A stretch of DNA of 64,000 nucleotides from a virus: positions 1-64,000 of IMG/VR virus record IMGVR_UViG_3300023172_000011. One strand, given 5' to 3'. The notes beneath the pieces are model-generated. The model saw only the letters and a program-made list of their open reading frames with translations. It was not told the origin of the DNA and did not search any database. Numbering within the stretch: the stretch's first letter is position 1; each line of letters starts with the position of its first letter. The position numbers and the translations under genes were made by a program. Below are positions 1 through 64,000 of the stretch, piece after piece.

Positions 1-44
1 AAGTGGTGAGGAATTTTGATTTTATTAATCTTTGGAGGTATTTT

Positions 45-452
45 ATGAAGAAACTTATTACTGCTACGATTTTGCTGTTTAGTTCATGTAGTTTTCTTGC
101 AGCAGACGACTGCTGCGTTCCAAGAACTGTAGTACACGGACGTACAATGCATTTCCATTATGTTACCCCGTGTGAGGTATTGCGTGGAACTGCGTGTTAT
201 ATTGGAGGGGTGGGACATCGCGTATTGCATGGAGTTGGTGCAGTTATTGCCGCACCATTTACAACGCCATACAATGTTCCAGTATACAGAAAAACATATC
301 GTTATGTTCCGCCAAGATGTATTCCGGGCAGAATGTATGAGGTACAGCAAGTTCTTCCAGCCCCTGTCCCGCCAGCATCAGAATACGATCCGGTTCCAGT
401 TCCATCTCCAGATCCTATTTCGACGCCAACAGCATATTTGCTAAAGTCCTGA
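45..452 (+). CDS. Secreted Pro/Cys-rich hypothetical protein
   Basis: GGAGG RBS before ATG at 45; signal-peptide-like N-terminus MKKLITATILLFSSCSFLAA; Pro-rich C-terminus. Confidence 0.7.
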   Translation: MKKLITATILLFSSCSFLAADDCCVPRTVVHGRTMHFHYVTPCEVLRGTACYIGGVGHRVLHGVGAVIAAPFTTPYNVPVYRKTYRYVPPRCIPGRMYEVQQVLPAPVPPASEYDPVPVPSPDPISTPTAYLLKS

Positions 453-480
453 TTCTGTAAGAATTTTCCCATCATTCCCC

Positions 481-508
481 TTGACTCTCTGGTAGGTTAT
501 GCTAAACT
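481..508 (+). promoter_or_regulatory. Sigma70-like promoter for tRNA-Lys
   Basis: TTGACT-N16-TAAACT, with TG just upstream of the -10. Confidence 0.5.
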
Positions 509-529
509 TAGTCTATCAGAGAGTTTTTT
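484..529 (+). terminator. Intrinsic terminator overlapping the tRNA-Lys promoter
   Basis: ACTCTCTGGTAGGTT / AGTCTATCAGAGAGT 15-bp stem (with G-U pairs) followed by a T-run. Confidence 0.6.
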
Positions 530-602
<73 letters not shown>

Positions 603-636
603 CTAATTTTTTTTATTACCTGTTAAGGAATTTAAA

Positions 637-831
637 ATGAATTTAGAAGATCATCTGAGTATTCTTTACAGAGAAAATTTTCAACTTGCCAAGAAAGAAT
701 TTGAAAACGAAAACGCTCTTGGCACTCGATGCAGAGAAGCATATCATGCGTATGCTATGGAATGGACTCTTGAAGATGCAGAAAAACTGATTTCTGATTT
801 TCTTGAAGAAAAGTTTCAAGACATCTATTGA
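637..831 (+). CDS. Hypothetical protein
   Basis: 64-aa ORF with AAGGA RBS. Confidence 0.65.
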   Translation: MNLEDHLSILYRENFQLAKKEFENENALGTRCREAYHAYAMEWTLEDAEKLISDFLEEKFQDIY

Positions 832-855
832 CAATGCCGATAATCATCGTACAAT
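816..855 (+). promoter_or_regulatory. Early sigma70-type promoter upstream of rIIA
   Basis: TCAAGA..TATTGACA-N16-TACAAT; same motif at 3063 and 4632. Confidence 0.7.
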
Positions 856-899
856 CAAGCCGTACAAACAACCAACCACTTTTTTGAAGGACGATTGAC

Positions 900-2792
900 A
901 TGAAGATTGAAAATGCACCACAGGACGTTACTGTTCACGGCGACTTTGCCACATCTGACTTTGCAGTTGGCGATCTCGCATTCATTGTAGACATGTTTGC
1001 TGATAAGGTTTATTCGCACAAAGAACGTGCTGTTATCCGCGAACTGGCTTGTAATGCTCATGACTCACATGTTATGGCAGGTACTACAGACATTCCATTT
1101 GATGTGCATCTGCCAACATCACTTGAGCCATTCTTTTCTATCCGCGATTATGGAACAGGTCTTGATGATTGTGAAGTCCGCACTATCTTTGCTGGTATTG
1201 GAATCTCCACAAAGCGTGATTCTAATGAAGTGATTGGATGTTTTGGTATTGGATCTCTATCTCCATACAGCATGACTGATAGTTTTACCGTTAAAAGTTA
1301 CAAGGATGGCATTTGCCGTACCTACAATTGTTATCGTGATGAGGCTCGCAAGCCGGTCGTTGCTCTGTTAGCAGAATGTGAAACAGACGAGGCTAATGGT
1401 CTTGAAGTTAGTCTGTCTGTGAATGGCAGGGTTTGTCAGTTCGAGGCTGAAGCAGAGAACGTCTTTCGCTTTTGGCAGGGAACTATTCCAAATATTAATA
1501 ACGTGCATGTTGTTTCACGATGCAAGCAGCAACGTGATGCTTATATCTTCCAGTCAGATGATTTTGGCCTGACTGGCGGCTATGGCGATATGTATGCAAT
1601 TATGGGTAATATTTCTTACAGAATTCCTTATGAATTGTGCGACATCCACGCTGGTGGGTACTTAAAGTTTGAACTTGGCGAATTAGATTTTGATACTGCT
1701 CGTGAAAATCTGTCAATGACAGATAAGGTCAGGGCTGCTGTTAAGGCAAAATTTGAACTTGTTAGAGCACAACTTCATGATCTGGTAACGCAGAAGATTG
1801 AAGCTGAGCCTACTCCATTCAAGCGAGCGATCATGTCTCAACGTTTGAACTCTGGGAGTATTGGCAACAATGCTAAGATTAGGATGGCGGATTATACGCT
1901 GCCACCTACATCAGAAGCTATGGAAGTATTCACGACTAATCATCGTCGTACTACAGAGAAGATCGAAACAACAAATCTTCCTCTTGGTAATAATGTTGAA
2001 TACTATGAATATAAGCCTCGTATGACTCAGCGTGTGAGGAATTATGTTAAGGATACAGGATGTAAAGTAGTTCTGCTGACTCCGCAGCAGATTTCTGAGT
2101 GTAAGATTGACACTGATGTTTTGCTGGATCTTGATGACCTGCCAAAAATTGAACGTTCCTACGTCCGTAGCAGCGGTCCTGTAGTTAAGACATTTGCATT
2201 TAGCTATAGCGAACGTTGTCATGGTAAGAAGTCTGATCACTGGAATGCTATTGATGTTGATACAGAATCTGAAGAACTCGTATACGTTGAGATCAATCGT
2301 TGGGAAATTCAGAGCTACAGCGTCATTAGCAGAGATGCATGGCAGCTTAATGACTCTATCAAGACATTGAAAGCGAACGGAATCAACGTGCCAACAGTAC
2401 ATGGATTGAAGTCCGCTTACATTAAAGGCAAGGCATTCTCTTCAAGTAACTGGATTCATATTGACGACTACGTTAAGCGTGAAGTAGCAAAAAATGCTCC
2501 TAATGGGGTATACATCTACAGCAGTACTGACTTTGACAGGATGCAAGAACTTCACAATAAAATTGAGAGTCCAGAGTTGACAGAGTGGAAAGAGTATGTT
2601 AATATGATTCCTGAGAGGAACATCGCCACCATCGCTAAGAGAATTGGTATCGAAGTTAAGGAAGATACAATCTTCCAAGAATGGATGGATGCTTTTTTCA
2701 AGAAGTATCCGCTGGTTCAATTGGTTGATTCCTACAAGATTGGCAGGAATCCGGAAGCATTCGCACCCTATATTGGAGGTACTGTACGATGA
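900..2792 (+). CDS. rIIA: rIIA-like protein (N-terminal GHKL/Hsp90-like ATPase)
   Basis: VYSHKERAVIRELACNAHDSH, IRDYGTGL, STKRDSNEVIGCFGIG, SRE/ARENL motifs typical of T4 rIIA; rIIB lies downstream. Confidence 0.88.
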   Translation: MKIENAPQDVTVHGDFATSDFAVGDLAFIVDMFADKVYSHKERAVIRELACNAHDSHVMAGTTDIPFDVHLPTSLEPFFSIRDYGTGLDDCEVRTIFAGIGISTKRDSNEVIGCFGIGSLSPYSMTDSFTVKSYKDGICRTYNCYRDEARKPVVALLAECETDEANGLEVSLSVNGRVCQFEAEAENVFRFWQGTIPNINNVHVVSRCKQQRDAYIFQSDDFGLTGGYGDMYAIMGNISYRIPYELCDIHAGGYLKFELGELDFDTARENLSMTDKVRAAVKAKFELVRAQLHDLVTQKIEAEPTPFKRAIMSQRLNSGSIGNNAKIRMADYTLPPTSEAMEVFTTNHRRTTEKIETTNLPLGNNVEYYEYKPRMTQRVRNYVKDTGCKVVLLTPQQISECKIDTDVLLDLDDLPKIERSYVRSSGPVVKTFAFSYSERCHGKKSDHWNAIDVDTESEELVYVEINRWEIQSYSVISRDAWQLNDSIKTLKANGINVPTVHGLKSAYIKGKAFSSSNWIHIDDYVKREVAKNAPNGVYIYSSTDFDRMQELHNKIESPELTEWKEYVNMIPERNIATIAKRIGIEVKEDTIFQEWMDAFFKKYPLVQLVDSYKIGRNPEAFAPYIGGTVR

Positions 2793-3094
2793 CAACAATG
2801 GTAAGAACCCCACGACCTATTCCAGTAAAGGAAGAAGTTATGCCTCAAAAGAAATCTCCAAGTATCCCAGAAGAACTTCTATTGGAGTTCGTTGGTAATA
2901 TTCCGAACCTTTTCAAAATTGACCAGCATCATATCTGGAATAATCGCTATCGAATTAACGTATGGACGCAAGAATGGGCTGAAGGTCGTTTTTGCCCAAC
3001 AAATAGAATCGCCAAGTCTTTCTATCTTTTATATGAAGATGGGAAAATTTTTGACAAAACTATCAAGAAGCGTATTGACATTGACGATAAGTAA
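2789..3094 (+). CDS. Hypothetical phage protein
   Basis: 101-aa ORF coupled to rIIA by an ATGA overlap. Confidence 0.7.
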   Translation: MTTMVRTPRPIPVKEEVMPQKKSPSIPEELLLEFVGNIPNLFKIDQHHIWNNRYRINVWTQEWAEGRFCPTNRIAKSFYLLYEDGKIFDKTIKKRIDIDDK

Positions 3095-3102
3095 GTTATA
3101 AT
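3063..3102 (+). promoter_or_regulatory. Early sigma70-type promoter upstream of rIIB
   Basis: TCAAGAAGCGTATTGACA-N16-TATAAT. Confidence 0.75.
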
Positions 3103-3143
3103 GAACTGGTATCTTATTTTCACTTTGACAGGAGTTTTGAATT

Positions 3144-3998
3144 ATGTTGACGCACATTAAGAGTAATGACAATCATTGGACTGTAGTTTTAAATGGTCAG
3201 CCACACCAGTTTGACCATACACATCCTCACTACACAGATCTTGTATCATGCGTTCATTCAGATGATTCAGATAAGTTTGTAGAACTGCTCCAATCTGGCA
3301 ATGAAATTGAGGATTGGTCAGAGGGCGACTTTGAGTTTCGCAATGGCTTCTTGTATTTTGAAGATGAGCAGATTGCTACTCAGCCAACTAATCGTATCGT
3401 AGAATTAATTCGTCAAGGATTTCCCCACCAGCCCATGCTTAACTATCTAACAAATCTTTATGATAATGTTAGTGAGCGTGCTGTTCAAGAATCTTATACT
3501 TGGTCGAGCCATAAGGGTTTGCCAATTACTGACGACGGTATGATGGTAGGCTACAAGGGTGTACGTGCTCATGCTGGCGATCCCATCACTGTTAAGAACG
3601 GTGAAGTTAAAGAAGGTGATCTCGTAGACATCTACACTGGCAAGACATTCCGTAATAATGTCGGAGATAAGTGCGTTATGAAACGCCGCCAAGTTTGTGA
3701 CGATCATACTAAGGGATGCGATTCTGGTCTGCACGTTGGTACTTATGAGTACGCATCAGATTGGGCTGGTCCAACTGGTGTAGTTGTTCTGGTTAAATTT
3801 AATCCAAAGGATATTGTAAGCGTTCCATCTGACTGTGAATGTCAGAAGATGCGAGTTAGTGAGTATGAAGTTATCGCCATTGCTCGTGAGCAGCTTCAAG
3901 AAGCCGTATACGAGTATGAGGACGATGGAGAAACATACGATTATGATGATACAGCAGAGACAGAGGAAGATTACTATGAAGAAGATGTGAACTTCTAA
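3144..3998 (+). CDS. rIIB: rIIB-like protein
   Basis: LPITDDGMMVGYKGV, CDSGLHVG, VKFNPKDIVSVPSD, KMRVSEYEV motifs; acidic tail. Confidence 0.9.
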   Translation: MLTHIKSNDNHWTVVLNGQPHQFDHTHPHYTDLVSCVHSDDSDKFVELLQSGNEIEDWSEGDFEFRNGFLYFEDEQIATQPTNRIVELIRQGFPHQPMLNYLTNLYDNVSERAVQESYTWSSHKGLPITDDGMMVGYKGVRAHAGDPITVKNGEVKEGDLVDIYTGKTFRNNVGDKCVMKRRQVCDDHTKGCDSGLHVGTYEYASDWAGPTGVVVLVKFNPKDIVSVPSDCECQKMRVSEYEVIAIAREQLQEAVYEYEDDGETYDYDDTAETEEDYYEEDVNF

Positions 3999-4014
3999 TC
4001 GTGGTTGGTTAGAC

Positions 4015-4093
4015 GAGATCGAAAGTCGGATGCCTTGAGCTATTAGACAGATGGACAACACTAGACTCGCGGGTGAAAATCCCGCTCGATCTC
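4015..4093 (+). ncRNA. Putative tRNA-like structured RNA
   Basis: GAGATCGA/TCGATCTC 8-bp closing stem stacked on a GCGGG-TGAAAAT-CCCGC T-arm-like hairpin; 79 nt; no canonical anticodon arm. Confidence 0.4.
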
Positions 4094-4121
4094 TTTCTTA
4101 TTTTCTTAGGAGATAATTATA

Positions 4122-4289
4122 ATGAGCACAGAAATTGATTGGGAGCGAGAGCAGGTAATTAAGGCAATTGACTTTTTAGAAAACCAATTAAGAAATACCA
4201 GCGATCATTTTCAAAAAAAGGAAGTCATTCAAAATATTGGCAATCTGAAGAAAAGACTTCTCGAACTAACTGCAAAAGTATTTAACTGA
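4122..4289 (+). CDS. Small hypothetical protein (55 aa, below the ORF-track cutoff)
   Basis: AGGAG RBS; MSTEIDWEREQVIKAIDFLENQ...VFN*. Confidence 0.7.
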   Translation: MSTEIDWEREQVIKAIDFLENQLRNTSDHFQKKEVIQNIGNLKKRLLELTAKVFN

Positions 4290-4384
4290 CTATATACAAT
4301 AAGGAAGCCATGCTGTTCCTACTAAGAGTTCGCATCCTTCAAAGCGGATGGGCTAGGAATCATCAGGACACTAACCACTACAAC

Positions 4385-4457
4385 GGGGATGTAGCTCAGT
4401 GGTAAGAGTAGTGTTCTTATAAAGCATTGGTCGTGGGTTCGATTCCCACCATCCCTA
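4385..4457 (+). tRNA. tRNA-Ile(UAU)
   Basis: GGGGATG/CATCCCT acceptor stem, anticodon loop CT-TAT-AA, GGTTCGATTCC T loop. Confidence 0.88.
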
Positions 4458-4462
4458 CTTAC

Positions 4463-4535
4463 GCTCGTGTAGCATAACGGATAATGCAGCAGGTTTCTAC
4501 CCTGCGGATTGTGGGTTCGAATCCTACCGCGAGCA
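4463..4535 (+). tRNA. tRNA-Arg(UCU)
   Basis: GCAGG-TTTCTAC-CCTGC anticodon arm; GGTTCGAATCC T loop. Confidence 0.9.
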
Positions 4536-4539
4536 TTAA

Positions 4540-4624
4540 CTCGACATGGCGGAATAGGCAGACGCACCGGACTTAAAATCCGGTTCCTGTAGTGGGAGTG
4601 AGGGTTCAAGTCCCTCTGTCGAGA
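4540..4624 (+). tRNA. tRNA-Leu(UAA)
   Basis: CTCGACA/TGTCGAG acceptor stem; CCGGA-CTTAAAA-TCCGG anticodon arm; long variable arm. Confidence 0.92.
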
Positions 4625-4631
4625 TTTTTCT

Positions 4632-4670
4632 TCAAGAACCTATTGACATAAGCCGATAGTATGTTATAAT
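4632..4670 (+). promoter_or_regulatory. Early sigma70-type promoter
   Basis: TCAAGAACCTATTGACA-N16-TATAAT. Confidence 0.75.
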
Positions 4671-4710
4671 CAAGACATACTCATTGGCTTTCTTTTTTTG
4701 GAGGTGAACT

Positions 4711-5307
4711 ATGAACATTTTTGTACTCTCTTATGACCCCGTAGAAGCGGCAGAGATGCACTGTGACAAGCACTGCGTAAAGATGGTGGTAGAACTATAT
4801 CAGCAGCTTGGATCGGCTCTACGGCGACATGGTGCGACTGACAGCCAAATGCCACTCACTCAGTCAGGCAAGCCACTTCGCGGCGGCTATCATCACCATC
4901 CTTGCACTCAATGGTGCGGTGATTCACGCAGCAATTTTGAATGGGCGGCGTGTCACGCCATTGCCTTAGCAGAAGAATATACTGAGCGATACGGCAAGGA
5001 ACATGCTTGTAGTGCCGGTATACGGCAGATGGCAACGATGTCCGACATGATTCCAGAAGGCAATATGACTCCTTTTGCTCAAGCCATGCCAGATGAATAT
5101 CGCAACGCCTCAGCAGTTGTTGCATATCGTGACTACTATTTTTACGATAAACGAGAAAACATTCAATGCGAATGGAACAAGAGACGACCTGCACCAGACT
5201 GGTGGAACTCAATGTTAGTTATGGACGAGCTTGTGAGGCAGGCACAACAATTAAACATGGACAAAAATGATCTAAACAACTATAAATATTCTAAGGAGAT
5301 GGTATGA
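4711..5307 (+). CDS. Pyrimidine-dimer DNA glycosylase/endonuclease V-like protein
   Basis: MNIFVL..DP..AA..HCDKH.VKM..E..Q.L, HHPCTQW, FAQAMPDEY, AYRDYY motifs. Confidence 0.82.
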   Translation: MNIFVLSYDPVEAAEMHCDKHCVKMVVELYQQLGSALRRHGATDSQMPLTQSGKPLRGGYHHHPCTQWCGDSRSNFEWAACHAIALAEEYTERYGKEHACSAGIRQMATMSDMIPEGNMTPFAQAMPDEYRNASAVVAYRDYYFYDKRENIQCEWNKRRPAPDWWNSMLVMDELVRQAQQLNMDKNDLNNYKYSKEMV

Positions 5308-5630
5308 GTGATAGATTTGAACTGGAAACGGAACTAAATAGAATATTGGCAACTATAGATGATCTACGACTTGTTGCTAAAAATCCCGATCCTGATTTAA
5401 TCATAGCTATTGCCAATTTGCTAGATAGAAAATACGAGGCAATATTTGATTGTTTTTGCAGGACATTTAAGCTGGATGACTATGCTGAAGAAAGGACTGA
5501 AGAAGCAGTAAATAAAACTTTTAGAGACCTGCAAAGAACTAAGAAAGTATTAAAGGAGCTTTGGACAGTAGGCCAGTTTATTCCTGAGCCATTAGCACAA
5601 CAAATTGAGGAGATTCTAAATGACGCTTGA
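5304..5630 (+). CDS. Hypothetical protein
   Basis: 108-aa ORF, ATGA coupling. Confidence 0.7.
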   Translation: MSDRFELETELNRILATIDDLRLVAKNPDPDLIIAIANLLDRKYEAIFDCFCRTFKLDDYAEERTEEAVNKTFRDLQRTKKVLKELWTVGQFIPEPLAQQIEEILNDA

Positions 5631-5787
5631 AGAACTAAAAGATTACTTGATTTCTGAAATCGAAACACTTGAAGAACAAAACGAAAGTTCTCGTAAGCAC
5701 GAGGATTGGATCACTCTTGTTAAGGGTGAAACTGTTCAATGGCATTGTAAGTTTATCTTAGAATTGCTTGAAAAAGGAATGGAGTGA
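5620..5787 (+). CDS. Small hypothetical protein (55 aa)
   Basis: GAGGAG RBS; MTLEELKDYLISEIETLEEQ...GME*; fills the gap between neighbours. Confidence 0.7.
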   Translation: MTLEELKDYLISEIETLEEQNESSRKHEDWITLVKGETVQWHCKFILELLEKGME

Positions 5788-5790
5788 TTT

Positions 5791-6036
5791 ATGTACTGCA
5801 TTGGAAATTGTTACTGCTGGGCCTTGATACTTAGATTATTTTATGGAGGCAAGATCTTTGTTTACAGTAGTGAACTTGGACCAAAGGGCAAAGATATCAA
5901 GCATTACATGCTAAGAGATAGGAATGGGAAGATTCGACATTTTAAGAGAGTGTTTGATATTTTTCCACCACCATTATGCTTCCTATGTTTTATAGGAAAA
6001 ATCGAGTCATCAGGTAAAAGAAGGAGGGTAGCATGA
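5791..6036 (+). CDS. Hypothetical protein
   Basis: 81-aa ORF with GGAG RBS. Confidence 0.6.
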   Translation: MYCIGNCYCWALILRLFYGGKIFVYSSELGPKGKDIKHYMLRDRNGKIRHFKRVFDIFPPPLCFLCFIGKIESSGKRRRVA

Positions 6037-6629
6037 GTCGCAGGTTTGACCATAGAGATGTAAATACTTTCAAGAAGGATATTTACTTTAGCACGCAGAT
6101 AGAAAAGTATTTCTTTAATAAGTGGATGGATATATGTCAACCACTTGACTATATCAATGTAACTAATCCCAGAGACAATGGAGTAGATAATGAAGGTGCG
6201 TTTATTGCTAAAGGAAATACTGCTGGTGCTGACTACATGGTTGACCTGTCCTATCATTCATTGGATATTTCTGACATGCCTTTAGAAATTAAATGGGTTC
6301 CAACATTTGGAAAACTCACCCTAAAGGTTGCAGATCTAAAATCATATATTAAGGAAAATGCCGGAATCTTATTTATCTATCCGTCAGAAAAAACGATGGA
6401 CTTGAAAAAGCCTAAAGATTATAACTTGACAAGACATATTGCTAAGATAGAATCTATATCAGATATTCTAAGATGGAGCCTAATGTCTCCCGGACAAGTA
6501 CGATATTTTTTGGAATATGCTGAAGACAACAACAAGATTGAGTCGATATATTACATGGGAAATAAACCCGGAATCATTCTGAAGCAAGAAAGGTTTATTG
6601 ACTGGTTCACAGAGGAGAAGTGGTCATAG
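6033..6629 (+). CDS. Hypothetical protein, possible PD-(D/E)xK nuclease fold
   Basis: GADYMV...PLEIK spacing resembles D...ExK. Confidence 0.5.
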   Translation: MSRRFDHRDVNTFKKDIYFSTQIEKYFFNKWMDICQPLDYINVTNPRDNGVDNEGAFIAKGNTAGADYMVDLSYHSLDISDMPLEIKWVPTFGKLTLKVADLKSYIKENAGILFIYPSEKTMDLKKPKDYNLTRHIAKIESISDILRWSLMSPGQVRYFLEYAEDNNKIESIYYMGNKPGIILKQERFIDWFTEEKWS

Positions 6630-6691
6630 CTAATTCATGGAGTATACTTTGCTGGAGGGTCATCTTTTAACCATTCAGTGGAGCACAAGTC

Positions 6692-7093
6692 ATGAAGTTT
6701 TTCCTGCACTTGGGATTCATCTTGTGGATTACTTTTGTTGGCATATTTGATACGGTAATTACGTACTTAACAAGAAGTACAATTGTAGTTTTAGAAAAAA
6801 ATCCAATATCACTATTCCTCATTACCACATTTGGATTAAGTTTTTTCCTGTCAATTAAATTGATACTAACATGCTTAGTAGCCTGCCTTTTGTTTTACAT
6901 GGCTCTTGCCAGAAAAAATAAGCCTTGGCTTCCTAAAAAGGTTTTAAGCTACATTGATATAATAATTATAATAATATTCATATTCCAGACATGGCTGTTC
7001 TATTATCTAAATTGGAGCGGTGGAGAGTTATTTGAAATTGATTCTGTTGTTTGGAGAATGTTTATTGATTTCTGGAAAGATTTAATAAAATGA
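6692..7093 (+). CDS. Membrane protein, DUF5658-like
   Basis: Several TM helices with a D..IT......EKNPI motif. Confidence 0.6.
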   Translation: MKFFLHLGFILWITFVGIFDTVITYLTRSTIVVLEKNPISLFLITTFGLSFFLSIKLILTCLVACLLFYMALARKNKPWLPKKVLSYIDIIIIIIFIFQTWLFYYLNWSGGELFEIDSVVWRMFIDFWKDLIK

Positions 7094-7311
7094 TCAAAAC
7101 AATAATTGATGAGTTTATATTAAAAACTTCTGATGACAAATTAACAGTTCAAGGACCAAGTGGAAAAAGCAAACAGATTCCTATTGACAAGTTCTTAGAA
7201 AGTGGTATGATCATACTTCCAAAGAAGCTGTATGATAAAATTAGGACAAACTTAAAAGCAGCAAATCAATACGATAAATTTATGGATAAAATATATGACA
7301 GTTATCAGTGA
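7090..7311 (+). CDS. Hypothetical protein
   Basis: 73-aa coupled ORF. Confidence 0.6.
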   Translation: MIKTIIDEFILKTSDDKLTVQGPSGKSKQIPIDKFLESGMIILPKKLYDKIRTNLKAANQYDKFMDKIYDSYQ

Positions 7312-7537
7312 AAAATCTTGGATCGTTACTTATAAATATTTAATGGGAAAGATTAATTATACTCAACTACATTTCCTTCTAACAATGGAAGGATTAACTG
7401 AAGATGAAATGGACGAGATTGTAGAAAAAGCCGCTTTGTACTACTCTCATGCTATGAAAATAAGAGTGATAGGATCTTGGATAATTCTATCCTTAATAGC
7501 ATTTGGATCACTCGCGATTGGCTACGTATTTCTTTAA
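7295..7537 (+). CDS. Hypothetical membrane protein
   Basis: C-terminal TM helix. Confidence 0.65.
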   Translation: MTVISEKSWIVTYKYLMGKINYTQLHFLLTMEGLTEDEMDEIVEKAALYYSHAMKIRVIGSWIILSLIAFGSLAIGYVFL

Positions 7538-7550
7538 GGGGTAAATTACT

Positions 7551-7889
7551 ATGGTTGTCTATGTTTTAGTTGAATATATGATGCCCGATGCTAAGAAGGA
7601 TGGATCTGTGGCCCTTCTTGGCGTTTTTGATAATGAGGAACTGGCAGAACAGCATAGAGAAGAATTGACAAATGATGAAGATGAAGATATCGTTTTCTAT
7701 GAGATACTTGAATATCAGATGAATATTTTACAAGAACCAGAAGAAGAACAAGATATATCAGATGATCTTCAAGAACTAATGAAGAAAGAGATTATTGATT
7801 ATACTATTGGTGAAGACGGTGAGTTTTATTTTCATCTAACAGATAAGGGAAAAGAAATTGTTAGAGGAAAAAGAGATACGGAGGATTAA
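7551..7889 (+). CDS. Acidic hypothetical protein
   Basis: 112-aa ORF. Confidence 0.7.
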   Translation: MVVYVLVEYMMPDAKKDGSVALLGVFDNEELAEQHREELTNDEDEDIVFYEILEYQMNILQEPEEEQDISDDLQELMKKEIIDYTIGEDGEFYFHLTDKGKEIVRGKRDTED

Positions 7890-7893
7890 TTAA

Positions 7894-7965
7894 TACCTTG
7901 TGGTGTAATCGGTAGCACAGCAGATTTTGGTTCTGCTAGTTGGGGTTCAAGTCCCTGCGAGGTAA
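7894..7965 (+). tRNA. tRNA-Gln(UUG)
   Basis: TACCTTG/CGAGGTA acceptor stem; GCAGA-TTTTGGT-TCTGC anticodon arm. Confidence 0.9.
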
Positions 7966-7971
7966 TGTAAT

Positions 7972-8052
7972 GCCGGAGTGGTGAAATGGCAGACACGCTA
8001 GATTTAGGATCTAGTGCCGCAAGGCGTGCAGGTTCAAGTCCTGTCTCCGGTA
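7972..8052 (+). tRNA. tRNA-Leu(UAG)
   Basis: GCCGGAG/CTCCGGT acceptor stem; CTAGA-TTTAGGA-TCTAG anticodon arm; long variable arm. Confidence 0.92.
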
Positions 8053-8053
8053 A

Positions 8054-8125
8054 TCCGAAATAGCTCAATGGTAGAGCAATCGGCTGTTAACCGATGGGTT
8101 ATAGGTTCGAGTCCTATTTTCGGAG
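8054..8125 (+). tRNA. tRNA-Asn(GUU)
   Basis: TCCGAAA/TTTCGGA acceptor stem; ATCGG-CTGTTAA-CCGAT anticodon arm. Confidence 0.92.
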
Positions 8126-8126
8126 C

Positions 8127-8490
8127 TTCCGGTTCGCCGGAATAAACATGTAGACGTTGTTAGTGAAACAACACAGGACGCGAGTTCGATTCTCGCCGCC
8201 TCCACCAGAAGCACACTAGGATGTTGAATACGGTCTATGTGAGGTTCAAATCCTCCTAGATGTAACCACGTACTCAAAGCATCTAGTTGACGGACTACTT
8301 ATGACGGTAAGATAGTGTGTTTCTGACGGGGGCGTAATGGTATCGACTGGTTGCGTAGGTGATGACTGCATGTGCTGGTTTGTCGAAGGGCCAGCTAAAA
8401 AATCGACAGACAATAACTGCAAAACCTAGTTTTGCGTTGGCTGCTTAGGCAGTCACGGGGGGTTGCCCGCCCTTGCTATCCAAACGGGCA
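8127..8490 (+). ncRNA. ssrA: tmRNA, circularly permuted two-piece gene (acceptor piece ~8127-8207, coding piece 8328-~8490)
   Basis: The 3' piece GGAC-GCGAG-TTCGATT-CTCGC-CGCCTCC-ACCA precedes the 5' piece GGGGGCG-TAATGGTATCGAC; G3-U70 pair; pk1 (GCTGG/CCAGC, TGTCGA/TCGACA); resume codon after ATAACT gives tag AKPSFALAA* (8419-8448). Confidence 0.93.
8208..8323 (+). ncRNA. Permuted tRNA-like (YrlA/Y RNA-like topology) element inside the tmRNA intervening sequence
   Basis: 11-bp outer stem 8208-8218/8313-8323; T arm GAGG-TTCAAAT-CCTC; 8-bp stem CTAGATGT/GCATCTAG with AACCA at its 3' side; D-like hairpin CTTA-TGACGG-TAAG. Confidence 0.6.
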
Positions 8491-8518
8491 TTTTTTCCTT
8501 TCACTGGAGATTATAGCT

Positions 8519-9043
8519 ATGGAAGAATATATTAAAATCCAAAAGGAAGCAACTAAGTGGGATAAAATTTTCTTCAGAGAAGCAATTCTTTGGAGTTTTA
8601 ACAGTCATGATAGTCAAACTAAATGTGGATGCGTCCTTGTAAAAGATAAAACTTCATTATCTACAGGATATAATGGATTCATCAGGGATATTGATGATAC
8701 TATACTACCAAGGGTTAGACCTCAAAAATATCCTTTCATGATTCACGCAGAGGCTAATGCTATTTACAATTGTTCAAGACTTGGTAGAAGTACTCTAGGA
8801 GCTACAGCATATATAACAGCAATACCATGTCTTGACTGTCTGCAAATGATATATCAATGCGGAATAAGTGAAATCAAATTCACAGATGCATCAAATCCTA
8901 AAATGGATATCTATTCTGAAAATTATTCGCAGATTTTAAGGCTAATCAAGGATAAAATATCTATAGTCTACATACCTAAAAAGTATGTTTTATTCGTTAG
9001 GGATATGGATGGAGATAAAGATGTTCAGGATCAGCAAAGATAA
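8519..9043 (+). CDS. dCMP deaminase
   Basis: TGYNG, HAEANAI, PCLDC zinc motifs; start moved to ATG 8519 (GGAG RBS) because the longer ORF overlaps tmRNA. Confidence 0.9.
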   Translation: MEEYIKIQKEATKWDKIFFREAILWSFNSHDSQTKCGCVLVKDKTSLSTGYNGFIRDIDDTILPRVRPQKYPFMIHAEANAIYNCSRLGRSTLGATAYITAIPCLDCLQMIYQCGISEIKFTDASNPKMDIYSENYSQILRLIKDKISIVYIPKKYVLFVRDMDGDKDVQDQQR

Positions 9044-9206
9044 GACAAAAGTTCTTGATCATGAGAATAGAGTTGTTGGATGGATTAATAATGAAAGATT
9101 TATTCAATATGGATGCGACCCGCTTTATAGGACTGGTCTAAGTCCTGCGGATCTAGAGAAGATATCAGAGCTTATGCAAAGGAATAACGTGGGAACTTTT
9201 AGATGA
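9021..9206 (+). CDS. Hypothetical protein
   Basis: GGAG RBS before ATG 9021. Confidence 0.55.
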   Translation: MFRISKDKTKVLDHENRVVGWINNERFIQYGCDPLYRTGLSPADLEKISELMQRNNVGTFR

Positions 9207-9697
9207 AAACTCTAATTTTAAATGCCAATGCTCGGCCATTGTCTGTTGTATCAGGCAGAAGGGCCGTAATGTTGGATCTTAATAATTCCAATGTTACGGC
9301 TCTTTCTTATTATATTAACAGTATTACAACGATTAATGGCTCAATGCCAATTCCGGCGGTGATGATATATTCTAAGTACATTGTCATTAATAAAAAAACA
9401 GTTCCTACCAAAAGATCTATTAGACTTAGAGACAACAATAAGTGCGGCTATTGTGGAGTGAATTTATCTCCAGAAACATTTACGATAGATCATATTATTC
9501 CTGTTAGCAAGTTCCCAAATAAGGCAGCGGCAAACACTTGGGAAAATCAAGTATCATGCTGTAGAAAATGCAATACATCTAAGGGCGATAAAACCTTAGA
9601 GCAGGCACGCATGACTTTGCTAGTCAAGCCAAAACCATTTAGCAAAATGATCTTATGCGAATCCGTCCCGCATGAATGGTCCAAGTACATACAATGA
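9203..9697 (+). CDS. HNH endonuclease
   Basis: RDNNKCGYCG...TIDHIIP...WENQVSCCRKCNTSKGDK. Confidence 0.9.
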   Translation: MKTLILNANARPLSVVSGRRAVMLDLNNSNVTALSYYINSITTINGSMPIPAVMIYSKYIVINKKTVPTKRSIRLRDNNKCGYCGVNLSPETFTIDHIIPVSKFPNKAAANTWENQVSCCRKCNTSKGDKTLEQARMTLLVKPKPFSKMILCESVPHEWSKYIQ

Positions 9698-9772
9698 ATT
9701 TCATGGCGTATACTATAAGACAGGCTTTGATCTTGTGTTTTGCCTATACAGAAAAGTTGAGGGAGACTTGCC

Positions 9773-9973
9773 ATGAAAAATTTTACACTGGGATTTCTAT
9801 TGTCTGGATGCATTTGTTTAATTAGCTATATTGTCTGGGAAAATCATAGACATGTACCTGTAATTATTAAGCAGGTTCCTGTTCCAGTTGCTGTCCCACT
9901 GCAACAATCCTCACCATTCCCACCAAACTCAAACCTCGCCTTAATTCTGGAGAAAAACAATGATAACATTTGA
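9773..9973 (+). CDS. Small membrane-anchored protein
   Basis: N-terminal TM helix, Pro-rich tail, GGAG RBS. Confidence 0.55.
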   Translation: MKNFTLGFLLSGCICLISYIVWENHRHVPVIIKQVPVPVAVPLQQSSPFPPNSNLALILEKNNDNI

Positions 9974-11213
9974 TTTTGGCAGAAGATCTTTCTTAAAGAT
10001 TGGATCTATAAGTACAGCAATGTCAATAGCTGGATTTACAGACGCAGCCTTTCATCAGGATACAAATAGTAAGTCAGTGATCTGGATATGGCTTGGTGGA
10101 GGCCCAGCACAATTTGAAACATTCCATGCACCAACAGATACAGTTCCTGCCGAATGGCGACCTGTTGATGGATCTAATTATTGTGCATCAACTAACATTA
10201 ATCTTGGTGCCAACTGGACAGAACTTGCTAAACATACAAGTAAGTTGAATGTCGTCAATTCATTTAGTCATGGAGACTCTGCTCATCTACAGGCTACTCA
10301 CTTTATGATGACTGGACATTATAATAAAGAAAGAACACAAACCGCTATATCTAAAATGCCTTCATTTGGATCATTAGTTTCTGCTATTTACGGAGCTAAT
10401 CATCCCGCCAATGGTATGCCATGTTATGTGAAACAAGGCAAAATTGATGGTGAAGATCCAGCATGGCTTGGTGGAGCTTATAAGCCTTTTGATCCATCAG
10501 CAAAGGATAATCTCTCTCCAAGAATTGAGATGGAGAGATTTAATAATAGACGAGAACTTCTAAATAGCATTGACAGTCTTGGTCAAAAAATCAATAGTAG
10601 ATCAGCAAAATCTGTTGGATTTTATAAAGATCAAGCCTATAATGTTATATTAGGATCTGCAAAAGATGCATTTGATCTCAAGCAAGAATCTGATGACACT
10701 AGGAAAATCTATGGTTCAGAAAAAGCTAATGATATTGGCGAACAAATGATTTTAGCCAGAAGATTAGTTGAAAATGGAACCAAGTTTGTTACAATACACT
10801 ATGGCGGATGGGATATGCATAACAATATCTCAGATGGCATTAAAAAGAGAGTACCTCCAATTGATAAAGCAATCTCTGGTCTTTTACAAGATTTGTGGGA
10901 TCGTGGAATTAATGAAGAGGTATTAGTTGTTGTTACTGGAGAATTTGGAAGAACTAAGATCAATGCAACAGCAGGTCGTGACCATTGGCCTTCTATTACT
11001 CCGTTAATGATGGCTGGAGGCAAATACCAATCAGGAAGAACTATTGGCGAAGCCGATAGATCATATGTACCTAAGAGTGATAAGTTTGGACCGTTAGATT
11101 TACAGGCTACAATTTTTGACCACATGTTAATTGATGGAAGGCAGCAGCGATTTGATATGGCTGGTCGTCCAAGATATTTACTTGATGGCGAAGCTAAAAT
11201 CATTTTATCGTAG
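9960..11213 (+). CDS. DUF1501 family protein with Tat signal
   Basis: RRSFLK Tat motif; KSVIWIWLGGGP.QFETF, ARRLVE.G..FV, GWDMH, GEFGRT.KIN...GRDHW. Confidence 0.88.
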   Translation: MITFDFGRRSFLKIGSISTAMSIAGFTDAAFHQDTNSKSVIWIWLGGGPAQFETFHAPTDTVPAEWRPVDGSNYCASTNINLGANWTELAKHTSKLNVVNSFSHGDSAHLQATHFMMTGHYNKERTQTAISKMPSFGSLVSAIYGANHPANGMPCYVKQGKIDGEDPAWLGGAYKPFDPSAKDNLSPRIEMERFNNRRELLNSIDSLGQKINSRSAKSVGFYKDQAYNVILGSAKDAFDLKQESDDTRKIYGSEKANDIGEQMILARRLVENGTKFVTIHYGGWDMHNNISDGIKKRVPPIDKAISGLLQDLWDRGINEEVLVVVTGEFGRTKINATAGRDHWPSITPLMMAGGKYQSGRTIGEADRSYVPKSDKFGPLDLQATIFDHMLIDGRQQRFDMAGRPRYLLDGEAKIILS

Positions 11214-11221
11214 GAGATTTT

Positions 11222-12493
11222 ATGTTTAATGCTCATATTGGAAGACGTAGTTTATTTAAGGCTGGATTACTTAGTTTTATGGCTCCAAAGTTATTTGGGG
11301 ATATTAAAAACTTTGAAAGCGTAGAAGGTCCAGCTAAGAGCGTAATCTTTATTTACCTTCCCGGAGGTATGGCTGCACAGGAGAGTTTTGACCCTAAGCC
11401 ACTAGCACCTGTTGAATATAGAGGCCAAATGGCAAGTATTCAAACTAATGTTGCTGGAACTTTTCTTAATGAGAAGTTAGTTAAGACCGCTGGCGTTGCC
11501 GATAAGCTAACAATCATACGTAGTATGACTCATGGAGAGGCCGCACACGAGCGAGGAACGCATAATGTCTTTACTGGTTATAGACCAAGCCCAGCACTAA
11601 ACTATCCGTCTATAGGGGCTGTGGTGACTCATGAGTTTGGTTCTAGAAATAACCTTCCGGCTTATATCTGCATTCCTAATCTGCCTAATGAATTTGCTGG
11701 AACTGGATATCTTAGCAGTTCTTATGGACCATTTAGCTTAGGCTCTGATCCAGCAAGAGATGACTTTAAGGTTAGAGACTTGGCAAGCGAAATTGGTCAG
11801 GCAAGATTTGCAAGACGACGTAGCACGTTAGATCTTGTAAATAAAAGTTTCATAGAAAAAGCTAAAGATGCAGATAATGTCAAGGCTATGAATACATTTT
11901 ATGATAAAGCCTATGATCTTATCTCTAGCACAGAAGCACAGGAAGCCTTTAAATTAGAAAAAGAATCTCCTGAAGTCAGAGAGAGATATGGTAAGAACAC
12001 TGCTGGAGCACGCATGTTGCTATCACGCAGACTCGTAGAAGCTGGAGCAAGATTTGTCACGATGACTTATGGCGGATGGGATATGCACGATAATATCGCC
12101 AATGGAATTAATAGTCAAATGCCAGCGTTCGATCAGGGTTTTGCTGCCCTAATTTCTGATCTATCAGAAAGAGGATTGCTTGACTCTACTTTAGTTTGTG
12201 TTGTTTCTGAATTTGGTAGAACACCTAAGATTAACAATACATCAGGAAGAGACCATTGGCCGCGAGTATTTAGCTCTGTATTAGCTGGTGGCGGAATCAA
12301 GGGTGGAATTACTTATGGAACATCTGATGCTACAGGATCTGAACCAGATCAAAATCCTGTAGAAATTCCTCATTGGGCAGGCACTATCTATCATCAAATG
12401 GGAATTAATCCAGACAAGGAATTAATGGCTCCGGGTGATAGACCAATTGAGATTGTTGACTTTGCTGAAGTTATTAAAGACATTATTGCTTAG
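11222..12493 (+). CDS. DUF1501 family protein with Tat signal
   Basis: RRSLFK; AKSVIFIYLPGG..AQESFDPKP, RRLVEAGARFV, GWDMH, EFGRTPKIN..GRDHWP. Confidence 0.9.
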   Translation: MFNAHIGRRSLFKAGLLSFMAPKLFGDIKNFESVEGPAKSVIFIYLPGGMAAQESFDPKPLAPVEYRGQMASIQTNVAGTFLNEKLVKTAGVADKLTIIRSMTHGEAAHERGTHNVFTGYRPSPALNYPSIGAVVTHEFGSRNNLPAYICIPNLPNEFAGTGYLSSSYGPFSLGSDPARDDFKVRDLASEIGQARFARRRSTLDLVNKSFIEKAKDADNVKAMNTFYDKAYDLISSTEAQEAFKLEKESPEVRERYGKNTAGARMLLSRRLVEAGARFVTMTYGGWDMHDNIANGINSQMPAFDQGFAALISDLSERGLLDSTLVCVVSEFGRTPKINNTSGRDHWPRVFSSVLAGGGIKGGITYGTSDATGSEPDQNPVEIPHWAGTIYHQMGINPDKELMAPGDRPIEIVDFAEVIKDIIA

Positions 12494-12502
12494 GAGTTTT
12501 TA

Positions 12503-13096
12503 ATGCTATACGAACGGTTACATCTAGCACTGCTAGAAGCGAGGGCTGCACAAAAAGTTACTGATTACTGGACTAAATTACTACCTAGTCCTCCGTCTGA
12601 TACGAGCGAACAAACTAAACGTGAGCTAAGTCAAGTTAAGAAGATGGCGAACAATAGATCTCCAGAAGAATTAGAGTTAGTTAAAAGGATTGATGATGAT
12701 CCTGCGGCAACTCTACGAGATGTTGTTAAGAAGCACGGACTGGAATATCCAAAAGCTGAATTTGATAAGGCATATAAGGTATTACAGCCTATTCTTTTAA
12801 AGCTAAAACGTCATTTTAAAAGGCCAAGACCATATGCTCTTGATAAATCAATCAAGTATGTACCATCAAAAACACATAAGTATATGGCTTATCCATCAGG
12901 ACATGTAGCCTTTGCAGCATTGGCGGAAAAGATTCTATCAATGAAGTATCCGTCACATTCTGCTGAATTTAAATCTGCATTAAAAGATGTTGGCAGGGCG
13001 AGGATGCTAATGGGAGTTCATTATCCAAGTGATAACACGGCAGGTGAAAAATTAGTAGATAAACTTTGGCCCACTCTAAAAAAGGAACTCACATGA
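12503..13096 (+). CDS. PAP2-family acid phosphatase
   Basis: K..FKRPRP, YPSGH, R...GVHYPSD catalytic motifs. Confidence 0.85.
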   Translation: MLYERLHLALLEARAAQKVTDYWTKLLPSPPSDTSEQTKRELSQVKKMANNRSPEELELVKRIDDDPAATLRDVVKKHGLEYPKAEFDKAYKVLQPILLKLKRHFKRPRPYALDKSIKYVPSKTHKYMAYPSGHVAFAALAEKILSMKYPSHSAEFKSALKDVGRARMLMGVHYPSDNTAGEKLVDKLWPTLKKELT

Positions 13097-13413
13097 GAGC
13101 AGAAGACATAGATTATATTGTAGCATCAAAATCAGATGCAACATCAAATGATGACGTTAAGCAAGTAATTTTTGAAGACGCCTTTATGGCAGCAAGAGAA
13201 TGTTATGGCAGATTAACATCTTATCACTGCCAGACTATGACGTACAATGAACTCTACTTTAGGTTCAATCGTTATATTAAGACTAAGGCAAATTTCACTA
13301 ATCGTCCCGCCGGATTTATTCCTTCAGTTATCTGGTGGTGGATCGCTAAGGCTATTATCAACTGGATTATTAGCAGGATTATTGATCATATCATGAAACA
13401 TGACCGAGAGTAG
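13093..13413 (+). CDS. Hypothetical protein
   Basis: ATGA coupling to the PAP2 gene; hydrophobic C-terminus. Confidence 0.65.
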   Translation: MRAEDIDYIVASKSDATSNDDVKQVIFEDAFMAARECYGRLTSYHCQTMTYNELYFRFNRYIKTKANFTNRPAGFIPSVIWWWIAKAIINWIISRIIDHIMKHDRE

Positions 13414-13843
13414 CTAAAAAACTGGATGAAGAATGAACTTTCTTCAATGGAATAAATACCGTCTGCACATCTAATTTGTCGCAGACGGTTTTTTCTTGGA
13501 TATTGTAATTGTCTGGCGGTCTATCTCCGCTATTAAAGAACATAAACTTATAATTCTTGTTGTATTCAAAAATTGTTTCTTCTACTATTTTAGCAATAGT
13601 ATTCGAAACGGAGCGATCCTTGTCAATCGACACATATACTGCATCAATAGATTTTATATTTTTCATAATATCATATCTATGATTCTCGTCCATAAATTTA
13701 TTAGAGCCTTTTATCTGCACTTGAAGATCATTATTTACAATACAATTTAAAAAATCACACTGTTTTTTGGCGGCATTAATATATTCTAAATGACCACGAT
13801 GTAGCGGATTAAAATATCCAGAAACTATACCAATTCTGTACAT
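13391..13843 (-). CDS. Cytidylyl/adenylyltransferase (TagD/RfaE-like)
   Basis: SGYFNPLHRGH (HxGH), VNND, SSS tail. Confidence 0.88.
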   Translation of the reverse strand: MYRIGIVSGYFNPLHRGHLEYINAAKKQCDFLNCIVNNDLQVQIKGSNKFMDENHRYDIMKNIKSIDAVYVSIDKDRSVSNTIAKIVEETIFEYNKNYKFMFFNSGDRPPDNYNIQEKTVCDKLDVQTVFIPLKKVHSSSSFLATLGHVS

Positions 13844-14220
13844 TAAACTTCTACTCCAGATATTCCCAAGTCTCTTTCTATTGGATAAGCATATGCTGTT
13901 ATTGTGCCGTCAGGCTTTTTATCATTCACAAGAACTCTCGGACCAACAGGAAGTCCCATGACTAGCTGATCATAAAATATACCGGCTTCGCTTAACTGAC
14001 GCTCTAGCGAGCTTCTAACACCTTCAGGTCTAGCGGTAGTAAGTACGATATAATAGTCTTTAGCACGCCATTCTAAAAATTTTTCATGCACTCCATAAAT
14101 AACTTCTAGTTGCTCAGTTATCATTCTGCATAAATTTTTCTTATGAATGACAAGAGTTCCATCAATATCTAAAAAAATAGTTTTTCTTCTAATTCTTTCT
14201 TGTGTTTCTGTATTACTCAT
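13843..14220 (-). CDS. HAD-family phosphatase
   Basis: FLDIDGTL, TTAR, VNDK motifs. Confidence 0.8.
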   Translation of the reverse strand: MSNTETQERIRRKTIFLDIDGTLVIHKKNLCRMITEQLEVIYGVHEKFLEWRAKDYYIVLTTARPEGVRSSLERQLSEAGIFYDQLVMGLPVGPRVLVNDKKPDGTITAYAYPIERDLGISGVEV

Positions 14221-15187
14221 TTATAATTTTAGATCCTTCAAAGTCAATGTTAAAATCCACGTAATTTTGTTTATATTTTCTCCTAAACTCTTTCTTATTC
14301 ACTTTATCAGATAATATGCCAAATATGAAACCTGCACCGCCAGATCCTAATAATTTTCCGCCAATCATACCATCTTCCGATAACTGTGAATAAAAATTGT
14401 TTATGCGGTCATTACTTATTAAGTTAGATATCTGTTTTTTATAGTTCCAAGATTTGTCGAGGAGCGATGCAATATTTTCAATGTTAGCCTCTTGAAATTG
14501 TTCATAAGCCAAATGTGATAATTCTTTAATCTTGTGCTTATGCTCTTGGGAAGAATTAATATTGTAAGATTTAGCAATTTTAAAAGAATGCCTTGTGCTG
14601 CCCGTATAAATTAGGATTGATCTTTCTAAGAAATTTTTCAAAAAATGCTCACAGATAGGCAATGGCTTGACATGAAAAAAGCCATTTTTTTCAATAGATA
14701 TTGAGTTAATACCTCCATATGCAGACCAAATTTGATCCTGAATACCTCCAGTCTCCATCAGTATATTCCGTTCAACATTTATTGCTTGTTGGGATAGTTC
14801 TTTTTTAGTGACATATTTATTACTCAGTCTATGCAAGCAGTTTAATAAGCCAACAACAAATGCAGACGAAGATCCAGTTCCAGTTTGAGCCGGAAGATCC
14901 GCATTATGAGATAGCTCTATGCCATATCTGATAGATAAAAAGTCTAGACAGCCCCTAACTCCGTCATGGTTGATTTTTGAATTATTATTTACAATTTCAG
15001 TTTTTGAATATGATAATTTACTTTTGTAATCAAATATGGATGGAGTTTTTCTTACAGAAAGGTAGCAGTATTTATTAATAGCGAATCCGATTAATAAGGA
15101 TTCGTGCTTAGAGAAATACGATTCATAATCGGTAGATCCTCCAAATAAAGATATTCTAAAAGGCGTTCTACTGATAATCATAATCAA
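14213..15187 (-). CDS. GHMP sugar kinase (HddA-like heptose-7-phosphate kinase)
   Basis: SRTPFRISLFGGSTD, GTGSSSAF, GGIQDQ, GGKLLGSGGAGF. Confidence 0.88.
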   Translation of the reverse strand: MIMIISRTPFRISLFGGSTDYESYFSKHESLLIGFAINKYCYLSVRKTPSIFDYKSKLSYSKTEIVNNNSKINHDGVRGCLDFLSIRYGIELSHNADLPAQTGTGSSSAFVVGLLNCLHRLSNKYVTKKELSQQAINVERNILMETGGIQDQIWSAYGGINSISIEKNGFFHVKPLPICEHFLKNFLERSILIYTGSTRHSFKIAKSYNINSSQEHKHKIKELSHLAYEQFQEANIENIASLLDKSWNYKKQISNLISNDRINNFYSQLSEDGMIGGKLLGSGGAGFIFGILSDKVNKKEFRRKYKQNYVDFNIDFEGSKIINE

Positions 15188-16140
15188 TAATTTCTACAAC
15201 GAAGTTCGTCAGACTTTGACATTAATCTATAAAAGTTGACCATTTGATTAACGCCAAACCTCAAACTAACTGATGGTTTCCATCCTAAAGAGTACAGCTT
15301 TTGGCTACTAACTAAATAATCTCTTTTATCTGGATCGGTACGATTATCTTGAGTTACAAAATCTGAGCCAACAATTGAACATATTTCCTTAACTAAATTT
15401 TCTTTAGTTGTATTTAAAGAATCATTTCCTAAATTAAAAACTCCATGTATGTCTTCACTCTTTTTATATGTTATTTTATCAATAATAAAGTTAAAAGCTG
15501 AAACTATGTCATCTACATGAATATAGTTTCTCCTGAAGTGACCATCAAACAAGAATATTCTTCCAGTTTCTAATGCTGTTTTAGTTAAATTATTAACAAG
15601 AAGATCCGTTCTGGGGCGATAAGACCATCCAAATACTGTAGCTAAACGAAAACAGGTAGACTTTTCATAAGTCATCAATAAATTTTCAGAATCTTGTTTT
15701 GTTTTTGCGTAAAGTGATAAGGGATTAGATGGAGTTTCTTCTGTACAAATTTCTTCGCCGGTTGAGCCATAACCAGAGTTTGTATTTGGATAAATTATAT
15801 GTTGATCTTTAAGATACGGCAATAGTTTAGAAAACCATTCAAAGTTGATTTTATATGTTAGCTCTGGATATTTGTCACATAGCGGAGCACCAACCAGTGC
15901 GGCAAGTGGAATAATAATATCTGCATTTTTTATAGCATCTTTTAAATTTTCAGACCAACTGGTAACGTCTTCAACAAAAAATTTTGATACACCAATAGAA
16001 TTGCACGCCACTTTACTAACAAGCGTCCCCTGATCATAAAAAAGATTATCAAAACCTATAACATTGTGACCGCGTTTTACTAAAAAATCGAATAATTTAC
16101 TTCCAATATATCCAGCGGCACCAGTAATAACTATTTTCAT
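15184..16140 (-). CDS. NAD-dependent epimerase/dehydratase
   Basis: ITGAAGYIGS, YAKTK, FRLATVFG. Confidence 0.9.
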   Translation of the reverse strand: MKIVITGAAGYIGSKLFDFLVKRGHNVIGFDNLFYDQGTLVSKVACNSIGVSKFFVEDVTSWSENLKDAIKNADIIIPLAALVGAPLCDKYPELTYKINFEWFSKLLPYLKDQHIIYPNTNSGYGSTGEEICTEETPSNPLSLYAKTKQDSENLLMTYEKSTCFRLATVFGWSYRPRTDLLVNNLTKTALETGRIFLFDGHFRRNYIHVDDIVSAFNFIIDKITYKKSEDIHGVFNLGNDSLNTTKENLVKEICSIVGSDFVTQDNRTDPDKRDYLVSSQKLYSLGWKPSVSLRFGVNQMVNFYRLMSKSDELRCRNY

Positions 16141-16170
16141 ATTAGTTCTCTATTATTGCATGTAAAAAAA

Positions 16171-16686
16171 TTAGATATAAGAATAGATAATTTTAAATAT
16201 TTCACATTCTGCTTTTTTCACAGACTCAAGCCATTGATTGACAGAATTGGAGCCAATATAATCTGTAATATATTTATGACAAACAAAATTAACACCAAAA
16301 TTATGACAGACATGAGCAATAGCAAAACTCTCCATATCTACGAGATCGGGTTTATCTAAATATAGATTTTCATTATCAACAAAAGAATCAGATGAACCAA
16401 TAGTTAAACCATCTTTATTAAAGACATATCTTTCATTATTAAATGAATCATCTCCATCTAGATTTACAAAAGTACCGCACTTATGCATTCCAGAATAAGC
16501 CTCATTAAAACTTCCAGCGGTTCCTACATTAACAATCAAATCAAGATTATTACCCCATTGAGTGCATAGTTTAGTAGCCCACATAGCGGCGTTCGTTTTG
16601 CCAATTCCTGTAAAAATAACACTGTCTTCGACTATAGACGGACAATTTGGTAGCTCAAGTTCACTCGCTATTAAAAAAAATTTCAT
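16171..16686 (-). CDS. MTA/SAH nucleosidase-like protein (PNP_UDP_1)
   Basis: TGIGKTNAA, NVGTAG, VDMESFAIA, KYITD. Confidence 0.85.
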   Translation of the reverse strand: MKFFLIASELELPNCPSIVEDSVIFTGIGKTNAAMWATKLCTQWGNNLDLIVNVGTAGSFNEAYSGMHKCGTFVNLDGDDSFNNERYVFNKDGLTIGSSDSFVDNENLYLDKPDLVDMESFAIAHVCHNFGVNFVCHKYITDYIGSNSVNQWLESVKKAECEIFKIIYSYI

Positions 16687-17816
16687 TCAAAAAATTCCTT
16701 CATAACTCTACAAATTCTTTGAATGTTTTCTTCATTCATATATCTATGAGTACCAATATGCAGTCCATTGTTCCCACACCACACAGCATTATTATATCCC
16801 TGTGGTTCGGATAAAACGTCTTTTAATGATGCATGACTGCCACAAAAACCAAAATTTCTTTTCCAGTGAATGTTATTAGAGGTCATCAGTTTTTCTAGTT
16901 CTCTACATGATTTTTTAGAATCTGGCTTTACTGTAATGCTAAAACCATGAGGCATAACTTCCATATAATCAGGCTGACTACTAAACCAAGCTAAATCTGC
17001 ATATTGTTCAGAAAACTTTACAAGTTCAGTCCATATCGCTTTTCTTTCGGAAATATTTTGTTGAAATTCCTCAATAGCACCAAGAGCTAAAGATGCACAA
17101 AGGTCAGTTGTTTTAAAATTACTCCCAAATCTTATATGGTCAAAATACGCTGAATTAGGATGTCTGCCGTGAGATCTAATACTAATGAGCAGATCACGAA
17201 GATTTTCATCATCTGTATAAATACAAGAACCTTCACCGGCCTGAACAAGATGAGCCTGAAAAAATGAAGAACAACCTCCTATAGCATACTTATGGCTAAA
17301 CTCTCCATTTATTTTACTACCATAGTTCTCACATGCGTCTTCAAACAATACTAAGTCATATTTTTTAGCAATAGTTCTAATCGCATCCATCTCAGATGGC
17401 CTACCCATAGTGCCTACAGCATAGATCGCAACGACATCATCATCAACAGCATCCTCAATTAATTCCTCATTTATATTTAAAGTTTCCGGCTTGATGTCCA
17501 CCCATTTAGGAATCAATCCACCAGACACAATACCTGTAGTATTGGCTATAAAGGCTAAAGCTGGACATATTACTTTGCTTTTATTCCTAATAACAGGACG
17601 ATTACATATTTCGGGCAATGCCATAGTCATTGCAGCTATTGACGAAGTGCCGCTACTTGTTGCTACTGCGTATTTTGTTCCCATCAATTCAGCAAATTTT
17701 TCTTCAAGTAGTTTAGTTTTTGGACCCATCGAGGCCCAATTAGTATCTAAACAATCTTGAACATGCTTTTTTGCCGAATTGTTAATTCTCAATTCACCGA
17801 ATTCTATTCTTTTCAT
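16683..17816 (-). CDS. DegT/DnrJ family PLP enzyme, His-type (ColD/RfbH-like 3-dehydratase)
   Basis: ATSSGTSS, EDACE, SFFQAHLVQAGEG (His at the catalytic Lys position). Confidence 0.82.
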   Translation of the reverse strand: MKRIEFGELRINNSAKKHVQDCLDTNWASMGPKTKLLEEKFAELMGTKYAVATSSGTSSIAAMTMALPEICNRPVIRNKSKVICPALAFIANTTGIVSGGLIPKWVDIKPETLNINEELIEDAVDDDVVAIYAVGTMGRPSEMDAIRTIAKKYDLVLFEDACENYGSKINGEFSHKYAIGGCSSFFQAHLVQAGEGSCIYTDDENLRDLLISIRSHGRHPNSAYFDHIRFGSNFKTTDLCASLALGAIEEFQQNISERKAIWTELVKFSEQYADLAWFSSQPDYMEVMPHGFSITVKPDSKKSCRELEKLMTSNNIHWKRNFGFCGSHASLKDVLSEPQGYNNAVWCGNNGLHIGTHRYMNEENIQRICRVMKEFFE

Positions 17817-18702
17817 TTTTAATAAACCTTATAATTTTTTCTTTTGATGGAGGAAGATTGTCTAAGTGCTTTGCAAATCCTGAAGATCTTTCTTCCAGAC
17901 CCATAGTTGATACCTTAGCTGATGATTCTAGCATTAGTTTTTGAGCAAGTGTTGAAGCTATTCCATCTGGAAAATCATCATCGAGAACAAGTCCGCGACC
18001 AGCAATATCAAGTGCTCTCGCCCAATTCTTATTTACATCAAATGGCTTTAAAACTTTTTGATGATAAACAGCAACCTTAATACCTTCTTTGAATAATTCC
18101 CTAGAAGCTTCCATTGCTGCAAATCGGCAAATAGAAATAGGAAACAATACAAAGTCAGGTTCATAAAAGTCTACATCTTCAAGTTCCTCTGTATTATTAT
18201 ATGCCCCTCGATGTTCAGAAACATAAAAAACATCGTCATCTTTCATGAAATCCTGATAACATTGCTCGTATTCTCCGGGAGTCATTGGCGAGTAGATTTT
18301 AACACCGGGCATTCTATGATAAAGAGAATGATGGGAGCTACCAGCTACTGGACCAATTGCCCCCTCCATAGCAATACTCCTCACAAAAATTGGGCACGGA
18401 ATATTCCACATGTCCTTACTTTTACAGGCATAGTTTAATATACTAACGCAATTATACCAGTTAAAACCTTGATATCTTATGATATACATAGGTCTTCTTC
18501 CTGATAGACCAGCACCTGTAACAATTGCACCTCCTGCTACATCAGCCATAGAAAGTTCAACCATACCATCTTCTTCATACATTTCAGGTAGGGTTCCACC
18601 AACCCACCCAACGGCGGTTAGACACTGACCAAAAGCCAAACCTCCACCGTCTAGATGATTAGCTACGGTATTTTTTATAGTGTCTCTAAGCGTGATTGCC
18701 AT
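17794..18702 (-). CDS. TPP-dependent E1 beta/transketolase C-terminal-like subunit
   Basis: GPVAGSSH, PGVKIYSPMTP, SEHR motifs; paired with the alpha subunit. Confidence 0.8.
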   Translation of the reverse strand: MAITLRDTIKNTVANHLDGGGLAFGQCLTAVGWVGGTLPEMYEEDGMVELSMADVAGGAIVTGAGLSGRRPMYIIRYQGFNWYNCVSILNYACKSKDMWNIPCPIFVRSIAMEGAIGPVAGSSHHSLYHRMPGVKIYSPMTPGEYEQCYQDFMKDDDVFYVSEHRGAYNNTEELEDVDFYEPDFVLFPISICRFAAMEASRELFKEGIKVAVYHQKVLKPFDVNKNWARALDIAGRGLVLDDDFPDGIASTLAQKLMLESSAKVSTMGLEERSSGFAKHLDNLPPSKEKIIRFIKNEKNRIR

Positions 18703-19469
18703 AGTTTTTCAAACCTTTCAATGTCTTCCGATAAATCTTCATGCTTTAATAAATCTCTTGTTTCACCATCTGTTCCAGCACCTGCGTGCCAAAACATTCT
18801 GACGGTATTGATATTAAGTAATTTTGGAGCAGAAAAGTCCCATCCACCGAGGCAATTAAGTATGTCTGTAGGATTGTCAGTTATATTATAAGATTCAACG
18901 TTCATTGCTTGAGAGACATTACAAATATCCCAAGATCTTCTGATTTTCTTTTCTGTTAAAATGGAAAGGTTGTTGTCCTCAACCACAAACAGAATTGGAA
19001 GATTTTTTGTTGCTGCCCACCCGTATGCGGCTAGAGCATAGTCTTCCTCGCCTGCGGCATCCCCTACGAATACAACTGTGGGTTCGTTGGTGGCATAACA
19101 ATACCCAACTCCAATAGGAACATTGCTTCCCATCAACCCATCGTGACCAAACATCTTAATTTCTGGACTATGTATAGATGCGGAACCTCCCATACCTTTC
19201 GCACATCCAGTTTCCAAACCAAGAAGTTCATCAATAAGCTGTGTAGGATCTCCACCAAATGACAAATAAGTAGAATGACCTCTATGTTGACCAAAGATAG
19301 CGGGTGTAATTCCTCGATCTTGAAAATATGTACTAATAGTCGCCGGGATCATTTCTTGACCAGCGGATAAGTAGACAGGGATTTTAATATTGCCAGCTTG
19401 TATTTGACTAAATGTGACAACCTCAAATGCTCTACACATTTTCGCCTTGTTCATGATTTCATTTAGCAT
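18675..19469 (-). CDS. TPP-dependent dehydrogenase E1 alpha-like subunit
   Basis: YLSAGQE, HRGH, GMGGS, GDAA...EDNN TPP motif. Confidence 0.85.
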   Translation of the reverse strand: MLNEIMNKAKMCRAFEVVTFSQIQAGNIKIPVYLSAGQEMIPATISTYFQDRGITPAIFGQHRGHSTYLSFGGDPTQLIDELLGLETGCAKGMGGSASIHSPEIKMFGHDGLMGSNVPIGVGYCYATNEPTVVFVGDAAGEEDYALAAYGWAATKNLPILFVVEDNNLSILTEKKIRRSWDICNVSQAMNVESYNITDNPTDILNCLGGWDFSAPKLLNINTVRMFWHAGAGTDGETRDLLKHEDLSEDIERFEKLWQSRLETL

Positions 19470-20062
19470 GTTATAGCCAACCCCTCTATTTTCTCAGAGA
19501 TTTCGAATTTTTCAAGCAACCGCTTCATGTTATCATAGCTAATAATATCTCCGGGTCCAGCGACACTATTACCTTCATAAGAGATAGATCCATTTGTTAT
19601 CATGAAGTTATCAAAGTCCAGTTTTTTATTTAGTTCCGCAAACCAGACATAAGACACGCCTACAAAATCACCTTTCATATCCAGAGGTGTTACATCCACA
19701 CCTTCCTCTCCCATTTTAATAGATCCCGCCCTGCCATAAGAATCCTCTAGTCTCACAATATCTTCTTTGTCTACTGGAGTTTCTATTTCAAGAAGTTGTA
19801 GTAAGTGAGGGGTCATTGACTTTGTCTGATGAAACACACCATGACGAATCATGATTTTTTCACCATGAAACAACTTGTGATCACTACCAAGAAAAGAAAC
19901 CTTGGCAGCACCGTCTAAAACAACAAGACCAGTCTTCTTATTCGGATGGCTATGCAGAGATGTGTTTTGATAAGAATTAATAAACAAGTGCCATATAGCG
20001 ACATCGTCATTCTTATACAAAAGATACTCATAACCCCAAGGTTTTTTTACAGATTCAACCAT
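19463..20062 (-). CDS. Cupin (mannose-6-phosphate isomerase-like)
   Basis: KPWGYE, TSLHSHPNK, EIETP..K.DIVRLED.YGR. Confidence 0.8.
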   Translation of the reverse strand: MVESVKKPWGYEYLLYKNDDVAIWHLFINSYQNTSLHSHPNKKTGLVVLDGAAKVSFLGSDHKLFHGEKIMIRHGVFHQTKSMTPHLLQLLEIETPVDKEDIVRLEDSYGRAGSIKMGEEGVDVTPLDMKGDFVGVSYVWFAELNKKLDFDNFMITNGSISYEGNSVAGPGDIISYDNMKRLLEKFEISEKIEGLAITC

Positions 20063-20585
20063 TGAATTTTTCCATTGCTACTCGCATCCATTCACCCATA
20101 TCATCATAGTGGGCACATGACACAAGATTACCGTCTTCAACAACACCCCTTGAATACTCAGCACCAGCATTACGAATGTCTGGCTCAATTGAGTAATATC
20201 CTGAGCATTTTCTATCACGAAGAACATCTGCTGTTATTAAAAGCTGACCTCCATTACAAATACACATCGTAGGTTTGTCAAGCTCAAACCACCTCTTAAC
20301 GAAATTTACAGCATTAGGCTCAAGACGTAACTTCTCAAGTGCTTTGACACCTCCGGGAATACAAAGCAAATCATAAGATTCTACATCAGAAACAAGCAAA
20401 TCACTTGTAGTATAGTCTGAAACTACATGAGCACCCAAAATACCGAATATTCTTTCCTTTGTCCCATTAGCACAAACTTCTACATGATACCCATGCTCCT
20501 GTAAAGCATAAAATGGATATATGACTTCATGATCTTGAAATTTTTCAAACGTTAAAATTAATGCTTTTTTAGTTGTGTTACTCAT
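20055..20585 (-). CDS. DJ-1/PfpI family protein
   Basis: FQDHEVIYP, IPGG, CICNG. Confidence 0.85.
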   Translation of the reverse strand: MSNTTKKALILTFEKFQDHEVIYPFYALQEHGYHVEVCANGTKERIFGILGAHVVSDYTTSDLLVSDVESYDLLCIPGGVKALEKLRLEPNAVNFVKRWFELDKPTMCICNGGQLLITADVLRDRKCSGYYSIEPDIRNAGAEYSRGVVEDGNLVSCAHYDDMGEWMRVAMEKFNG

Positions 20586-22057
20586 TGCAGGATCTTTCTT
20601 TGTAATTTAATACTGGTCATTCTATGGATATTTTTACAGGCTTCTTCACCGTATTTATTTCTCATTCTATTCAGCACACCCGGATTCGTAAAATATGCGT
20701 CAAAGAAATAATCTCGAAACGCTAATACTTCTGCCGAGGTGAGAAATTCAGTACTATCTGGTATATGATTATAGCTTAGAAATCCAAACTCGCTATACTT
20801 TTCTGGCAAATATCTACCCTCTTTCTTAGCATTGAGATAAAGAGGACTTCCGGGTAATGCGGTAGAACAATACACGTTCATATTAGCTAAATCAAGTTCA
20901 AACGCAAGATTCATAGTTTGTTGCATAGTTTCATAATTATCTGTTGGCAGTCCAACAATGAAATTACCTCCCACACCAATATCATGTTTTACAATTTCAT
21001 CAACAACTTCTCTAATGTTGACCTCTTTGAATCTACCCTTATCAATTTCTTGTCGAACGGTTTGATTGGCAGATTCAATTCCTAAAGCTAAATGACGAAC
21101 GCCTGCTTTTCTAAGGGTCTCAAGATATTTAGGTTTTGCTGTGTCTACTCTACTATATGCCCAAATATTAAAATCTAATCCACGATCAATGATTAATTCA
21201 CATAAAGTCATGAAATGCTTGGGACGATAGACAAACATTTCGTCGGCAATCTTAAGATGCTTAACACCCTTATCCGCTAGATACTCCAGTTGCTTTATCG
21301 TAAATTCTGGAGACCAGTATCTGAATACATTGAAGGAATCAGAAGCTAAATTAAAGTCATTAGAAGTTCGATTGATTGAGTTAATCATACAAAACGAACA
21401 TTTAGCAAAACACCCCAAACTTGTATAAATACTTGCAAAGGGAGATGTATTACCTTTAAAGTTAGTATGCCAAGTGCTAGTTCTATAGTTGTCCAGACAT
21501 GGCATTAAGTCATAAGCTACGCCGGGAAGGTCTTGCTCTAATAGATCTTGAGGAACAATTCTTTCTGGTGGATTGAGTTTTATTTCTCCATTATCTCTAT
21601 AGGCTATTCCATTAACCCCGCTGATGTCTTTCAGATCTGTTTTTAAAAGATTCTTAAGAGCATAAACACCTTCGTTAGTAAATGCAATGTCTATTTCTGG
21701 GTGCTTCTCAAGAGTCTCTAGAGGTAGAGAATTTACGTGCGGTCCTACAAAAGCAATCTTTCTGTGGGCAATAATATTTGAGGCATAGGTTGCACCTTCC
21801 ATAGCAGCAGTGGATGCGTTGGGGTTTTGCCCCGTCACCACAAACAATACAAGATCAGGATCAATTTGATCCACATCATCAATGAATTTAGACTCAGAAG
21901 GTCTTGTTATCTCCATGTCATATATCAGAACATTATGTTCTTTTCTAACAGCATTGGCTAAAAGTCCCGCCCAAATATTTGGTTCTCTAGCAGCAAAGTC
22001 AGTTTTAAGATCTTGATACAACCCGGCTGAGCTGGGACATACAATCAATAAATTCAT
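20582..22057 (-). CDS. B12-binding radical SAM enzyme
   Basis: TSLGCFAKCSFC (CxxxCxxC), N-terminal cobalamin-binding-like domain, GIES, IVGLP.D, PGSPLY. Confidence 0.88.
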   Translation of the reverse strand: MNLLIVCPSSAGLYQDLKTDFAAREPNIWAGLLANAVRKEHNVLIYDMEITRPSESKFIDDVDQIDPDLVLFVVTGQNPNASTAAMEGATYASNIIAHRKIAFVGPHVNSLPLETLEKHPEIDIAFTNEGVYALKNLLKTDLKDISGVNGIAYRDNGEIKLNPPERIVPQDLLEQDLPGVAYDLMPCLDNYRTSTWHTNFKGNTSPFASIYTSLGCFAKCSFCMINSINRTSNDFNLASDSFNVFRYWSPEFTIKQLEYLADKGVKHLKIADEMFVYRPKHFMTLCELIIDRGLDFNIWAYSRVDTAKPKYLETLRKAGVRHLALGIESANQTVRQEIDKGRFKEVNIREVVDEIVKHDIGVGGNFIVGLPTDNYETMQQTMNLAFELDLANMNVYCSTALPGSPLYLNAKKEGRYLPEKYSEFGFLSYNHIPDSTEFLTSAEVLAFRDYFFDAYFTNPGVLNRMRNKYGEEACKNIHRMTSIKLQRKILQ

Positions 22058-22554
22058 GAGAATATACCTTCTTCTTTTTGCGACAAAAAGTCTCGTGCCG
22101 TAGCATCTCTATGAGACAAAATCACATAGTTAGTATCACACCATTCAGCATCTATAGTTGGATCATCGTATTTTACAGTCCATTGATCTTTTGGAGAAGT
22201 ATAATACTCACTCCATTTATAGCTCATTATACATTGATCTGATAGACATTGATGAGCATTTAACTGTCCGGGTTCAACAAGAATAGAATCAACTTCTTTA
22301 TTATTGGCATCCAGTAAATACCGGGTGGTTTTTTCTGTTTCTATATCAAAAGTCACAAACTGCATTATTCCGTAAATACAGGTAACTAATTTATAGGTTT
22401 TATCATCTCCATGAAATCCACGAATTGTTCCGTATCTAGATTGAGATATTTTATCTTGAACAAACTGAATATCATAATCGTAATCTGCAAATGTGGTGTA
22501 AAGAGAACCTCTATTGTCTATGTGTTTGATTTCTGTTATTATTTTTGTTGACAT
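22054..22554 (-). CDS. rmlC: dTDP-4-dehydrorhamnose 3,5-epimerase-like cupin
   Basis: DNRG, FVQDKISQS..GTIRGFHGD, KLVTC..G, YK. Confidence 0.8.
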   Translation of the reverse strand: MSTKIITEIKHIDNRGSLYTTFADYDYDIQFVQDKISQSRYGTIRGFHGDDKTYKLVTCIYGIMQFVTFDIETEKTTRYLLDANNKEVDSILVEPGQLNAHQCLSDQCIMSYKWSEYYTSPKDQWTVKYDDPTIDAEWCDTNYVILSHRDATARDFLSQKEEGIFS

Positions 22555-22580
22555 TGTAAACTCCAAGCTTGTTATTAGAG

Positions 22581-23234
22581 CTAAGATATATTATTAATAA
22601 ATTCATTTATCTTCATTATATCACGATTCAAACATCTATTATCATATCTATTATAATGGCCTACTTGGCTACAAGACATTCCATAGTCAAATATAGATAT
22701 TGGAACATCTTCATACTCAGCTAGGTTGGAGTTGAATATGATTTTTGAAAAAGCTATATCAGCACCCGGACCAGATACTTCCGAAGGCATATAAAAACCT
22801 AAAGCATTAAAAAGAATTCTACTTATTAAAGGGTAACAAGCAAACCTATGTTTTAAATGATCTTCCCAGTCAGCTTTAGCATTTCCAATAGCCCAATTTT
22901 CACTACATATTCCATAAAATAACTTGTGTTTATGTTTGAGTAAAAGACTTTGATAATCACCAGCATCTACAACTTCTACATCATCATTTAATGATAGTAT
23001 AAAATCTCCATTACATTCTTTTGCTATCGGATTTATGTATCCTGAATGTCTATTCTTTTGTCTTGAGAATTCAAAGATATTTGCATTATGAGATAGTGCT
23101 ATTTTTTTAGTATTATCATCATCTGAATCATATCCTACGCAAATTTCAACATCTGTCAAATATTCCTTTATAGAAGTGAGGCATCTATCAAAGCTATCAT
23201 GCCTATCTCTACTAACAATTATTACAGATAACAT
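22581..23234 (-). CDS. Glycosyltransferase family 2
   Basis: LSVIIVSRDR, LNDD motif. Confidence 0.7.
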   Translation of the reverse strand: MLSVIIVSRDRHDSFDRCLTSIKEYLTDVEICVGYDSDDDNTKKIALSHNANIFEFSRQKNRHSGYINPIAKECNGDFILSLNDDVEVVDAGDYQSLLLKHKHKLFYGICSENWAIGNAKADWEDHLKHRFACYPLISRILFNALGFYMPSEVSGPGADIAFSKIIFNSNLAEYEDVPISIFDYGMSCSQVGHYNRYDNRCLNRDIMKINEFINNIS

Positions 23235-23266
23235 ATTATATCTCTTTTTTAATCGTGAAGTTGGTG

Positions 23267-24187
23267 CTATATAGACTCATAATTTATATCATTGTAATCT
23301 AACTCTGTTTTATTTGAGTAAAAATATTTCTTTATATTATCAATCAATTCCTGCTTGTATTTTGGCTTACCTTTATCGTAAGCGTCTTGATTATGCACCA
23401 TTATATTTCCACATTCTTCATAACCCAAACCGCAAGAAATACAATTTGCATCTGTTATAAAATCCAAGGCATTTCTATTATATAGTAAATTATTCCAAGG
23501 GTTTCTGTAAACAGGTGAGAAATGAGGTTGGCTAGATGAAGGTCCATCAACCGCTTTATTATGGTGTGCCATTACATCCTTGACAATTACCCATTCTTTT
23601 TCGACACATGCATTTAAAAATGAAAATGTACTTTCTGTACAATACGCAGCAAAAACATCTGGTATTATCAAGCCAAAGGTATCAAGTATATCACGACTAA
23701 AAATTTGTGAATGTAAATTTATTCCTTTACCTAAAGGAATCTTAAAATCTTGATTTACAATCTGAGCCGTACTAGAGTTTTGTTTAAAGCCAAGAGGTTC
23801 AAACCCAGTATCTATATCTACTTGTAGAGAAACCATTGAGTTTGTAGACATACGTTCTTGCATCTGACTCAAAGATGTTTTATCTGTAAGTTCCACCCCG
23901 GAGTCTAAAAAGAAAAATCCATCATATTTGTTGTCTAAATCTTTTATTAATACCGTCTTATTAAAAGTTACATTTACAATGTATCTTTCTGGATAATGTA
24001 TTATTCCTAGTGATTCTCCAAATCTACTTTTTAATGTTTCAAGACATGGTCGTGAATTCATACATGAAGATACTACTATGTCCGTTTCATAATCTTGATT
24101 AAATATACTTTCTATACATCTGGAATACCATTCTGTACGATCTTGATTTATACCACAGGTGTTATATACGGTTAATATTTTATTCAC
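23267..24187 (-). CDS. Putative GT-A fold glycosyltransferase
   Basis: CIESIFNQDY..DIVVS, FFLDSG; operon context. Confidence 0.55.
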   Translation of the reverse strand: MNKILTVYNTCGINQDRTEWYSRCIESIFNQDYETDIVVSSCMNSRPCLETLKSRFGESLGIIHYPERYIVNVTFNKTVLIKDLDNKYDGFFFLDSGVELTDKTSLSQMQERMSTNSMVSLQVDIDTGFEPLGFKQNSSTAQIVNQDFKIPLGKGINLHSQIFSRDILDTFGLIIPDVFAAYCTESTFSFLNACVEKEWVIVKDVMAHHNKAVDGPSSSQPHFSPVYRNPWNNLLYNRNALDFITDANCISCGLGYEECGNIMVHNQDAYDKGKPKYKQELIDNIKKYFYSNKTELDYNDINYESI

Positions 24188-24798
24188 TTTGTTTTCTCCA
24201 AACAGGAAAAGTAAATACCTTCATGATATCCATCCCCTGCGGGCATGGTGTATTCACACAAGATGTTTAATTTTAAGTCTACTATAGATGATTGTACAGC
24301 ATCAATAACTTCTGGTGACTTTTCTTTATCATAATCATCGACTATGTATATAAACTGGTCTTCCATGTTATGTATATACTTTGTTAGAGCATTGTATTGA
24401 TCCTGCCAACCGTGAGGTCCATCAAAGGTGTATACATTAAATTTTTCATCACCAAGTAAGTTTTCTACCCAGCAGTCACTGTCGATAATTTTTACATCAT
24501 TGGTTTCAATAATCGGTCCTATCCTAGACCAAAATGCTAATTTAGATTCACCATTATGCCAGTTTTGTGACCAATCATCTATACCCACTGCACGAATATT
24601 GTTTTGAAATAAAGCTGATGAAAAAATCCCGCCACGATATAAACCTATCTCAAGATACTTTATACCTTTGTTTGAACATATATTATTTACTATATTTCTA
24701 ATATAATGTCCAGTCAAATCATCGTTATTCTTCCTTCCTCCATCTATTAGTTTAGATGATGACTGATCGACAATCGCATTATCTAGTATTTTTTTCAT
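24184..24798 (-). CDS. Class I SAM-dependent methyltransferase
   Basis: YLEIGLYRG, GIDDW, FDGPH, IVDD. Confidence 0.8.
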   Translation of the reverse strand: MKKILDNAIVDQSSSKLIDGGRKNNDDLTGHYIRNIVNNICSNKGIKYLEIGLYRGGIFSSALFQNNIRAVGIDDWSQNWHNGESKLAFWSRIGPIIETNDVKIIDSDCWVENLLGDEKFNVYTFDGPHGWQDQYNALTKYIHNMEDQFIYIVDDYDKEKSPEVIDAVQSSIVDLKLNILCEYTMPAGDGYHEGIYFSCLEKTK

Positions 24799-25693
24799 AT
24801 CTTTTAAACCAGTCTAAAAACATTTGAGTCGGATCATAAAAGTAATTTCTTACATATGTATTAAAAAATTCTCTAGCATTATTCGAGTATTCTTTTATTT
24901 CATCATTAGTCATATTCATTATAGAGTCAAAAAAGATTTCATGGTTTTGTTTAAAATCATACTGAAAATAAAACTTTTTAGGAAACTCATAACCAAAACA
25001 GACGTTGTCGGACACAACTATTGGTATCCTGCCATGAAAACAAGATTCTAAAAATCTAACTGAGTCAACACCTGAACCGCGAGGACATAATGAAAATGTT
25101 CCAGATAATATAGTTTCGTTAAATATTCTGTGATGTGTTTTATCATTTGATGATCCTAACCATCTGTTATTTAATGTAATATTTGTATGATTTGGAAATC
25201 TTTTTTCTAATACACTTTTTAAAGATAGTCTTATATTGAATGGATCGTTCAATCCTATGAAAGAGAATTTTTTGTTATAATTTACATCGTTAGTAGTTTT
25301 TTTCTTTAACAAATTCATGAGATTTTTAGAAAAGGTTGGTCTTATAAACATCCTATCTAAATGAGGTTTGTAAGCATCTTTTAGACCATTGATCGTAAAA
25401 ATACTTTTTTTAATATCTTCAGGAGCTAAGTCTTTATTAAGCCAATCTCCTTCTATATCACAAACATGTTTATTTGGATATTTTTGCAAAAATTTATACT
25501 GATTAAATTTTGGAATTTGCCCTTCAGAAAATTGACCCATATAAAATATGTCTGCATTGTCTGGACAGGTTGTTACATCAAAATGCTTTTTTATCCCTAT
25601 ATTGCTTAATGGTACAGTGTTTTCATACACTGGGTCTTGATCATGAGCATGTGGCTTAGCATCGTCATATATAAATATCTTATATTTTTTCAT
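24779..25693 (-). CDS. Exostosin (GT47)-like glycosyltransferase
   Basis: FSLCPRGSG..SVRFLES...GRIPIVVSD. Confidence 0.8.
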   Translation of the reverse strand: MKKYKIFIYDDAKPHAHDQDPVYENTVPLSNIGIKKHFDVTTCPDNADIFYMGQFSEGQIPKFNQYKFLQKYPNKHVCDIEGDWLNKDLAPEDIKKSIFTINGLKDAYKPHLDRMFIRPTFSKNLMNLLKKKTTNDVNYNKKFSFIGLNDPFNIRLSLKSVLEKRFPNHTNITLNNRWLGSSNDKTHHRIFNETILSGTFSLCPRGSGVDSVRFLESCFHGRIPIVVSDNVCFGYEFPKKFYFQYDFKQNHEIFFDSIMNMTNDEIKEYSNNAREFFNTYVRNYFYDPTQMFLDWFKRYEKNTR

Positions 25694-26375
25694 TCATAAA
25701 GTCCTTGAGTTTTTGAATGTCATCTAACTGCATTTGATGTGACTGCCTGAATATATTAGCGTTATTGGTAGATAATCTTCTAGCATGACCCTCTTTTGCC
25801 GTTACATCAAAATCACTTTTACCAAATGTCCAATGCATATGTTCGATTAGAATATTGGGAAGATAGATACATCTTTCTACACCCTTAGCTACATTCATTA
25901 CATAATTATCGGAATAATCAACATTAAATATAGGTGGTGAAATATATCCTAGAGTATTAAACCAGTTCTTATGAAAGAAGCCGTGAGTTCCTAGATTTTC
26001 ACCATGATGTCCATCATTAGGATAAACAAATCCTATTTTGTCGTCTAGCTTGTTAAACTCCTCAATAACTGCTGTATCCCAACCATTCGTTCTAAAAATA
26101 ACATCGTCAGCACAACCCATCAATATGTCATGAGTACATCCATTGCAACATATATTATGTAAATTGCTATATATTTCAGGTTTATCCGGATTTGATATAA
26201 TAACTAATGCTTCGGGCAGGTTAGATTCAAGAAACTTATGAGTTGCCTCATCATCATGATCGACGTATATAACCAACTCCAAACAATCTGGATTGTCTGC
26301 GGTATCCAAGGCGGACTGCCACATTCGACTTAGACCGGCTGTTCTGTTTCTAGTTGGACAAAGTATTGAAATCAT
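25680..26375 (-). CDS. Glycosyltransferase family 2
   Basis: ISILCPTRNR, YVDHDD, CADDV, YSD, IEHMH. Confidence 0.8.
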   Translation of the reverse strand: MISILCPTRNRTAGLSRMWQSALDTADNPDCLELVIYVDHDDEATHKFLESNLPEALVIISNPDKPEIYSNLHNICCNGCTHDILMGCADDVIFRTNGWDTAVIEEFNKLDDKIGFVYPNDGHHGENLGTHGFFHKNWFNTLGYISPPIFNVDYSDNYVMNVAKGVERCIYLPNILIEHMHWTFGKSDFDVTAKEGHARRLSTNNANIFRQSHQMQLDDIQKLKDFMNEKI

Positions 26376-27207
26376 TTTCTATAATTCCCCAAAAGTCATC
26401 GGCAGCATCAATACATTTTTCTCTGAATAGAGGGTCTGATTGATACATCTTTAATGAACCAATTCTATCGGAACCTCCAATTATTTTAGTGCCGCACATT
26501 AGTGCCTCACCAACAGCCCGACAAAAAGGCTCATTGCAAATTGGGTTATAATACAAAGAATCTATCCCATTATAGAACTCCAGCATATCATTATGGCTTA
26601 ACTTTCCAAGGAATTCAATGTTTTTACGTTGGTTTATCTGGTTAAGATAGTCTTCGCTACCCCAACCCGCGACAACAAAATTCTTGTCCTTATTATCATC
26701 AGCGTACTTGATAAAATTATCAGTTCCCTTTAGGGGGTGCATAAATCCAACATATCCAATTTTGTCTTTTCTTTCTTTACCCAAATCTTTAAATGACGCA
26801 TCAATCGGGTCGGGAACTATCTTGACGTTTGGAAATATATCTCCGTACATATCTACAAAAAATTGATGATGAAACTCTGTCAAGAAAAAGGATATCTTAC
26901 ATGATCCCCAAAAATGTTTCCTAAAGTCATTTGGCCAGTACAAATTTGAGTCATGTTCAAGTCTAACATGATTGTCTAAATTTGGGATATTTTGAACTAA
27001 TTGTGGATATCTAGATGAAATTGCCTCAAGATTAGAAGAAATTACAACGTCATAATCTTGTTGTAGAACAGAGGCGTGTGAATCATAGTGAAAACAATTC
27101 ACATAATGACCTCTTGAAGCACCTTTGTCAATAATTATCTGATTACTTCTTTGTGCCCCACCGGATGTGTGATGGACTCCAAAATCTGATATTAATAAGA
27201 CTTTCAC
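26350..27207 (-). CDS. Glycosyltransferase family 4 (GT-B)
   Basis: GGAQRS, YVG..HPLKG, EPFCRAVGEALMCG. Confidence 0.82.
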   Translation of the reverse strand: MKVLLISDFGVHHTSGGAQRSNQIIIDKGASRGHYVNCFHYDSHASVLQQDYDVVISSNLEAISSRYPQLVQNIPNLDNHVRLEHDSNLYWPNDFRKHFWGSCKISFFLTEFHHQFFVDMYGDIFPNVKIVPDPIDASFKDLGKERKDKIGYVGFMHPLKGTDNFIKYADDNKDKNFVVAGWGSEDYLNQINQRKNIEFLGKLSHNDMLEFYNGIDSLYYNPICNEPFCRAVGEALMCGTKIIGGSDRIGSLKMYQSDPLFREKCIDAADDFWGIIENDFNTLSN

Positions 27208-27557
27208 CGTTGCACCCTGTAGCTATCACTATCCCGATGGAAAGTACTAGCTTCAAGCAATGTACACCCATTAACAGTTGAAAATCTATGAACAAATCCG
27301 GGCTTAATGTGTAACGCTTCTCCTTCGTTCATGTCAAATCTTACTTCATTACCTTTTTGTGTTAGGTAAGTCACACTACAATCTCCATGTAAAAGAAAGA
27401 GATGTTCTTCCTTGATAACATGAAAGTGAAGACTTAATTTTTCTCCGGGATTAATATAGAGAACTTTACCACAGTAATCCTTTTCTTCGTTGTTGGCAAA
27501 CCAAACTTCTTTACCCCAACGCTTTTCTACTTCGTATGCTCTTTGTGAAATCTTCAT
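27204..27557 (-). CDS. Cupin (sugar isomerase-like)
   Basis: VEKRWGKEVW, YCGKVL, SLHFH..KEE, EASTFHRDSDSYRV. Confidence 0.82.
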   Translation of the reverse strand: MKISQRAYEVEKRWGKEVWFANNEEKDYCGKVLYINPGEKLSLHFHVIKEEHLFLLHGDCSVTYLTQKGNEVRFDMNEGEALHIKPGFVHRFSTVNGCTLLEASTFHRDSDSYRVQR

Positions 27558-27988
27558 ACTTTTTCCTTTTTACCTGAACTTCTTATCTATAAGCATGTAA
27601 AGTAGTAAACTCTACAATTGAAACTTAAAACTAAATATGTAAAAATAATAAAGCTCAGAAAGAAATAAAAATTTCTTCTGAAAAATAAACTTGTGGGGGT
27701 TACACAGATCATTACGCGACTGCTCGCAACCATTGGATATCTGTGCAGTTGGAGGTTCTTTAGCTGATATTATTTCGCCTACGCCTCACAAGCTGATGAT
27801 TTTTGTTTGTCAACAGGACTGTAAGCTGGAAATCAACAACCAGCCAGTAGATTATAGCCAAGCAACATTGAAAAAGACGATACTTTTCTGAACTTCAGGG
27901 AAAATCAAGAAAAATCGGTGAGCTTTCGGTCGGAACTCGGTATAATACTGTAAACTGTTTGTTAGGATTTTTTTCAAGGAGACTTACT

Positions 27989-28309
27989 ATGGCAAGCAAG
28001 ACAGTTATGACCCAGACAGTATTCTTAGAAACTCTGACTCGTGTTTCATCTGCGTATTCTTGGGAATATGTTGAAAACAAAATTGTCGGAGTTGCTAGAC
28101 GAGGCCAACACAAAGGCAAGACCTTTAATCCAGTTACTGCCGTAGCAGGCAGTCTTGGCAGCGGCTATTTTGAGAATACAAAGCGTGGCACAGAACGTGC
28201 AGCTAGAGCTATTGGCATTACGCCTCAACTAGCAATGGCTGTGTATTCTGGATCTAATCGAGGTCACGCTCAGATTGTTCGTGGCAAGATGCTAGAAACA
28301 ATCTTTTGA
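27989..28309 (+). CDS. Hypothetical protein
   Basis: AAGGAG RBS before ATG 27989; TATAAT at 27941. Confidence 0.75.
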   Translation: MASKTVMTQTVFLETLTRVSSAYSWEYVENKIVGVARRGQHKGKTFNPVTAVAGSLGSGYFENTKRGTERAARAIGITPQLAMAVYSGSNRGHAQIVRGKMLETIF

Positions 28310-28325
28310 TGAATGGTGAGTTTTT

Positions 28326-28358
28326 CCAGTTTCTCACAGTAAAAAACTGGATCTTTTC
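28326..28358 (+). terminator. Probable intrinsic terminator
   Basis: CCAGTTT/AAACTGG stem followed by TCTTTTC. Confidence 0.45.
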
Positions 28359-28386
28359 TATTACTTAGACTATAATGAGGTGTGTT

Positions 28387-28725
28387 ATGTCACTAAACAA
28401 TGAAATCAAACTTGTAGGTAACTTAGTGCGTGATCCAGATATCTATGAATCTGAAAATGGAAAACACGCTAAGATCAGAATGGCAGCTAATACAAAACGC
28501 GGAGACAAAGAAGATACGTTGTTTATTGACGTAAAACTATTTGGCTTTGCATACAGAGATTTTGAATACTTCTCCCCAGAGAAGGGCGACAAGATCGCAG
28601 TTGTTGGTCGATTATCAGTAGATGAATTTACTGATAAGAATGGAAATGAACGTCGAGAGGCCGTTGTGTATGCTAACAACTTATTCAAGATAGCAAAGAG
28701 GGCTTCTCAAGAAAGTAGCTTTTGA
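28387..28725 (+). CDS. ssb: Single-stranded DNA-binding protein
   Basis: NEIKLVGNLVRDP, FIDVKLFG, KGDKIAVVGRL; short tail ending in SSF. Confidence 0.85.
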   Translation: MSLNNEIKLVGNLVRDPDIYESENGKHAKIRMAANTKRGDKEDTLFIDVKLFGFAYRDFEYFSPEKGDKIAVVGRLSVDEFTDKNGNERREAVVYANNLFKIAKRASQESSF

Positions 28726-28961
28726 TGTCAGGTGAAAAACGAAGGATTACAATACATCTAAGAAATAATCAGGATATAACCGTCTTCCTTAAAAAAGACG
28801 CTTCAACATTGCTAGTAGATCAAATCTACGATGTTTTTTCTGGTGAACTTAGTGATAATTGTATAGAGGTTATTAGTGATACTGATATTGGACGGGAAGT
28901 AATACTTCTAAGAGCAGATGAAGTAATATACGTTAAGACCCAAGAGGAAGATGATGAGTAA
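28722..28961 (+). CDS. Hypothetical protein
   Basis: Coupled ORF. Confidence 0.65.
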   Translation: MMSGEKRRITIHLRNNQDITVFLKKDASTLLVDQIYDVFSGELSDNCIEVISDTDIGREVILLRADEVIYVKTQEEDDE

Positions 28962-29145
28962 GGAAAAAAGAAGAGTACAGAAGGAGCAGGCTCGTAAGAC
29001 AAGAGTTAAGCGAAAACTTCTCAAAAAGAGAACACTCCTGCGAGAAGAAAGAAAACTTGAAAAAGAGTTGGAACAGCTTAAAAAAGCTAGTGAACCAAAA
29101 CTAGCACCATTCAGAAAAGACCAATTGAATGAAACTGAATCTTAA
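28951..29145 (+). CDS. Basic coiled-coil hypothetical protein
   Basis: K/R-rich 64-aa ORF. Confidence 0.6.
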   Translation: MMSKEKRRVQKEQARKTRVKRKLLKKRTLLREERKLEKELEQLKKASEPKLAPFRKDQLNETES

Positions 29146-30223
29146 TGCTCCTATTAATACTACTTCTTATGGATACGTATCATCATACATTCTAAAGGAA
29201 CTTCTTAATCTTAATTATGATTTAAGATACATTCCAATATTAGATCATCACCAACCAAATCCTGACGATCTATTACGTCCTCATATACAGGATGTATTAG
29301 GTCGTTGGGATTTTTTTTACGACGCTCCATGTTTAAAAATATGGCATCAATTTGATCTTAGATCATTTTATGGTAAAGGTCTTAGAGTGGCAATGCCGAT
29401 ATTTGAATTGGAGGAATTTAATCATAGAGAACTGCATTCCCTAAACAACCCAGATGAGTTGTTTGTCTGCTCTGATTGGGCTAAGAACGTAATTCATGAC
29501 AATGTTCCAAAAAAAGTTGGACATACTCATGTTGTTCGTTTAGGATATGATGATAATATTTTTAAGCCTTGTCCATTGCCAGATAATGGAAAAACAATAT
29601 TTGGAAACTTTGGCAAGTTTGAAGCACGTAAGGGACACGATATACTTCCCGAAGTATTCAATAAGGCATTTGAAAAAGATGATGATGTTCTTCTTGTAAT
29701 GATGGCAAGTAATCCATTCTTGAAACCAGAAGAGACTCAGGCATGGATAAATAGCTTTAAGAACACAAAACTAGGTGATAAGATCATATTCGTGCCTCGT
29801 CAGCAAACTCAGGCCATGGTGTATAGTATCATGTCACAGATACATTGCGGTATATTTCCATCAAGAGCAGAGGGGTGGAATTTAGAGGCTTTAGAATTGC
29901 TGGCATGTGGCAGACACGTTATTATTTCACATGCTACTGGACATACGGAATTTTGTAATACAGAAAACTGCCGACTTATACATATGGATTCTGGATATGA
30001 ACCTGCCAATGATGGTAAATGGTTTCATGGTGAATTTCAATGGAGAAAGATAGGCGGTAGTGAAGTAGACCAAATGGTTGAACATATGCGTAATATTCAT
30101 CAAAAAAGGAAAGATGGATCTTTACGAGAAAATATAGCAGGAATTAAATCTGCACAAAAATTTACATGGAGGGAAACTGCAAATACAATACACAATAACC
30201 TTTTAAAATTGAGTGGAGTTTAA
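29129..30223 (+). CDS. Glycosyltransferase family 4
   Basis: GKFEARKGHD, PSRAEGWNLEALELLACG. Confidence 0.88.
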   Translation: MKLNLNAPINTTSYGYVSSYILKELLNLNYDLRYIPILDHHQPNPDDLLRPHIQDVLGRWDFFYDAPCLKIWHQFDLRSFYGKGLRVAMPIFELEEFNHRELHSLNNPDELFVCSDWAKNVIHDNVPKKVGHTHVVRLGYDDNIFKPCPLPDNGKTIFGNFGKFEARKGHDILPEVFNKAFEKDDDVLLVMMASNPFLKPEETQAWINSFKNTKLGDKIIFVPRQQTQAMVYSIMSQIHCGIFPSRAEGWNLEALELLACGRHVIISHATGHTEFCNTENCRLIHMDSGYEPANDGKWFHGEFQWRKIGGSEVDQMVEHMRNIHQKRKDGSLRENIAGIKSAQKFTWRETANTIHNNLLKLSGV

Positions 30224-30224
30224 A

Positions 30225-30404
30225 ATGAAGGCATTCGCAAAAATATTACATATTACTGGAGTAGTTATGGTTGCATTTCTTAGTCCAGTATTTTTCACCA
30301 AGATAGTAGAAATACCATCATTAGAGACTTGGCAATCTGGACTAGCTGTAGTTCTATGCGGTGCTGGACTTGCCACTATAGGCAAAATGCTATCAAATGG
30401 ATAA
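30225..30404 (+). CDS. Small two-TM membrane protein
   Basis: Two hydrophobic helices. Confidence 0.6.
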   Translation: MKAFAKILHITGVVMVAFLSPVFFTKIVEIPSLETWQSGLAVVLCGAGLATIGKMLSNG

Positions 30405-30747
30405 CTTTTCTGTAAATATTTTGACTAGAATCATATGTCTAGATGAAGAAAGTAAAAACGGTTTTAGCATCTTATTAGATGACAGCGGTGAAATACCAAA
30501 TTTTAATCTAGTAAAAGATGGAGATTTAGATAATCAAATCATGATGTTTGTGTCAAAATTTATTTATGAAAATTACCTGCATTTTATACTATCTACAAAA
30601 ACTGTATCTTCTATAATTAACGACGGTGATAATCTGAATATCTCTTACAATTTAATATCAAATAACAAAATTGCAAAATCTGGAAAATTTGTTAAATTTG
30701 ATAAAAATAGTATTGAACTGTATAGACTCGCAAATAGTGTGAGGTAA
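30397..30747 (+). CDS. Hypothetical protein
   Basis: Coupled ORF. Confidence 0.65.
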   Translation: MDNFSVNILTRIICLDEESKNGFSILLDDSGEIPNFNLVKDGDLDNQIMMFVSKFIYENYLHFILSTKTVSSIINDGDNLNISYNLISNNKIAKSGKFVKFDKNSIELYRLANSVR

Positions 30748-30751
30748 TTTT

Positions 30752-31033
30752 ATGTCAAATTATGTAAAGCTAGAATACAAAGACGGTTCCCCAACTTTGG
30801 GGTTAGTATATGATGACTCCGCTGCGTTCAGAGAATTAATGATAACATTATTTTCTCCAACCTCACATTCTGCATTCTATGATATAATAATCAACATGTT
30901 AATAACAAAAGATGCAGATCCTGAAGATATTGCATGGCTGGAAAACTTTTATAAAATTACTGGAAGATTTAACGAAGATAAATTATTAATAAAAAAAGCA
31001 AGAACGCTAATGAGGCCAAGTTCCTTTCGCTGA
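30752..31033 (+). CDS. Hypothetical protein
   Basis: GAGG RBS. Confidence 0.65.
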   Translation: MSNYVKLEYKDGSPTLGLVYDDSAAFRELMITLFSPTSHSAFYDIIINMLITKDADPEDIAWLENFYKITGRFNEDKLLIKKARTLMRPSSFR

Positions 31034-31044
31034 CGGAGCCTATT

Positions 31045-31695
31045 ATGACAGAGAAAAAAATAGCTTGGGAAAAATTTACCCCAAATCATGAAGATATAAT
31101 TAATCAAGAAGATGAATCAGATGAAATGTCTTATCTTGATATGGAAAATGAAGAAGAGGAAGATGGCAGAGAGTTAAATCTAGGGCATTTTTTACTCTCT
31201 AGAAAAGTGAGAACTCCATTTGGTATTTACGAAATTGATGACCCTTTTTCACCATATAATATGTTTGAATGCTGGATAGGTCATACTAATTTCAAAATTA
31301 CAGATGAAGACTTTGAAAAGCTGGATCTAAAAATAGATGGCATTGGATGTCTTTCACTGATTTCTCCATACAGATTTTTTATAGGTATAGAAAAATTATT
31401 TACATTTCCTGTGGCTAGAATGCAGATTCAAAAAGAACTATGCAATAATTTGAAAACACCAGAACATCTAGATGATAACTCTGTAGACTCATTAATCAAC
31501 ACAGCATTTAGTAAAATTAACGAGTCGTTATTTTCAATACAAGATTCTGAGAAATGGGCGGTATTTATTGGAAATGATGGGACGATAGAAACAATCAAGA
31601 GTAGTGAGTTTCCATCAGAGTTAGAATATATCGAAACTTTAACGAAATTGAAAAAGAATAAAAACGGTAACATTATTACTTACGACAGTTTGTAA
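31045..31695 (+). CDS. Hypothetical protein
   Basis: 216-aa ORF, GGAG RBS. Confidence 0.75.
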   Translation: MTEKKIAWEKFTPNHEDIINQEDESDEMSYLDMENEEEEDGRELNLGHFLLSRKVRTPFGIYEIDDPFSPYNMFECWIGHTNFKITDEDFEKLDLKIDGIGCLSLISPYRFFIGIEKLFTFPVARMQIQKELCNNLKTPEHLDDNSVDSLINTAFSKINESLFSIQDSEKWAVFIGNDGTIETIKSSEFPSELEYIETLTKLKKNKNGNIITYDSL

Positions 31696-31777
31696 TGGCG
31701 TATACAACTAAGGATCAGGAACTTTTATTTTCAGGATAATTAGGAAGCTGGTTATAAAGCTATAGAAAGGTATAACA

Positions 31778-32389
31778 ATGGCTTTACTACCAAATACAAT
31801 TATTTATGGTACGACGGGAAGCGATTCATCTCCTACTGAGAAAAGAGATGGAGGTACTGTAGTTGGTATCACATCTGCTAGTGACACTACTAATGGTCCT
31901 GTTACTCAGACATTTCCATTAACATCAATCACAATTAAACCCGGAAGATCAGTTCCAAAAGAACTATCCGGTGCCGCTCATGCGTCAAGTGCAACAAAAG
32001 CAGATACTGGTGGAACATTTGCTTATGACCAGTCTCAATTTATGATTAGAACTGTTGCAACAAAGATTAATAATCAATCAAACACAGTTCTTCAGGTCAA
32101 TGGCACTCCAGAAAATCGCCCTCATACTCTTGTTAGCAATAAGTCGAAGGGTGCAAAGACATCAACTGCTCATAGAAGTGGTTACTGGCGTGCGACTGGT
32201 ATTACTGGTCAAAGAACAAATTGGAGCAGTGCTCCTGCAACTAATAATATTAGCTATGTCTTGCCAACTAACAATGCTTCTAATGCTGTTGATCAAGGTC
32301 AATTTGTTACATATAGAAGTATTCCGGGTGAACTTGCTTATATGTATGGTGCTATTGATGCTGTATTGAAAGATTATCCAGCTAAGTGA
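31778..32389 (+). CDS. Putative virion structural protein
   Basis: Thr/Ser/Gly/Asn-rich composition typical of virion proteins; product is inferred. Confidence 0.55.
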   Translation: MALLPNTIIYGTTGSDSSPTEKRDGGTVVGITSASDTTNGPVTQTFPLTSITIKPGRSVPKELSGAAHASSATKADTGGTFAYDQSQFMIRTVATKINNQSNTVLQVNGTPENRPHTLVSNKSKGAKTSTAHRSGYWRATGITGQRTNWSSAPATNNISYVLPTNNASNAVDQGQFVTYRSIPGELAYMYGAIDAVLKDYPAK

Positions 32390-32413
32390 TTGATTCTTGA
32401 CACTTTCTTTTAA

Positions 32414-32439
32414 ACCCCTCTCCCGTAAGGGAGGGGGGT
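32414..32439 (+). terminator. GC-rich hairpin (terminator or stabiliser)
   Basis: ACCCCTCTCCC-GTAA-GGGAGGGGGGT. Confidence 0.55.
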
Positions 32440-32454
32440 ATTTGGAGATTGAAT

Positions 32455-32724
32455 ATGAACGCATTACCTTGGACTACAGATCTAGGAATTGTAGGACTGA
32501 CTGTTTCTTCGCTGGTTAGCTTACTCTTTTATGTGATCATATCTAGTAACAAAAGAGAAGATCGTAGAAATGCACAGTTTCAAAAAACTATAAATGATAT
32601 TAATGAACTCCATCGAGATGAACGTTCAGAATGGAGAGAAGACGCATCTGCTAGACAGGATAAAACTAATCAGGCATTGTCCGAATTAACAAAAGCAATC
32701 AATGAAGTTTTAGTGACTAGGTAA
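32455..32724 (+). CDS. Single-TM coiled-coil protein (holin/BhlA-like)
   Basis: N-terminal TM followed by REDRR..coiled coil. Confidence 0.5.
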   Translation: MNALPWTTDLGIVGLTVSSLVSLLFYVIISSNKREDRRNAQFQKTINDINELHRDERSEWREDASARQDKTNQALSELTKAINEVLVTR

Positions 32725-32729
32725 AAATT

Positions 32730-33236
32730 ATGAGTCTATCAATAACAGCAACTCCAGTAAACAAAATTTCATATACTCTTGCGTCAACTAATGGTAATCA
32801 GACCGTCTCATTATCAGACAGTAAAAACATGAGTGTTGTTTATACGTATGGGTCTGGTGATAAGCAAGTCACCAACGCTGTAACTATAACAGGCGTTTTA
32901 ACGTCTGGAGAGTCTACGCAAATTGATCTATACTCAATTAATCAAACTTCTTTTGATGCAACAACCAGCGTAGTTTTCACTGGCGTAAAAAATTTCACAG
33001 TATATAATGAGTCTACCACAGAGGGATACGACTTTGCAGTTCAGGCCACTGGAACAAATGCATGTACAAATTTATTCAATGGAGGAAGTGGCAACCTTTT
33101 AGTAAAACCCTACTCGGCATTTACATACAATGATCCATTCACTGGAGTTAGTGTAGGCTCCAGTCAGAGATATGTTCAATTAGCTGATCAGGGATCTGGT
33201 GTTACTTACAGATTAATTGTTATTGGTTTAGATTAG
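32730..33236 (+). CDS. Putative virion structural protein
   Basis: Beta-rich, T/S/G-rich 168 aa. Confidence 0.55.
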   Translation: MSLSITATPVNKISYTLASTNGNQTVSLSDSKNMSVVYTYGSGDKQVTNAVTITGVLTSGESTQIDLYSINQTSFDATTSVVFTGVKNFTVYNESTTEGYDFAVQATGTNACTNLFNGGSGNLLVKPYSAFTYNDPFTGVSVGSSQRYVQLADQGSGVTYRLIVIGLD

Positions 33237-33246
33237 GAGTTTTAAC

Positions 33247-33453
33247 ATGAATTCAAAAGCGTTTACATTAAACGTAGCCGACCTAGTTGCACTCAGTAAG
33301 AATGCAGGACTTGTTGGCGTTGCAGCAGGACTAACTTATGTTGTACAGAATATTGGTACTGTAGACCTTGGAGCCGCCGGTCCACTTGTGGTTCCAATCA
33401 TAGTAGTAGGTCTTGATACTGTAATTAAGTGGTTAAAAGACAACACAAAATGA
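33247..33453 (+). CDS. Small two-TM protein, holin-like
   Basis: 68 aa, two hydrophobic helices, basic C-terminus (KWLKDNTK). Confidence 0.55.
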   Translation: MNSKAFTLNVADLVALSKNAGLVGVAAGLTYVVQNIGTVDLGAAGPLVVPIIVVGLDTVIKWLKDNTK

Positions 33454-33463
33454 GGTACAAAAT

Positions 33464-33799
33464 ATGGAATCACTAATAGGATTAGGAATGTTATTATTTT
33501 GTGCTTGGAATGGTTTTCAGGCATCAACTGTAGATGGATTTGATTTTACTATACGATGGTATGCTCAAACAATCATTAGCGGTCTTGGAGGACTTTATAT
33601 TATGATTCCAAATATTAAGAGTATTCTGTCTAGTCTTGGCAGTGATAGTCCATCACTGCCAGACTATTCCGACAAATACCAGAAGGATTTTGAATGTCTT
33701 TCTTATCTAAGAGATAGATGTGTCGAAAATGGAAGTAAAGAGGGATTAGATTTAGTCATTCAACTAAACACGATTTTATTTAAAAAGACTTTACCATAA
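33464..33799 (+). CDS. Membrane protein
   Basis: Two N-terminal hydrophobic segments. Confidence 0.65.
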   Translation: MESLIGLGMLLFCAWNGFQASTVDGFDFTIRWYAQTIISGLGGLYIMIPNIKSILSSLGSDSPSLPDYSDKYQKDFECLSYLRDRCVENGSKEGLDLVIQLNTILFKKTLP

Positions 33800-33810
33800 A
33801 AGGAAAAACG

Positions 33811-34266
33811 ATGGGAAAATATCAGTCATTTGCAAATGTCCTTCTAGGATTATTACTATTATATTTCATGTCATCCTTTGCTCTTTCAGGTAAGCTAACT
33901 CCCGAATCAGCACCTCAACAAATTGTAGTTACTGAAACTCAAGAGTTGAAAAAAGTTACAGAAGAGTTTAATAAAATCGAATCAAGAGACGATAGAGTGC
34001 TTATCTATAAACTGTTTGCTGGTGCGGCAGAGTATCTCAGTAACTGCCAGACAATGACTGAAACAGCACAGTTTGATCCACTTCTAGGAAAAGTGCAAAC
34101 TTCCTATGGATGGGATCGCGAAAGATACTCAGCGTTTACAGATGCGGTTTCTAACTATCTTGTTAGCGTAGATTATGACACTCCTAAGAAATTGGAAACT
34201 ATAGATCAACGTAAGGATTTCGCAAAAATCTTTCAAGGTTTAGCAGAGGCAACTAAATATGAGTGA
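33811..34266 (+). CDS. Membrane-anchored or exported helical protein
   Basis: N-terminal TM/signal sequence. Confidence 0.7.
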   Translation: MGKYQSFANVLLGLLLLYFMSSFALSGKLTPESAPQQIVVTETQELKKVTEEFNKIESRDDRVLIYKLFAGAAEYLSNCQTMTETAQFDPLLGKVQTSYGWDRERYSAFTDAVSNYLVSVDYDTPKKLETIDQRKDFAKIFQGLAEATKYE

Positions 34267-35164
34267 CCTATCCCATTTAGGAGGATGGATAAATGATCCA
34301 AAAGGTGTAGATCTAGCAATGCAAGGCTTACCTTTTCCAGTATTTTCTATGCAGCATCAAGCAATAAAAGATACTGGTGCTGGAAAGAAGATGTTACTAT
34401 ATGACATCATTAGAAGGGTTGCCGGAACGTTTCCTGTGCGTACACAGAAAATTGGAGACTGTGTAGCTTTTGGTGCTGCTGGTGCTGTCGATGCTATTAA
34501 ATGTGTAGACATCTACCTTAAAAAAGAACCAGAACTATGGGTAGCAGAAACTGCCACAGAAGATATTTATTGGGGTAGCAGAAACGTTATCGGTAAAGGT
34601 CGATTAGGTAACGATGATGGATCTCTCGGCGTATGGGCGGCAAAATATATTAATGAATATGGCTCAATTCCAAGAGGCAAGTATGCCGATATTGACCTAA
34701 CCACGTATAGTGGCAGTAAAGCAAAGACTTGGGGCAACGCTGGATATAAATTATCTCAAGCGTTTGTAGATATTGTAAAAGAACATCCAGTCGTTACTAT
34801 TTCTCAAGTCAATTCATATGAAGAAGTGAGAGATCTAATTGTTAATGGATATTCTGTAACCATTGCTAGTAATCAAGGATTTTCTTCAACGCGAGATAGT
34901 GAAGGGTTTGCAAGACCATCAGGTAGATGGGCACATCAAATGTGGATCTGTGCTGTTGATGATGAATATAAACGTCCCGGAGTTTGCGTTCAAAATAGCT
35001 GGGGTAAATGGAATGGAGGTCCAAAACGTCACGACCAACCGGATGGATCTTTTTGGGTCGATGCTGACGAGATTGAACGTCGCGTGCTAAAAACTGGCGA
35101 TTGCTGGGCATTTAGCGGGTATACTGGCTTTAAGCCACAGAAACTTAATACGAGGATCATCTGA
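34259..35164 (+). CDS. Papain-like (C1) cysteine peptidase
   Basis: Q.IGDCVAFG (oxyanion Gln and catalytic Cys), WAHQM (His), QNSWG (Asn). Confidence 0.82.
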   Translation: MSDLSHLGGWINDPKGVDLAMQGLPFPVFSMQHQAIKDTGAGKKMLLYDIIRRVAGTFPVRTQKIGDCVAFGAAGAVDAIKCVDIYLKKEPELWVAETATEDIYWGSRNVIGKGRLGNDDGSLGVWAAKYINEYGSIPRGKYADIDLTTYSGSKAKTWGNAGYKLSQAFVDIVKEHPVVTISQVNSYEEVRDLIVNGYSVTIASNQGFSSTRDSEGFARPSGRWAHQMWICAVDDEYKRPGVCVQNSWGKWNGGPKRHDQPDGSFWVDADEIERRVLKTGDCWAFSGYTGFKPQKLNTRII

Positions 35165-35844
35165 TGAAAAAGAGCACGATTCTATTACTATTACTACTTG
35201 CTGTATTTTTTATTCCAATTCCAAGTAATGAAAAAACATTTGCTATTGATACTTCAAGAAGTGAGGGATATGTAGCATTTATTGTAAATGGAGACCAAGA
35301 GCCTATTGACAATGAAACAGATACTGCTACAACATGTGAATGCAATGGTGAAAAAGTGATCGTTCATGGAGATGGTCACAAAACACCATGTCAATGTATC
35401 AATTCTGGTGACGGGGTATGTCGTTGCGAAGCTACCGGCAAATCATGGGAGCCAGATAAATCTACTTATCCAGAGGAGGTTAAAAAAAAAGTGGAACAAC
35501 AACCAGATGCTACAGACCAAGCCTTAGCGATAGAATTAAAAAAAACAATCCTATACTTTACCGCCTCTTGGTGCGGCCCCTGTCAAAGATTTAAAGCGAC
35601 GGAATTACCAAAGCTACAAAAGGCCGGTCTATCAGTTGGCGAAGCTAGAAATGGAGTACAGGACGATATGGAAATTGTCGATGTAGACAAGCATCCCGAT
35701 CTCTGGAAGGCCCACAAAAAGAATTCTGCTGGTATTCCATGTTTTATTGTTCTAGACTCGCAAAGAAAAGAAACATTCCGTACTAGCGGATACGTTTCTG
35801 GAATGCATCAAACCCTGCTAAGAGCCTTCAATGCAGCCAACTGA
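35164..35844 (+). CDS. Exported thioredoxin-domain protein
   Basis: Signal/TM N-terminus; Cys-rich linker (CEC..CQC..CRC); FTASWCGPCQ; IPCF. Confidence 0.82.
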   Translation: MKKSTILLLLLLAVFFIPIPSNEKTFAIDTSRSEGYVAFIVNGDQEPIDNETDTATTCECNGEKVIVHGDGHKTPCQCINSGDGVCRCEATGKSWEPDKSTYPEEVKKKVEQQPDATDQALAIELKKTILYFTASWCGPCQRFKATELPKLQKAGLSVGEARNGVQDDMEIVDVDKHPDLWKAHKKNSAGIPCFIVLDSQRKETFRTSGYVSGMHQTLLRAFNAAN

Positions 35845-36118
35845 ATATTTTGAAATTGTTCAACAAATCTTTTCACAAGATGGGTTGACAATCGGGCCTT
35901 TAAGGATACAATGTTCTGGAGCCTTATCGGTACAAATTGAAAGCGTGCAGTCCGGAATCAAAATTATTTTTTCTGGTCACAAGCCAAAAGTAACACTGCA
36001 AAAAATTATAACATTTTCAGTGTCTGTAAATGGCATCCATTTTTCTCAAAATGGCGGCGTTTTAGAACTAGATCATTTTCCGGACCTACCTTTCTCGTAT
36101 AATCAAATATTAAAATAA
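35831..36118 (+). CDS. Hypothetical protein
   Basis: Coupled ORF. Confidence 0.65.
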   Translation: MQPTEYFEIVQQIFSQDGLTIGPLRIQCSGALSVQIESVQSGIKIIFSGHKPKVTLQKIITFSVSVNGIHFSQNGGVLELDHFPDLPFSYNQILK

Positions 36119-36134
36119 ATACAATTGACATATA

Positions 36135-36169
36135 TGCCAGCAGCAATAAAAAACTGCTGGTATTTTTTT
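36135..36169 (+). terminator. Intrinsic terminator
   Basis: TGCCAGCAG/CTGCTGGTA stem followed by a T-run. Confidence 0.6.
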
Positions 36170-36190
36170 CCACTTTGAAGGACGTTGAAT

Positions 36191-38416
36191 ATGCAAGTAG
36201 TTAAAAGAAATGGTGAATCTGAGGATTATAACGTTGAAAAAATTCACCAAGTGTTAGAATGGGCAACTGAGGGAATTAACGGTGTATCGTTTTCTGACAT
36301 TGAAATGAATGCGGGTCTCTCAATTTATGATGGAATTACTACACAGGAAATTCATCAAACTCTGATCAAATCAGCAAATGATTTAATATCAGAACAATCT
36401 CCAAACTATCAGTATGTCGCATCAAGACTACTTAATATGAACCTGAGAAAAGAAGTTTGGGGTTCTAACAATCCTCCCAACTTTCTGCATTTTATTCAGG
36501 TAAGAGTCGATAACGCTATTTATGATCCAGATATCTTAGATAAATGGTCAGAAGATGATGTAAATAAGATCTCTTCCTACATCAATCATAAACGCGATGA
36601 TCTGTATACTTATTCTGGCCTACAGCAGATGGTGGATAAGTACCTTGTTAAGAATCGTGCAACTGGTGAGATTCATGAGACGCCACAATTTGCATATATG
36701 CTGATTGCCATGTGCCTATTTGACAACTTAAAAGATGTTAAAGAAGCATATGATGCTTACTCTACTTTTAAGGTAAACTTGCCAACTCCTATTATGGCAG
36801 GAGTACGCACTACGATTCGCCAGTTCGCTTCCTGCGTGCTTGTAGATGTTGGTGATGATCTTGATAGCATCTTTGCCTCCGTCCACGCAGTTGGACGCTA
36901 TACCGCACGTAGGGCTGGTATTGGCCTTAACTTTGGTCGTCTACGTCCAATCAACTCACCAATTCGTGGTGGAGAAGTGATTCACACGGGCCTAATCCCT
37001 TATCTGAAAACTTTTGAGTCTACCGTTAAGTCTACTTCGCAAAATGGTATTCGCGGAGGAAGTGCTACAGTTCATATTCCGTTCTGGCATTATGAAATTG
37101 AAGACATTCTTGTTCTCAAGAATAATGCTGGCACTGACGATAATCGGGTTAGAAAGCTGGACTATTCTGTTCAGTTTAATAAACTTTTCTATGAACGACT
37201 AATTAATGGTGAAGATATTACGCTGTTTAGTCCAAACGAAGCTAGGGGTCTATACGACGCTTTTGCGGATAATGAAAAGTTTGAAGAACTTTATGCAAAA
37301 TATGAGCGGTCACGCAGTATTACCTTCAAAAAGAAAATTCCTGCAAAAAAGTTAGCAGAGATTTATGCTCGCGAACGTCTGGAAACAGGACGTATCTATA
37401 GCATGAATATTGATAATGCGAATACACATGGCTCATGGGATGTTCCTGTGTATATGTCTAATCTATGTCAGGAAATCATCCATCCTACTAAGCCGGTTAG
37501 CGATATTGAAGACTCAGAGGCTGAGATTGGTATTTGTATGCTATCTGCCATTAATCTTTTAGAGGTAAATACTGATGAAGATATTCAAACAGCCTGTGCA
37601 GTAGCGATTAGATCTCTTGATTCGGTCATTGACTATCAAGACTATCCAGTTGCTGCTGGTGAAAACTTCACTAAAAATAGAAGATCTTTAGGAATTGGAA
37701 TTACAAATCTTGCCGGATTTTTGGCTAAGCACAAAGTATTCTACCATGATAATGCGGCACTTCATCTTGTTCATGAGATAATGGAGAAAATCCAGTGGCA
37801 TTTACTAAACGAATCTTGTAAACTTGCCGAAGAAAAGGGTACATGTCCAAAGTTTGGTGAAACAAAATATGCTCAAGGATTTCTTCCAATTGATTGGTAT
37901 AAAAAAACTGTTGACAAACTTGTAAACCCTACTTACAATATGGATTGGGAGTATTTACGTGACCAGATCAAGAAACATGGTCTTAGGCATTCTACTGTCT
38001 CTGCTGTTATGCCTTGTGAATCTAGCAGTGTTATCCAGAACAGTACAAACGGAATTGAGCCAGTAAGAAGTCTATTATCATATAAAAAAGCAAAGAATGG
38101 TGTTTTAAAACAGGTTGTTCCAAACTACGCACATCGTAAGAACTATTACAGTCGTGCTTGGTCTATGCCAGATAATCAAGGCATGATTAATATTGCCGCA
38201 GTTATTCAGAAATTTGTTGACATGAGTATTAGTCTTAACCTATACTATAATTATGCGAATTACCCAGAAGGTAATATTCCTTTAAGCGTGTTGATCAAAG
38301 ATCAAGTTTATTCTTATAAGATGGGAATTAAAAACCTGTATTATTGCAATACACCTGATGGAGATGGTGAAACAGAAAAAGAAACAAATTGTGAATCAGG
38401 AGCGTGTGCGATATGA
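36191..38416 (+). CDS. nrdA: Ribonucleotide reductase class Ia alpha subunit with ATP cone
   Basis: VVKRNG ATP cone, PTPIMAG, QFASC, SNLCQEI, NSTNGIEP, C-terminal CESGACAI. Confidence 0.96.
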   Translation: MQVVKRNGESEDYNVEKIHQVLEWATEGINGVSFSDIEMNAGLSIYDGITTQEIHQTLIKSANDLISEQSPNYQYVASRLLNMNLRKEVWGSNNPPNFLHFIQVRVDNAIYDPDILDKWSEDDVNKISSYINHKRDDLYTYSGLQQMVDKYLVKNRATGEIHETPQFAYMLIAMCLFDNLKDVKEAYDAYSTFKVNLPTPIMAGVRTTIRQFASCVLVDVGDDLDSIFASVHAVGRYTARRAGIGLNFGRLRPINSPIRGGEVIHTGLIPYLKTFESTVKSTSQNGIRGGSATVHIPFWHYEIEDILVLKNNAGTDDNRVRKLDYSVQFNKLFYERLINGEDITLFSPNEARGLYDAFADNEKFEELYAKYERSRSITFKKKIPAKKLAEIYARERLETGRIYSMNIDNANTHGSWDVPVYMSNLCQEIIHPTKPVSDIEDSEAEIGICMLSAINLLEVNTDEDIQTACAVAIRSLDSVIDYQDYPVAAGENFTKNRRSLGIGITNLAGFLAKHKVFYHDNAALHLVHEIMEKIQWHLLNESCKLAEEKGTCPKFGETKYAQGFLPIDWYKKTVDKLVNPTYNMDWEYLRDQIKKHGLRHSTVSAVMPCESSSVIQNSTNGIEPVRSLLSYKKAKNGVLKQVVPNYAHRKNYYSRAWSMPDNQGMINIAAVIQKFVDMSISLNLYYNYANYPEGNIPLSVLIKDQVYSYKMGIKNLYYCNTPDGDGETEKETNCESGACAI

Positions 38417-39492
38417 AAACGATTTTAAACAAGAAGAATGTCGATTACAGTAACCAGCCTTTGTTTCTTGGCGAAGATCTAGCTCTACAGAGATACGATA
38501 AATTTAAATATCCTGTATTCTTTGATCTCTTTAAAAAGCAGATGGAGTTCTTTTGGAGACCAGAAGAAATTGAATTAAAGAAAGATCGCAACGATTTCAA
38601 GGATGATAATATCATGTCCGAGAATGAGCGGTTTATCTTTACAAGCAATCTTAAATATCAGACTATGATGGATAGTGTTATTTGTCGAGGGGTTCCTACA
38701 CTTCTTGAATATGTATCAAGTCCAGAACTTGAAGCATGTATGAAGACTTGGGAATTCTTTGAGCAAATCCATAGTTATAGCTATACTTACATTATTAAGA
38801 ATGTTTATAACGATCCGTCTGAAGTTCTTGATAGCTGTCTAACTGATAAGGAAATCCTTAAAAGAGCAGACGTTGCTATTAAAGAATATGACGCATTGAG
38901 CAATCTCACAAAGAAAGGATCTACTAAAGATCTAAAGAAACAGATTTATCTTACACTTGTTAGTATCAATATTCTTGAAGCTGTAAGATTTTATGTTAGC
39001 TTTATCTGTGCATTTGCATTTGCTGAAAATAAGAAGATGATTGGCAATGCTGATATTGTTAAATTGATTAAAAGAGACGAGGCATTGCATCTTTACAATA
39101 CTCAAGAGATCCTAAAAATTCTACATAGCGTGGAAGATGAAGGGTTTATTAAAACTGCTAAGGAATGTGAAGAATTGGCCTGCGGGATGTTTGACTCTGC
39201 CGCACGAGAAGAAAAAGAATGGGCCTCTTATCTATTTAAAGATGGATCTATTATTGGGCTTAACGAAACCGTTATGCATCAGTATATCGACTGGCTATGT
39301 CAATCTCGACGCAAGGTAATTGGGCTACCATATGAGACTGGATTAAAGAATCCTATTTCTGGATGGACAGAGCCTTGGCTTAACAGTGAGGCTGTTCAGG
39401 TCGCACCACAAGAGCATGAGATTACATCCTACAAGATTGGTGCAAGTAAGAATGATTTAGACGATATGGATTTTGGAGATTTGGGACTATGA
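38413..39492 (+). CDS. nrdB: Ribonucleotide reductase class Ia beta subunit
   Basis: FFWRPEE, EQIHSYSY, LEAVRFYVSF, RDEALH, VAPQE.EI.SY. Confidence 0.96.
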   Translation: MKTILNKKNVDYSNQPLFLGEDLALQRYDKFKYPVFFDLFKKQMEFFWRPEEIELKKDRNDFKDDNIMSENERFIFTSNLKYQTMMDSVICRGVPTLLEYVSSPELEACMKTWEFFEQIHSYSYTYIIKNVYNDPSEVLDSCLTDKEILKRADVAIKEYDALSNLTKKGSTKDLKKQIYLTLVSINILEAVRFYVSFICAFAFAENKKMIGNADIVKLIKRDEALHLYNTQEILKILHSVEDEGFIKTAKECEELACGMFDSAAREEKEWASYLFKDGSIIGLNETVMHQYIDWLCQSRRKVIGLPYETGLKNPISGWTEPWLNSEAVQVAPQEHEITSYKIGASKNDLDDMDFGDLGL

Positions 39493-39902
39493 CAGACGAG
39501 TATATTCATGTAACAGGATATGTTGATGATTCACCTATTGAGTTTTCAAAAACAGAAGGACTTAAAATGAGACAAGCCAGCGAGAAAGAATTGTTGTATA
39601 ATACAGTATGCGATTTGGTAGACGATATTGTTCAATGGCATTATGATAGAAACTTAATTGATGGAAGTTCTGATAAAGATCAAACACTAAAGCTGCTACA
39701 AGAACTTGGCGAACTTTCTGATAGTGTATGTAAGGGTAAAGATGTCCGTGATGATTTAGGTGATATGATGGTTGTTATGCTAAATATTATGGAGCGTAAC
39801 AAAATTACTCTCGCACAATGTTTAGAAACAGCATATAATGATATAAAGGACCGTAAGGGTAGGATGGTAGATGGTGTTTTTGTTAAAGAACAAGATTTAT
39901 GA
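39489..39902 (+). CDS. MazG-like NTP pyrophosphohydrolase
   Basis: Q.LKL.QELGEL, DDLGD, AYNDIKDRKG.MVDGVFVK. Confidence 0.88.
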   Translation: MTDEYIHVTGYVDDSPIEFSKTEGLKMRQASEKELLYNTVCDLVDDIVQWHYDRNLIDGSSDKDQTLKLLQELGELSDSVCKGKDVRDDLGDMMVVMLNIMERNKITLAQCLETAYNDIKDRKGRMVDGVFVKEQDL

Positions 39903-39911
39903 GGTTAAACT

Positions 39912-41111
39912 ATGCCAATTCCACAAAGAAAACCTGATGAAGACAGAACTGATTTTTTGTCCAGATGTATGTCTAATCCAAAAATGAACGAAGAATATCC
40001 AGACGCTTCACAAAGGTATGCCGTTTGTCAACAGTCATCTAAGGCGTCTACTGCTGATCAAGTAAAAGATAACTATTACGATCAAACATTTGGTTCAACA
40101 GAAATCATCACTGATGAATCAAAGATGTATATTCCAGCGGAAGACGAATATTTAGACTTTGGAGAAGAGTCTGAAGATTATTCGATTGCTGTACAGTATG
40201 GCAAACCTCCAAAGAATGATCCAAGAAAAACTCCAGCACCTAAAAAAGATCGAAAGAAGGGTTCCAAAAAGAATAAGCCAGATAGTGCTAAAGATGATAA
40301 GGGTAAAATTACACTAAGCAAAGAAACAATATCTAAACTACAGAGCAAAGTTTCTGAACATAATGCCAAAGTTTCTGAAAAAGGAAAGGGCAGCAAAGCA
40401 ACCCTTGGTCAGCTTAAAGCTGTGTATCGTCGTGGTGCCGGTGCTTTCTCCACAAGTCATCACCCAAATATGTCAAGGGATGGATGGGCTATGGCAAGAG
40501 TTAATGCCTTTCTTTATTTAATGAGAAATGGTAGACCAAGTAATCCTAATTACAAACAAGACAATGATCTTTTGCCAAAGTCGCATCCAAAAAGCACCAA
40601 GGCTGAATATGAAGAAGGGTCAATGCAAGTTGCACAAATTATGAAAATGCACATGCAGCTTATGGAATTAGTAGAAATGCTAGAAACTAAGCCTGTGGCA
40701 TTTGAAGAATGGACTAAGGATAAGATCTCTAAAGCTGAGCATTTTATTGAGGCTATTTTTGATTCAGTTATGTATGCTTCTTTGGATGAAGATAACGATA
40801 ATGATGAAGAAGAAGACGATGTTGAATCATTAATGGCGGAAAAAAAGAAGAAGAATGTTAAACTCAATAAGCCCTTTAGAACTCCAAAGGGTCCAAAGAA
40901 GTTTAGCGTTTATGTTAAAAATGATAAGGGTAATATCGTAAAGGTGAATTTTGGCGATCCAAACATGGATATTAAACGCGATGATCCTCAGAGGCGTAAG
41001 AATTTCCGTGCCCGTCATCAATGCGATACTAATCCCGGTCCTAAATGGAAGGCAAGATATTGGAGTTGTAGATTCTGGGAAGCTAAGAAAAGTGTTACAG
41101 ATTTAACATAA
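39912..41111 (+). CDS. Multidomain basic hypothetical phage protein
   Basis: Modules: P..DE....F.SRCM..QRYAVC; VYRRGAGAFSTSHHP...WAMARVNAF; KKFSVYV..VNFGD..RRKNFRARH.C..ARYWSC. Confidence 0.75.
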   Translation: MPIPQRKPDEDRTDFLSRCMSNPKMNEEYPDASQRYAVCQQSSKASTADQVKDNYYDQTFGSTEIITDESKMYIPAEDEYLDFGEESEDYSIAVQYGKPPKNDPRKTPAPKKDRKKGSKKNKPDSAKDDKGKITLSKETISKLQSKVSEHNAKVSEKGKGSKATLGQLKAVYRRGAGAFSTSHHPNMSRDGWAMARVNAFLYLMRNGRPSNPNYKQDNDLLPKSHPKSTKAEYEEGSMQVAQIMKMHMQLMELVEMLETKPVAFEEWTKDKISKAEHFIEAIFDSVMYASLDEDNDNDEEEDDVESLMAEKKKKNVKLNKPFRTPKGPKKFSVYVKNDKGNIVKVNFGDPNMDIKRDDPQRRKNFRARHQCDTNPGPKWKARYWSCRFWEAKKSVTDLT

Positions 41112-41122
41112 GAAGCTAATAC

Positions 41123-41830
41123 ATGAGAAAAAAAAGAACAAGAAGACCAGTCAATAAACCAGATTTTAGACCAGTAAATAAAAGGAAAGATAAACAGTCA
41201 AGAACGGCGGTTAAATCCGTTACTGCTAAAACAGACAATCATCATAATTATATTATGTCGATTATTAATAATCCAATCACAATTTGTGTTGGACCTGCTG
41301 GTTCTGGGAAATCTTATATTAGTGCTGGGATGTTTGCCAATTTTTTGCATGAAGGAAGTTACGACAAAATTATTGCAACTCGTCCATTAGTATGCTCCGG
41401 AAAAGAATTAGGATCACTTCCCGGAGAGATGAATGAAAAGATTGCACCTTACCTAAAGCCTATTGAGGAAAATATTAAGAATTTTCTTGGTCAGGCTAAC
41501 TATGGCCTCCACTATAATGACGGCAAGATTCGTTATGAACCGCTTGAAGTCATGAGAGGTGCAACCTTTGATTATTGTTGCATGATTTTGGACGAAGCAC
41601 AAAACTGCACCTTGGATCAATTAAAAATGTTTATCACTCGCATGGGCAAGAATTCCAAGGTTATTATCAATGGGGATATCAATCAAACCGATTTAAGATC
41701 TCGTAGCGGGCTTGAAACTTTAATAAGAAAAGTTGGAAATATTGAAGGGGTTGGAGTTTGTTATCTAACCTATGATGACATTCAAAGAAATGGAATTATT
41801 GGGGAAATCCTGAGAGCATTGGAGGAATAA
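41123..41830 (+). CDS. phoH: PhoH-like ATPase
   Basis: GPAGSGKS, LGSLPG, MRGATF, ILDEAQN, TRMG, GDINQTD. Confidence 0.93.
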   Translation: MRKKRTRRPVNKPDFRPVNKRKDKQSRTAVKSVTAKTDNHHNYIMSIINNPITICVGPAGSGKSYISAGMFANFLHEGSYDKIIATRPLVCSGKELGSLPGEMNEKIAPYLKPIEENIKNFLGQANYGLHYNDGKIRYEPLEVMRGATFDYCCMILDEAQNCTLDQLKMFITRMGKNSKVIINGDINQTDLRSRSGLETLIRKVGNIEGVGVCYLTYDDIQRNGIIGEILRALEE

Positions 41831-42171
41831 TGCCAACATATGACTATTTATGCTCAAATTGTGAAACCGAGCTAAAAGATGTATACCAAAGCATAACCGA
41901 AAAGGCTATAATATATTGTATCAGTTGCGGAAATGATACGCTTGAAAGAGTGATTCATCCCCCAATGGTATTTGTTCGTCAAGAGGCAACTACGATTGGT
42001 CAGCTATCTGAGCGTAACGCTAAAAGGCTTGGACAGTCAGAAGTTCAAGAGCGAACACTGCAAGATAAAGATTCTAAAAAATCTGCACTAAAAGAAGCAA
42101 AGAAAGAAATAAACTCTCAAATCAATAAAATGAATTCGGAGCAAAAACGTCGTTTCATAGAGGGCGGATAA
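41830..42171 (+). CDS. FmdB-like zinc-ribbon protein
   Basis: MPTYDYLCSNC...CISCG. Confidence 0.8.
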   Translation: MPTYDYLCSNCETELKDVYQSITEKAIIYCISCGNDTLERVIHPPMVFVRQEATTIGQLSERNAKRLGQSEVQERTLQDKDSKKSALKEAKKEINSQINKMNSEQKRRFIEGG

Positions 42172-42434
42172 TGGAAGAATACAAAAGTGTAATTATGATA
42201 GTTCCATACATTGGAACCGTCACTAATGGAAATACCTTGCTACAGCCTTTGGGTAAAGAAGAAGTAGATTTTATCGGCTATGATTTATGTCGTAAATTTC
42301 AAATTGAAGAAAAACATGAGTCATACATTGATTGCATAAAATCTCTTAAAGAACGATTAGAACTTATTTTAAAAACCGATTTATTAATGGAGGATATAAA
42401 TGCCGACCAAAAAAACCAAAAGAAGAACGAATAG
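42171..42434 (+). CDS. Hypothetical protein
   Basis: Coupled ORF. Confidence 0.6.
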   Translation: MEEYKSVIMIVPYIGTVTNGNTLLQPLGKEEVDFIGYDLCRKFQIEEKHESYIDCIKSLKERLELILKTDLLMEDINADQKNQKKNE

Positions 42435-42768
42435 ACAACCTAAAGCACAAGAAAATGTCGAAGCCAAAGCAACTACTGACGAACTTTCTAAAGTTCAAAA
42501 ATTTTACATTGAAAGCAAATGCTCCAGTATGACTTTATCTGATGTTTCTTCTGATTTAGGACTTGACAAATCTGTAGTTTCATCGTACTATGATGAATGC
42601 AAAAACAAAGCTACTAATGATTTCACAGTTGATAAACTTATGAATATCAATTCTAAGCGTGGATACGCAGTAATGAGTAAAGAGGCTTCGGAGAAAGGTG
42701 ATGCATCAAAAAAACGAGCAGCAAAAAAAGACACAAATCACATCCACAAAATCCGAGCAGATAAGTAA
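42400..42768 (+). CDS. Hypothetical protein, possible HTH
   Basis: MTLSDVSSDLGLDKSVVSSY resembles an HTH. Confidence 0.65.
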   Translation: MPTKKTKRRTNRQPKAQENVEAKATTDELSKVQKFYIESKCSSMTLSDVSSDLGLDKSVVSSYYDECKNKATNDFTVDKLMNINSKRGYAVMSKEASEKGDASKKRAAKKDTNHIHKIRADK

Positions 42769-43198
42769 GCAGCGAGTTGCTCAATGCACGGAAAAGACTC
42801 CTTATAAATCTATGCATAAGGCTGGCTATGTAACGCCCGGAAATTACATTGCGGAGTTGATATTCCAGAAAAGAAATGAGTATTTCAATTCTGGCAAAAA
42901 CGCAGAGAGTTTCTGGCTGCAAGGAAATAAGTTGCATGGTGCTTATAAGGGCGAAGTTATTGCGGCAAACAAACTACTGAAAGACTATCACGCCGACTCA
43001 GTAATAAAAGCAATAAAATCACCACAGGCTAAGTTTATATTGAAGTTATCCAAAAAAGAAAATAGGGATAAGCTAATTCCTATAATCGAAAAGTTTGAGA
43101 AAGAGCGTAAAGAAACAGAGATAGTAATTTCTGAAAATAATAAGACTGAAGTATCGAAACCGTTTGGGTATGGCAGAAATATATTGAAAGGCTTGTAA
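42698..43198 (+). CDS. Hypothetical protein
   Basis: 166-aa ORF directly upstream of recA; start uncertain. Confidence 0.65.
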   Translation: MMHQKNEQQKKTQITSTKSEQISKQRVAQCTEKTPYKSMHKAGYVTPGNYIAELIFQKRNEYFNSGKNAESFWLQGNKLHGAYKGEVIAANKLLKDYHADSVIKAIKSPQAKFILKLSKKENRDKLIPIIEKFEKERKETEIVISENNKTEVSKPFGYGRNILKGL

Positions 43199-43201
43199 TA
43201 A

Positions 43202-44245
43202 ATGGCAGACGATAAGAAAAAAAAGAAAGTGGATTTGAGCAACGACAAGGCTATTCAAAGAGCCTTCGGTAAAGTCGTATCTAAAGGATCAGAGCTAATT
43301 CAAAGCATGGCAGATCTAAAGTGCATCACCGTAAGTCCAAAACTTGATCTAGCTCTTAATGGAGGAATTAGAGAGGCGTCTTGGAATATTATTTCTGGAG
43401 ATCCCAAAACTGGAAAGAGCACAACATGTTTGCAGATTTGTAAAAATGCTCAAGATGATAATCGTCCAGTAATCTATGTTGATGGCGAAAGTCGATTAAA
43501 GGCTTATAATCTCTCTGGTACAGAAGGTTTAGATTTAAACAAAATACAAATTGTTCATAGTCCAGAAGATGGAGAGTCTCTATCCGCTGAAGACTTCTTA
43601 AATATTGCTGAAGAACTAATAAAGCGTCCTGAAAATAAAGGTGCTGTATGCGTGATTGACTCATGTTCTTCTTTAGTGCCAAGGTCAGAACTTGAAGAGA
43701 GTGCATCTGGTTCACTTCGTGCAACCCTTCCAAAACTATTGTCGCATTGGGTAAAAAAGACTTCGCAAACAGTAGTAAAAAACAAAATTATCGTATTGAT
43801 TATTACGCATTATATTACAAACACATCTGGATACGGTAAAGTCAAAATTCCAGACTGCGGTGTAATGATTCAGTATCAGGCTGATACTAGAATTGATATT
43901 GCAAAGATAGAACCATGGGAAGAAAATGGTAAAAAGATTGGACAGCTTGTTCATTGGAAAGTAGCATGTTCTTCTATGGGTGCATCTGGAACAGAATGTG
44001 TTAGCCATATTAGATATGGCAAAGGTATTGACAAAGAAAAAGAAATGATAGATCTAGCAGAATCATTTGGCATCATAGACAAGGCCGGGGCTTGGTATTC
44101 AATTCCATTCTTGGAGGGCAGCGAAGAATTTAAAGAGCCTCCTAAGTTTCAAGGACAGGCAAAGATTTATGAATTCCTTGTAGAGCGACAGGATATTTTT
44201 GATCAAGTAAAGGCACAGGTTAATGGTATGCTAAAGGATGTTTAG
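43202..44245 (+). CDS. recA: RecA/UvsX-like recombinase
   Basis: LDLALNGG, GDPKTGKST Walker A, YVDGE, VIDS, YGKGID, AGAWY, QG. Confidence 0.9.
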   Translation: MADDKKKKKVDLSNDKAIQRAFGKVVSKGSELIQSMADLKCITVSPKLDLALNGGIREASWNIISGDPKTGKSTTCLQICKNAQDDNRPVIYVDGESRLKAYNLSGTEGLDLNKIQIVHSPEDGESLSAEDFLNIAEELIKRPENKGAVCVIDSCSSLVPRSELEESASGSLRATLPKLLSHWVKKTSQTVVKNKIIVLIITHYITNTSGYGKVKIPDCGVMIQYQADTRIDIAKIEPWEENGKKIGQLVHWKVACSSMGASGTECVSHIRYGKGIDKEKEMIDLAESFGIIDKAGAWYSIPFLEGSEEFKEPPKFQGQAKIYEFLVERQDIFDQVKAQVNGMLKDV

Positions 44246-44663
44246 AGTTACTGGATTAGATGGAAAAGAACATAAGTTTAATTATGCTAAAAATAAGTCT
44301 AGGAACTTCAGATCCAAAAAATCATCATACCATAAACAAGCTAGAGAGTTAATTAAAGAGAATTGGCCTACCTACTCTTTATATGAAGAAGTCACTCTGC
44401 CCGGATCTAAACGTCTTGGCAGAGGCTCTTTATTATATGCCGACTTTTTCTTGCCTGAATTAATGCTTGTGATCGAAGTTCATGGTCAGCAGCACTATGA
44501 ATATTCTCCGTTTTTTCACAAAAATAAAATGGATTTTGTGCTTGCAAAACAGAGAGATTCCGATAAAATAGAGTGGTGTCGGTTGAACGAAATCAAAATT
44601 GTCACATTGCCATACAATGAGAGGTCAGAATGGAAGAACTTGATTCAACAGTCTCTGGAATAG
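44238..44663 (+). CDS. DUF559/Vsr-like endonuclease
   Basis: ADFFLP...IEVHGQQHY...RDSDKIEWC. Confidence 0.78.
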   Translation: MFRVTGLDGKEHKFNYAKNKSRNFRSKKSSYHKQARELIKENWPTYSLYEEVTLPGSKRLGRGSLLYADFFLPELMLVIEVHGQQHYEYSPFFHKNKMDFVLAKQRDSDKIEWCRLNEIKIVTLPYNERSEWKNLIQQSLE

Positions 44664-45118
44664 ATGGACTGGACAAATTTACAGAATGGATTGATAACTT
44701 TTGTGCGGCTAATAATATTGTAGAGTACAAAGATAGTGATGAATATTCGCACATATTACATCTTCCGCCAGAAGAAATAATCAGTTTAACATCTGATGAA
44801 TGTTTTACAAATGCAATTACCCTGATGAATTATGGCGGTCTTCTTCAAAAGAAGCTAGATTTAATAAGTAGTCAGTATACTTGGTGTGTTGAAGCATTGA
44901 ACTATTTGTTTGCTAAACAATGGTCAAACTATGACAAATTTCTACCAGCAGAAATAAAAAAGCAATCTATAATTTCTGAGAATACTTACGCACAATCTAT
45001 TGAAAAGTCGCGTTTAAGACTGTATGCTGGTATTCAGATGTTGTCAGAAACCTGTCGTGATATAAAGAAGAGGGTTTCACTTTTTCAAGATTTAGGAAAA
45101 GCTAGGAGTTTTAAATGA
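44630..45118 (+). CDS. Hypothetical helical protein (possible recombination mediator)
   Basis: Coiled-coil ORF near recA; function is inferred. Confidence 0.6.
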   Translation: MEELDSTVSGIDGLDKFTEWIDNFCAANNIVEYKDSDEYSHILHLPPEEIISLTSDECFTNAITLMNYGGLLQKKLDLISSQYTWCVEALNYLFAKQWSNYDKFLPAEIKKQSIISENTYAQSIEKSRLRLYAGIQMLSETCRDIKKRVSLFQDLGKARSFK

Positions 45119-45654
45119 CGTTAACAGATTTAGTTGATAAAGTGCGGGAATTGCTCTATGATGGCATCATTGACAGTAATTGGGAATGTATATCAGAAGC
45201 ATATCAAATGATTTCCGGAGAAAAAGTAGATATTCCAGAGCCAGAACCTGTGGATGAATTATCCGCCAGTCTTAAAAATATGATGGAAAGACTTGAAAAG
45301 TTAGAGAAGCAAGATCCTCCCAAAAAGAACAGAAGGAACGGTAGATCTAAAACCAAAAAGTCAGAACCTAAAGTAGATGAAAATTTCTCAATAAAATCAT
45401 CCAAGCCAAAACGGTCGGTAAAGTCTTCTGGTCAAAATAAGTTTGAGTCAATGGCTGGAGTTTTAGAAGAGGCTGAGCAGGAAAGAGGCTTCAACAGTAT
45501 TGATGACTCTAACTCTCCTAGAGTAGAAAGAAAGCGTAGAGAATATCAAACTAAAAGTGTTACATGCTCACAATGCAATAAATCCTTTGATGTCAATCCA
45601 ATGTTTGCTAGAGAAAATTACATTTGCGACAAATGTATTTCGCGGAGAATTTGA
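45115..45654 (+). CDS. Hypothetical protein with C-terminal zinc finger
   Basis: CSQC...CDKC. Confidence 0.7.
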   Translation: MTLTDLVDKVRELLYDGIIDSNWECISEAYQMISGEKVDIPEPEPVDELSASLKNMMERLEKLEKQDPPKKNRRNGRSKTKKSEPKVDENFSIKSSKPKRSVKSSGQNKFESMAGVLEEAEQERGFNSIDDSNSPRVERKRREYQTKSVTCSQCNKSFDVNPMFARENYICDKCISRRI

Positions 45655-45656
45655 TA

Positions 45657-47135
45657 GTGTCTAAAGAAACCGATTTGAAAAATGTAGCTTCTGAACGTGC
45701 TGTTCTTGCCGGACTTTTACAGCATGGTAAGGAATGCTTACTAGAAGTTGAACTCTTCGTAAATGAAGAGAGTTTCACAATCGAAAATAACAAAGTCCTA
45801 TATAAGTGCATTAAGCATTCATTCGAAAGTGGAGATGTTGTTGGTTATACAGAGATCCTGTCATCAGCAAAGAGTCTAAACCTAGACGAATTTGTTGAAA
45901 AAAATGATATGCTAAAACATATCACTGGAGTTATGAATACTCCGGTTAATATTAATAATGTCGCAGAGCACGCCAAAAAACTAAAGAGGCTTGAATTTGC
46001 CAGAATCATGCAGGGTAAGCTCAGAGACATTTATTTAAACCTGAACAAAGTTACTGGAGATGAGGACATCGCCAGCATTTTGTCGATTGCAGAAAACCCT
46101 ATTCAAGATGTATGTCTATCCTTCATGAAGGAAGATGATCTTTCTCCAAAATCTATTGGCGAAGGCATCCATGCATATCTAGAACATATCAAGAATAATG
46201 ATGGCAAGTCTATTGGTATTCCAACTGGTATGAGTGCATTCGATAAGGCTATTGGAGGCGGCTTGCGTCGAAAATGCGTAGACCTGATTGCTGCTCGTCC
46301 CAAAACTGGAAAATCTGTACTTGCCGATAATATTGCCTTGCATATTGCTGGAGAGTATGATATACCAGTACTTATGCTTGATACAGAAATGAGCACAGAA
46401 GATCACTGGAATAGAATCATTGCAAATAAAAGCGGTGTTGAAATTAATGATGTTGCATCCGGTAAATTTGCTACAGATCCTGAAAAAGTAGACTCTGTGA
46501 CAAAATCTGTAGAGACTATTGAATCTATACCTTATGACTATATTAGCATTGCTGGTAGACCATTTGATGAAACACTATCTATTATCAAAAGATGGCTATT
46601 AAAGAGAGTTGGCTATGATGAAACAGGAAGACTAAATGACTGCGTGATTATTTATGACTATCTAAAACTGATGACATCTTCTAGTATTAATAACAATCTT
46701 GCAGAATTCCAAGTTCTCGGTTTTCAGATCACTTCACTGCATAATTTTTGTGTAGAGAATGATTGCCCGTGTTTGTCATTTGTGCAGCTTAATAGAGATG
46801 GTATTACCAAGGAATCTACAGATGTAGTTTCCGGATCTGACCGTTTAGTTTGGCTCTGTACTTCATTCTCAATCTTCAAGGATAAGTCAGATGAAGAAAA
46901 AGTTACGGATGGAATAAACAATGGAAATAAAAAACTTATACCAATTGTTTCCAGACATGGACCCGGAATGGAAGACGAAGGTTATATATGCTTGCAAATG
47001 GACGGCAAGTTTGCAAAAGTAAGAGAAGTTGGCACTATTAGAGAGATTAAGAGTAATGCAAACAACAATCAACAAGGATTTGCAAATTCGCAAAATGCGA
47101 ATTTTGAAGAGGAAGATGGTGAAGAAGATTTTTGA
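45657..47135 (+). CDS. dnaB: Replicative DNA helicase
   Basis: SERAVLAGL, GIPTG, IAARPKTGKS, TEMS, YDYLKLM, QLNR; GTG/TTG start inferred. Confidence 0.93.
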   Translation: MSKETDLKNVASERAVLAGLLQHGKECLLEVELFVNEESFTIENNKVLYKCIKHSFESGDVVGYTEILSSAKSLNLDEFVEKNDMLKHITGVMNTPVNINNVAEHAKKLKRLEFARIMQGKLRDIYLNLNKVTGDEDIASILSIAENPIQDVCLSFMKEDDLSPKSIGEGIHAYLEHIKNNDGKSIGIPTGMSAFDKAIGGGLRRKCVDLIAARPKTGKSVLADNIALHIAGEYDIPVLMLDTEMSTEDHWNRIIANKSGVEINDVASGKFATDPEKVDSVTKSVETIESIPYDYISIAGRPFDETLSIIKRWLLKRVGYDETGRLNDCVIIYDYLKLMTSSSINNNLAEFQVLGFQITSLHNFCVENDCPCLSFVQLNRDGITKESTDVVSGSDRLVWLCTSFSIFKDKSDEEKVTDGINNGNKKLIPIVSRHGPGMEDEGYICLQMDGKFAKVREVGTIREIKSNANNNQQGFANSQNANFEEEDGEEDF

Positions 47136-48120
47136 TCTCTTTGCCTTTTTTGAAATTAATGAATATTACGAGTCACATAACCTACTGATAAGTTCTTGTC
47201 CAGTCCATGAAGGAGACAATGTTACTGCATTCAATATCAATATTGACGAAGATCATGAAGATCACTGCGGTAAATGGTTTTGTAATACTCAGGGATGTCA
47301 CAATGAGAAGTCAACTAATGATATTATTTCTTTAGTCTGGATGCTCCTTGAGAATAAATTCAAAAAACCTTATAAGTTTCCAGAAGTTATTAAGTTCTGT
47401 CAAGATTTTTGCTCTGGCGTAAAAATAGACATTTCAATTACTTATAAGTCATCAGAAGCACTAGATAAATTACTGAAAAATACAAGAAAAGTTGAGAAAC
47501 TACAAAATAAGATAACAAGATCTACGGTAAGGAAACACCTTACCTTTCCTGCACAATACTATATCAATAGAGGATTCTCTCAAGAAGCACTAGATCTTTT
47601 TGATGTAGGATTATGCACTAGGCCCGATAGTCAAATGTACAAGCGTATTGTATTTCCAGTGTACGATGAGAATGATGAGTACATGGTTGGATGCGTCGGT
47701 AGAACTATAGGTAATGACCCTAGAAAATGGATTAACCAAAAGGGATTCAATAAATCCAACTTTTTGTATAATTACGGAAAAGCAATTGAGCATATTAGTA
47801 GAAGTGCGACTATAATACTAGCAGAGGGACAAGGCGATGTTATCCGTCTTTGGGAATCTGGTATTAGAAATGCCGTTGGAATATTCGGTTCAAAGATTAG
47901 CGATGCTCAAGAATTTCTGATTCAAAAGACCGGTGTTTCAAATGTGATTATTATGTCTGACAATGATAAAGCGGGTGACGCTTGTAAAAGAGACATATAT
48001 GAGCGATTGAAACTTTTATTTAATATTTATACTGTGGAAATTCCCAAAAACGACATTGGCGATATGACAGTCAATGAAGTCAATGAACTAATCAAGCCTC
48101 AAATTCAAGGAAAATTTTGA
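47116..48120 (+). CDS. dnaG: DNA primase (Zn finger + Toprim)
   Basis: CPVH...WFCNTQGC, RIVFPV, GRT, EGQGDV, DNDKAG, KNDIGD. Confidence 0.9.
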   Translation: MVKKIFDLFAFFEINEYYESHNLLISSCPVHEGDNVTAFNINIDEDHEDHCGKWFCNTQGCHNEKSTNDIISLVWMLLENKFKKPYKFPEVIKFCQDFCSGVKIDISITYKSSEALDKLLKNTRKVEKLQNKITRSTVRKHLTFPAQYYINRGFSQEALDLFDVGLCTRPDSQMYKRIVFPVYDENDEYMVGCVGRTIGNDPRKWINQKGFNKSNFLYNYGKAIEHISRSATIILAEGQGDVIRLWESGIRNAVGIFGSKISDAQEFLIQKTGVSNVIIMSDNDKAGDACKRDIYERLKLLFNIYTVEIPKNDIGDMTVNEVNELIKPQIQGKF

Positions 48121-48941
48121 TGACACAGATCATTGCATTATGCGGTAAAAAGCAATCAGGAAAGACTACTCTTTCCAACTATCTACATGGTCATGAGATG
48201 AAACGCCATGATATTGTTGAAAAGTTTCTAATTTCCCCGGAAGGGGAGCTTGTGGTAAACTGTACTTTTCATGATGAAAATGGAAAAGAGTTTGAAGAAC
48301 TTGGAGTTCTTGATCTACAGCAGCATACGGATGAATTTTTCCAATATGCCTCTCGTAGAATTTGGCCTCTTATTCGCGGCTATAATTTCGCAGATTCATT
48401 AAAAGAAATCTGTGTTATGCTATTTAATATTCCACCAGAATGTGTCTATGGAACAGACGAACAAAAGAATCAGATTCAGGAGCATCTATTATGGGAAAAT
48501 ATGCCGGGAGATACTAGCGATATTGGTCCCAACGGTAAGATATGTCATCATAAGGGACCAATGACCGCTCGTGAGTTCATGCAATTCTTTGGCACAGACG
48601 TTATGCGTAAAATGTACCAGCCAATCTGGTTGGAAAATTGCTTTCGAAGAATTGAAGCTGATAAACCAGAGATTGCTGTTATTGGCGACTGTCGATTCTT
48701 AAATGAGATTGAGGCTGTGCAAAAGCGTGGTGGAAAAGTTATTAGACTAACTCGCTCACTCTATGAAAGCACTCATCAGAGTGAAATTGACGCAGACAAT
48801 TATAATAAGTTTGACGCAATCATTGATAATTCAAATTTAGATATTAATCAATCATGCAAGGCATTCTTGGATGAACTAATTAACCTTGGTGTCACCAAAA
48901 AGATCAGAGAAATGGGCAAGTACACCGCATCAATAAAGTGA
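48117..48941 (+). CDS. Deoxynucleoside monophosphate kinase
   Basis: GKKQSGKTT, FADSLKE, REFMQFFGTDVMR, DCRFLNE, HQSE. Confidence 0.88.
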   Translation: MMTQIIALCGKKQSGKTTLSNYLHGHEMKRHDIVEKFLISPEGELVVNCTFHDENGKEFEELGVLDLQQHTDEFFQYASRRIWPLIRGYNFADSLKEICVMLFNIPPECVYGTDEQKNQIQEHLLWENMPGDTSDIGPNGKICHHKGPMTAREFMQFFGTDVMRKMYQPIWLENCFRRIEADKPEIAVIGDCRFLNEIEAVQKRGGKVIRLTRSLYESTHQSEIDADNYNKFDAIIDNSNLDINQSCKAFLDELINLGVTKKIREMGKYTASIK

Positions 48942-48947
48942 TTTAAT

Positions 48948-49964
48948 ATGATTATATGTTACCATAGAAGCAGTTCATTAGGCACGTTTGAGATGTGCGA
49001 AATGAAATATTTCTTTCAGTACGTATTAGGCATGAAAGATAAAACGAATAAAAAGGCCGTACTAGGTACGGTCTTTCATCGTGTAATGCAGGTACTGGCT
49101 GACAAGAAAAAGGCTCAAGAAGAGAAGAAAAGAAAACTGAAGAATGATGACATTCAGGACTTAACGTTTGCTCAATGCGATGATATAGAATTCGTTACAG
49201 AGCTATGCTTTGAATACTACAAATATCATGAAGAAGATGTTGGCTTAGGACCAAAAGATCTACAGACATGTATTGGATGGGTATACAAAGCATTAGCTTA
49301 CAATGATGGCTATATGGACCCGAGAAATCAAAATATCAATGCCACAGAGCAATTCTTTGATATTGAGATTAAGCAAGATTGGGCTAAGTACCGATATGAG
49401 ATTAATGACAAAGTATTTGATGGATATCTTTCTATCAAGGGCACAATCGACGTAATTATCAAAGAGGATGATCTGTACTTCCAAGTCTTGGATTATAAAA
49501 CCGGCAAGCGATTGAATTGGGCAACAGGTAAAGAAAAGACCTACGAAGATCTTTGCTCTGATAAACAATTGCTACTCTATTATTACGCATTAAAGAATCT
49601 CTTCCCAGAAAGAAATTTCTATGTATCCATTTATTATGTTAATAATGGCGGGGTTTTTGATATTGTCTTTAGCGAAGAGGATTACAAGAAAGCAGAAGAC
49701 ATGCTTCGGGAAAAGTTTGAATACATCCGATCAGTTGACCTGCCGAGACAACTCTCTATAGATCAGCAAAACTGGAAGTGTACAAAATTGTGTAAATTTT
49801 CAGAAGAGTTTCAAGATTCTGGAAAAACTACTTGCCAATACTTCCATGATTTGATAAGATCTAAGGGTATGAACACTGTTGTATGCGAACATGCTAATTT
49901 GAATAAACTTGGAAAATATGGTGCTGGTGGAGGTAGACTTGGAGAAGATAATGAAAGTAATTAG
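48948..49964 (+). CDS. PD-(D/E)xK exonuclease (RecB/Cas4-like)
   Basis: SSSL..FEMCEMKY, GTVFH, GTIDV, LDYKTG, QLLLY, C-terminal Cys cluster. Confidence 0.85.
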   Translation: MIICYHRSSSLGTFEMCEMKYFFQYVLGMKDKTNKKAVLGTVFHRVMQVLADKKKAQEEKKRKLKNDDIQDLTFAQCDDIEFVTELCFEYYKYHEEDVGLGPKDLQTCIGWVYKALAYNDGYMDPRNQNINATEQFFDIEIKQDWAKYRYEINDKVFDGYLSIKGTIDVIIKEDDLYFQVLDYKTGKRLNWATGKEKTYEDLCSDKQLLLYYYALKNLFPERNFYVSIYYVNNGGVFDIVFSEEDYKKAEDMLREKFEYIRSVDLPRQLSIDQQNWKCTKLCKFSEEFQDSGKTTCQYFHDLIRSKGMNTVVCEHANLNKLGKYGAGGGRLGEDNESN

Positions 49965-49996
49965 TAAAACTTGCTGTAAGTGTAAGGAATTGATAT

Positions 49997-51835
49997 ATGA
50001 TTAGAAATCACAGCCATTATTCATTACTTATGTCTACATCTCGATCTAAGCAGATTGCCAAAGCCTGCAAAGATGCTGGATATAGATATGCTGGAATTAC
50101 TGATGTAGCCACGATTAGCGGCTGCGTTAATTTCATACAAGCATGTAAAAAGGAAGATATCACCCCGCTCATTGGATCTGAGATTATCTTAGATGATAAT
50201 TCAAGACTAACTCTTGTATGTAGAAATATTGAAGCATGGGATGATTTACTTGGAGTTATATCTCAGGCCAATTCTAAAGATAACCATGATGGCACTCCAA
50301 AAATTTCATTTGCCGATTTGACACAAAGCATTAATCCAGACAACTTTATCTGCATTGATGGCTATGTCGGTAGTAAGCTATTTAATAAACTATTTCCAAA
50401 TATAGACTGCATCTTTGATGCTGCCGATATTGAAATGGTTAAGTCATGCATTGACAATAACTGGAAAGAAATACTCAATGATGAAATAGCGTTGATGCAT
50501 CAAACATTTGCTCATTATTATCTAGAAGTCAACAATCTTGACTCAGATACTTTCCCGATCTCCAAGGTAATGTCTGACATTCTATCCGTCTATGACAATG
50601 TAATTCCGAATACATCAAGTTATTATCCCGAAAGAAAAGATGCTGTTGATCATCGCGTATTAATCTGTACTAAGCTGAAGACAACTATGCGTCAACTTGC
50701 CGATAAGATTAGCAATGCTAAAGATATCGACTTGCTTAAATTTATTAGGAGTAGCTCATACCATATTAAGACTAGAGAAGCTATTGAAGCAGCATACAGT
50801 TCAGAACAGGTAGATAATCTTGACAAGATTACTGAATTGTGTGCCGACATTAATATCCTATCCAAACCTAAGCTGCCAAACTTTGAAACTCCGGATGGAA
50901 GCACTGAAGATGAATATCTAAAGGAGCTATGTCGTAAGGGATGGAAACGTCTCATTATGACTGGAGTAGATCCATATAAATATGATATATATAAAGATCG
51001 TGTACTTAAAGAGCTAGAGGTTATCGAAAAGGCAAATCTTGCCGGATACTTCTTAATCGTTCAAGATTATGTTAACTATTTTAGAAATCAAGGATGCTTG
51101 GTTGGTCCCGGTCGAGGTTCTGGTGGTGGATCATTAGTATGCTATCTCACAGGAATTACTCTAATCGACCCAATTGAATATGGCTTGATTTTTGAACGAT
51201 TCTATAATGAAGGTAGAAATACTGAAGATCATGTATCACTTCCCGATATCGACATTGACTTTCCGCCATCGTACCGTGATAAGGTTGTCGAATATCTAAA
51301 GAATAAATATGGCGATAGTCAAGTTTGCCAGATGCTTACATTTGGTAGACTTGCAGGAAGGTCTATTTTGAAGGAAGTGTTAAGAGTCAATGAGTCGTGC
51401 AGTTTTGACGAAATGAATAAGATTACGGAGAGGATTCCAAACGAAGCTGCCATTTCCGACCTGCTGGAAGAAATGGATAATCCATCAGTAATTCGCTGGG
51501 CTTTGGAAAATGACAGGAATTCTCTAATTGATTACTGCTGGCTTGACGATGACGATACTCTACAAGGCGAGTATGCTAAGGTGTTTGAGCAGGCAATGCG
51601 TATGGAAGGCGTCTTCAAAACTCAAGGCAAACATGCTGCTGGCGTTGTAATTGCATCTGATGACTTGACAAAAATCTGCCCTATGGTAAAATCATCTCGT
51701 AGTTCCGAGCAAATTGCGGGCATGGAAATGGGCGACTTAGAAGCTATTGGATGTGTTAAATTTGACATTTTAGGCGTTTCTCTTCTGGAGAAAATTTCAA
51801 ATACTGTTGAGGAAATTAATTATGAATTATCGTGA
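49997..51835 (+). CDS. dnaE: DNA polymerase III alpha, N-terminal part (PHP + palm/thumb)
   Basis: NHSHYSLL, GYFLIVQD, GPGRGSGGGSLV.Y..GIT.IDP, FERF, SLPDIDIDF, GKHAAGVVI, KFDILG. Confidence 0.92.
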   Translation: MIRNHSHYSLLMSTSRSKQIAKACKDAGYRYAGITDVATISGCVNFIQACKKEDITPLIGSEIILDDNSRLTLVCRNIEAWDDLLGVISQANSKDNHDGTPKISFADLTQSINPDNFICIDGYVGSKLFNKLFPNIDCIFDAADIEMVKSCIDNNWKEILNDEIALMHQTFAHYYLEVNNLDSDTFPISKVMSDILSVYDNVIPNTSSYYPERKDAVDHRVLICTKLKTTMRQLADKISNAKDIDLLKFIRSSSYHIKTREAIEAAYSSEQVDNLDKITELCADINILSKPKLPNFETPDGSTEDEYLKELCRKGWKRLIMTGVDPYKYDIYKDRVLKELEVIEKANLAGYFLIVQDYVNYFRNQGCLVGPGRGSGGGSLVCYLTGITLIDPIEYGLIFERFYNEGRNTEDHVSLPDIDIDFPPSYRDKVVEYLKNKYGDSQVCQMLTFGRLAGRSILKEVLRVNESCSFDEMNKITERIPNEAAISDLLEEMDNPSVIRWALENDRNSLIDYCWLDDDDTLQGEYAKVFEQAMRMEGVFKTQGKHAAGVVIASDDLTKICPMVKSSRSSEQIAGMEMGDLEAIGCVKFDILGVSLLEKISNTVEEINYELS

Positions 51836-52502
51836 CTACATTGTTTATGACTTTGAAACTACATCAGCTAATCCGTACACAACACAACCCGTACAGATTG
51901 CCGCTGTTGTTGTTCATGGTCGTAAACTTGAAATCAAAGAAGGTTCCGAGTTTCAGTCTTTAATGAAGCCAGAGCTAAACATAAAAAAGTGTGAAACACT
52001 TGGTGTTGACCCGCTTGAAGATGGTGCCGTTGCAGTTCACGGAAAGACCGCAGAAATGCTAAAGAAGGCACCAACTATTAAAGCCGTCTGGAAAAACTTT
52101 ACAGATTACGTCAATCAGTACAACTTCAAAGGAAGTAATTGGTCGGCACCAGTATCTGTAGGATATAATATCAAGGGTTTTGACTCTATCATCGTGAATC
52201 GCCTATGTACGACAGATCCGTGGAATTTTGGACCTGTAGATAACAAGCGTGGCGAGCAGGATTTGTTCAATCGAATTCATAGCATTGACATGCTTGACTT
52301 TATGTTTGCATTGTTTGAAAACAATAAAGATGTGAATTCACTTTCTGCCGATAATCTTGTCCGTGGATATATGGGTTACGATAAAGGGACGGCACATGAT
52401 GCAATGTCCGACGTTATTATGACAGCGGAATTATTCTGTAGAACTATGAGAATGTTAAGAAGCACAGCGTCTCGTAAAACGTTTAAGGGTGCATTTGCAT
52501 GA
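51822..52502 (+). CDS. dnaQ: DEDDh 3'-5' exonuclease (DnaQ/epsilon-like)
   Basis: YDFETT, GYNIKGFD, HDAMSD. Confidence 0.85.
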   Translation: MNYRDYIVYDFETTSANPYTTQPVQIAAVVVHGRKLEIKEGSEFQSLMKPELNIKKCETLGVDPLEDGAVAVHGKTAEMLKKAPTIKAVWKNFTDYVNQYNFKGSNWSAPVSVGYNIKGFDSIIVNRLCTTDPWNFGPVDNKRGEQDLFNRIHSIDMLDFMFALFENNKDVNSLSADNLVRGYMGYDKGTAHDAMSDVIMTAELFCRTMRMLRSTASRKTFKGAFA

Positions 52503-52539
52503 TTGAACATAAAGAAAAAAAATAACAAGGTCAATAAAG

Positions 52540-54099
52540 ATGCAGAAGATTGATATCACAAAATTGAATGAAAATGATCGTGCCGTTTGGGATATGATTG
52601 GCGAAGGCCGTGTCAAGGGATGCTTTCAAATTGAGAGTCATCTTGGCAAGACATGGTGCAGGGCACTGAAGCCTGATAATATTCTTGAATTAGCAGCACT
52701 GATTAGTATTATTAGACCCGGAACCTTAAAGGCTTTCGTCGATGGAAAGTCTATGACCCAGCATTATGTAGATAGAAAGCATGGTAAAGATAAAGTTCCA
52801 AGCCTGCATCCAGCTATTGATAAGCTACTTGAAGAAACTTACGGAGTTATTGTATATCAAGAACAGGCGATGGAAATCGCTGTTAAGATGGCTGGATTCA
52901 ACTTGAAAGAGGCAGACGACTTACGCAAGGCTATTGGTAAAAAGAAGGCGGATCTGATGAAGCAGGTTCGCGTCAAGTTTATTGATGGATCTAAACAAAA
53001 TAATATTGAAGAAAGCAAGGCTACTGAGATCTTTGACATGATCGAAAAGTCGGCTAGGTATTCATTCAATAAATCTCATGCAGTAGCATATGCTAAAATG
53101 GCCTATTGGTCAGCTTATATAAAAAATTACTATGTTGACAGGTTTATGAAAAACTGGCTACGAGATGCCGATGATAAGATTGATCCCGATATGGAAAAGC
53201 GTCAACTTATTATGGCAGCAAGAGCGGAAGGTCTTGAAATCAAAGGTCCAAGCATTTCAGTACTTGAGGAAAACTTCACTTTCGGAAAACGCGATGGTAT
53301 GTTTCCAGCTATTCATTTCGGCATTTGCAACGTCAAGAATGTTGGTGCAATTCATCTCCAACAATTAAAGGATAGTATCTCAAATATTTCAAGCATAAAC
53401 TGGTCCAACCTATTGGTTCATGTACTACCTAATGTAAATAAGAGAGCTATAGAAAACTTAATTAGCGTTGGTGCGTTTGCTGGTCTTGGCAAATCAAGAA
53501 CGGAAATGATTCATGAGTTTCACTGCTTTTCTGACTTTACCAAGAAAGAAATGCAGTCAATACAAGAACATCTCAATATTAATAATTTAACAGCGGCAGA
53601 AATTGTAAAAAATCTACTATCCTATGGAGTTAAAAAGGATGGAGGATTTATATCTACACAGAGCCGATACATGAAGATTGAGGATATCTTGATGAGAATT
53701 CAAAATCCCGGCAGGAATCTTGCTGACAACTCCATGACATATGCTAGAATAGAAGAAAAGCTGCTTGGATATGCGATTAATCACTCGGAACTCAACGCCT
53801 GTTCAGATGCATGTCACGCAAATGCCACATGTAAACAATTGACAGATGGCAGAGCAGACAATTGTGTTATTGCTGTAATTATTAAAACTGTTAGAGAGCA
53901 TAAAACTAAGAACGGCGACATCATGGCTTTTGTATCTGCCGAAGATGATTCTGGAGAATTAGAAAATATTGTTATTTTTCCTGATGTATACGAGCAAAAC
54001 AAAGATATAATATACGATAGAGCCACAGTATTATTATCTGGTCAAATAAAAGATAAAACCAGAAATTCATTTATTATTGATAAAGTTTTTAGCATTTGA
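52540..54099 (+). CDS. dnaE: DNA polymerase III alpha, C-terminal part (fingers, HhH, OB)
   Basis: GCFQIES, IRPG, TYGVIVYQEQ.M, ADDLRKAIGKKK, YSFNKSHAVAY, NKRAIENLI..GAF, MAFVSAED..G. Confidence 0.92.
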   Translation: MQKIDITKLNENDRAVWDMIGEGRVKGCFQIESHLGKTWCRALKPDNILELAALISIIRPGTLKAFVDGKSMTQHYVDRKHGKDKVPSLHPAIDKLLEETYGVIVYQEQAMEIAVKMAGFNLKEADDLRKAIGKKKADLMKQVRVKFIDGSKQNNIEESKATEIFDMIEKSARYSFNKSHAVAYAKMAYWSAYIKNYYVDRFMKNWLRDADDKIDPDMEKRQLIMAARAEGLEIKGPSISVLEENFTFGKRDGMFPAIHFGICNVKNVGAIHLQQLKDSISNISSINWSNLLVHVLPNVNKRAIENLISVGAFAGLGKSRTEMIHEFHCFSDFTKKEMQSIQEHLNINNLTAAEIVKNLLSYGVKKDGGFISTQSRYMKIEDILMRIQNPGRNLADNSMTYARIEEKLLGYAINHSELNACSDACHANATCKQLTDGRADNCVIAVIIKTVREHKTKNGDIMAFVSAEDDSGELENIVIFPDVYEQNKDIIYDRATVLLSGQIKDKTRNSFIIDKVFSI

Positions 54100-54108
54100 G
54101 GCAGTTAA

Positions 54109-54441
54109 ATGAATAAGTGCATATTCTATGGGCAAATACGTAGCAAGAATTTTGAGACAGATGTCGATTCCAGTATTTGTAAAATAACATTACAGCTTAA
54201 AATAGAAAATAGAAGAAGTACAAAGTCTAAAAACAAAAAAATTGATTATGAACTTTTGAACTTTGAAGCATGGGGTGGTGCAGCACTGACCATCGAATCT
54301 AATGCCGATCCCGGCGATTACATTTTGATAGTAGATTCAACGGCCAGATCAATATCTCATGATAATAGTGGTTCACCAACAAGTGAGCTAATTTGTTTTA
54401 GAATTAACGAGTTTAAGATTATTAAGTACGGAGGACGATGA
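54109..54441 (+). CDS. Second, divergent SSB-like OB-fold protein
   Basis: MNKCIFYG...NFEAWG..A....GD pattern. Confidence 0.6.
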   Translation: MNKCIFYGQIRSKNFETDVDSSICKITLQLKIENRRSTKSKNKKIDYELLNFEAWGGAALTIESNADPGDYILIVDSTARSISHDNSGSPTSELICFRINEFKIIKYGGR

Positions 54442-54914
54442 TGGATTCTCAAGTTGAAAAAATGATTGAAGAGAACAAAAACCTTATCTACAGTATTGCA
54501 AATTCTCTTTATATCCCAAACAAGGCATTTAGCATAGAAGATCTAATCCAAGTTGGATTTTTAGCAATTTGCAAAAGTGCAAATAAATACAATCCAGAAC
54601 GAGGAAGGGTCTCAACATTTATTACGCACTGTGCTAAGAATGATATGATAAAGTTTATTAGAAAAAATAAGATTGGCCGTGAACTAATTTATAATGAATT
54701 AAAGAGCCTTAGTTATGATGAAACAGAAGAAATTCTCAAATCTGATGTATTGGATTATTATAATTTAAAAAATACAATTGAAGAAAAGATTGTGACACTA
54801 AAGAGAAATGGCGAATCCAATAGAGCTATTGGCAAAAAACTAAATCTAAACTCGAATAAAGTGTCTTCAATACTTTCAGAAATCAAAGAAAGGCTAGCAA
54901 CAAATAATGGCTAG
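54438..54914 (+). CDS. Sigma-70 family RNA polymerase sigma factor
   Basis: EDLIQVGFLAICKSANKYNPERG.VSTF region 2; C-terminal HTH. Confidence 0.85.
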   Translation: MMDSQVEKMIEENKNLIYSIANSLYIPNKAFSIEDLIQVGFLAICKSANKYNPERGRVSTFITHCAKNDMIKFIRKNKIGRELIYNELKSLSYDETEEILKSDVLDYYNLKNTIEEKIVTLKRNGESNRAIGKKLNLNSNKVSSILSEIKERLATNNG

Positions 54915-56547
54915 AAAAAAAAGAGTACTCTTCATTAGCGAGGCCGCATATCTAAATACGGGATATGCAAAATACAGTAAGGAAGTAATATCGCGTCTAT
55001 ATAGAAGCGGTAAATACGATGTAGCGGAAATGTCTGTATATGGAGCCGCTAATGATCCAAGACGCTCCAGTATTCCTTGGAAAAATTATCCAGTTCTTCC
55101 AGATGAGCATAACGAAGAACAAATGAAATCGTATAATTCTAGTCCGGGCAATCAATTTGGAAGCTGGAGATTTGAAAGAGTTTGTTTAGATTTCGAGCCA
55201 GATATTGTTTTAACAATTCGTGATTATTGGATGGATGCCTTTGTATATCATTCTCCATATAGAAGAATTTTCAAATGGGCATGGATGCCAACTGTAGATG
55301 CATCGCCACAGAATCCAGAATGGATTGATTTATTCTGTGATGCAAATTATGTACTAACCTATTCTGATTGGGCTAAGAATGTCCTAGAAGAACAGGCTGG
55401 AAAGAACATAAATACAGTTGGCTCTGCCCCTCCATCAGCATCCGATGCTTTCATTCCTATGAATCAAAAATCTGTTAGAGATGAATTTGGCGTCCGCGAT
55501 GATATAAATATTATTGGTAGTGTAATGAGGAATCAACGTCGGAAGTTATTTCCCGCGTTGATTTCTGCATTTAGTAAGTATCTAAAAGAAACTGGCGACA
55601 CCAAAACATATTTGTATATGCATACCAGCTATCCAGACGCTGGATGGAATTTAGCAAACTTAATCCACTCTAATGATATCTCTTCTAGAGTTTTAATGAC
55701 ATACGTATGCGGAAACACAGATTGCAAAAATGTTGAAGTCTGTTTTTTTTCAGATGCCAGAAAAGTCTGCCTTAAATGTAATAAATTTAGTTCAATGCCG
55801 TCTAGTGTATCTAATGGCGTTTCAGATGAAATACTGGCAAAGATATATAACATTTTTGATCTTTACCTTCAGCCAGCAAATTCAGAAGGGTTCGGTCTTC
55901 CTCAAGTTGAGGCTGCTGCATGTGGAATACCAATTGCCTGCACTAACTATTCCGCTATGGAAGACATTGTTAATAAACTAGATGCATATCCAATATCTTA
56001 TACAAAGTATAAAGAATTAGAAACTGGATGTGATCGTGCTGTTGTTGATGAGAATAGCATAGTAGAGATCATAAAAACTTTTCTATCAGACAAAACTCAA
56101 AAGAGTAATATTCGTCAGCTATTTGAAGATCATTATAGCTGGGACAAGACTGCCGCAAAGTGGATGGAAGTCATTGACGACTGTGAATATGCTGACTGGA
56201 AACAGCCTGCAAATATCATTAGACCTTCAAAAATAAATATGGAAGAAAAGTCTAATGAAAGATTTGTGCGGGAGTTAACCGAACTATTTTGCTACTACGA
56301 GGGGCACAAAAACTCGTACTTTACGAGGAACTTAATGTCTGATCTAACAAAAGGATCTAGCAAGATTGCGTGGGATGATCATTTCTCTAATGAATTTACT
56401 CCATCAAATCCAAATAAACAAAGACCAGTTGATAGGCAGTCAATTATTAATGTATTTGGTCGGAGACTAGAGAATTATAATATCTGGGAAGATGTGAGAA
56501 TAAATAGATCTAAATTAAAAGACGGGAACGAATTATGGCTAAACTAG
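54907..56547 (+). CDS. Glycosyltransferase family 4
   Basis: TGYAKY, RNQRRK, SEGFGLPQVEAAACG. Confidence 0.88.
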   Translation: MARKKRVLFISEAAYLNTGYAKYSKEVISRLYRSGKYDVAEMSVYGAANDPRRSSIPWKNYPVLPDEHNEEQMKSYNSSPGNQFGSWRFERVCLDFEPDIVLTIRDYWMDAFVYHSPYRRIFKWAWMPTVDASPQNPEWIDLFCDANYVLTYSDWAKNVLEEQAGKNINTVGSAPPSASDAFIPMNQKSVRDEFGVRDDINIIGSVMRNQRRKLFPALISAFSKYLKETGDTKTYLYMHTSYPDAGWNLANLIHSNDISSRVLMTYVCGNTDCKNVEVCFFSDARKVCLKCNKFSSMPSSVSNGVSDEILAKIYNIFDLYLQPANSEGFGLPQVEAAACGIPIACTNYSAMEDIVNKLDAYPISYTKYKELETGCDRAVVDENSIVEIIKTFLSDKTQKSNIRQLFEDHYSWDKTAAKWMEVIDDCEYADWKQPANIIRPSKINMEEKSNERFVRELTELFCYYEGHKNSYFTRNLMSDLTKGSSKIAWDDHFSNEFTPSNPNKQRPVDRQSIINVFGRRLENYNIWEDVRINRSKLKDGNELWLN

Positions 56548-57278
56548 GAACATTTTGTAATGAATGCTGTTTCTATAATCCAGATAAAAAAGAATGCAGT
56601 CATGGCCTTATAGATATGTTTACGCAGCGGGGAGCGACTATAGAATGGAATGATGACGGCCCATCAATAGATAGAGTTTGTAGATATAGAAGAACTCATG
56701 ACTGGAATGAAGACTTATCATTAGAAGAAAAAATAAAACTTTGTGAAGAAGAGGTATTTCTTTCCGGCTCAATAATTCTATTAGTTCAAGAGATTGATAA
56801 CGTCAAAGATATCCTCTCCAAATTAAAAGATGTAACAAATAATCGTTTTAAATTTATTATATCACATGAATGTAAGTTGAGTCCATTATTAGAAATCTCT
56901 AAAGAATTAGATATTCATGCTTCATTTGTTAGAAGCGTTGATGAAGATGTGTCTGACGAAAAACGAGTTTTTGATTGCTTAAAGCATCTGAAAAACGGGT
57001 ATGTCTTTCTTTTTAATTGTGATAAAGAAATTGACTATACTATTTTTGAAAAGGTCCATAAATTTACTACCAAGTTGATGCACCGTGTATTACATATCGA
57101 ACCGATTGATGAAAAGCTACATCAGTCCGTCAGTATGGTACATATTTATAAATGGCTTAATGGAGATATGATGGAATCGTTTTCTAATAAGCTAAAAAAC
57201 ATAGCCAGTGAAGAATCTAGCGACCCCCAAGTATTCAATTGGAAAGAAATCAATGAAGCATGTGCTAATAATCTATAA
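56535..57278 (+). CDS. Hypothetical protein with Cys-rich N-terminus
   Basis: CNECCF..C..VC; lies within the GT cluster. Confidence 0.7.
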   Translation: MAKLGTFCNECCFYNPDKKECSHGLIDMFTQRGATIEWNDDGPSIDRVCRYRRTHDWNEDLSLEEKIKLCEEEVFLSGSIILLVQEIDNVKDILSKLKDVTNNRFKFIISHECKLSPLLEISKELDIHASFVRSVDEDVSDEKRVFDCLKHLKNGYVFLFNCDKEIDYTIFEKVHKFTTKLMHRVLHIEPIDEKLHQSVSMVHIYKWLNGDMMESFSNKLKNIASEESSDPQVFNWKEINEACANNL

Positions 57279-57828
57279 GATATTCTCAGATCTTAATCAA
57301 GATTACTTACAAAAAATAATAAATGGGTGTAAGTCAAAGAAGCATAATGTAACAATTAACTTCCATGATTTTACGCTGTCCAAAAAAATTAGATCTCAAA
57401 TTGAACATGTTGAGTTCTCTGACTTAGAAGCGATTAACATCTCTGATGAAAACTATGAAGATATTGAAAAATCAGATCAAATTATTGTTCAAAAACTAAT
57501 AAGTTATAGCCACTTTGATGTAGTCTCAATATTAGTGCATGATATATTACTAGATAATGCAATAGACCAAATTGATTTTTCGGTTTTAGAGAACAGCAAT
57601 GTCGCGTCAATTTATCCAGATAATAATACTCGGACACCATTTAGCACAAGGGTTTATGGCAGGTCGCATCCGTTAATGAATGCAGGAGTTAGGTGTTTAT
57701 TTGTAGACATGTCAAAGTTGTTCTCAGTCTTAGGTAATGAGCATCCTGTAGGAGAAATCTACAATAATTATCCGTCTTGTCATTTTCCAGAAGTACTATT
57801 CACTGCTAACGCATTAAAGAATGAATAG
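57253..57828 (+). CDS. Hypothetical protein (possible degenerate GT)
   Basis: Coupled ORF in the GT cluster. Confidence 0.6.
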   Translation: MKHVLIIYKIFSDLNQDYLQKIINGCKSKKHNVTINFHDFTLSKKIRSQIEHVEFSDLEAINISDENYEDIEKSDQIIVQKLISYSHFDVVSILVHDILLDNAIDQIDFSVLENSNVASIYPDNNTRTPFSTRVYGRSHPLMNAGVRCLFVDMSKLFSVLGNEHPVGEIYNNYPSCHFPEVLFTANALKNE

Positions 57829-58516
57829 ACAAGAATGCATCCATACTATCAAGCAAACTCATCTTGATAAAGTAACATTTATTATATTATGCGGAGGCAA
57901 GTCTGGAGTTAAGGGTACTCAAAATATACCATTAACATGTATTGACTATAATAATACGGTAGTAGACCATCAAATACAAACAATAAATAAGAATTATGAA
58001 CATGCAGATATCATGTTAATGACCAGCTTTGAGTCAAAAAAAATAATCCAGCATATAGATGAAAAACAATATAGCAATGTACGCATATTTGAAAATAAAA
58101 ATTATATAGAGGAAAGCATAATAGATACTTGGAAACTTGCTGTAAATTGCTGTTCAGAAGGAAGTTTTTTTTTAATACATGGTGACAGAATCTTTAATAG
58201 CGATGCGATAACGCCATATGATGAAAATAGAATCTCTATTAGTGTTTATAACAATATTAAGAAAAACTATAATCTTGGCATAACATATGAAAACAATAAG
58301 CTAATAAATATGTCATATGGCCTACCAACCATCTGGTCAGAAATTCTTTTTGTGCCAAAATTATACTATAGAACTATCAAGTCAAAATTAAACGAGGCAA
58401 AAACCAAAAAAATTTATACGGTTGAAAAATTCTTAAATACTGTAAATCAAGAAATAGACATTTATGTTGATCGCAAAAATAAAATCAGCATTAAGTCATT
58501 AAAGGAAATGATATGA
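57821..58516 (+). CDS. Nucleotidyltransferase-like protein (LicC/NTP_transf)
   Basis: IILCGG, QIQTI, EN.NY, IHGD.IF. Confidence 0.68.
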   Translation: MNRQECIHTIKQTHLDKVTFIILCGGKSGVKGTQNIPLTCIDYNNTVVDHQIQTINKNYEHADIMLMTSFESKKIIQHIDEKQYSNVRIFENKNYIEESIIDTWKLAVNCCSEGSFFLIHGDRIFNSDAITPYDENRISISVYNNIKKNYNLGITYENNKLINMSYGLPTIWSEILFVPKLYYRTIKSKLNEAKTKKIYTVEKFLNTVNQEIDIYVDRKNKISIKSLKEMI

Positions 58517-59292
58517 AAATCTTGTACTATATTGATAGTCACGACTCTAGAGTAAAAGCAATTGTAGATACAGTAAAGGCGGCTGGATATACAGTTGGAT
58601 ATATAACAGAATTAGATCAGAAATCAATCTATGAATTTAGTCCAGATATCATCATTCATAATATCCCAAATGCTGCACGATTCCCAATAGACGGAAAATT
58701 TGTATCAATTAACTTTAATGAGTCACAGTCGGAAAATTCTTTTACTTTTACAAATGAATTATCAGATAGATATATTTCCCCATTTGTATCTCTAAGAGAA
58801 ATTGATGTAGATGAAAAAGATCTCAATAAATATAAATCTGATGTTGTATACTTCGGGTCTCCACAGTCTTTTAATGAGTGCCTCAATATTGTATATGATA
58901 AAAAATTAAAGTTTAGATTCTTTCATCAGCACCCGCATAATATTTATGGTTATTGTGGAATGTGCAATGTTGATGAATATTTTAAACATTATAGACATGC
59001 CAAGGCTTCAATCGCAAATGGATTAAATGATACGGCAAGATTGCAAGATATTATTGTAGCTGGTGGGAATCCAATTGTATTTCTTGGTGACAAAGATGAT
59101 TTTACAAACAGATTAGAAAAGGCCGTGTACGAAGGCAAAAAATACACGATTGATGGAATGTCTAAACAGGATGTTCTTGATAAGAATACGGTATTTGATG
59201 CATCTGCCAAAATATTTAAGAAAATTGGATTGAATAAAATTTCCAAAGATATTGCACAAGTAAAACAAAAGATGATTGGAAAATATAGATGA
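58513..59292 (+). CDS. Putative GT-B glycosyltransferase-like protein
   Basis: PDIIIH, YKSDVVYFG, RLQDIIVAGG. Confidence 0.5.
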   Translation: MKILYYIDSHDSRVKAIVDTVKAAGYTVGYITELDQKSIYEFSPDIIIHNIPNAARFPIDGKFVSINFNESQSENSFTFTNELSDRYISPFVSLREIDVDEKDLNKYKSDVVYFGSPQSFNECLNIVYDKKLKFRFFHQHPHNIYGYCGMCNVDEYFKHYRHAKASIANGLNDTARLQDIIVAGGNPIVFLGDKDDFTNRLEKAVYEGKKYTIDGMSKQDVLDKNTVFDASAKIFKKIGLNKISKDIAQVKQKMIGKYR

Positions 59293-59744
59293 AAACAATG
59301 ATATGCTTGGATCACTTAGCTTATTCTTATCAAAACTACGAACTGTTCCATTCTATTAATGAGGTCGTAGAAAATTCACTAGAGGAAGTATGTATTGTTC
59401 CATTCAATGCTAGTAGACCATTTATGAATATCAATACATCCATCTATAATGTTGGAGAAATGAGTTCGTTTAATAATGGGTTGCTTATCTCCAATAGCAT
59501 CAAGCATGTAGATAAGTTGCTATCGTGTCCATCAAATACAATCAAGGCGTTGTATCTATATGATTTAGAATGGATGTTTGAGCCAACCTTCTTTGAAGAA
59601 CTATATAGTATTTTCACTAATAAAAACCTAAAACTTATTGTAAGATCCAAAGAGTTCATCGAGCCAATACAATGTATTGCTGATAGAACGCCAGATGCAA
59701 TTGTACCCTATTTCAAATTGGAGAAGATATGGAATTCGCTTTAA
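59289..59744 (+). CDS. Hypothetical protein (GT-like N-terminal domain)
   Basis: LYLYDLEW...LIVRS motif; GT cluster. Confidence 0.6.
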   Translation: MKTMICLDHLAYSYQNYELFHSINEVVENSLEEVCIVPFNASRPFMNINTSIYNVGEMSSFNNGLLISNSIKHVDKLLSCPSNTIKALYLYDLEWMFEPTFFEELYSIFTNKNLKLIVRSKEFIEPIQCIADRTPDAIVPYFKLEKIWNSL

Positions 59745-60556
59745 AAAACAAAGATAAATTACTACATATGTATGAAAAGGGCTATAGTAGCTATGAAATG
59801 GCTAACGAACTGAATACATATTCCACCAGAGTCCTACGTGCTTTAGCCTTTCTGGGTGAAAAATTTCACGGAGATAGCAAGTATTATAAACGAAGCTATT
59901 CTGAGGCACAAAAACTTGCTTTAAAAAATGGAAGATCGCAACATCCAACTAAAGGAAAAAAGCTAGATATTTCTCATAAGGAAAATATTGGCAAGTCTAG
60001 ATCGCAAGCGTATCACTCCCTTAGTGAGCAGGAAAAAGAACGACTATCTCAAATGAGTAAGGATAACTGGAAGGCTCTAGGAAAGGCTAAGCAGGAAGAA
60101 ATTAGAGCACTTGCTTTAGAGGGTGTAAGACAAGCTAGTAAGACCGGCTCGAAAACTGAAAGACATCTTCGTAATGGCTTGTCTCAGGCTGGTTATTCTA
60201 TTGAATTCCACAAGACGGGACTTGTTCCGGGAAGTAATCTTGAAGTTGACTTGTTTGTTTCAGAATTGAAAACCGCTATCGAGATTGATGGACCCGGACA
60301 TTTTTTGCCAATTTGGGGAGAAGAGAAGCTACAAAAACAGCAGTCAGCGGATACAATAAAGCAGGGCATTATTCTCAGTAACGGATATGTCATTTTGAGA
60401 ATTCGTCAAATTGACAAGAATATTTCATTGACAAGAATGAATTATTTGCTAGAATTAATCCTAAATGAACTTGAGAGGATTCGGGAAAAGTTTCCCGAAA
60501 ACAATAAACGGTTGATAGAAATTGAGGTAAAAGATGGCGAAGCAAGAAGAATCTGA
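59729..60556 (+). CDS. DUF559/Vsr-like endonuclease with NUMOD3-like repeats (possible homing endonuclease)
   Basis: KGKKL...HKENIG; SKTE; EVDLF...AIEIDGPGH; GYVILRI. Confidence 0.75.
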   Translation: MEFALKNKDKLLHMYEKGYSSYEMANELNTYSTRVLRALAFLGEKFHGDSKYYKRSYSEAQKLALKNGRSQHPTKGKKLDISHKENIGKSRSQAYHSLSEQEKERLSQMSKDNWKALGKAKQEEIRALALEGVRQASKTGSKTERHLRNGLSQAGYSIEFHKTGLVPGSNLEVDLFVSELKTAIEIDGPGHFLPIWGEEKLQKQQSADTIKQGIILSNGYVILRIRQIDKNISLTRMNYLLELILNELERIREKFPENNKRLIEIEVKDGEARRI

Positions 60557-61235
60557 AGAAGCAGTAGTACCAAGCATTAATGATCCAGAATGGAGCGACT
60601 ACGCGATGTCGTTCTTTACTGCTAAGGAATTAATTGATGGCAATCCATTAGTTGCTGGACTAAGGCGTGTAGCAGAAATGTTGATTGGAGAAATTATCTC
60701 AAGCAAGCCAACTATGGTTGTTCATGCAGAGAACAATAGTCCTATTGGTAGAGCCACTGTTGTTTACGAAGTTCAGTTTCTATGTAGACGATGCAGTGGT
60801 GAAGAGTATATTAAAACGTATGCTGATGCAGCAGAAGTATGGGAAGGCAATACAGATGACCTGTTTGCTGTTCATGCTGCTGCTACAGCTAGTACTAGAG
60901 CGGAAGGTAGAGCACTACGCAAGGCATTGAAACTTCGAGTAGTTGCGGCTGAAGAACTATGCAAGAAAGATGTATCTAAGTTCTTAGGCGAACAGTCGGG
61001 ACAAAACGAAGACAGAATCAACAATGATCAGGTTAATTTCATTGACAATCGTTGTAGAAAGCTAGACATCAATGTGCTTGCCTTTGTTAATTCTGGAGAA
61101 AAGGAGTACAGAAGCATTTATGAGGTAAAGAAAGAAACTGCTGCAAAGATGATTAAAGAACTTAATAAATTATCAAATGACAAAAAACTAATCTCAGACA
61201 GTATTAAAGGTTATGATGAGGATTGGAACACATGA
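60534..61235 (+). CDS. Rad52/Rad22-like single-strand annealing protein
   Basis: GLRRVA, ATVVYEV, A.ATASTRAEGRALRKAL, AEEL. Confidence 0.6.
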   Translation: MAKQEESEEAVVPSINDPEWSDYAMSFFTAKELIDGNPLVAGLRRVAEMLIGEIISSKPTMVVHAENNSPIGRATVVYEVQFLCRRCSGEEYIKTYADAAEVWEGNTDDLFAVHAAATASTRAEGRALRKALKLRVVAAEELCKKDVSKFLGEQSGQNEDRINNDQVNFIDNRCRKLDINVLAFVNSGEKEYRSIYEVKKETAAKMIKELNKLSNDKKLISDSIKGYDEDWNT

Positions 61236-61591
61236 AAGTAGAATATCTTGTAAAGATTGGTGGTAAAGAAGTTGTCGTGTCACAAGAATGCGATACAGAT
61301 TGCGATATGTTTAAATTTCTATATCACATGGGAGAGTTGTTTGACAACTGCACTTGTGAGAGAAATGGACAAACTTCCGATAGAGTGAAGATTAATGTTC
61401 GCTCTGATAATGATGACAATGAATACTATGAAATGGTATGCTTTGATCCATCACAACCTGAATGTCATTATGCTAAGCGTAAGTTCGGGGTAAATAAGAA
61501 AGGTGGCGGATTGTTTCCAAAGAATAAGGACGAGGAAGGAAACTGGAAGCCTTGGACTAAATATAATAAAGAAACGGGTAAGGAAGAGTAA
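61232..61591 (+). CDS. Hypothetical protein
   Basis: ATGA coupling; C..AKRKFG..KKGGGLFPK motif. Confidence 0.72.
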   Translation: MKVEYLVKIGGKEVVVSQECDTDCDMFKFLYHMGELFDNCTCERNGQTSDRVKINVRSDNDDNEYYEMVCFDPSQPECHYAKRKFGVNKKGGGLFPKNKDEEGNWKPWTKYNKETGKEE

Positions 61592-61620
61592 TCACTTGCC
61601 GCTGGTTTAAAACCATGCCC

Positions 61621-61652
61621 GCCCCGCTGAGAATTCTTGGCGGGGCTTTTTT
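61621..61652 (+). terminator. Intrinsic terminator
   Basis: GCCCCGCTGA-GAATTC-TTGGCGGGGC followed by TTTTTT. Confidence 0.8.
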
Positions 61653-61672
61653 AAGATTTATAGGAGACTATA

Positions 61673-61906
61673 ATGAGGTACTATAGGTTAATATTTAAAA
61701 CAGAAAATGAAAAGGTAATGTTTAGTGAGATAGTTGAACAGTCAATATCTTCTTCTGAATTTGAAGGAATGAATTGGGAAGCACCAATCATTAGGCAAGA
61801 GATGGCTGGTCACGTTCACTTTATTGCATTAGATAGAGATTATCTTGATGCTATGTTATTAGGTGTTGGAACATATCAAAACTTGCTAGGAATAACTAAT
61901 GAGTGA
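61673..61906 (+). CDS. Hypothetical protein
   Basis: AGGAG RBS. Confidence 0.7.
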   Translation: MRYYRLIFKTENEKVMFSEIVEQSISSSEFEGMNWEAPIIRQEMAGHVHFIALDRDYLDAMLLGVGTYQNLLGITNE

Positions 61907-62354
61907 CAAAGCCAAAACTCAATGCGAATGTCCACTTGCTGGATTTTGTGAGAGACATGGAATTCAAAAAAGCTCTCATTATCATAAACTATGTCAGAAT
62001 CATTCTGGTTATTTTGCTCAATGGGAGGCATGTCGCGGTCCCGGACAAAACCCTAATAATTGTAAAGAAAATAATGATAACAAGTTTATACAGCAAGAAG
62101 AACCAGTACAAGAAGAATCAGTACAAGAAATGCCTAGTGCCATACAAATGGCTAAAAACTTTGCAAAATCCGCAGTAAATCATATATCCAACGGGATGAA
62201 AAATGTAGACGTTAATGTACAAACGCAGCGGTTAGAAATTTGTGCAGCATGTCCATTTATTAGTAAGGACAAATCTAGATGCACTAAATGCGGATGCTTT
62301 CTTCAAGCTAAAACAAAATGGGAATCTTCTTCATGCCCAATAAACAAATGGTAG
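61899..62354 (+). CDS. Cys-rich protein with DUF6171-like C-terminus
   Basis: RLEICAACP..RCTKCGCF..KTKW...CP.NKW. Confidence 0.7.
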   Translation: MSDKAKTQCECPLAGFCERHGIQKSSHYHKLCQNHSGYFAQWEACRGPGQNPNNCKENNDNKFIQQEEPVQEESVQEMPSAIQMAKNFAKSAVNHISNGMKNVDVNVQTQRLEICAACPFISKDKSRCTKCGCFLQAKTKWESSSCPINKW

Positions 62355-62373
62355 ATTGACTTAACTTTCATTC

Positions 62374-63999
62374 TCAGTCATAACCAGCTTCTGTAATTTC
62401 AAATTGAACTCTTGAATTAGTGCATGGAGATTCGGTTTTTGCCGTTCCTTCACAGTGACAGTCTTCAGTCCACCAGCCGCTATTGAAGGTTAATGCTGGA
62501 GGGGATGGCATGTCATTAATAAACCCATTTCCACAATCACAAGAGTGGAAGTCTACACACCGTTTGTCAGCACTACATAATCCATTTATCCAATCAACTT
62601 CACAGCTACATTTATCTGGATACATTATAGATCCAGCAGCAAATGACATATATTGATACTGATCACACTGCCAAACTGGAGCATATCCGGTGTCATCAAT
62701 TCTATAATATTTTCCATCGCAGGTATTTTTCATCCATCCGGCTTCTACACCAGTTGTTGCATAGGAATAAGAGACGGAGATTGTACCAGAGGGAGGAACA
62801 TAACAGGTGCCTATATTAGTTCCACCGTAGGTTCCTGAAAATTCTGGCATATCAACTAGATTGTCTGCACTAATCCATGCTCCAGTAGTTCCAATTATCT
62901 TTAGAACAGGGAATGGACCACTTTCACAGGTTGGATATGGACAACTTCCCGGAGAGGGAATGCCTGACGCACATAAGTAGTCAGCATTTGCAGATTCTCC
63001 AACATATGTAGCTAGTCTGAATTGCTGACACTGTCCTTTTCGGGGGTCAACATTATAGTTGCATTGACTATCACCACAAGAACATGGAGGATTTGCTATA
63101 TTGCCAAGACATGCTGTTGCGGGCCATTCTTGCACCCCTCTTAGCAATGTAGGAGGATCTCTCTCGACCCCTTTTCTAGCAATACGATTAAGTGAGCATT
63201 CCACATCTATCATTATTTTAAATGGGTTAAATAAACACTGATGATTTCCAGAAACAGGAGTTCCGCTAGCTCTAATTAGTCCCGTTTGTGACTCGTCTAA
63301 AGAAACTCCAAACCTATCAAGATAGTAGCCCATAGACTCAAAACCATTAGAAGTAAATGTTTTTGGCTGATGTATGCCCGCTAAGATAGTATGTTCACTA
63401 TGTAATGGTAATTGTGACACACATCCAGTTCCAACAACAGTACAGCTTTTAACATCTGAAGCAAATCTCCATCCGGGATGGACGACTCCAATTAAAGGTA
63501 GATAGTCATCTACTATGATTGTTACATCGTCAATATGAACTCCACTCTGAATCGTTGCTAATACTTCATCATCACACCAGTCTCTAAATCTCAATACCTG
63601 CTCTCGGTTTAAATCATCACCTTCTCCCGCACTTGTATACCCATCAAAACCATAGCCGGTTTTAAACTGACTTGTCGTAGTGCAAACACTAGGTGCGGCA
63701 AAAGCAGCTACCTTAGTTCCACTAGCATAGTGATGTCTTGGAAACAACATCTTATTGCACCATAGTTCACCACCACACTCAGATGAATCTTGAACGCAAC
63801 TGTGTTTTTTATTTGTTTCAAATATTCCATAAAAGTTAAGTGGATCATAATATTTTCCAGTTTCAAAAATTGTTGTAGAAACTGGCGGATCTGGTCCAAG
63901 GCCGCTACAATTGAATTGACCATCGCCATCTCTATTTATTGAAGGAATTAAATTTCCGGTAGTTACTGTCGGCAGATGACCACTTGAATAAAATAAATT
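62374..63999 (-). CDS. Large Cys-rich protein, 5'-truncated at the window edge (putative virion/tail protein)
   Basis: The frame of ORF 62374-63750 stays open to the window edge (NLFYSSGHLPTVTTGN...CNKMLFPRH); many Cys, Gly, Thr, Ser. Confidence 0.75.
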   Translation of the reverse strand, partial: NLFYSSGHLPTVTTGNLIPSINRDGDGQFNCSGLGPDPPVSTTIFETGKYYDPLNFYGIFETNKKHSCVQDSSECGGELWCNKMLFPRHHYASGTKVAAFAAPSVCTTTSQFKTGYGFDGYTSAGEGDDLNREQVLRFRDWCDDEVLATIQSGVHIDDVTIIVDDYLPLIGVVHPGWRFASDVKSCTVVGTGCVSQLPLHSEHTILAGIHQPKTFTSNGFESMGYYLDRFGVSLDESQTGLIRASGTPVSGNHQCLFNPFKIMIDVECSLNRIARKGVERDPPTLLRGVQEWPATACLGNIANPPCSCGDSQCNYNVDPRKGQCQQFRLATYVGESANADYLCASGIPSPGSCPYPTCESGPFPVLKIIGTTGAWISADNLVDMPEFSGTYGGTNIGTCYVPPSGTISVSYSYATTGVEAGWMKNTCDGKYYRIDDTGYAPVWQCDQYQYMSFAAGSIMYPDKCSCEVDWINGLCSADKRCVDFHSCDCGNGFINDMPSPPALTFNSGWWTEDCHCEGTAKTESPCTNSRVQFEITEAGYD

Positions 64000-64000
64000 A

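Follow-up and report, generated by a model that had tools for sequence, protein, structure and literature searches.

Positions 8208-8327 of the window (the whole 64,000-nt stretch of DNA analysed here) form the intervening sequence (IVS, or spacer) of a phage-borne tmRNA gene. We consider it rather likely that this IVS consists of a conserved processing stem and a lineage-specific insert with no demonstrated role. Its conserved and probably functional part is the closing stem, 8208-8218 / 8313-8323, together with the adjoining UGAC. A first-pass annotation had read the same bases as a tRNA-like molecule in permuted order, nested within the tmRNA gene.

A permuted tmRNA gene in a viral record

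The source record is an uncultured virus of 118.6 kb, estimated to be 75% complete. The gene is a circularly permuted two-piece tmRNA of the alpha, alphaproteobacterial type. The Rfam model RF04321 (tmRNA_permuted) matches with 87.6 bits (E 2e-15, gathering threshold 47) over 8146-8448, and RF01849 (alpha_tmRNA) with 60.9 bits (gathering threshold 50) over 8127-8453. ARAGORN likewise calls a permuted tmRNA* at 8115-8539, with the tag AKPSFALAA. The IVS fills the exact gap between the encoded CCA and G1 of the coding piece, G8328, confirming the first-pass assignment of 8208-8327 as the tmRNA spacer. We take the IVS class to be that of the Alphaproteobacteria, of the Caulobacter type, with OM43 phage Melnitz as a phage example. 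The tRNA cluster upstream is probably co-transcribed context of the tmRNA gene (Table 1).

A minus-strand ORF of 70 aa with a TTG start (8065-8277) overlaps tRNA-Asn and the tmRNA. A promoter-like site within the spacer (8287-8316, 9/12) is at chance level, 4 such sites being found against 3.0 expected. Blastn of 8100-8540 against 50,697 GenBank phage records gave zero matches, and tblastn with the neighbouring 417-aa DUF1501 protein returned no match.

Table 1. Coordinates of the tmRNA gene, its spacer and the upstream tRNA genes in the window
Feature	Coordinates	Strand	Description and basis
tRNA cluster	7894..8126	+	upstream of the tmRNA gene; ARAGORN, Rfam tRNA 55-74 bits
tRNA-Gln	7894-7965	+	ARAGORN
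tRNA-Leu	7971-8053	+	ARAGORN
tRNA-Asn	8054-8126	+	ARAGORN
tmRNA acceptor piece	8146..8207	+	3' tRNA-like half, first in the permuted gene; Rfam, ARAGORN, sequence reading
T arm of acceptor piece	8180-8196	+	
Acceptor 3' strand	8197-8203	+	CGCCTCC
Discriminator	8204	+	A
Encoded CCA	8205-8207	+	
Intervening sequence (IVS, spacer)	8208..8327	+	120 nt; insertion in the Rfam alignment
Closing stem, 5' strand	8208..8218	+	GAAGCACACTA; pair probabilities 0.88-1.0
'Variable' segment	8219..8240	+	22 nt; GGAUGU 8219-8224 pairs with GCAUCU 8279-8284 in the MFE fold (p 0.65-0.99)
T-arm-like hairpin	8241..8255	+	GAGG-UUCAAAU-CCUC; 4-bp stem, loop fits the tRNA T-loop consensus, p 0.99
Acceptor-like hairpin of the first-pass annotation	8256..8286	+	CUAGAUGU 8256-8263, loop AACCACGUACUCAAA 8264-8278, GCAUCUAG 8279-8286
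GG-loop ('D-like') hairpin	8298..8311	+	CUUA-UGACGG-UAAG; p 0.96-0.97
Closing stem, 3' strand	8313-8323	+	TAGTGTGTTTC
Conserved UGAC	8324-8327	+	directly before the predicted RNase P site 8327/8328
tmRNA coding piece	8328..8496	+	acceptor 5' strand GGGGGCG 8328-8334; G3:U70 with U8201
Tag reading frame	8419-8448	+	AKPSFALAA, stop TAG
GC hairpin, then U run	8465-8489, 8491-8496		read from the sequence, without a terminator-scan call

The closing stem is conserved and covaries across spacers

The 11-bp outer helix described in the first-pass annotation is present, and one of its pairs is a G-U. In the predicted fold of the precursor, the acceptor stem, a 2x2 loop and the closing stem make up one continuous run, with C8206-A8207 and U8324-G8325 flanking the closing stem and the acceptor stem carried on across the 2x2 internal loop.

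Related genes provided a comparison set of 78 locus-strands, which reduced to 49 distinct spacers of the form CCA-N-AAG...YTTC-UGAY-G1, 25-171 nt in length. YTTC-TGAY is common to all 49 of these class-B spacers because the motif served to find most of them. Pairs 2-10 of the closing stem are formed in 424 of 435 cells (97%) across the 49 distinct spacers, compared with only 32-55% in a control in which the partner was slid by 1-2. Several pair types occur at each position (pair 5: CG 29, TA 15, GT 5; pair 7: CG 23, TA 16, GC 4, TG 3), and the stem shows many compensatory changes among these related spacers. The studied IVS shares the frame N-AAG.../...YTT-C with UGAY directly before G1, as does a gene from a Rhizobiaceae MAG (L057).

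The stem surrounds from 3 to about 150 unrelated bases, depending on the spacer; the minimal form (L056, 26 nt) is a bare hairpin. The outer helix is a generic closing stem of this IVS class, conserved with covariation, and not part of a nested tRNA. The idea that it replaces an anticodon stem falls away, since the same stem is conserved class-wide, even around only 3 bases. In the literature searched we found no printed account of closing-stem conservation in phages.

We propose that the closing stem extends the tmRNA acceptor stem coaxially in the precursor. It would keep the two tmRNA halves aligned and expose both of the sites at which the mature pieces are cut free, one just after the CCA (8207/8208) and the other the RNase P cut before G8328. 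We infer both the processing enzymes and the excision in the studied phage.

The loop holds unrelated contents in related spacers

In related phages, the loop of the closing stem behaves like a slot whose contents are unrelated from case to case; it can be empty or contain short hairpins, structured RNAs that are conserved, small ORFs or tRNA pieces. Some of these contents are better conserved than the tmRNA that carries them. One IVS of 171 nt recurs at 99-100% identity in five tmRNA backgrounds, although the mature parts of these genes share only 64-93%, and a 90-nt deletion form of it turns up in a sixth. Three spacers encode a conserved hydrophobic peptide of 38-41 aa, the stop of which is the conserved UGA, and tRNA pieces occur in L241 and L253. 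A search of the relatives' 171-nt, 70-nt, 48-nt and 95-nt spacers with Rfam at E<=1 found no family within any of them.

The interior of the studied spacer (8219-8312, 94 bases) would be an insertion in this loop and is most likely excised together with the IVS. It is non-coding, having no ORF of 25 codons or more.

Predicted folding of the interior

The whole 120-nt spacer has a minimum free energy (MFE) of -36.6 kcal/mol (z = -3.09), a stability reached by 1 of 200 shuffles, which bears out the earlier description of the spacer as structured. Every helix of the first-pass annotation was located where it had been placed, including the D-like GG hairpin, which a single base separates from the 3' strand of the closing stem. 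Ensemble probabilities are 0.88-1.0 for the outer helix and for the T-like and D-like ones. Similar GG-loop hairpins are seen by eye at the same place in four other spacers (L240, L244, L251 and L252).

The element described as a canonical T arm has the hairpin and the T-loop sequence, and its loop is closed by a G-C pair. Its stem is not the canonical one of 5 bp: U8240 and C8256 are unpaired, leaving 4 pairs. Counting both strands, the 118.6-kb record has 17 motifs of this kind (4 bp plus TTCRANY), of which about 10 fall in tRNA genes, the tmRNA or the studied spacer. The mean in shuffled genomes is 6.66, so that about 0.003 are expected per 120 bases. The T-loop hairpin of 8208-8327 is not a product of chance.

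Starting at the base right after the T-like stem, CTAGATGT (8256-8263) is complementary to GCATCTAG (8279-8286) over 8 bp, with one G-U. The complementarity claimed for the two acceptor strands is thus real, but the helix has an ensemble probability of about zero because GCAUCU 8279-8284 prefers GGAUGU 8219-8224. The segment that contains this preferred partner, CTAGGATGT (8216-8224), repeats the first acceptor-like strand imperfectly and in direct orientation. The structure of the first-pass annotation has an energy of -26.7 kcal/mol as drawn and -31.2 kcal/mol in the best fold with its helices enforced, and enforcing the acceptor-like helix costs 5.4 kcal/mol relative to the MFE. The AACCA that was said to follow the acceptor strand is found at 8264-8268, with the CCA itself at 8266-8268 in the loop of the acceptor-like hairpin, but the offset is non-canonical, as two bases and not one separate the helix from the CCA.

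Searches for relatives of the interior

The interior appears from these searches to be an unconserved, lineage-specific singleton. An exact search of viral contigs with a 23-mer from the interior gave 0 matches. End-anchored patterns run on viral, metagenome and genome contigs returned many spacers, none of them with the studied interior, and when the interior was compared by blastn-short with all loci and the entire record it matched only itself. The collection scans needed exact words of the interior, and the absence of homologues may reflect such limited scans.

Chance matches were set aside by eye. In one end-anchored scan these were 6 of 18 rows in coding DNA, along with L044 (contig end), and in another 6 of 7 rows. 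A third pattern scan kept at least nine true loci, the remaining parsed loci being chance matches in coding DNA. As far as the collections reach, the interior is unconserved, an outcome that the first-pass annotation had itself named as speaking against its proposal. With no homologue of the interior, there is no covariation evidence for its helices.

DNA of the phage is found in a salt-marsh habitat. Parts of the studied stretch occur in 20 rows of sequencing runs, and four of these were examined. Across the spacer, the DNA contig of X12 shows no difference from the window and so offers no natural variants to use. In a metatranscriptome (X16), contigs lie on tRNA-Asn to the acceptor piece and on parts of the coding piece, but 8231-8293 is uncovered; as RNA ends are not visible in contigs, this coverage speaks neither for nor against excision or stability. 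In two salt-marsh runs, DNA contigs connect 8216 directly with 8315 and thus lack 98 bases, and since their flanks are only 18-20 nt we regard them as probably relatives with a bare hairpin.

A recent copy of the tmRNA's own 3' end was also considered as the source of the interior and was rejected, as by eye only generic T-arm features are alike. The spacer of one other gene (L247) does look like a duplicate of its tmRNA 3' end.

tRNA-like readings of the insert

Several observations count against an insert without a role. The T-loop hairpin beyond chance, the abutting 8-bp helix, the GG-loop hairpin and the CCA in the loop jointly resemble a tRNA mimic of the YrlA type. T-like hairpins are enriched in other phage spacers, and the studied spacer folds better than its shuffles.

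It is possible, although we think it unlikely, that the insert is a tRNA-elbow mimic carried as a passenger RNA. In such an RNA the T hairpin would sit on the middle helix (the acceptor-like helix) and the GG-loop hairpin on the closing stem, as in YrlA. It would be freed at tmRNA maturation and would work by way of proteins that bind tRNA, serving, for instance, as a sponge or decoy that draws off the host's tRNA-directed nucleases or its modification enzymes. The chance-defying T loop, the 8-bp helix that directly follows the T stem, the GG-loop hairpin one base from the closing stem and an element order equal to that given for YrlA in PMC4201824 all speak for such a molecule.

T-like hairpins were found in 9 further distinct phage tmRNA spacers. 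The scan yielded 16 loci, 11 of them true tmRNA IVSs; the 11-base motif is expected by chance in an estimated 1 spacer in 8,000, and, because the scan was targeted, the enrichment depends on the number of spacers assumed. Three of these spacers, from beta-type phage tmRNA genes (L240, L244 and L251), are one homologous family and share the helix order of T hairpin, middle helix and (by eye) GG-loop hairpin. RNAalifold predicts 18 pairs for them, 5 with double changes, and compensatory changes have kept the T stem and the middle helix. Inserts of this kind may therefore have a selected tRNA-like function.

The studied interior could not be tied to this family. With a covariance model built from its three members (R1), which score 87-106 bits themselves, the best match in the window reached 13.7 bits (E 0.38), at 8173-8260, where the model was out of register and lay on the T arm of the tmRNA itself. 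When the L240 region was compared with phages by blastn, only the tmRNA T arm and acceptor matched. The Infernal comparison suggested by the first-pass annotation, with the Rfam tRNA, YrlA (RF02553), Y_RNA and other tRNA-mimic models on 8190-8345, gave no match at E<=10; the RF02553 model was active, as it made a weak 23-bit match on the tandem tRNAs of another locus (L036). Of the two genes that were to be sought in the full record, TROVE/Ro60 (PF05731) had 0 matches and RtcB was not found in the 118.6 kb. The linkers, 22 and 11 nt, compare with 4-5 and 2 in tRNA. Together with the near-zero probability of the middle helix and an interior without covariation, these results weigh against the mimic. 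The YrlA-like topology claimed earlier can be drawn as an order of T hairpin, middle helix and GG hairpin, with a middle helix of about zero probability in the predicted ensemble.

A wider form of the same idea strikes us as improbable: that two-piece tmRNA spacers of phages repeatedly carry tRNA-elbow mimics of YrlA topology, released at maturation and acting on tRNA-binding host factors, for example as decoys for tRNA-directed defence nucleases, with 8208-8327 as an independent singleton of a polyphyletic class, much as the first-pass annotation had outlined it.

We give very little credence to the nested permuted tRNA of the first-pass annotation, in which RNase P would cut once more, at 8278/8279, and the 3' end would be trimmed back to CCA8268, leaving a two-piece, anticodon-less and possibly aminoacylatable mimic. 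RNase P measures a length of 12 stacked pairs, and the 4-bp T stem and the 8-bp helix would add up to 12. The CCA lies in the loop just 3' of a helix strand, G8279 could be the +1 base, and RNase P cleavage with CCA addition in vivo is described for the YrlA of M. smegmatis (PMC4201824). The geometry is nonetheless not that of a tRNA, with stems of 8 and 4 bp in place of 7 and 5 and two bases before the CCA. There is no anticodon loop, because that position is the open closing stem of the IVS. A CCA in a 15-nt loop is expected by chance about 1 time in 5 (estimate), and in the sole family with the same topology it occurs in 1 of 3 members, as GCCA in L240, being absent from L244 and L251. The acceptor-like helix is thermodynamically disfavoured, and neither RtcB nor Ro60 is encoded in the record. 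ARAGORN on the circularised spacer (-c) called 0 genes at default and -ps settings, while the control tRNA-Asn was found; at -ps80 it returned only a 'tRNA-???', anticodon-less (2-nt anticodon) and in another register. A nested-tRNA function of 8208-8327 is unsupported, and a second RNase P round, aminoacylation and a decoy function of the spacer RNA are pure conjecture.

Hardly to be expected, too, is a switch in which GCAUCUAG (8279-8286) would pair with either 8216-8224 (rod) or 8256-8263 (cloverleaf), tuning processing-site access and maturation timing: its two mutually exclusive partners are direct repeats of one another and the two folds lie 5.4 kcal/mol apart, but nothing is conserved with which to test a switch, such alternatives are common in any 120-nt sequence, and the closing stem is predicted in both folds, so that the processing sites would look the same.

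The reading we prefer is an IVS that joins a conserved processing stem to a lineage-specific insert. The interior most likely descends from a tRNA- or tmRNA-derived sequence; its origin and its fate are what we infer.

Implications

If the insert is indeed no more than a passenger of the IVS, the value of the result is descriptive and lies in setting out how a phage two-piece tmRNA precursor is built. The closing stem and UGAY are conserved and covarying and are therefore a concrete candidate processing signal that is open to mutation. The insert in 8208-8327 adds one more type of content to the spacer cargo slot. The conservation of the 171-nt cassette and the enrichment of T-loop hairpins suggest that stable-RNA precursors serve phages as vehicles by which small passenger RNAs and peptides are expressed or spread. 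If a tRNA mimic were shown to come out of a tmRNA precursor, it would be a new route to a regulatory or decoy RNA.

Comparison with known systems

In PMC4201824, YrlA is described as carrying, inside a terminal stem, a variable element (V), a T stem-loop, an acceptor-like stem-loop and a D stem-loop, in that order; in M. smegmatis, RNase P cleaves this RNA and CCA is added to it in vivo. The spacer has the same element order within its closing stem, insofar as the helices can be drawn, the acceptor-like one at an ensemble probability of about zero. It differs in lacking the CGAA of the GNCGAA motif, in its much longer linkers and in its terminal stem, which is the closing stem of a tmRNA IVS and not a Ro60-binding stem. 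The 118.6-kb record (estimated 75% complete) has no TROVE/Ro60 gene.

Permuted tRNA genes, whose 3' half comes ahead of the 5' half, occur in Cyanidioschyzon merolae, green algae and Thermofilum pendens; RNase P and tRNase Z are the probable enzymes that remove the short intervening sequence joining the acceptor ends (PMC3978253). The likeness to the studied locus is that the 3' half precedes the 5' half with a short intervening sequence between the acceptor ends. Permuted tRNAs are re-ligated at a BHB junction into a full cloverleaf with an anticodon, whereas the spacer has no anticodon arm, BHB or tRNA-model score and the record no ligase gene.

The closest parallel is the IVS of permuted tmRNA genes. 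Marine and aquatic phages commonly carry two-piece tmRNAs (PMC9004378), and the IVS is absent from the mature two-piece tmRNA by definition of the gene form (PMC11915505). The studied sequence lies between an encoded CCA and G1 in the same frame as the Rhizobiaceae gene. It differs in its length of 120 nt, since in most related phage genes that share its mature sequence the spacer measures 12-13 nt and no CCA is encoded. Among the contents of permuted tmRNA IVSs, PMC11915505 reports an intact tRNA-Ala and a repetitive element, and the spacers compared here show the same stem-closed slot with unrelated contents in related genes. The insert of 8208-8327 matches none of these contents, being a partial tRNA look-alike in permuted order and not a whole tRNA. 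To the permuted tmRNA IVS it adds a unique structured insert with a T-loop hairpin.

The spacer and its tmRNA gene

The virus record is linear, 118,642 bases long and an estimated 75% complete, with the window as its first 64 kb. ARAGORN called seven tRNA genes; it also placed a permuted tmRNA gene, whose tag is AKPSFALAA, at 8115-8539. Two Rfam models matched the tmRNA gene, tmRNA_permuted (RF04321; 87.6 bits, E 2e-15, 8146-8448) and alpha_tmRNA (RF01849; 60.9 bits, 8127-8453). Because the acceptor piece ends at 8207 and the coding piece starts at 8328, the intervening sequence (IVS, or spacer) of this two-piece gene corresponds exactly to the 120 bases 8208-8327. Their plus strand holds no open reading frame of at least 25 codons.

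The first-pass annotation had proposed that the spacer is a permuted tRNA-like RNA nested in the tmRNA gene, with a T arm, an acceptor-like helix with CCA, a D-like hairpin, and an outer helix in place of the anticodon stem. All the helices it named are present.

Features of the spacer, its flanks and related spacers
Feature	Coordinates	Remarks
tmRNA acceptor piece, 3' end	last base 8207	...CGCCTCC-A-CCA; sequence reading
tmRNA coding piece, 5' end	from 8328	GGGGGCG; pairs with CGCCTCC, G3:U70 included; sequence reading
Outer helix (closing stem)	8208-8218 / 8313-8323	11 bp, one G-U
T-like hairpin	8241-8255	GAGG-UUCAAAU-CCUC
Acceptor-like helix	8256-8263 / 8279-8286	CUAGAUGU / GCAUCUAG; 8 bp, one G-U
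AACCA	8264-8268	
D-like hairpin	8298-8311	CUUA-UGACGG-UAAG
Spacer of L240 (=L212, L239, L255)	359-453	beta-type phage tmRNA gene
Spacer of L244	359-445	beta-type phage tmRNA gene
Spacer of L251	280-370 (minus strand)	beta-type phage tmRNA gene
Distinct spacers with T-like hairpin		L240=L255, L241~L253, L242, L244, L246, L247, L251, L252, L254; targeted scan

Upstream of the tmRNA gene lies a tRNA-Gln/Leu/Asn cluster, and downstream lie a dCMP deaminase gene, an HNH endonuclease gene (9203-9697, plus strand, about 700 bases 3' of the tmRNA gene) and two DUF1501 genes. The DUF1501 proteins, encoded side by side at 9960-11213 and 11222-12493 (plus strand; 233 and 371 bits), are unusual phage cargo; a tblastn search of 50,697 phage records returned nothing for the first. 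A hairpin, UUCCGG-UUCG-CCGGAA, occupies 8127-8142 (plus strand) between tRNA-Asn and the acceptor piece, and the same motif precedes the tmRNA gene at two related loci (L014 and L016).

The closing stem is conserved across related genes

Scans for exact matches to conserved tmRNA words and to the spacer ends retrieved related genes from viral, metagenome and genome contigs; many rows were chance matches in coding DNA and were removed by eye. The spacers fall into two classes. Class A comprises the closest relatives of the mature RNA, with the same 5'-end 20-mer and nearly the same acceptor piece, and its spacers are mostly 12-13 nt, A/C-rich and without an encoded CCA. The window belongs to class B, in which an encoded CCA is followed by N-AAG-helix ... 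helix-YTT-C-UGAY-G1. Among the matches listed, 78 locus-strands gave 49 distinct class-B spacers of 25-171 nt.

Across these 49 spacers, pairs 2-10 of the closing stem, counted from outside, are standard in 97% of cells (424 of 435); the share drops to 32-55% when the 3' strand is shifted by 1 or 2 positions. Several pair types occur at most positions, including pair 5 (CG 29, TA 15, GT 5), pair 7 (CG 23, TA 16, GC 4, TG 3) and pair 9 (CG 24, TG 13, TA 9). The simplest spacer, L056 (26 nt), is a bare hairpin. What the stem encloses ranges from three bases or small hairpins to tRNA pieces, small ORFs, a 171-nt element and a roughly 60-nt family common to many beta-type phage genes. Because the stem is conserved and covaries whatever it encloses, the outer helix is, as judged by this comparison, a feature of the IVS class and no part of a nested tRNA; its proposed role as an anticodon-stem substitute falls away. 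The same frame occurs in a Rhizobiaceae MAG (L057), so it comes from the alphaproteobacterial gene type. In the predicted precursor fold, the closing stem is joined to the acceptor stem through a 2x2 internal loop, making a single continuous helix.

The explanation we favor, with moderate confidence, is that the spacer is an IVS in which the closing stem and UGAC are the selected part, while the interior (8219-8312) is a lineage-specific insertion in the loop, probably derived from tRNA or tmRNA sequence and with no demonstrated role. The stem and UGAC would probably act as a scaffold, maintaining the pairing between the tmRNA halves and exposing two processing sites to the enzymes we infer: the RNase P site at 8327/8328 and the 3' cut after CCA.

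Spacer contents are diverse and the interior is a singleton

The interior had no blastn match in GenBank phages, and a 23-mer from it had none in viral contigs. It was absent from all other recovered spacers among the matches listed, and a search of all loci and the complete record returned only the interior itself. Within the reach of these collections and exact-word scans, it is thus unconserved in homologues, an outcome that the first-pass annotation had itself named as refuting its proposal.

Twenty run rows held part of the stretch, mostly from salt-marsh DNA. In the four runs examined, the DNA contig over the spacer is identical to the window, and metatranscriptome contigs do not cover the interior. 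Contigs of two DNA runs join 8216 to 8315, omitting 98 bases; with flanks as short as 18-20 nt, these contigs are probably derived from relatives whose spacer is a bare hairpin.

Other spacers carry distinct cargo. Five tmRNA genes (L037, L040, L041, L042 and L046) with mature parts only 64-93% identical share the 171-nt spacer at 99-100% identity; this cassette is more strongly conserved than the functional RNA that flanks it, which suggests recent horizontal spread or very strong selection. It matches no Rfam family, and L050 carries a 90-nt internal-deletion form. A partial GOLLD RNA match (RF02032, 940-1218, minus strand) adjoins the tmRNA gene of L037, a related viral contig, at 85 bits, under the gathering score of 150 and interrupted by the locus end. 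Three spacers of 159-166 nt (L198, L204 and L209) encode a conserved hydrophobic peptide of 38-41 aa, MKNPLV...W...IFF, whose stop is the conserved UGA of UGAY, and AAGGAG in the closing-stem 5' strand can be read as its putative Shine-Dalgarno sequence. By eye, an ATG frame is apparently open to the spacer end in L188/L202/L203.

T-like hairpins recur in other tmRNA spacers

A targeted scan for a T-loop word 5-35 nt from the start of class-B spacers returned 16 loci, of which 11 are real tmRNA spacers (9 distinct) and five are chance coding matches. We estimate that chance would place the 11-base motif in that interval in about 1 of every 8,000 spacers; T-like hairpins therefore appear enriched in phage tmRNA spacers. 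The scan was targeted, and the enrichment depends on an assumed total of spacers. In the untargeted set, the motif occurs in 2 of 49 distinct spacers, the window's and L212/L239.

The L240, L244 and L251 spacers are homologous (79% mean column identity). In the RNAalifold prediction, which has 18 pairs, 5 of them changed on both sides, a T-like hairpin lies within the closing stem and is followed from the next base by a middle helix; CAAGGACAYC and ACACUUGC are conserved loop words. By eye, GG-loop hairpins (CUUAA-AUGG-UUAAG, AUCA-GAUGG-UGAU and GAC-UAGG-GUC) abut the 3' strand of the closing stem. The family itself qualifies as a candidate tRNA-elbow mimic. In L252, too, the first hairpin is T-like and the last has a GG loop.

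The original idea in its broad form, with the window's spacer as a functional tRNA-elbow mimic, draws on this enrichment and on the element order shared with the family. Against it, the family's covariance model misses the window's spacer (13.7 bits, E 0.38, mis-registered, not recognized), and within the family only L240 has CCA after the middle-helix strand. Moreover, a second T-like hairpin in L247 resembles a duplicated bit of the tmRNA acceptor piece and the L241/L253 spacers hold tRNA pieces, which suggests that some of these hairpins originate as recombination debris. We consider this mimic unlikely.

In L241 and L253, by eye, the tmRNA CCA is followed by an apparent tRNA 3' half (T arm, acceptor strand, ACCA) and then a complete tRNA-like gene, which may represent a permuted tRNA or a tRNA operon inside the IVS.

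Folding and tests for tRNA or Y RNA identity

The spacer has a minimum free energy of -36.6 kcal/mol, against -26.2 +/- 3.4 for shuffles (z -3.09; 1 of 200 equally good). Ensemble probabilities are 0.88-1.0 for the outer, T-like and D-like helices and about zero for the acceptor-like helix. GCAUCU (8279-8284) is predicted to pair with GGAUGU (8219-8224), not with 8256-8263; the predicted result is a rod capped by the T-like hairpin. The proposed model scores -26.7 kcal/mol bare and -31.2 for the best fold with its helices enforced; in these calculations the gap counts against it, with nearest-neighbor energies leaving tertiary contacts out of account.

The T arm described as canonical is a T-loop-like hairpin with a stem of four pairs, not five. 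Counting both strands, the record holds 17 copies of the motif (4 pairs + TTCRANY), of which this spacer, the tmRNA and the tRNA genes account for about 10. The mean in block-shuffled genomes is 6.66, hence about 0.003 chance occurrences expected per 120 given bases.

A cmscan of 8190-8345 at E<=10 returned only the tmRNA ends and no tRNA, YrlA, Y RNA or other family; the YrlA model was shown working by its known weak false match on tandem tRNAs in L036. ARAGORN, which detected tRNA-Asn as a control, found no gene in the circularized spacer at default or -ps settings, and at an 80% threshold reported an anticodon-less 'tRNA-???' in a register unlike the proposed one. Neither TROVE/Ro60 nor RtcB, partners the first-pass annotation had suggested seeking, is encoded in the 118,642-base record (estimated 75% complete). 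Nested processing into a CCA-ended two-piece mimic is very improbable: the 8-bp complementarity and the CCA exist, but the helix hardly forms in the ensemble, and the CCA is preceded by two bases where a tRNA has a single discriminator. We give scarcely any credence to a pairing switch.

Comparison with known systems

The permuted tmRNA gene form and its IVS are textbook knowledge, and Keiler et al. reportedly described IVS excision in Caulobacter-type tmRNA genes in 2000. We found no description of a covarying closing stem in phages, or of T-loop modules in tmRNA spacers, in a literature search that covered mostly open-access papers, main text only. Two-piece tmRNAs are described as common in aquatic phages (PMC9004378), and an intact tRNA and a repeat element are reported inside an IVS (PMC11915505). 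The YrlA order of T, acceptor-like stem-loop and D, as given in PMC4201824, is shown both by the model first proposed for the window and by L240/L244/L251. What distinguishes the window's spacer is its insert, a non-coding singleton whose tRNA-like hairpins stand in permuted order.
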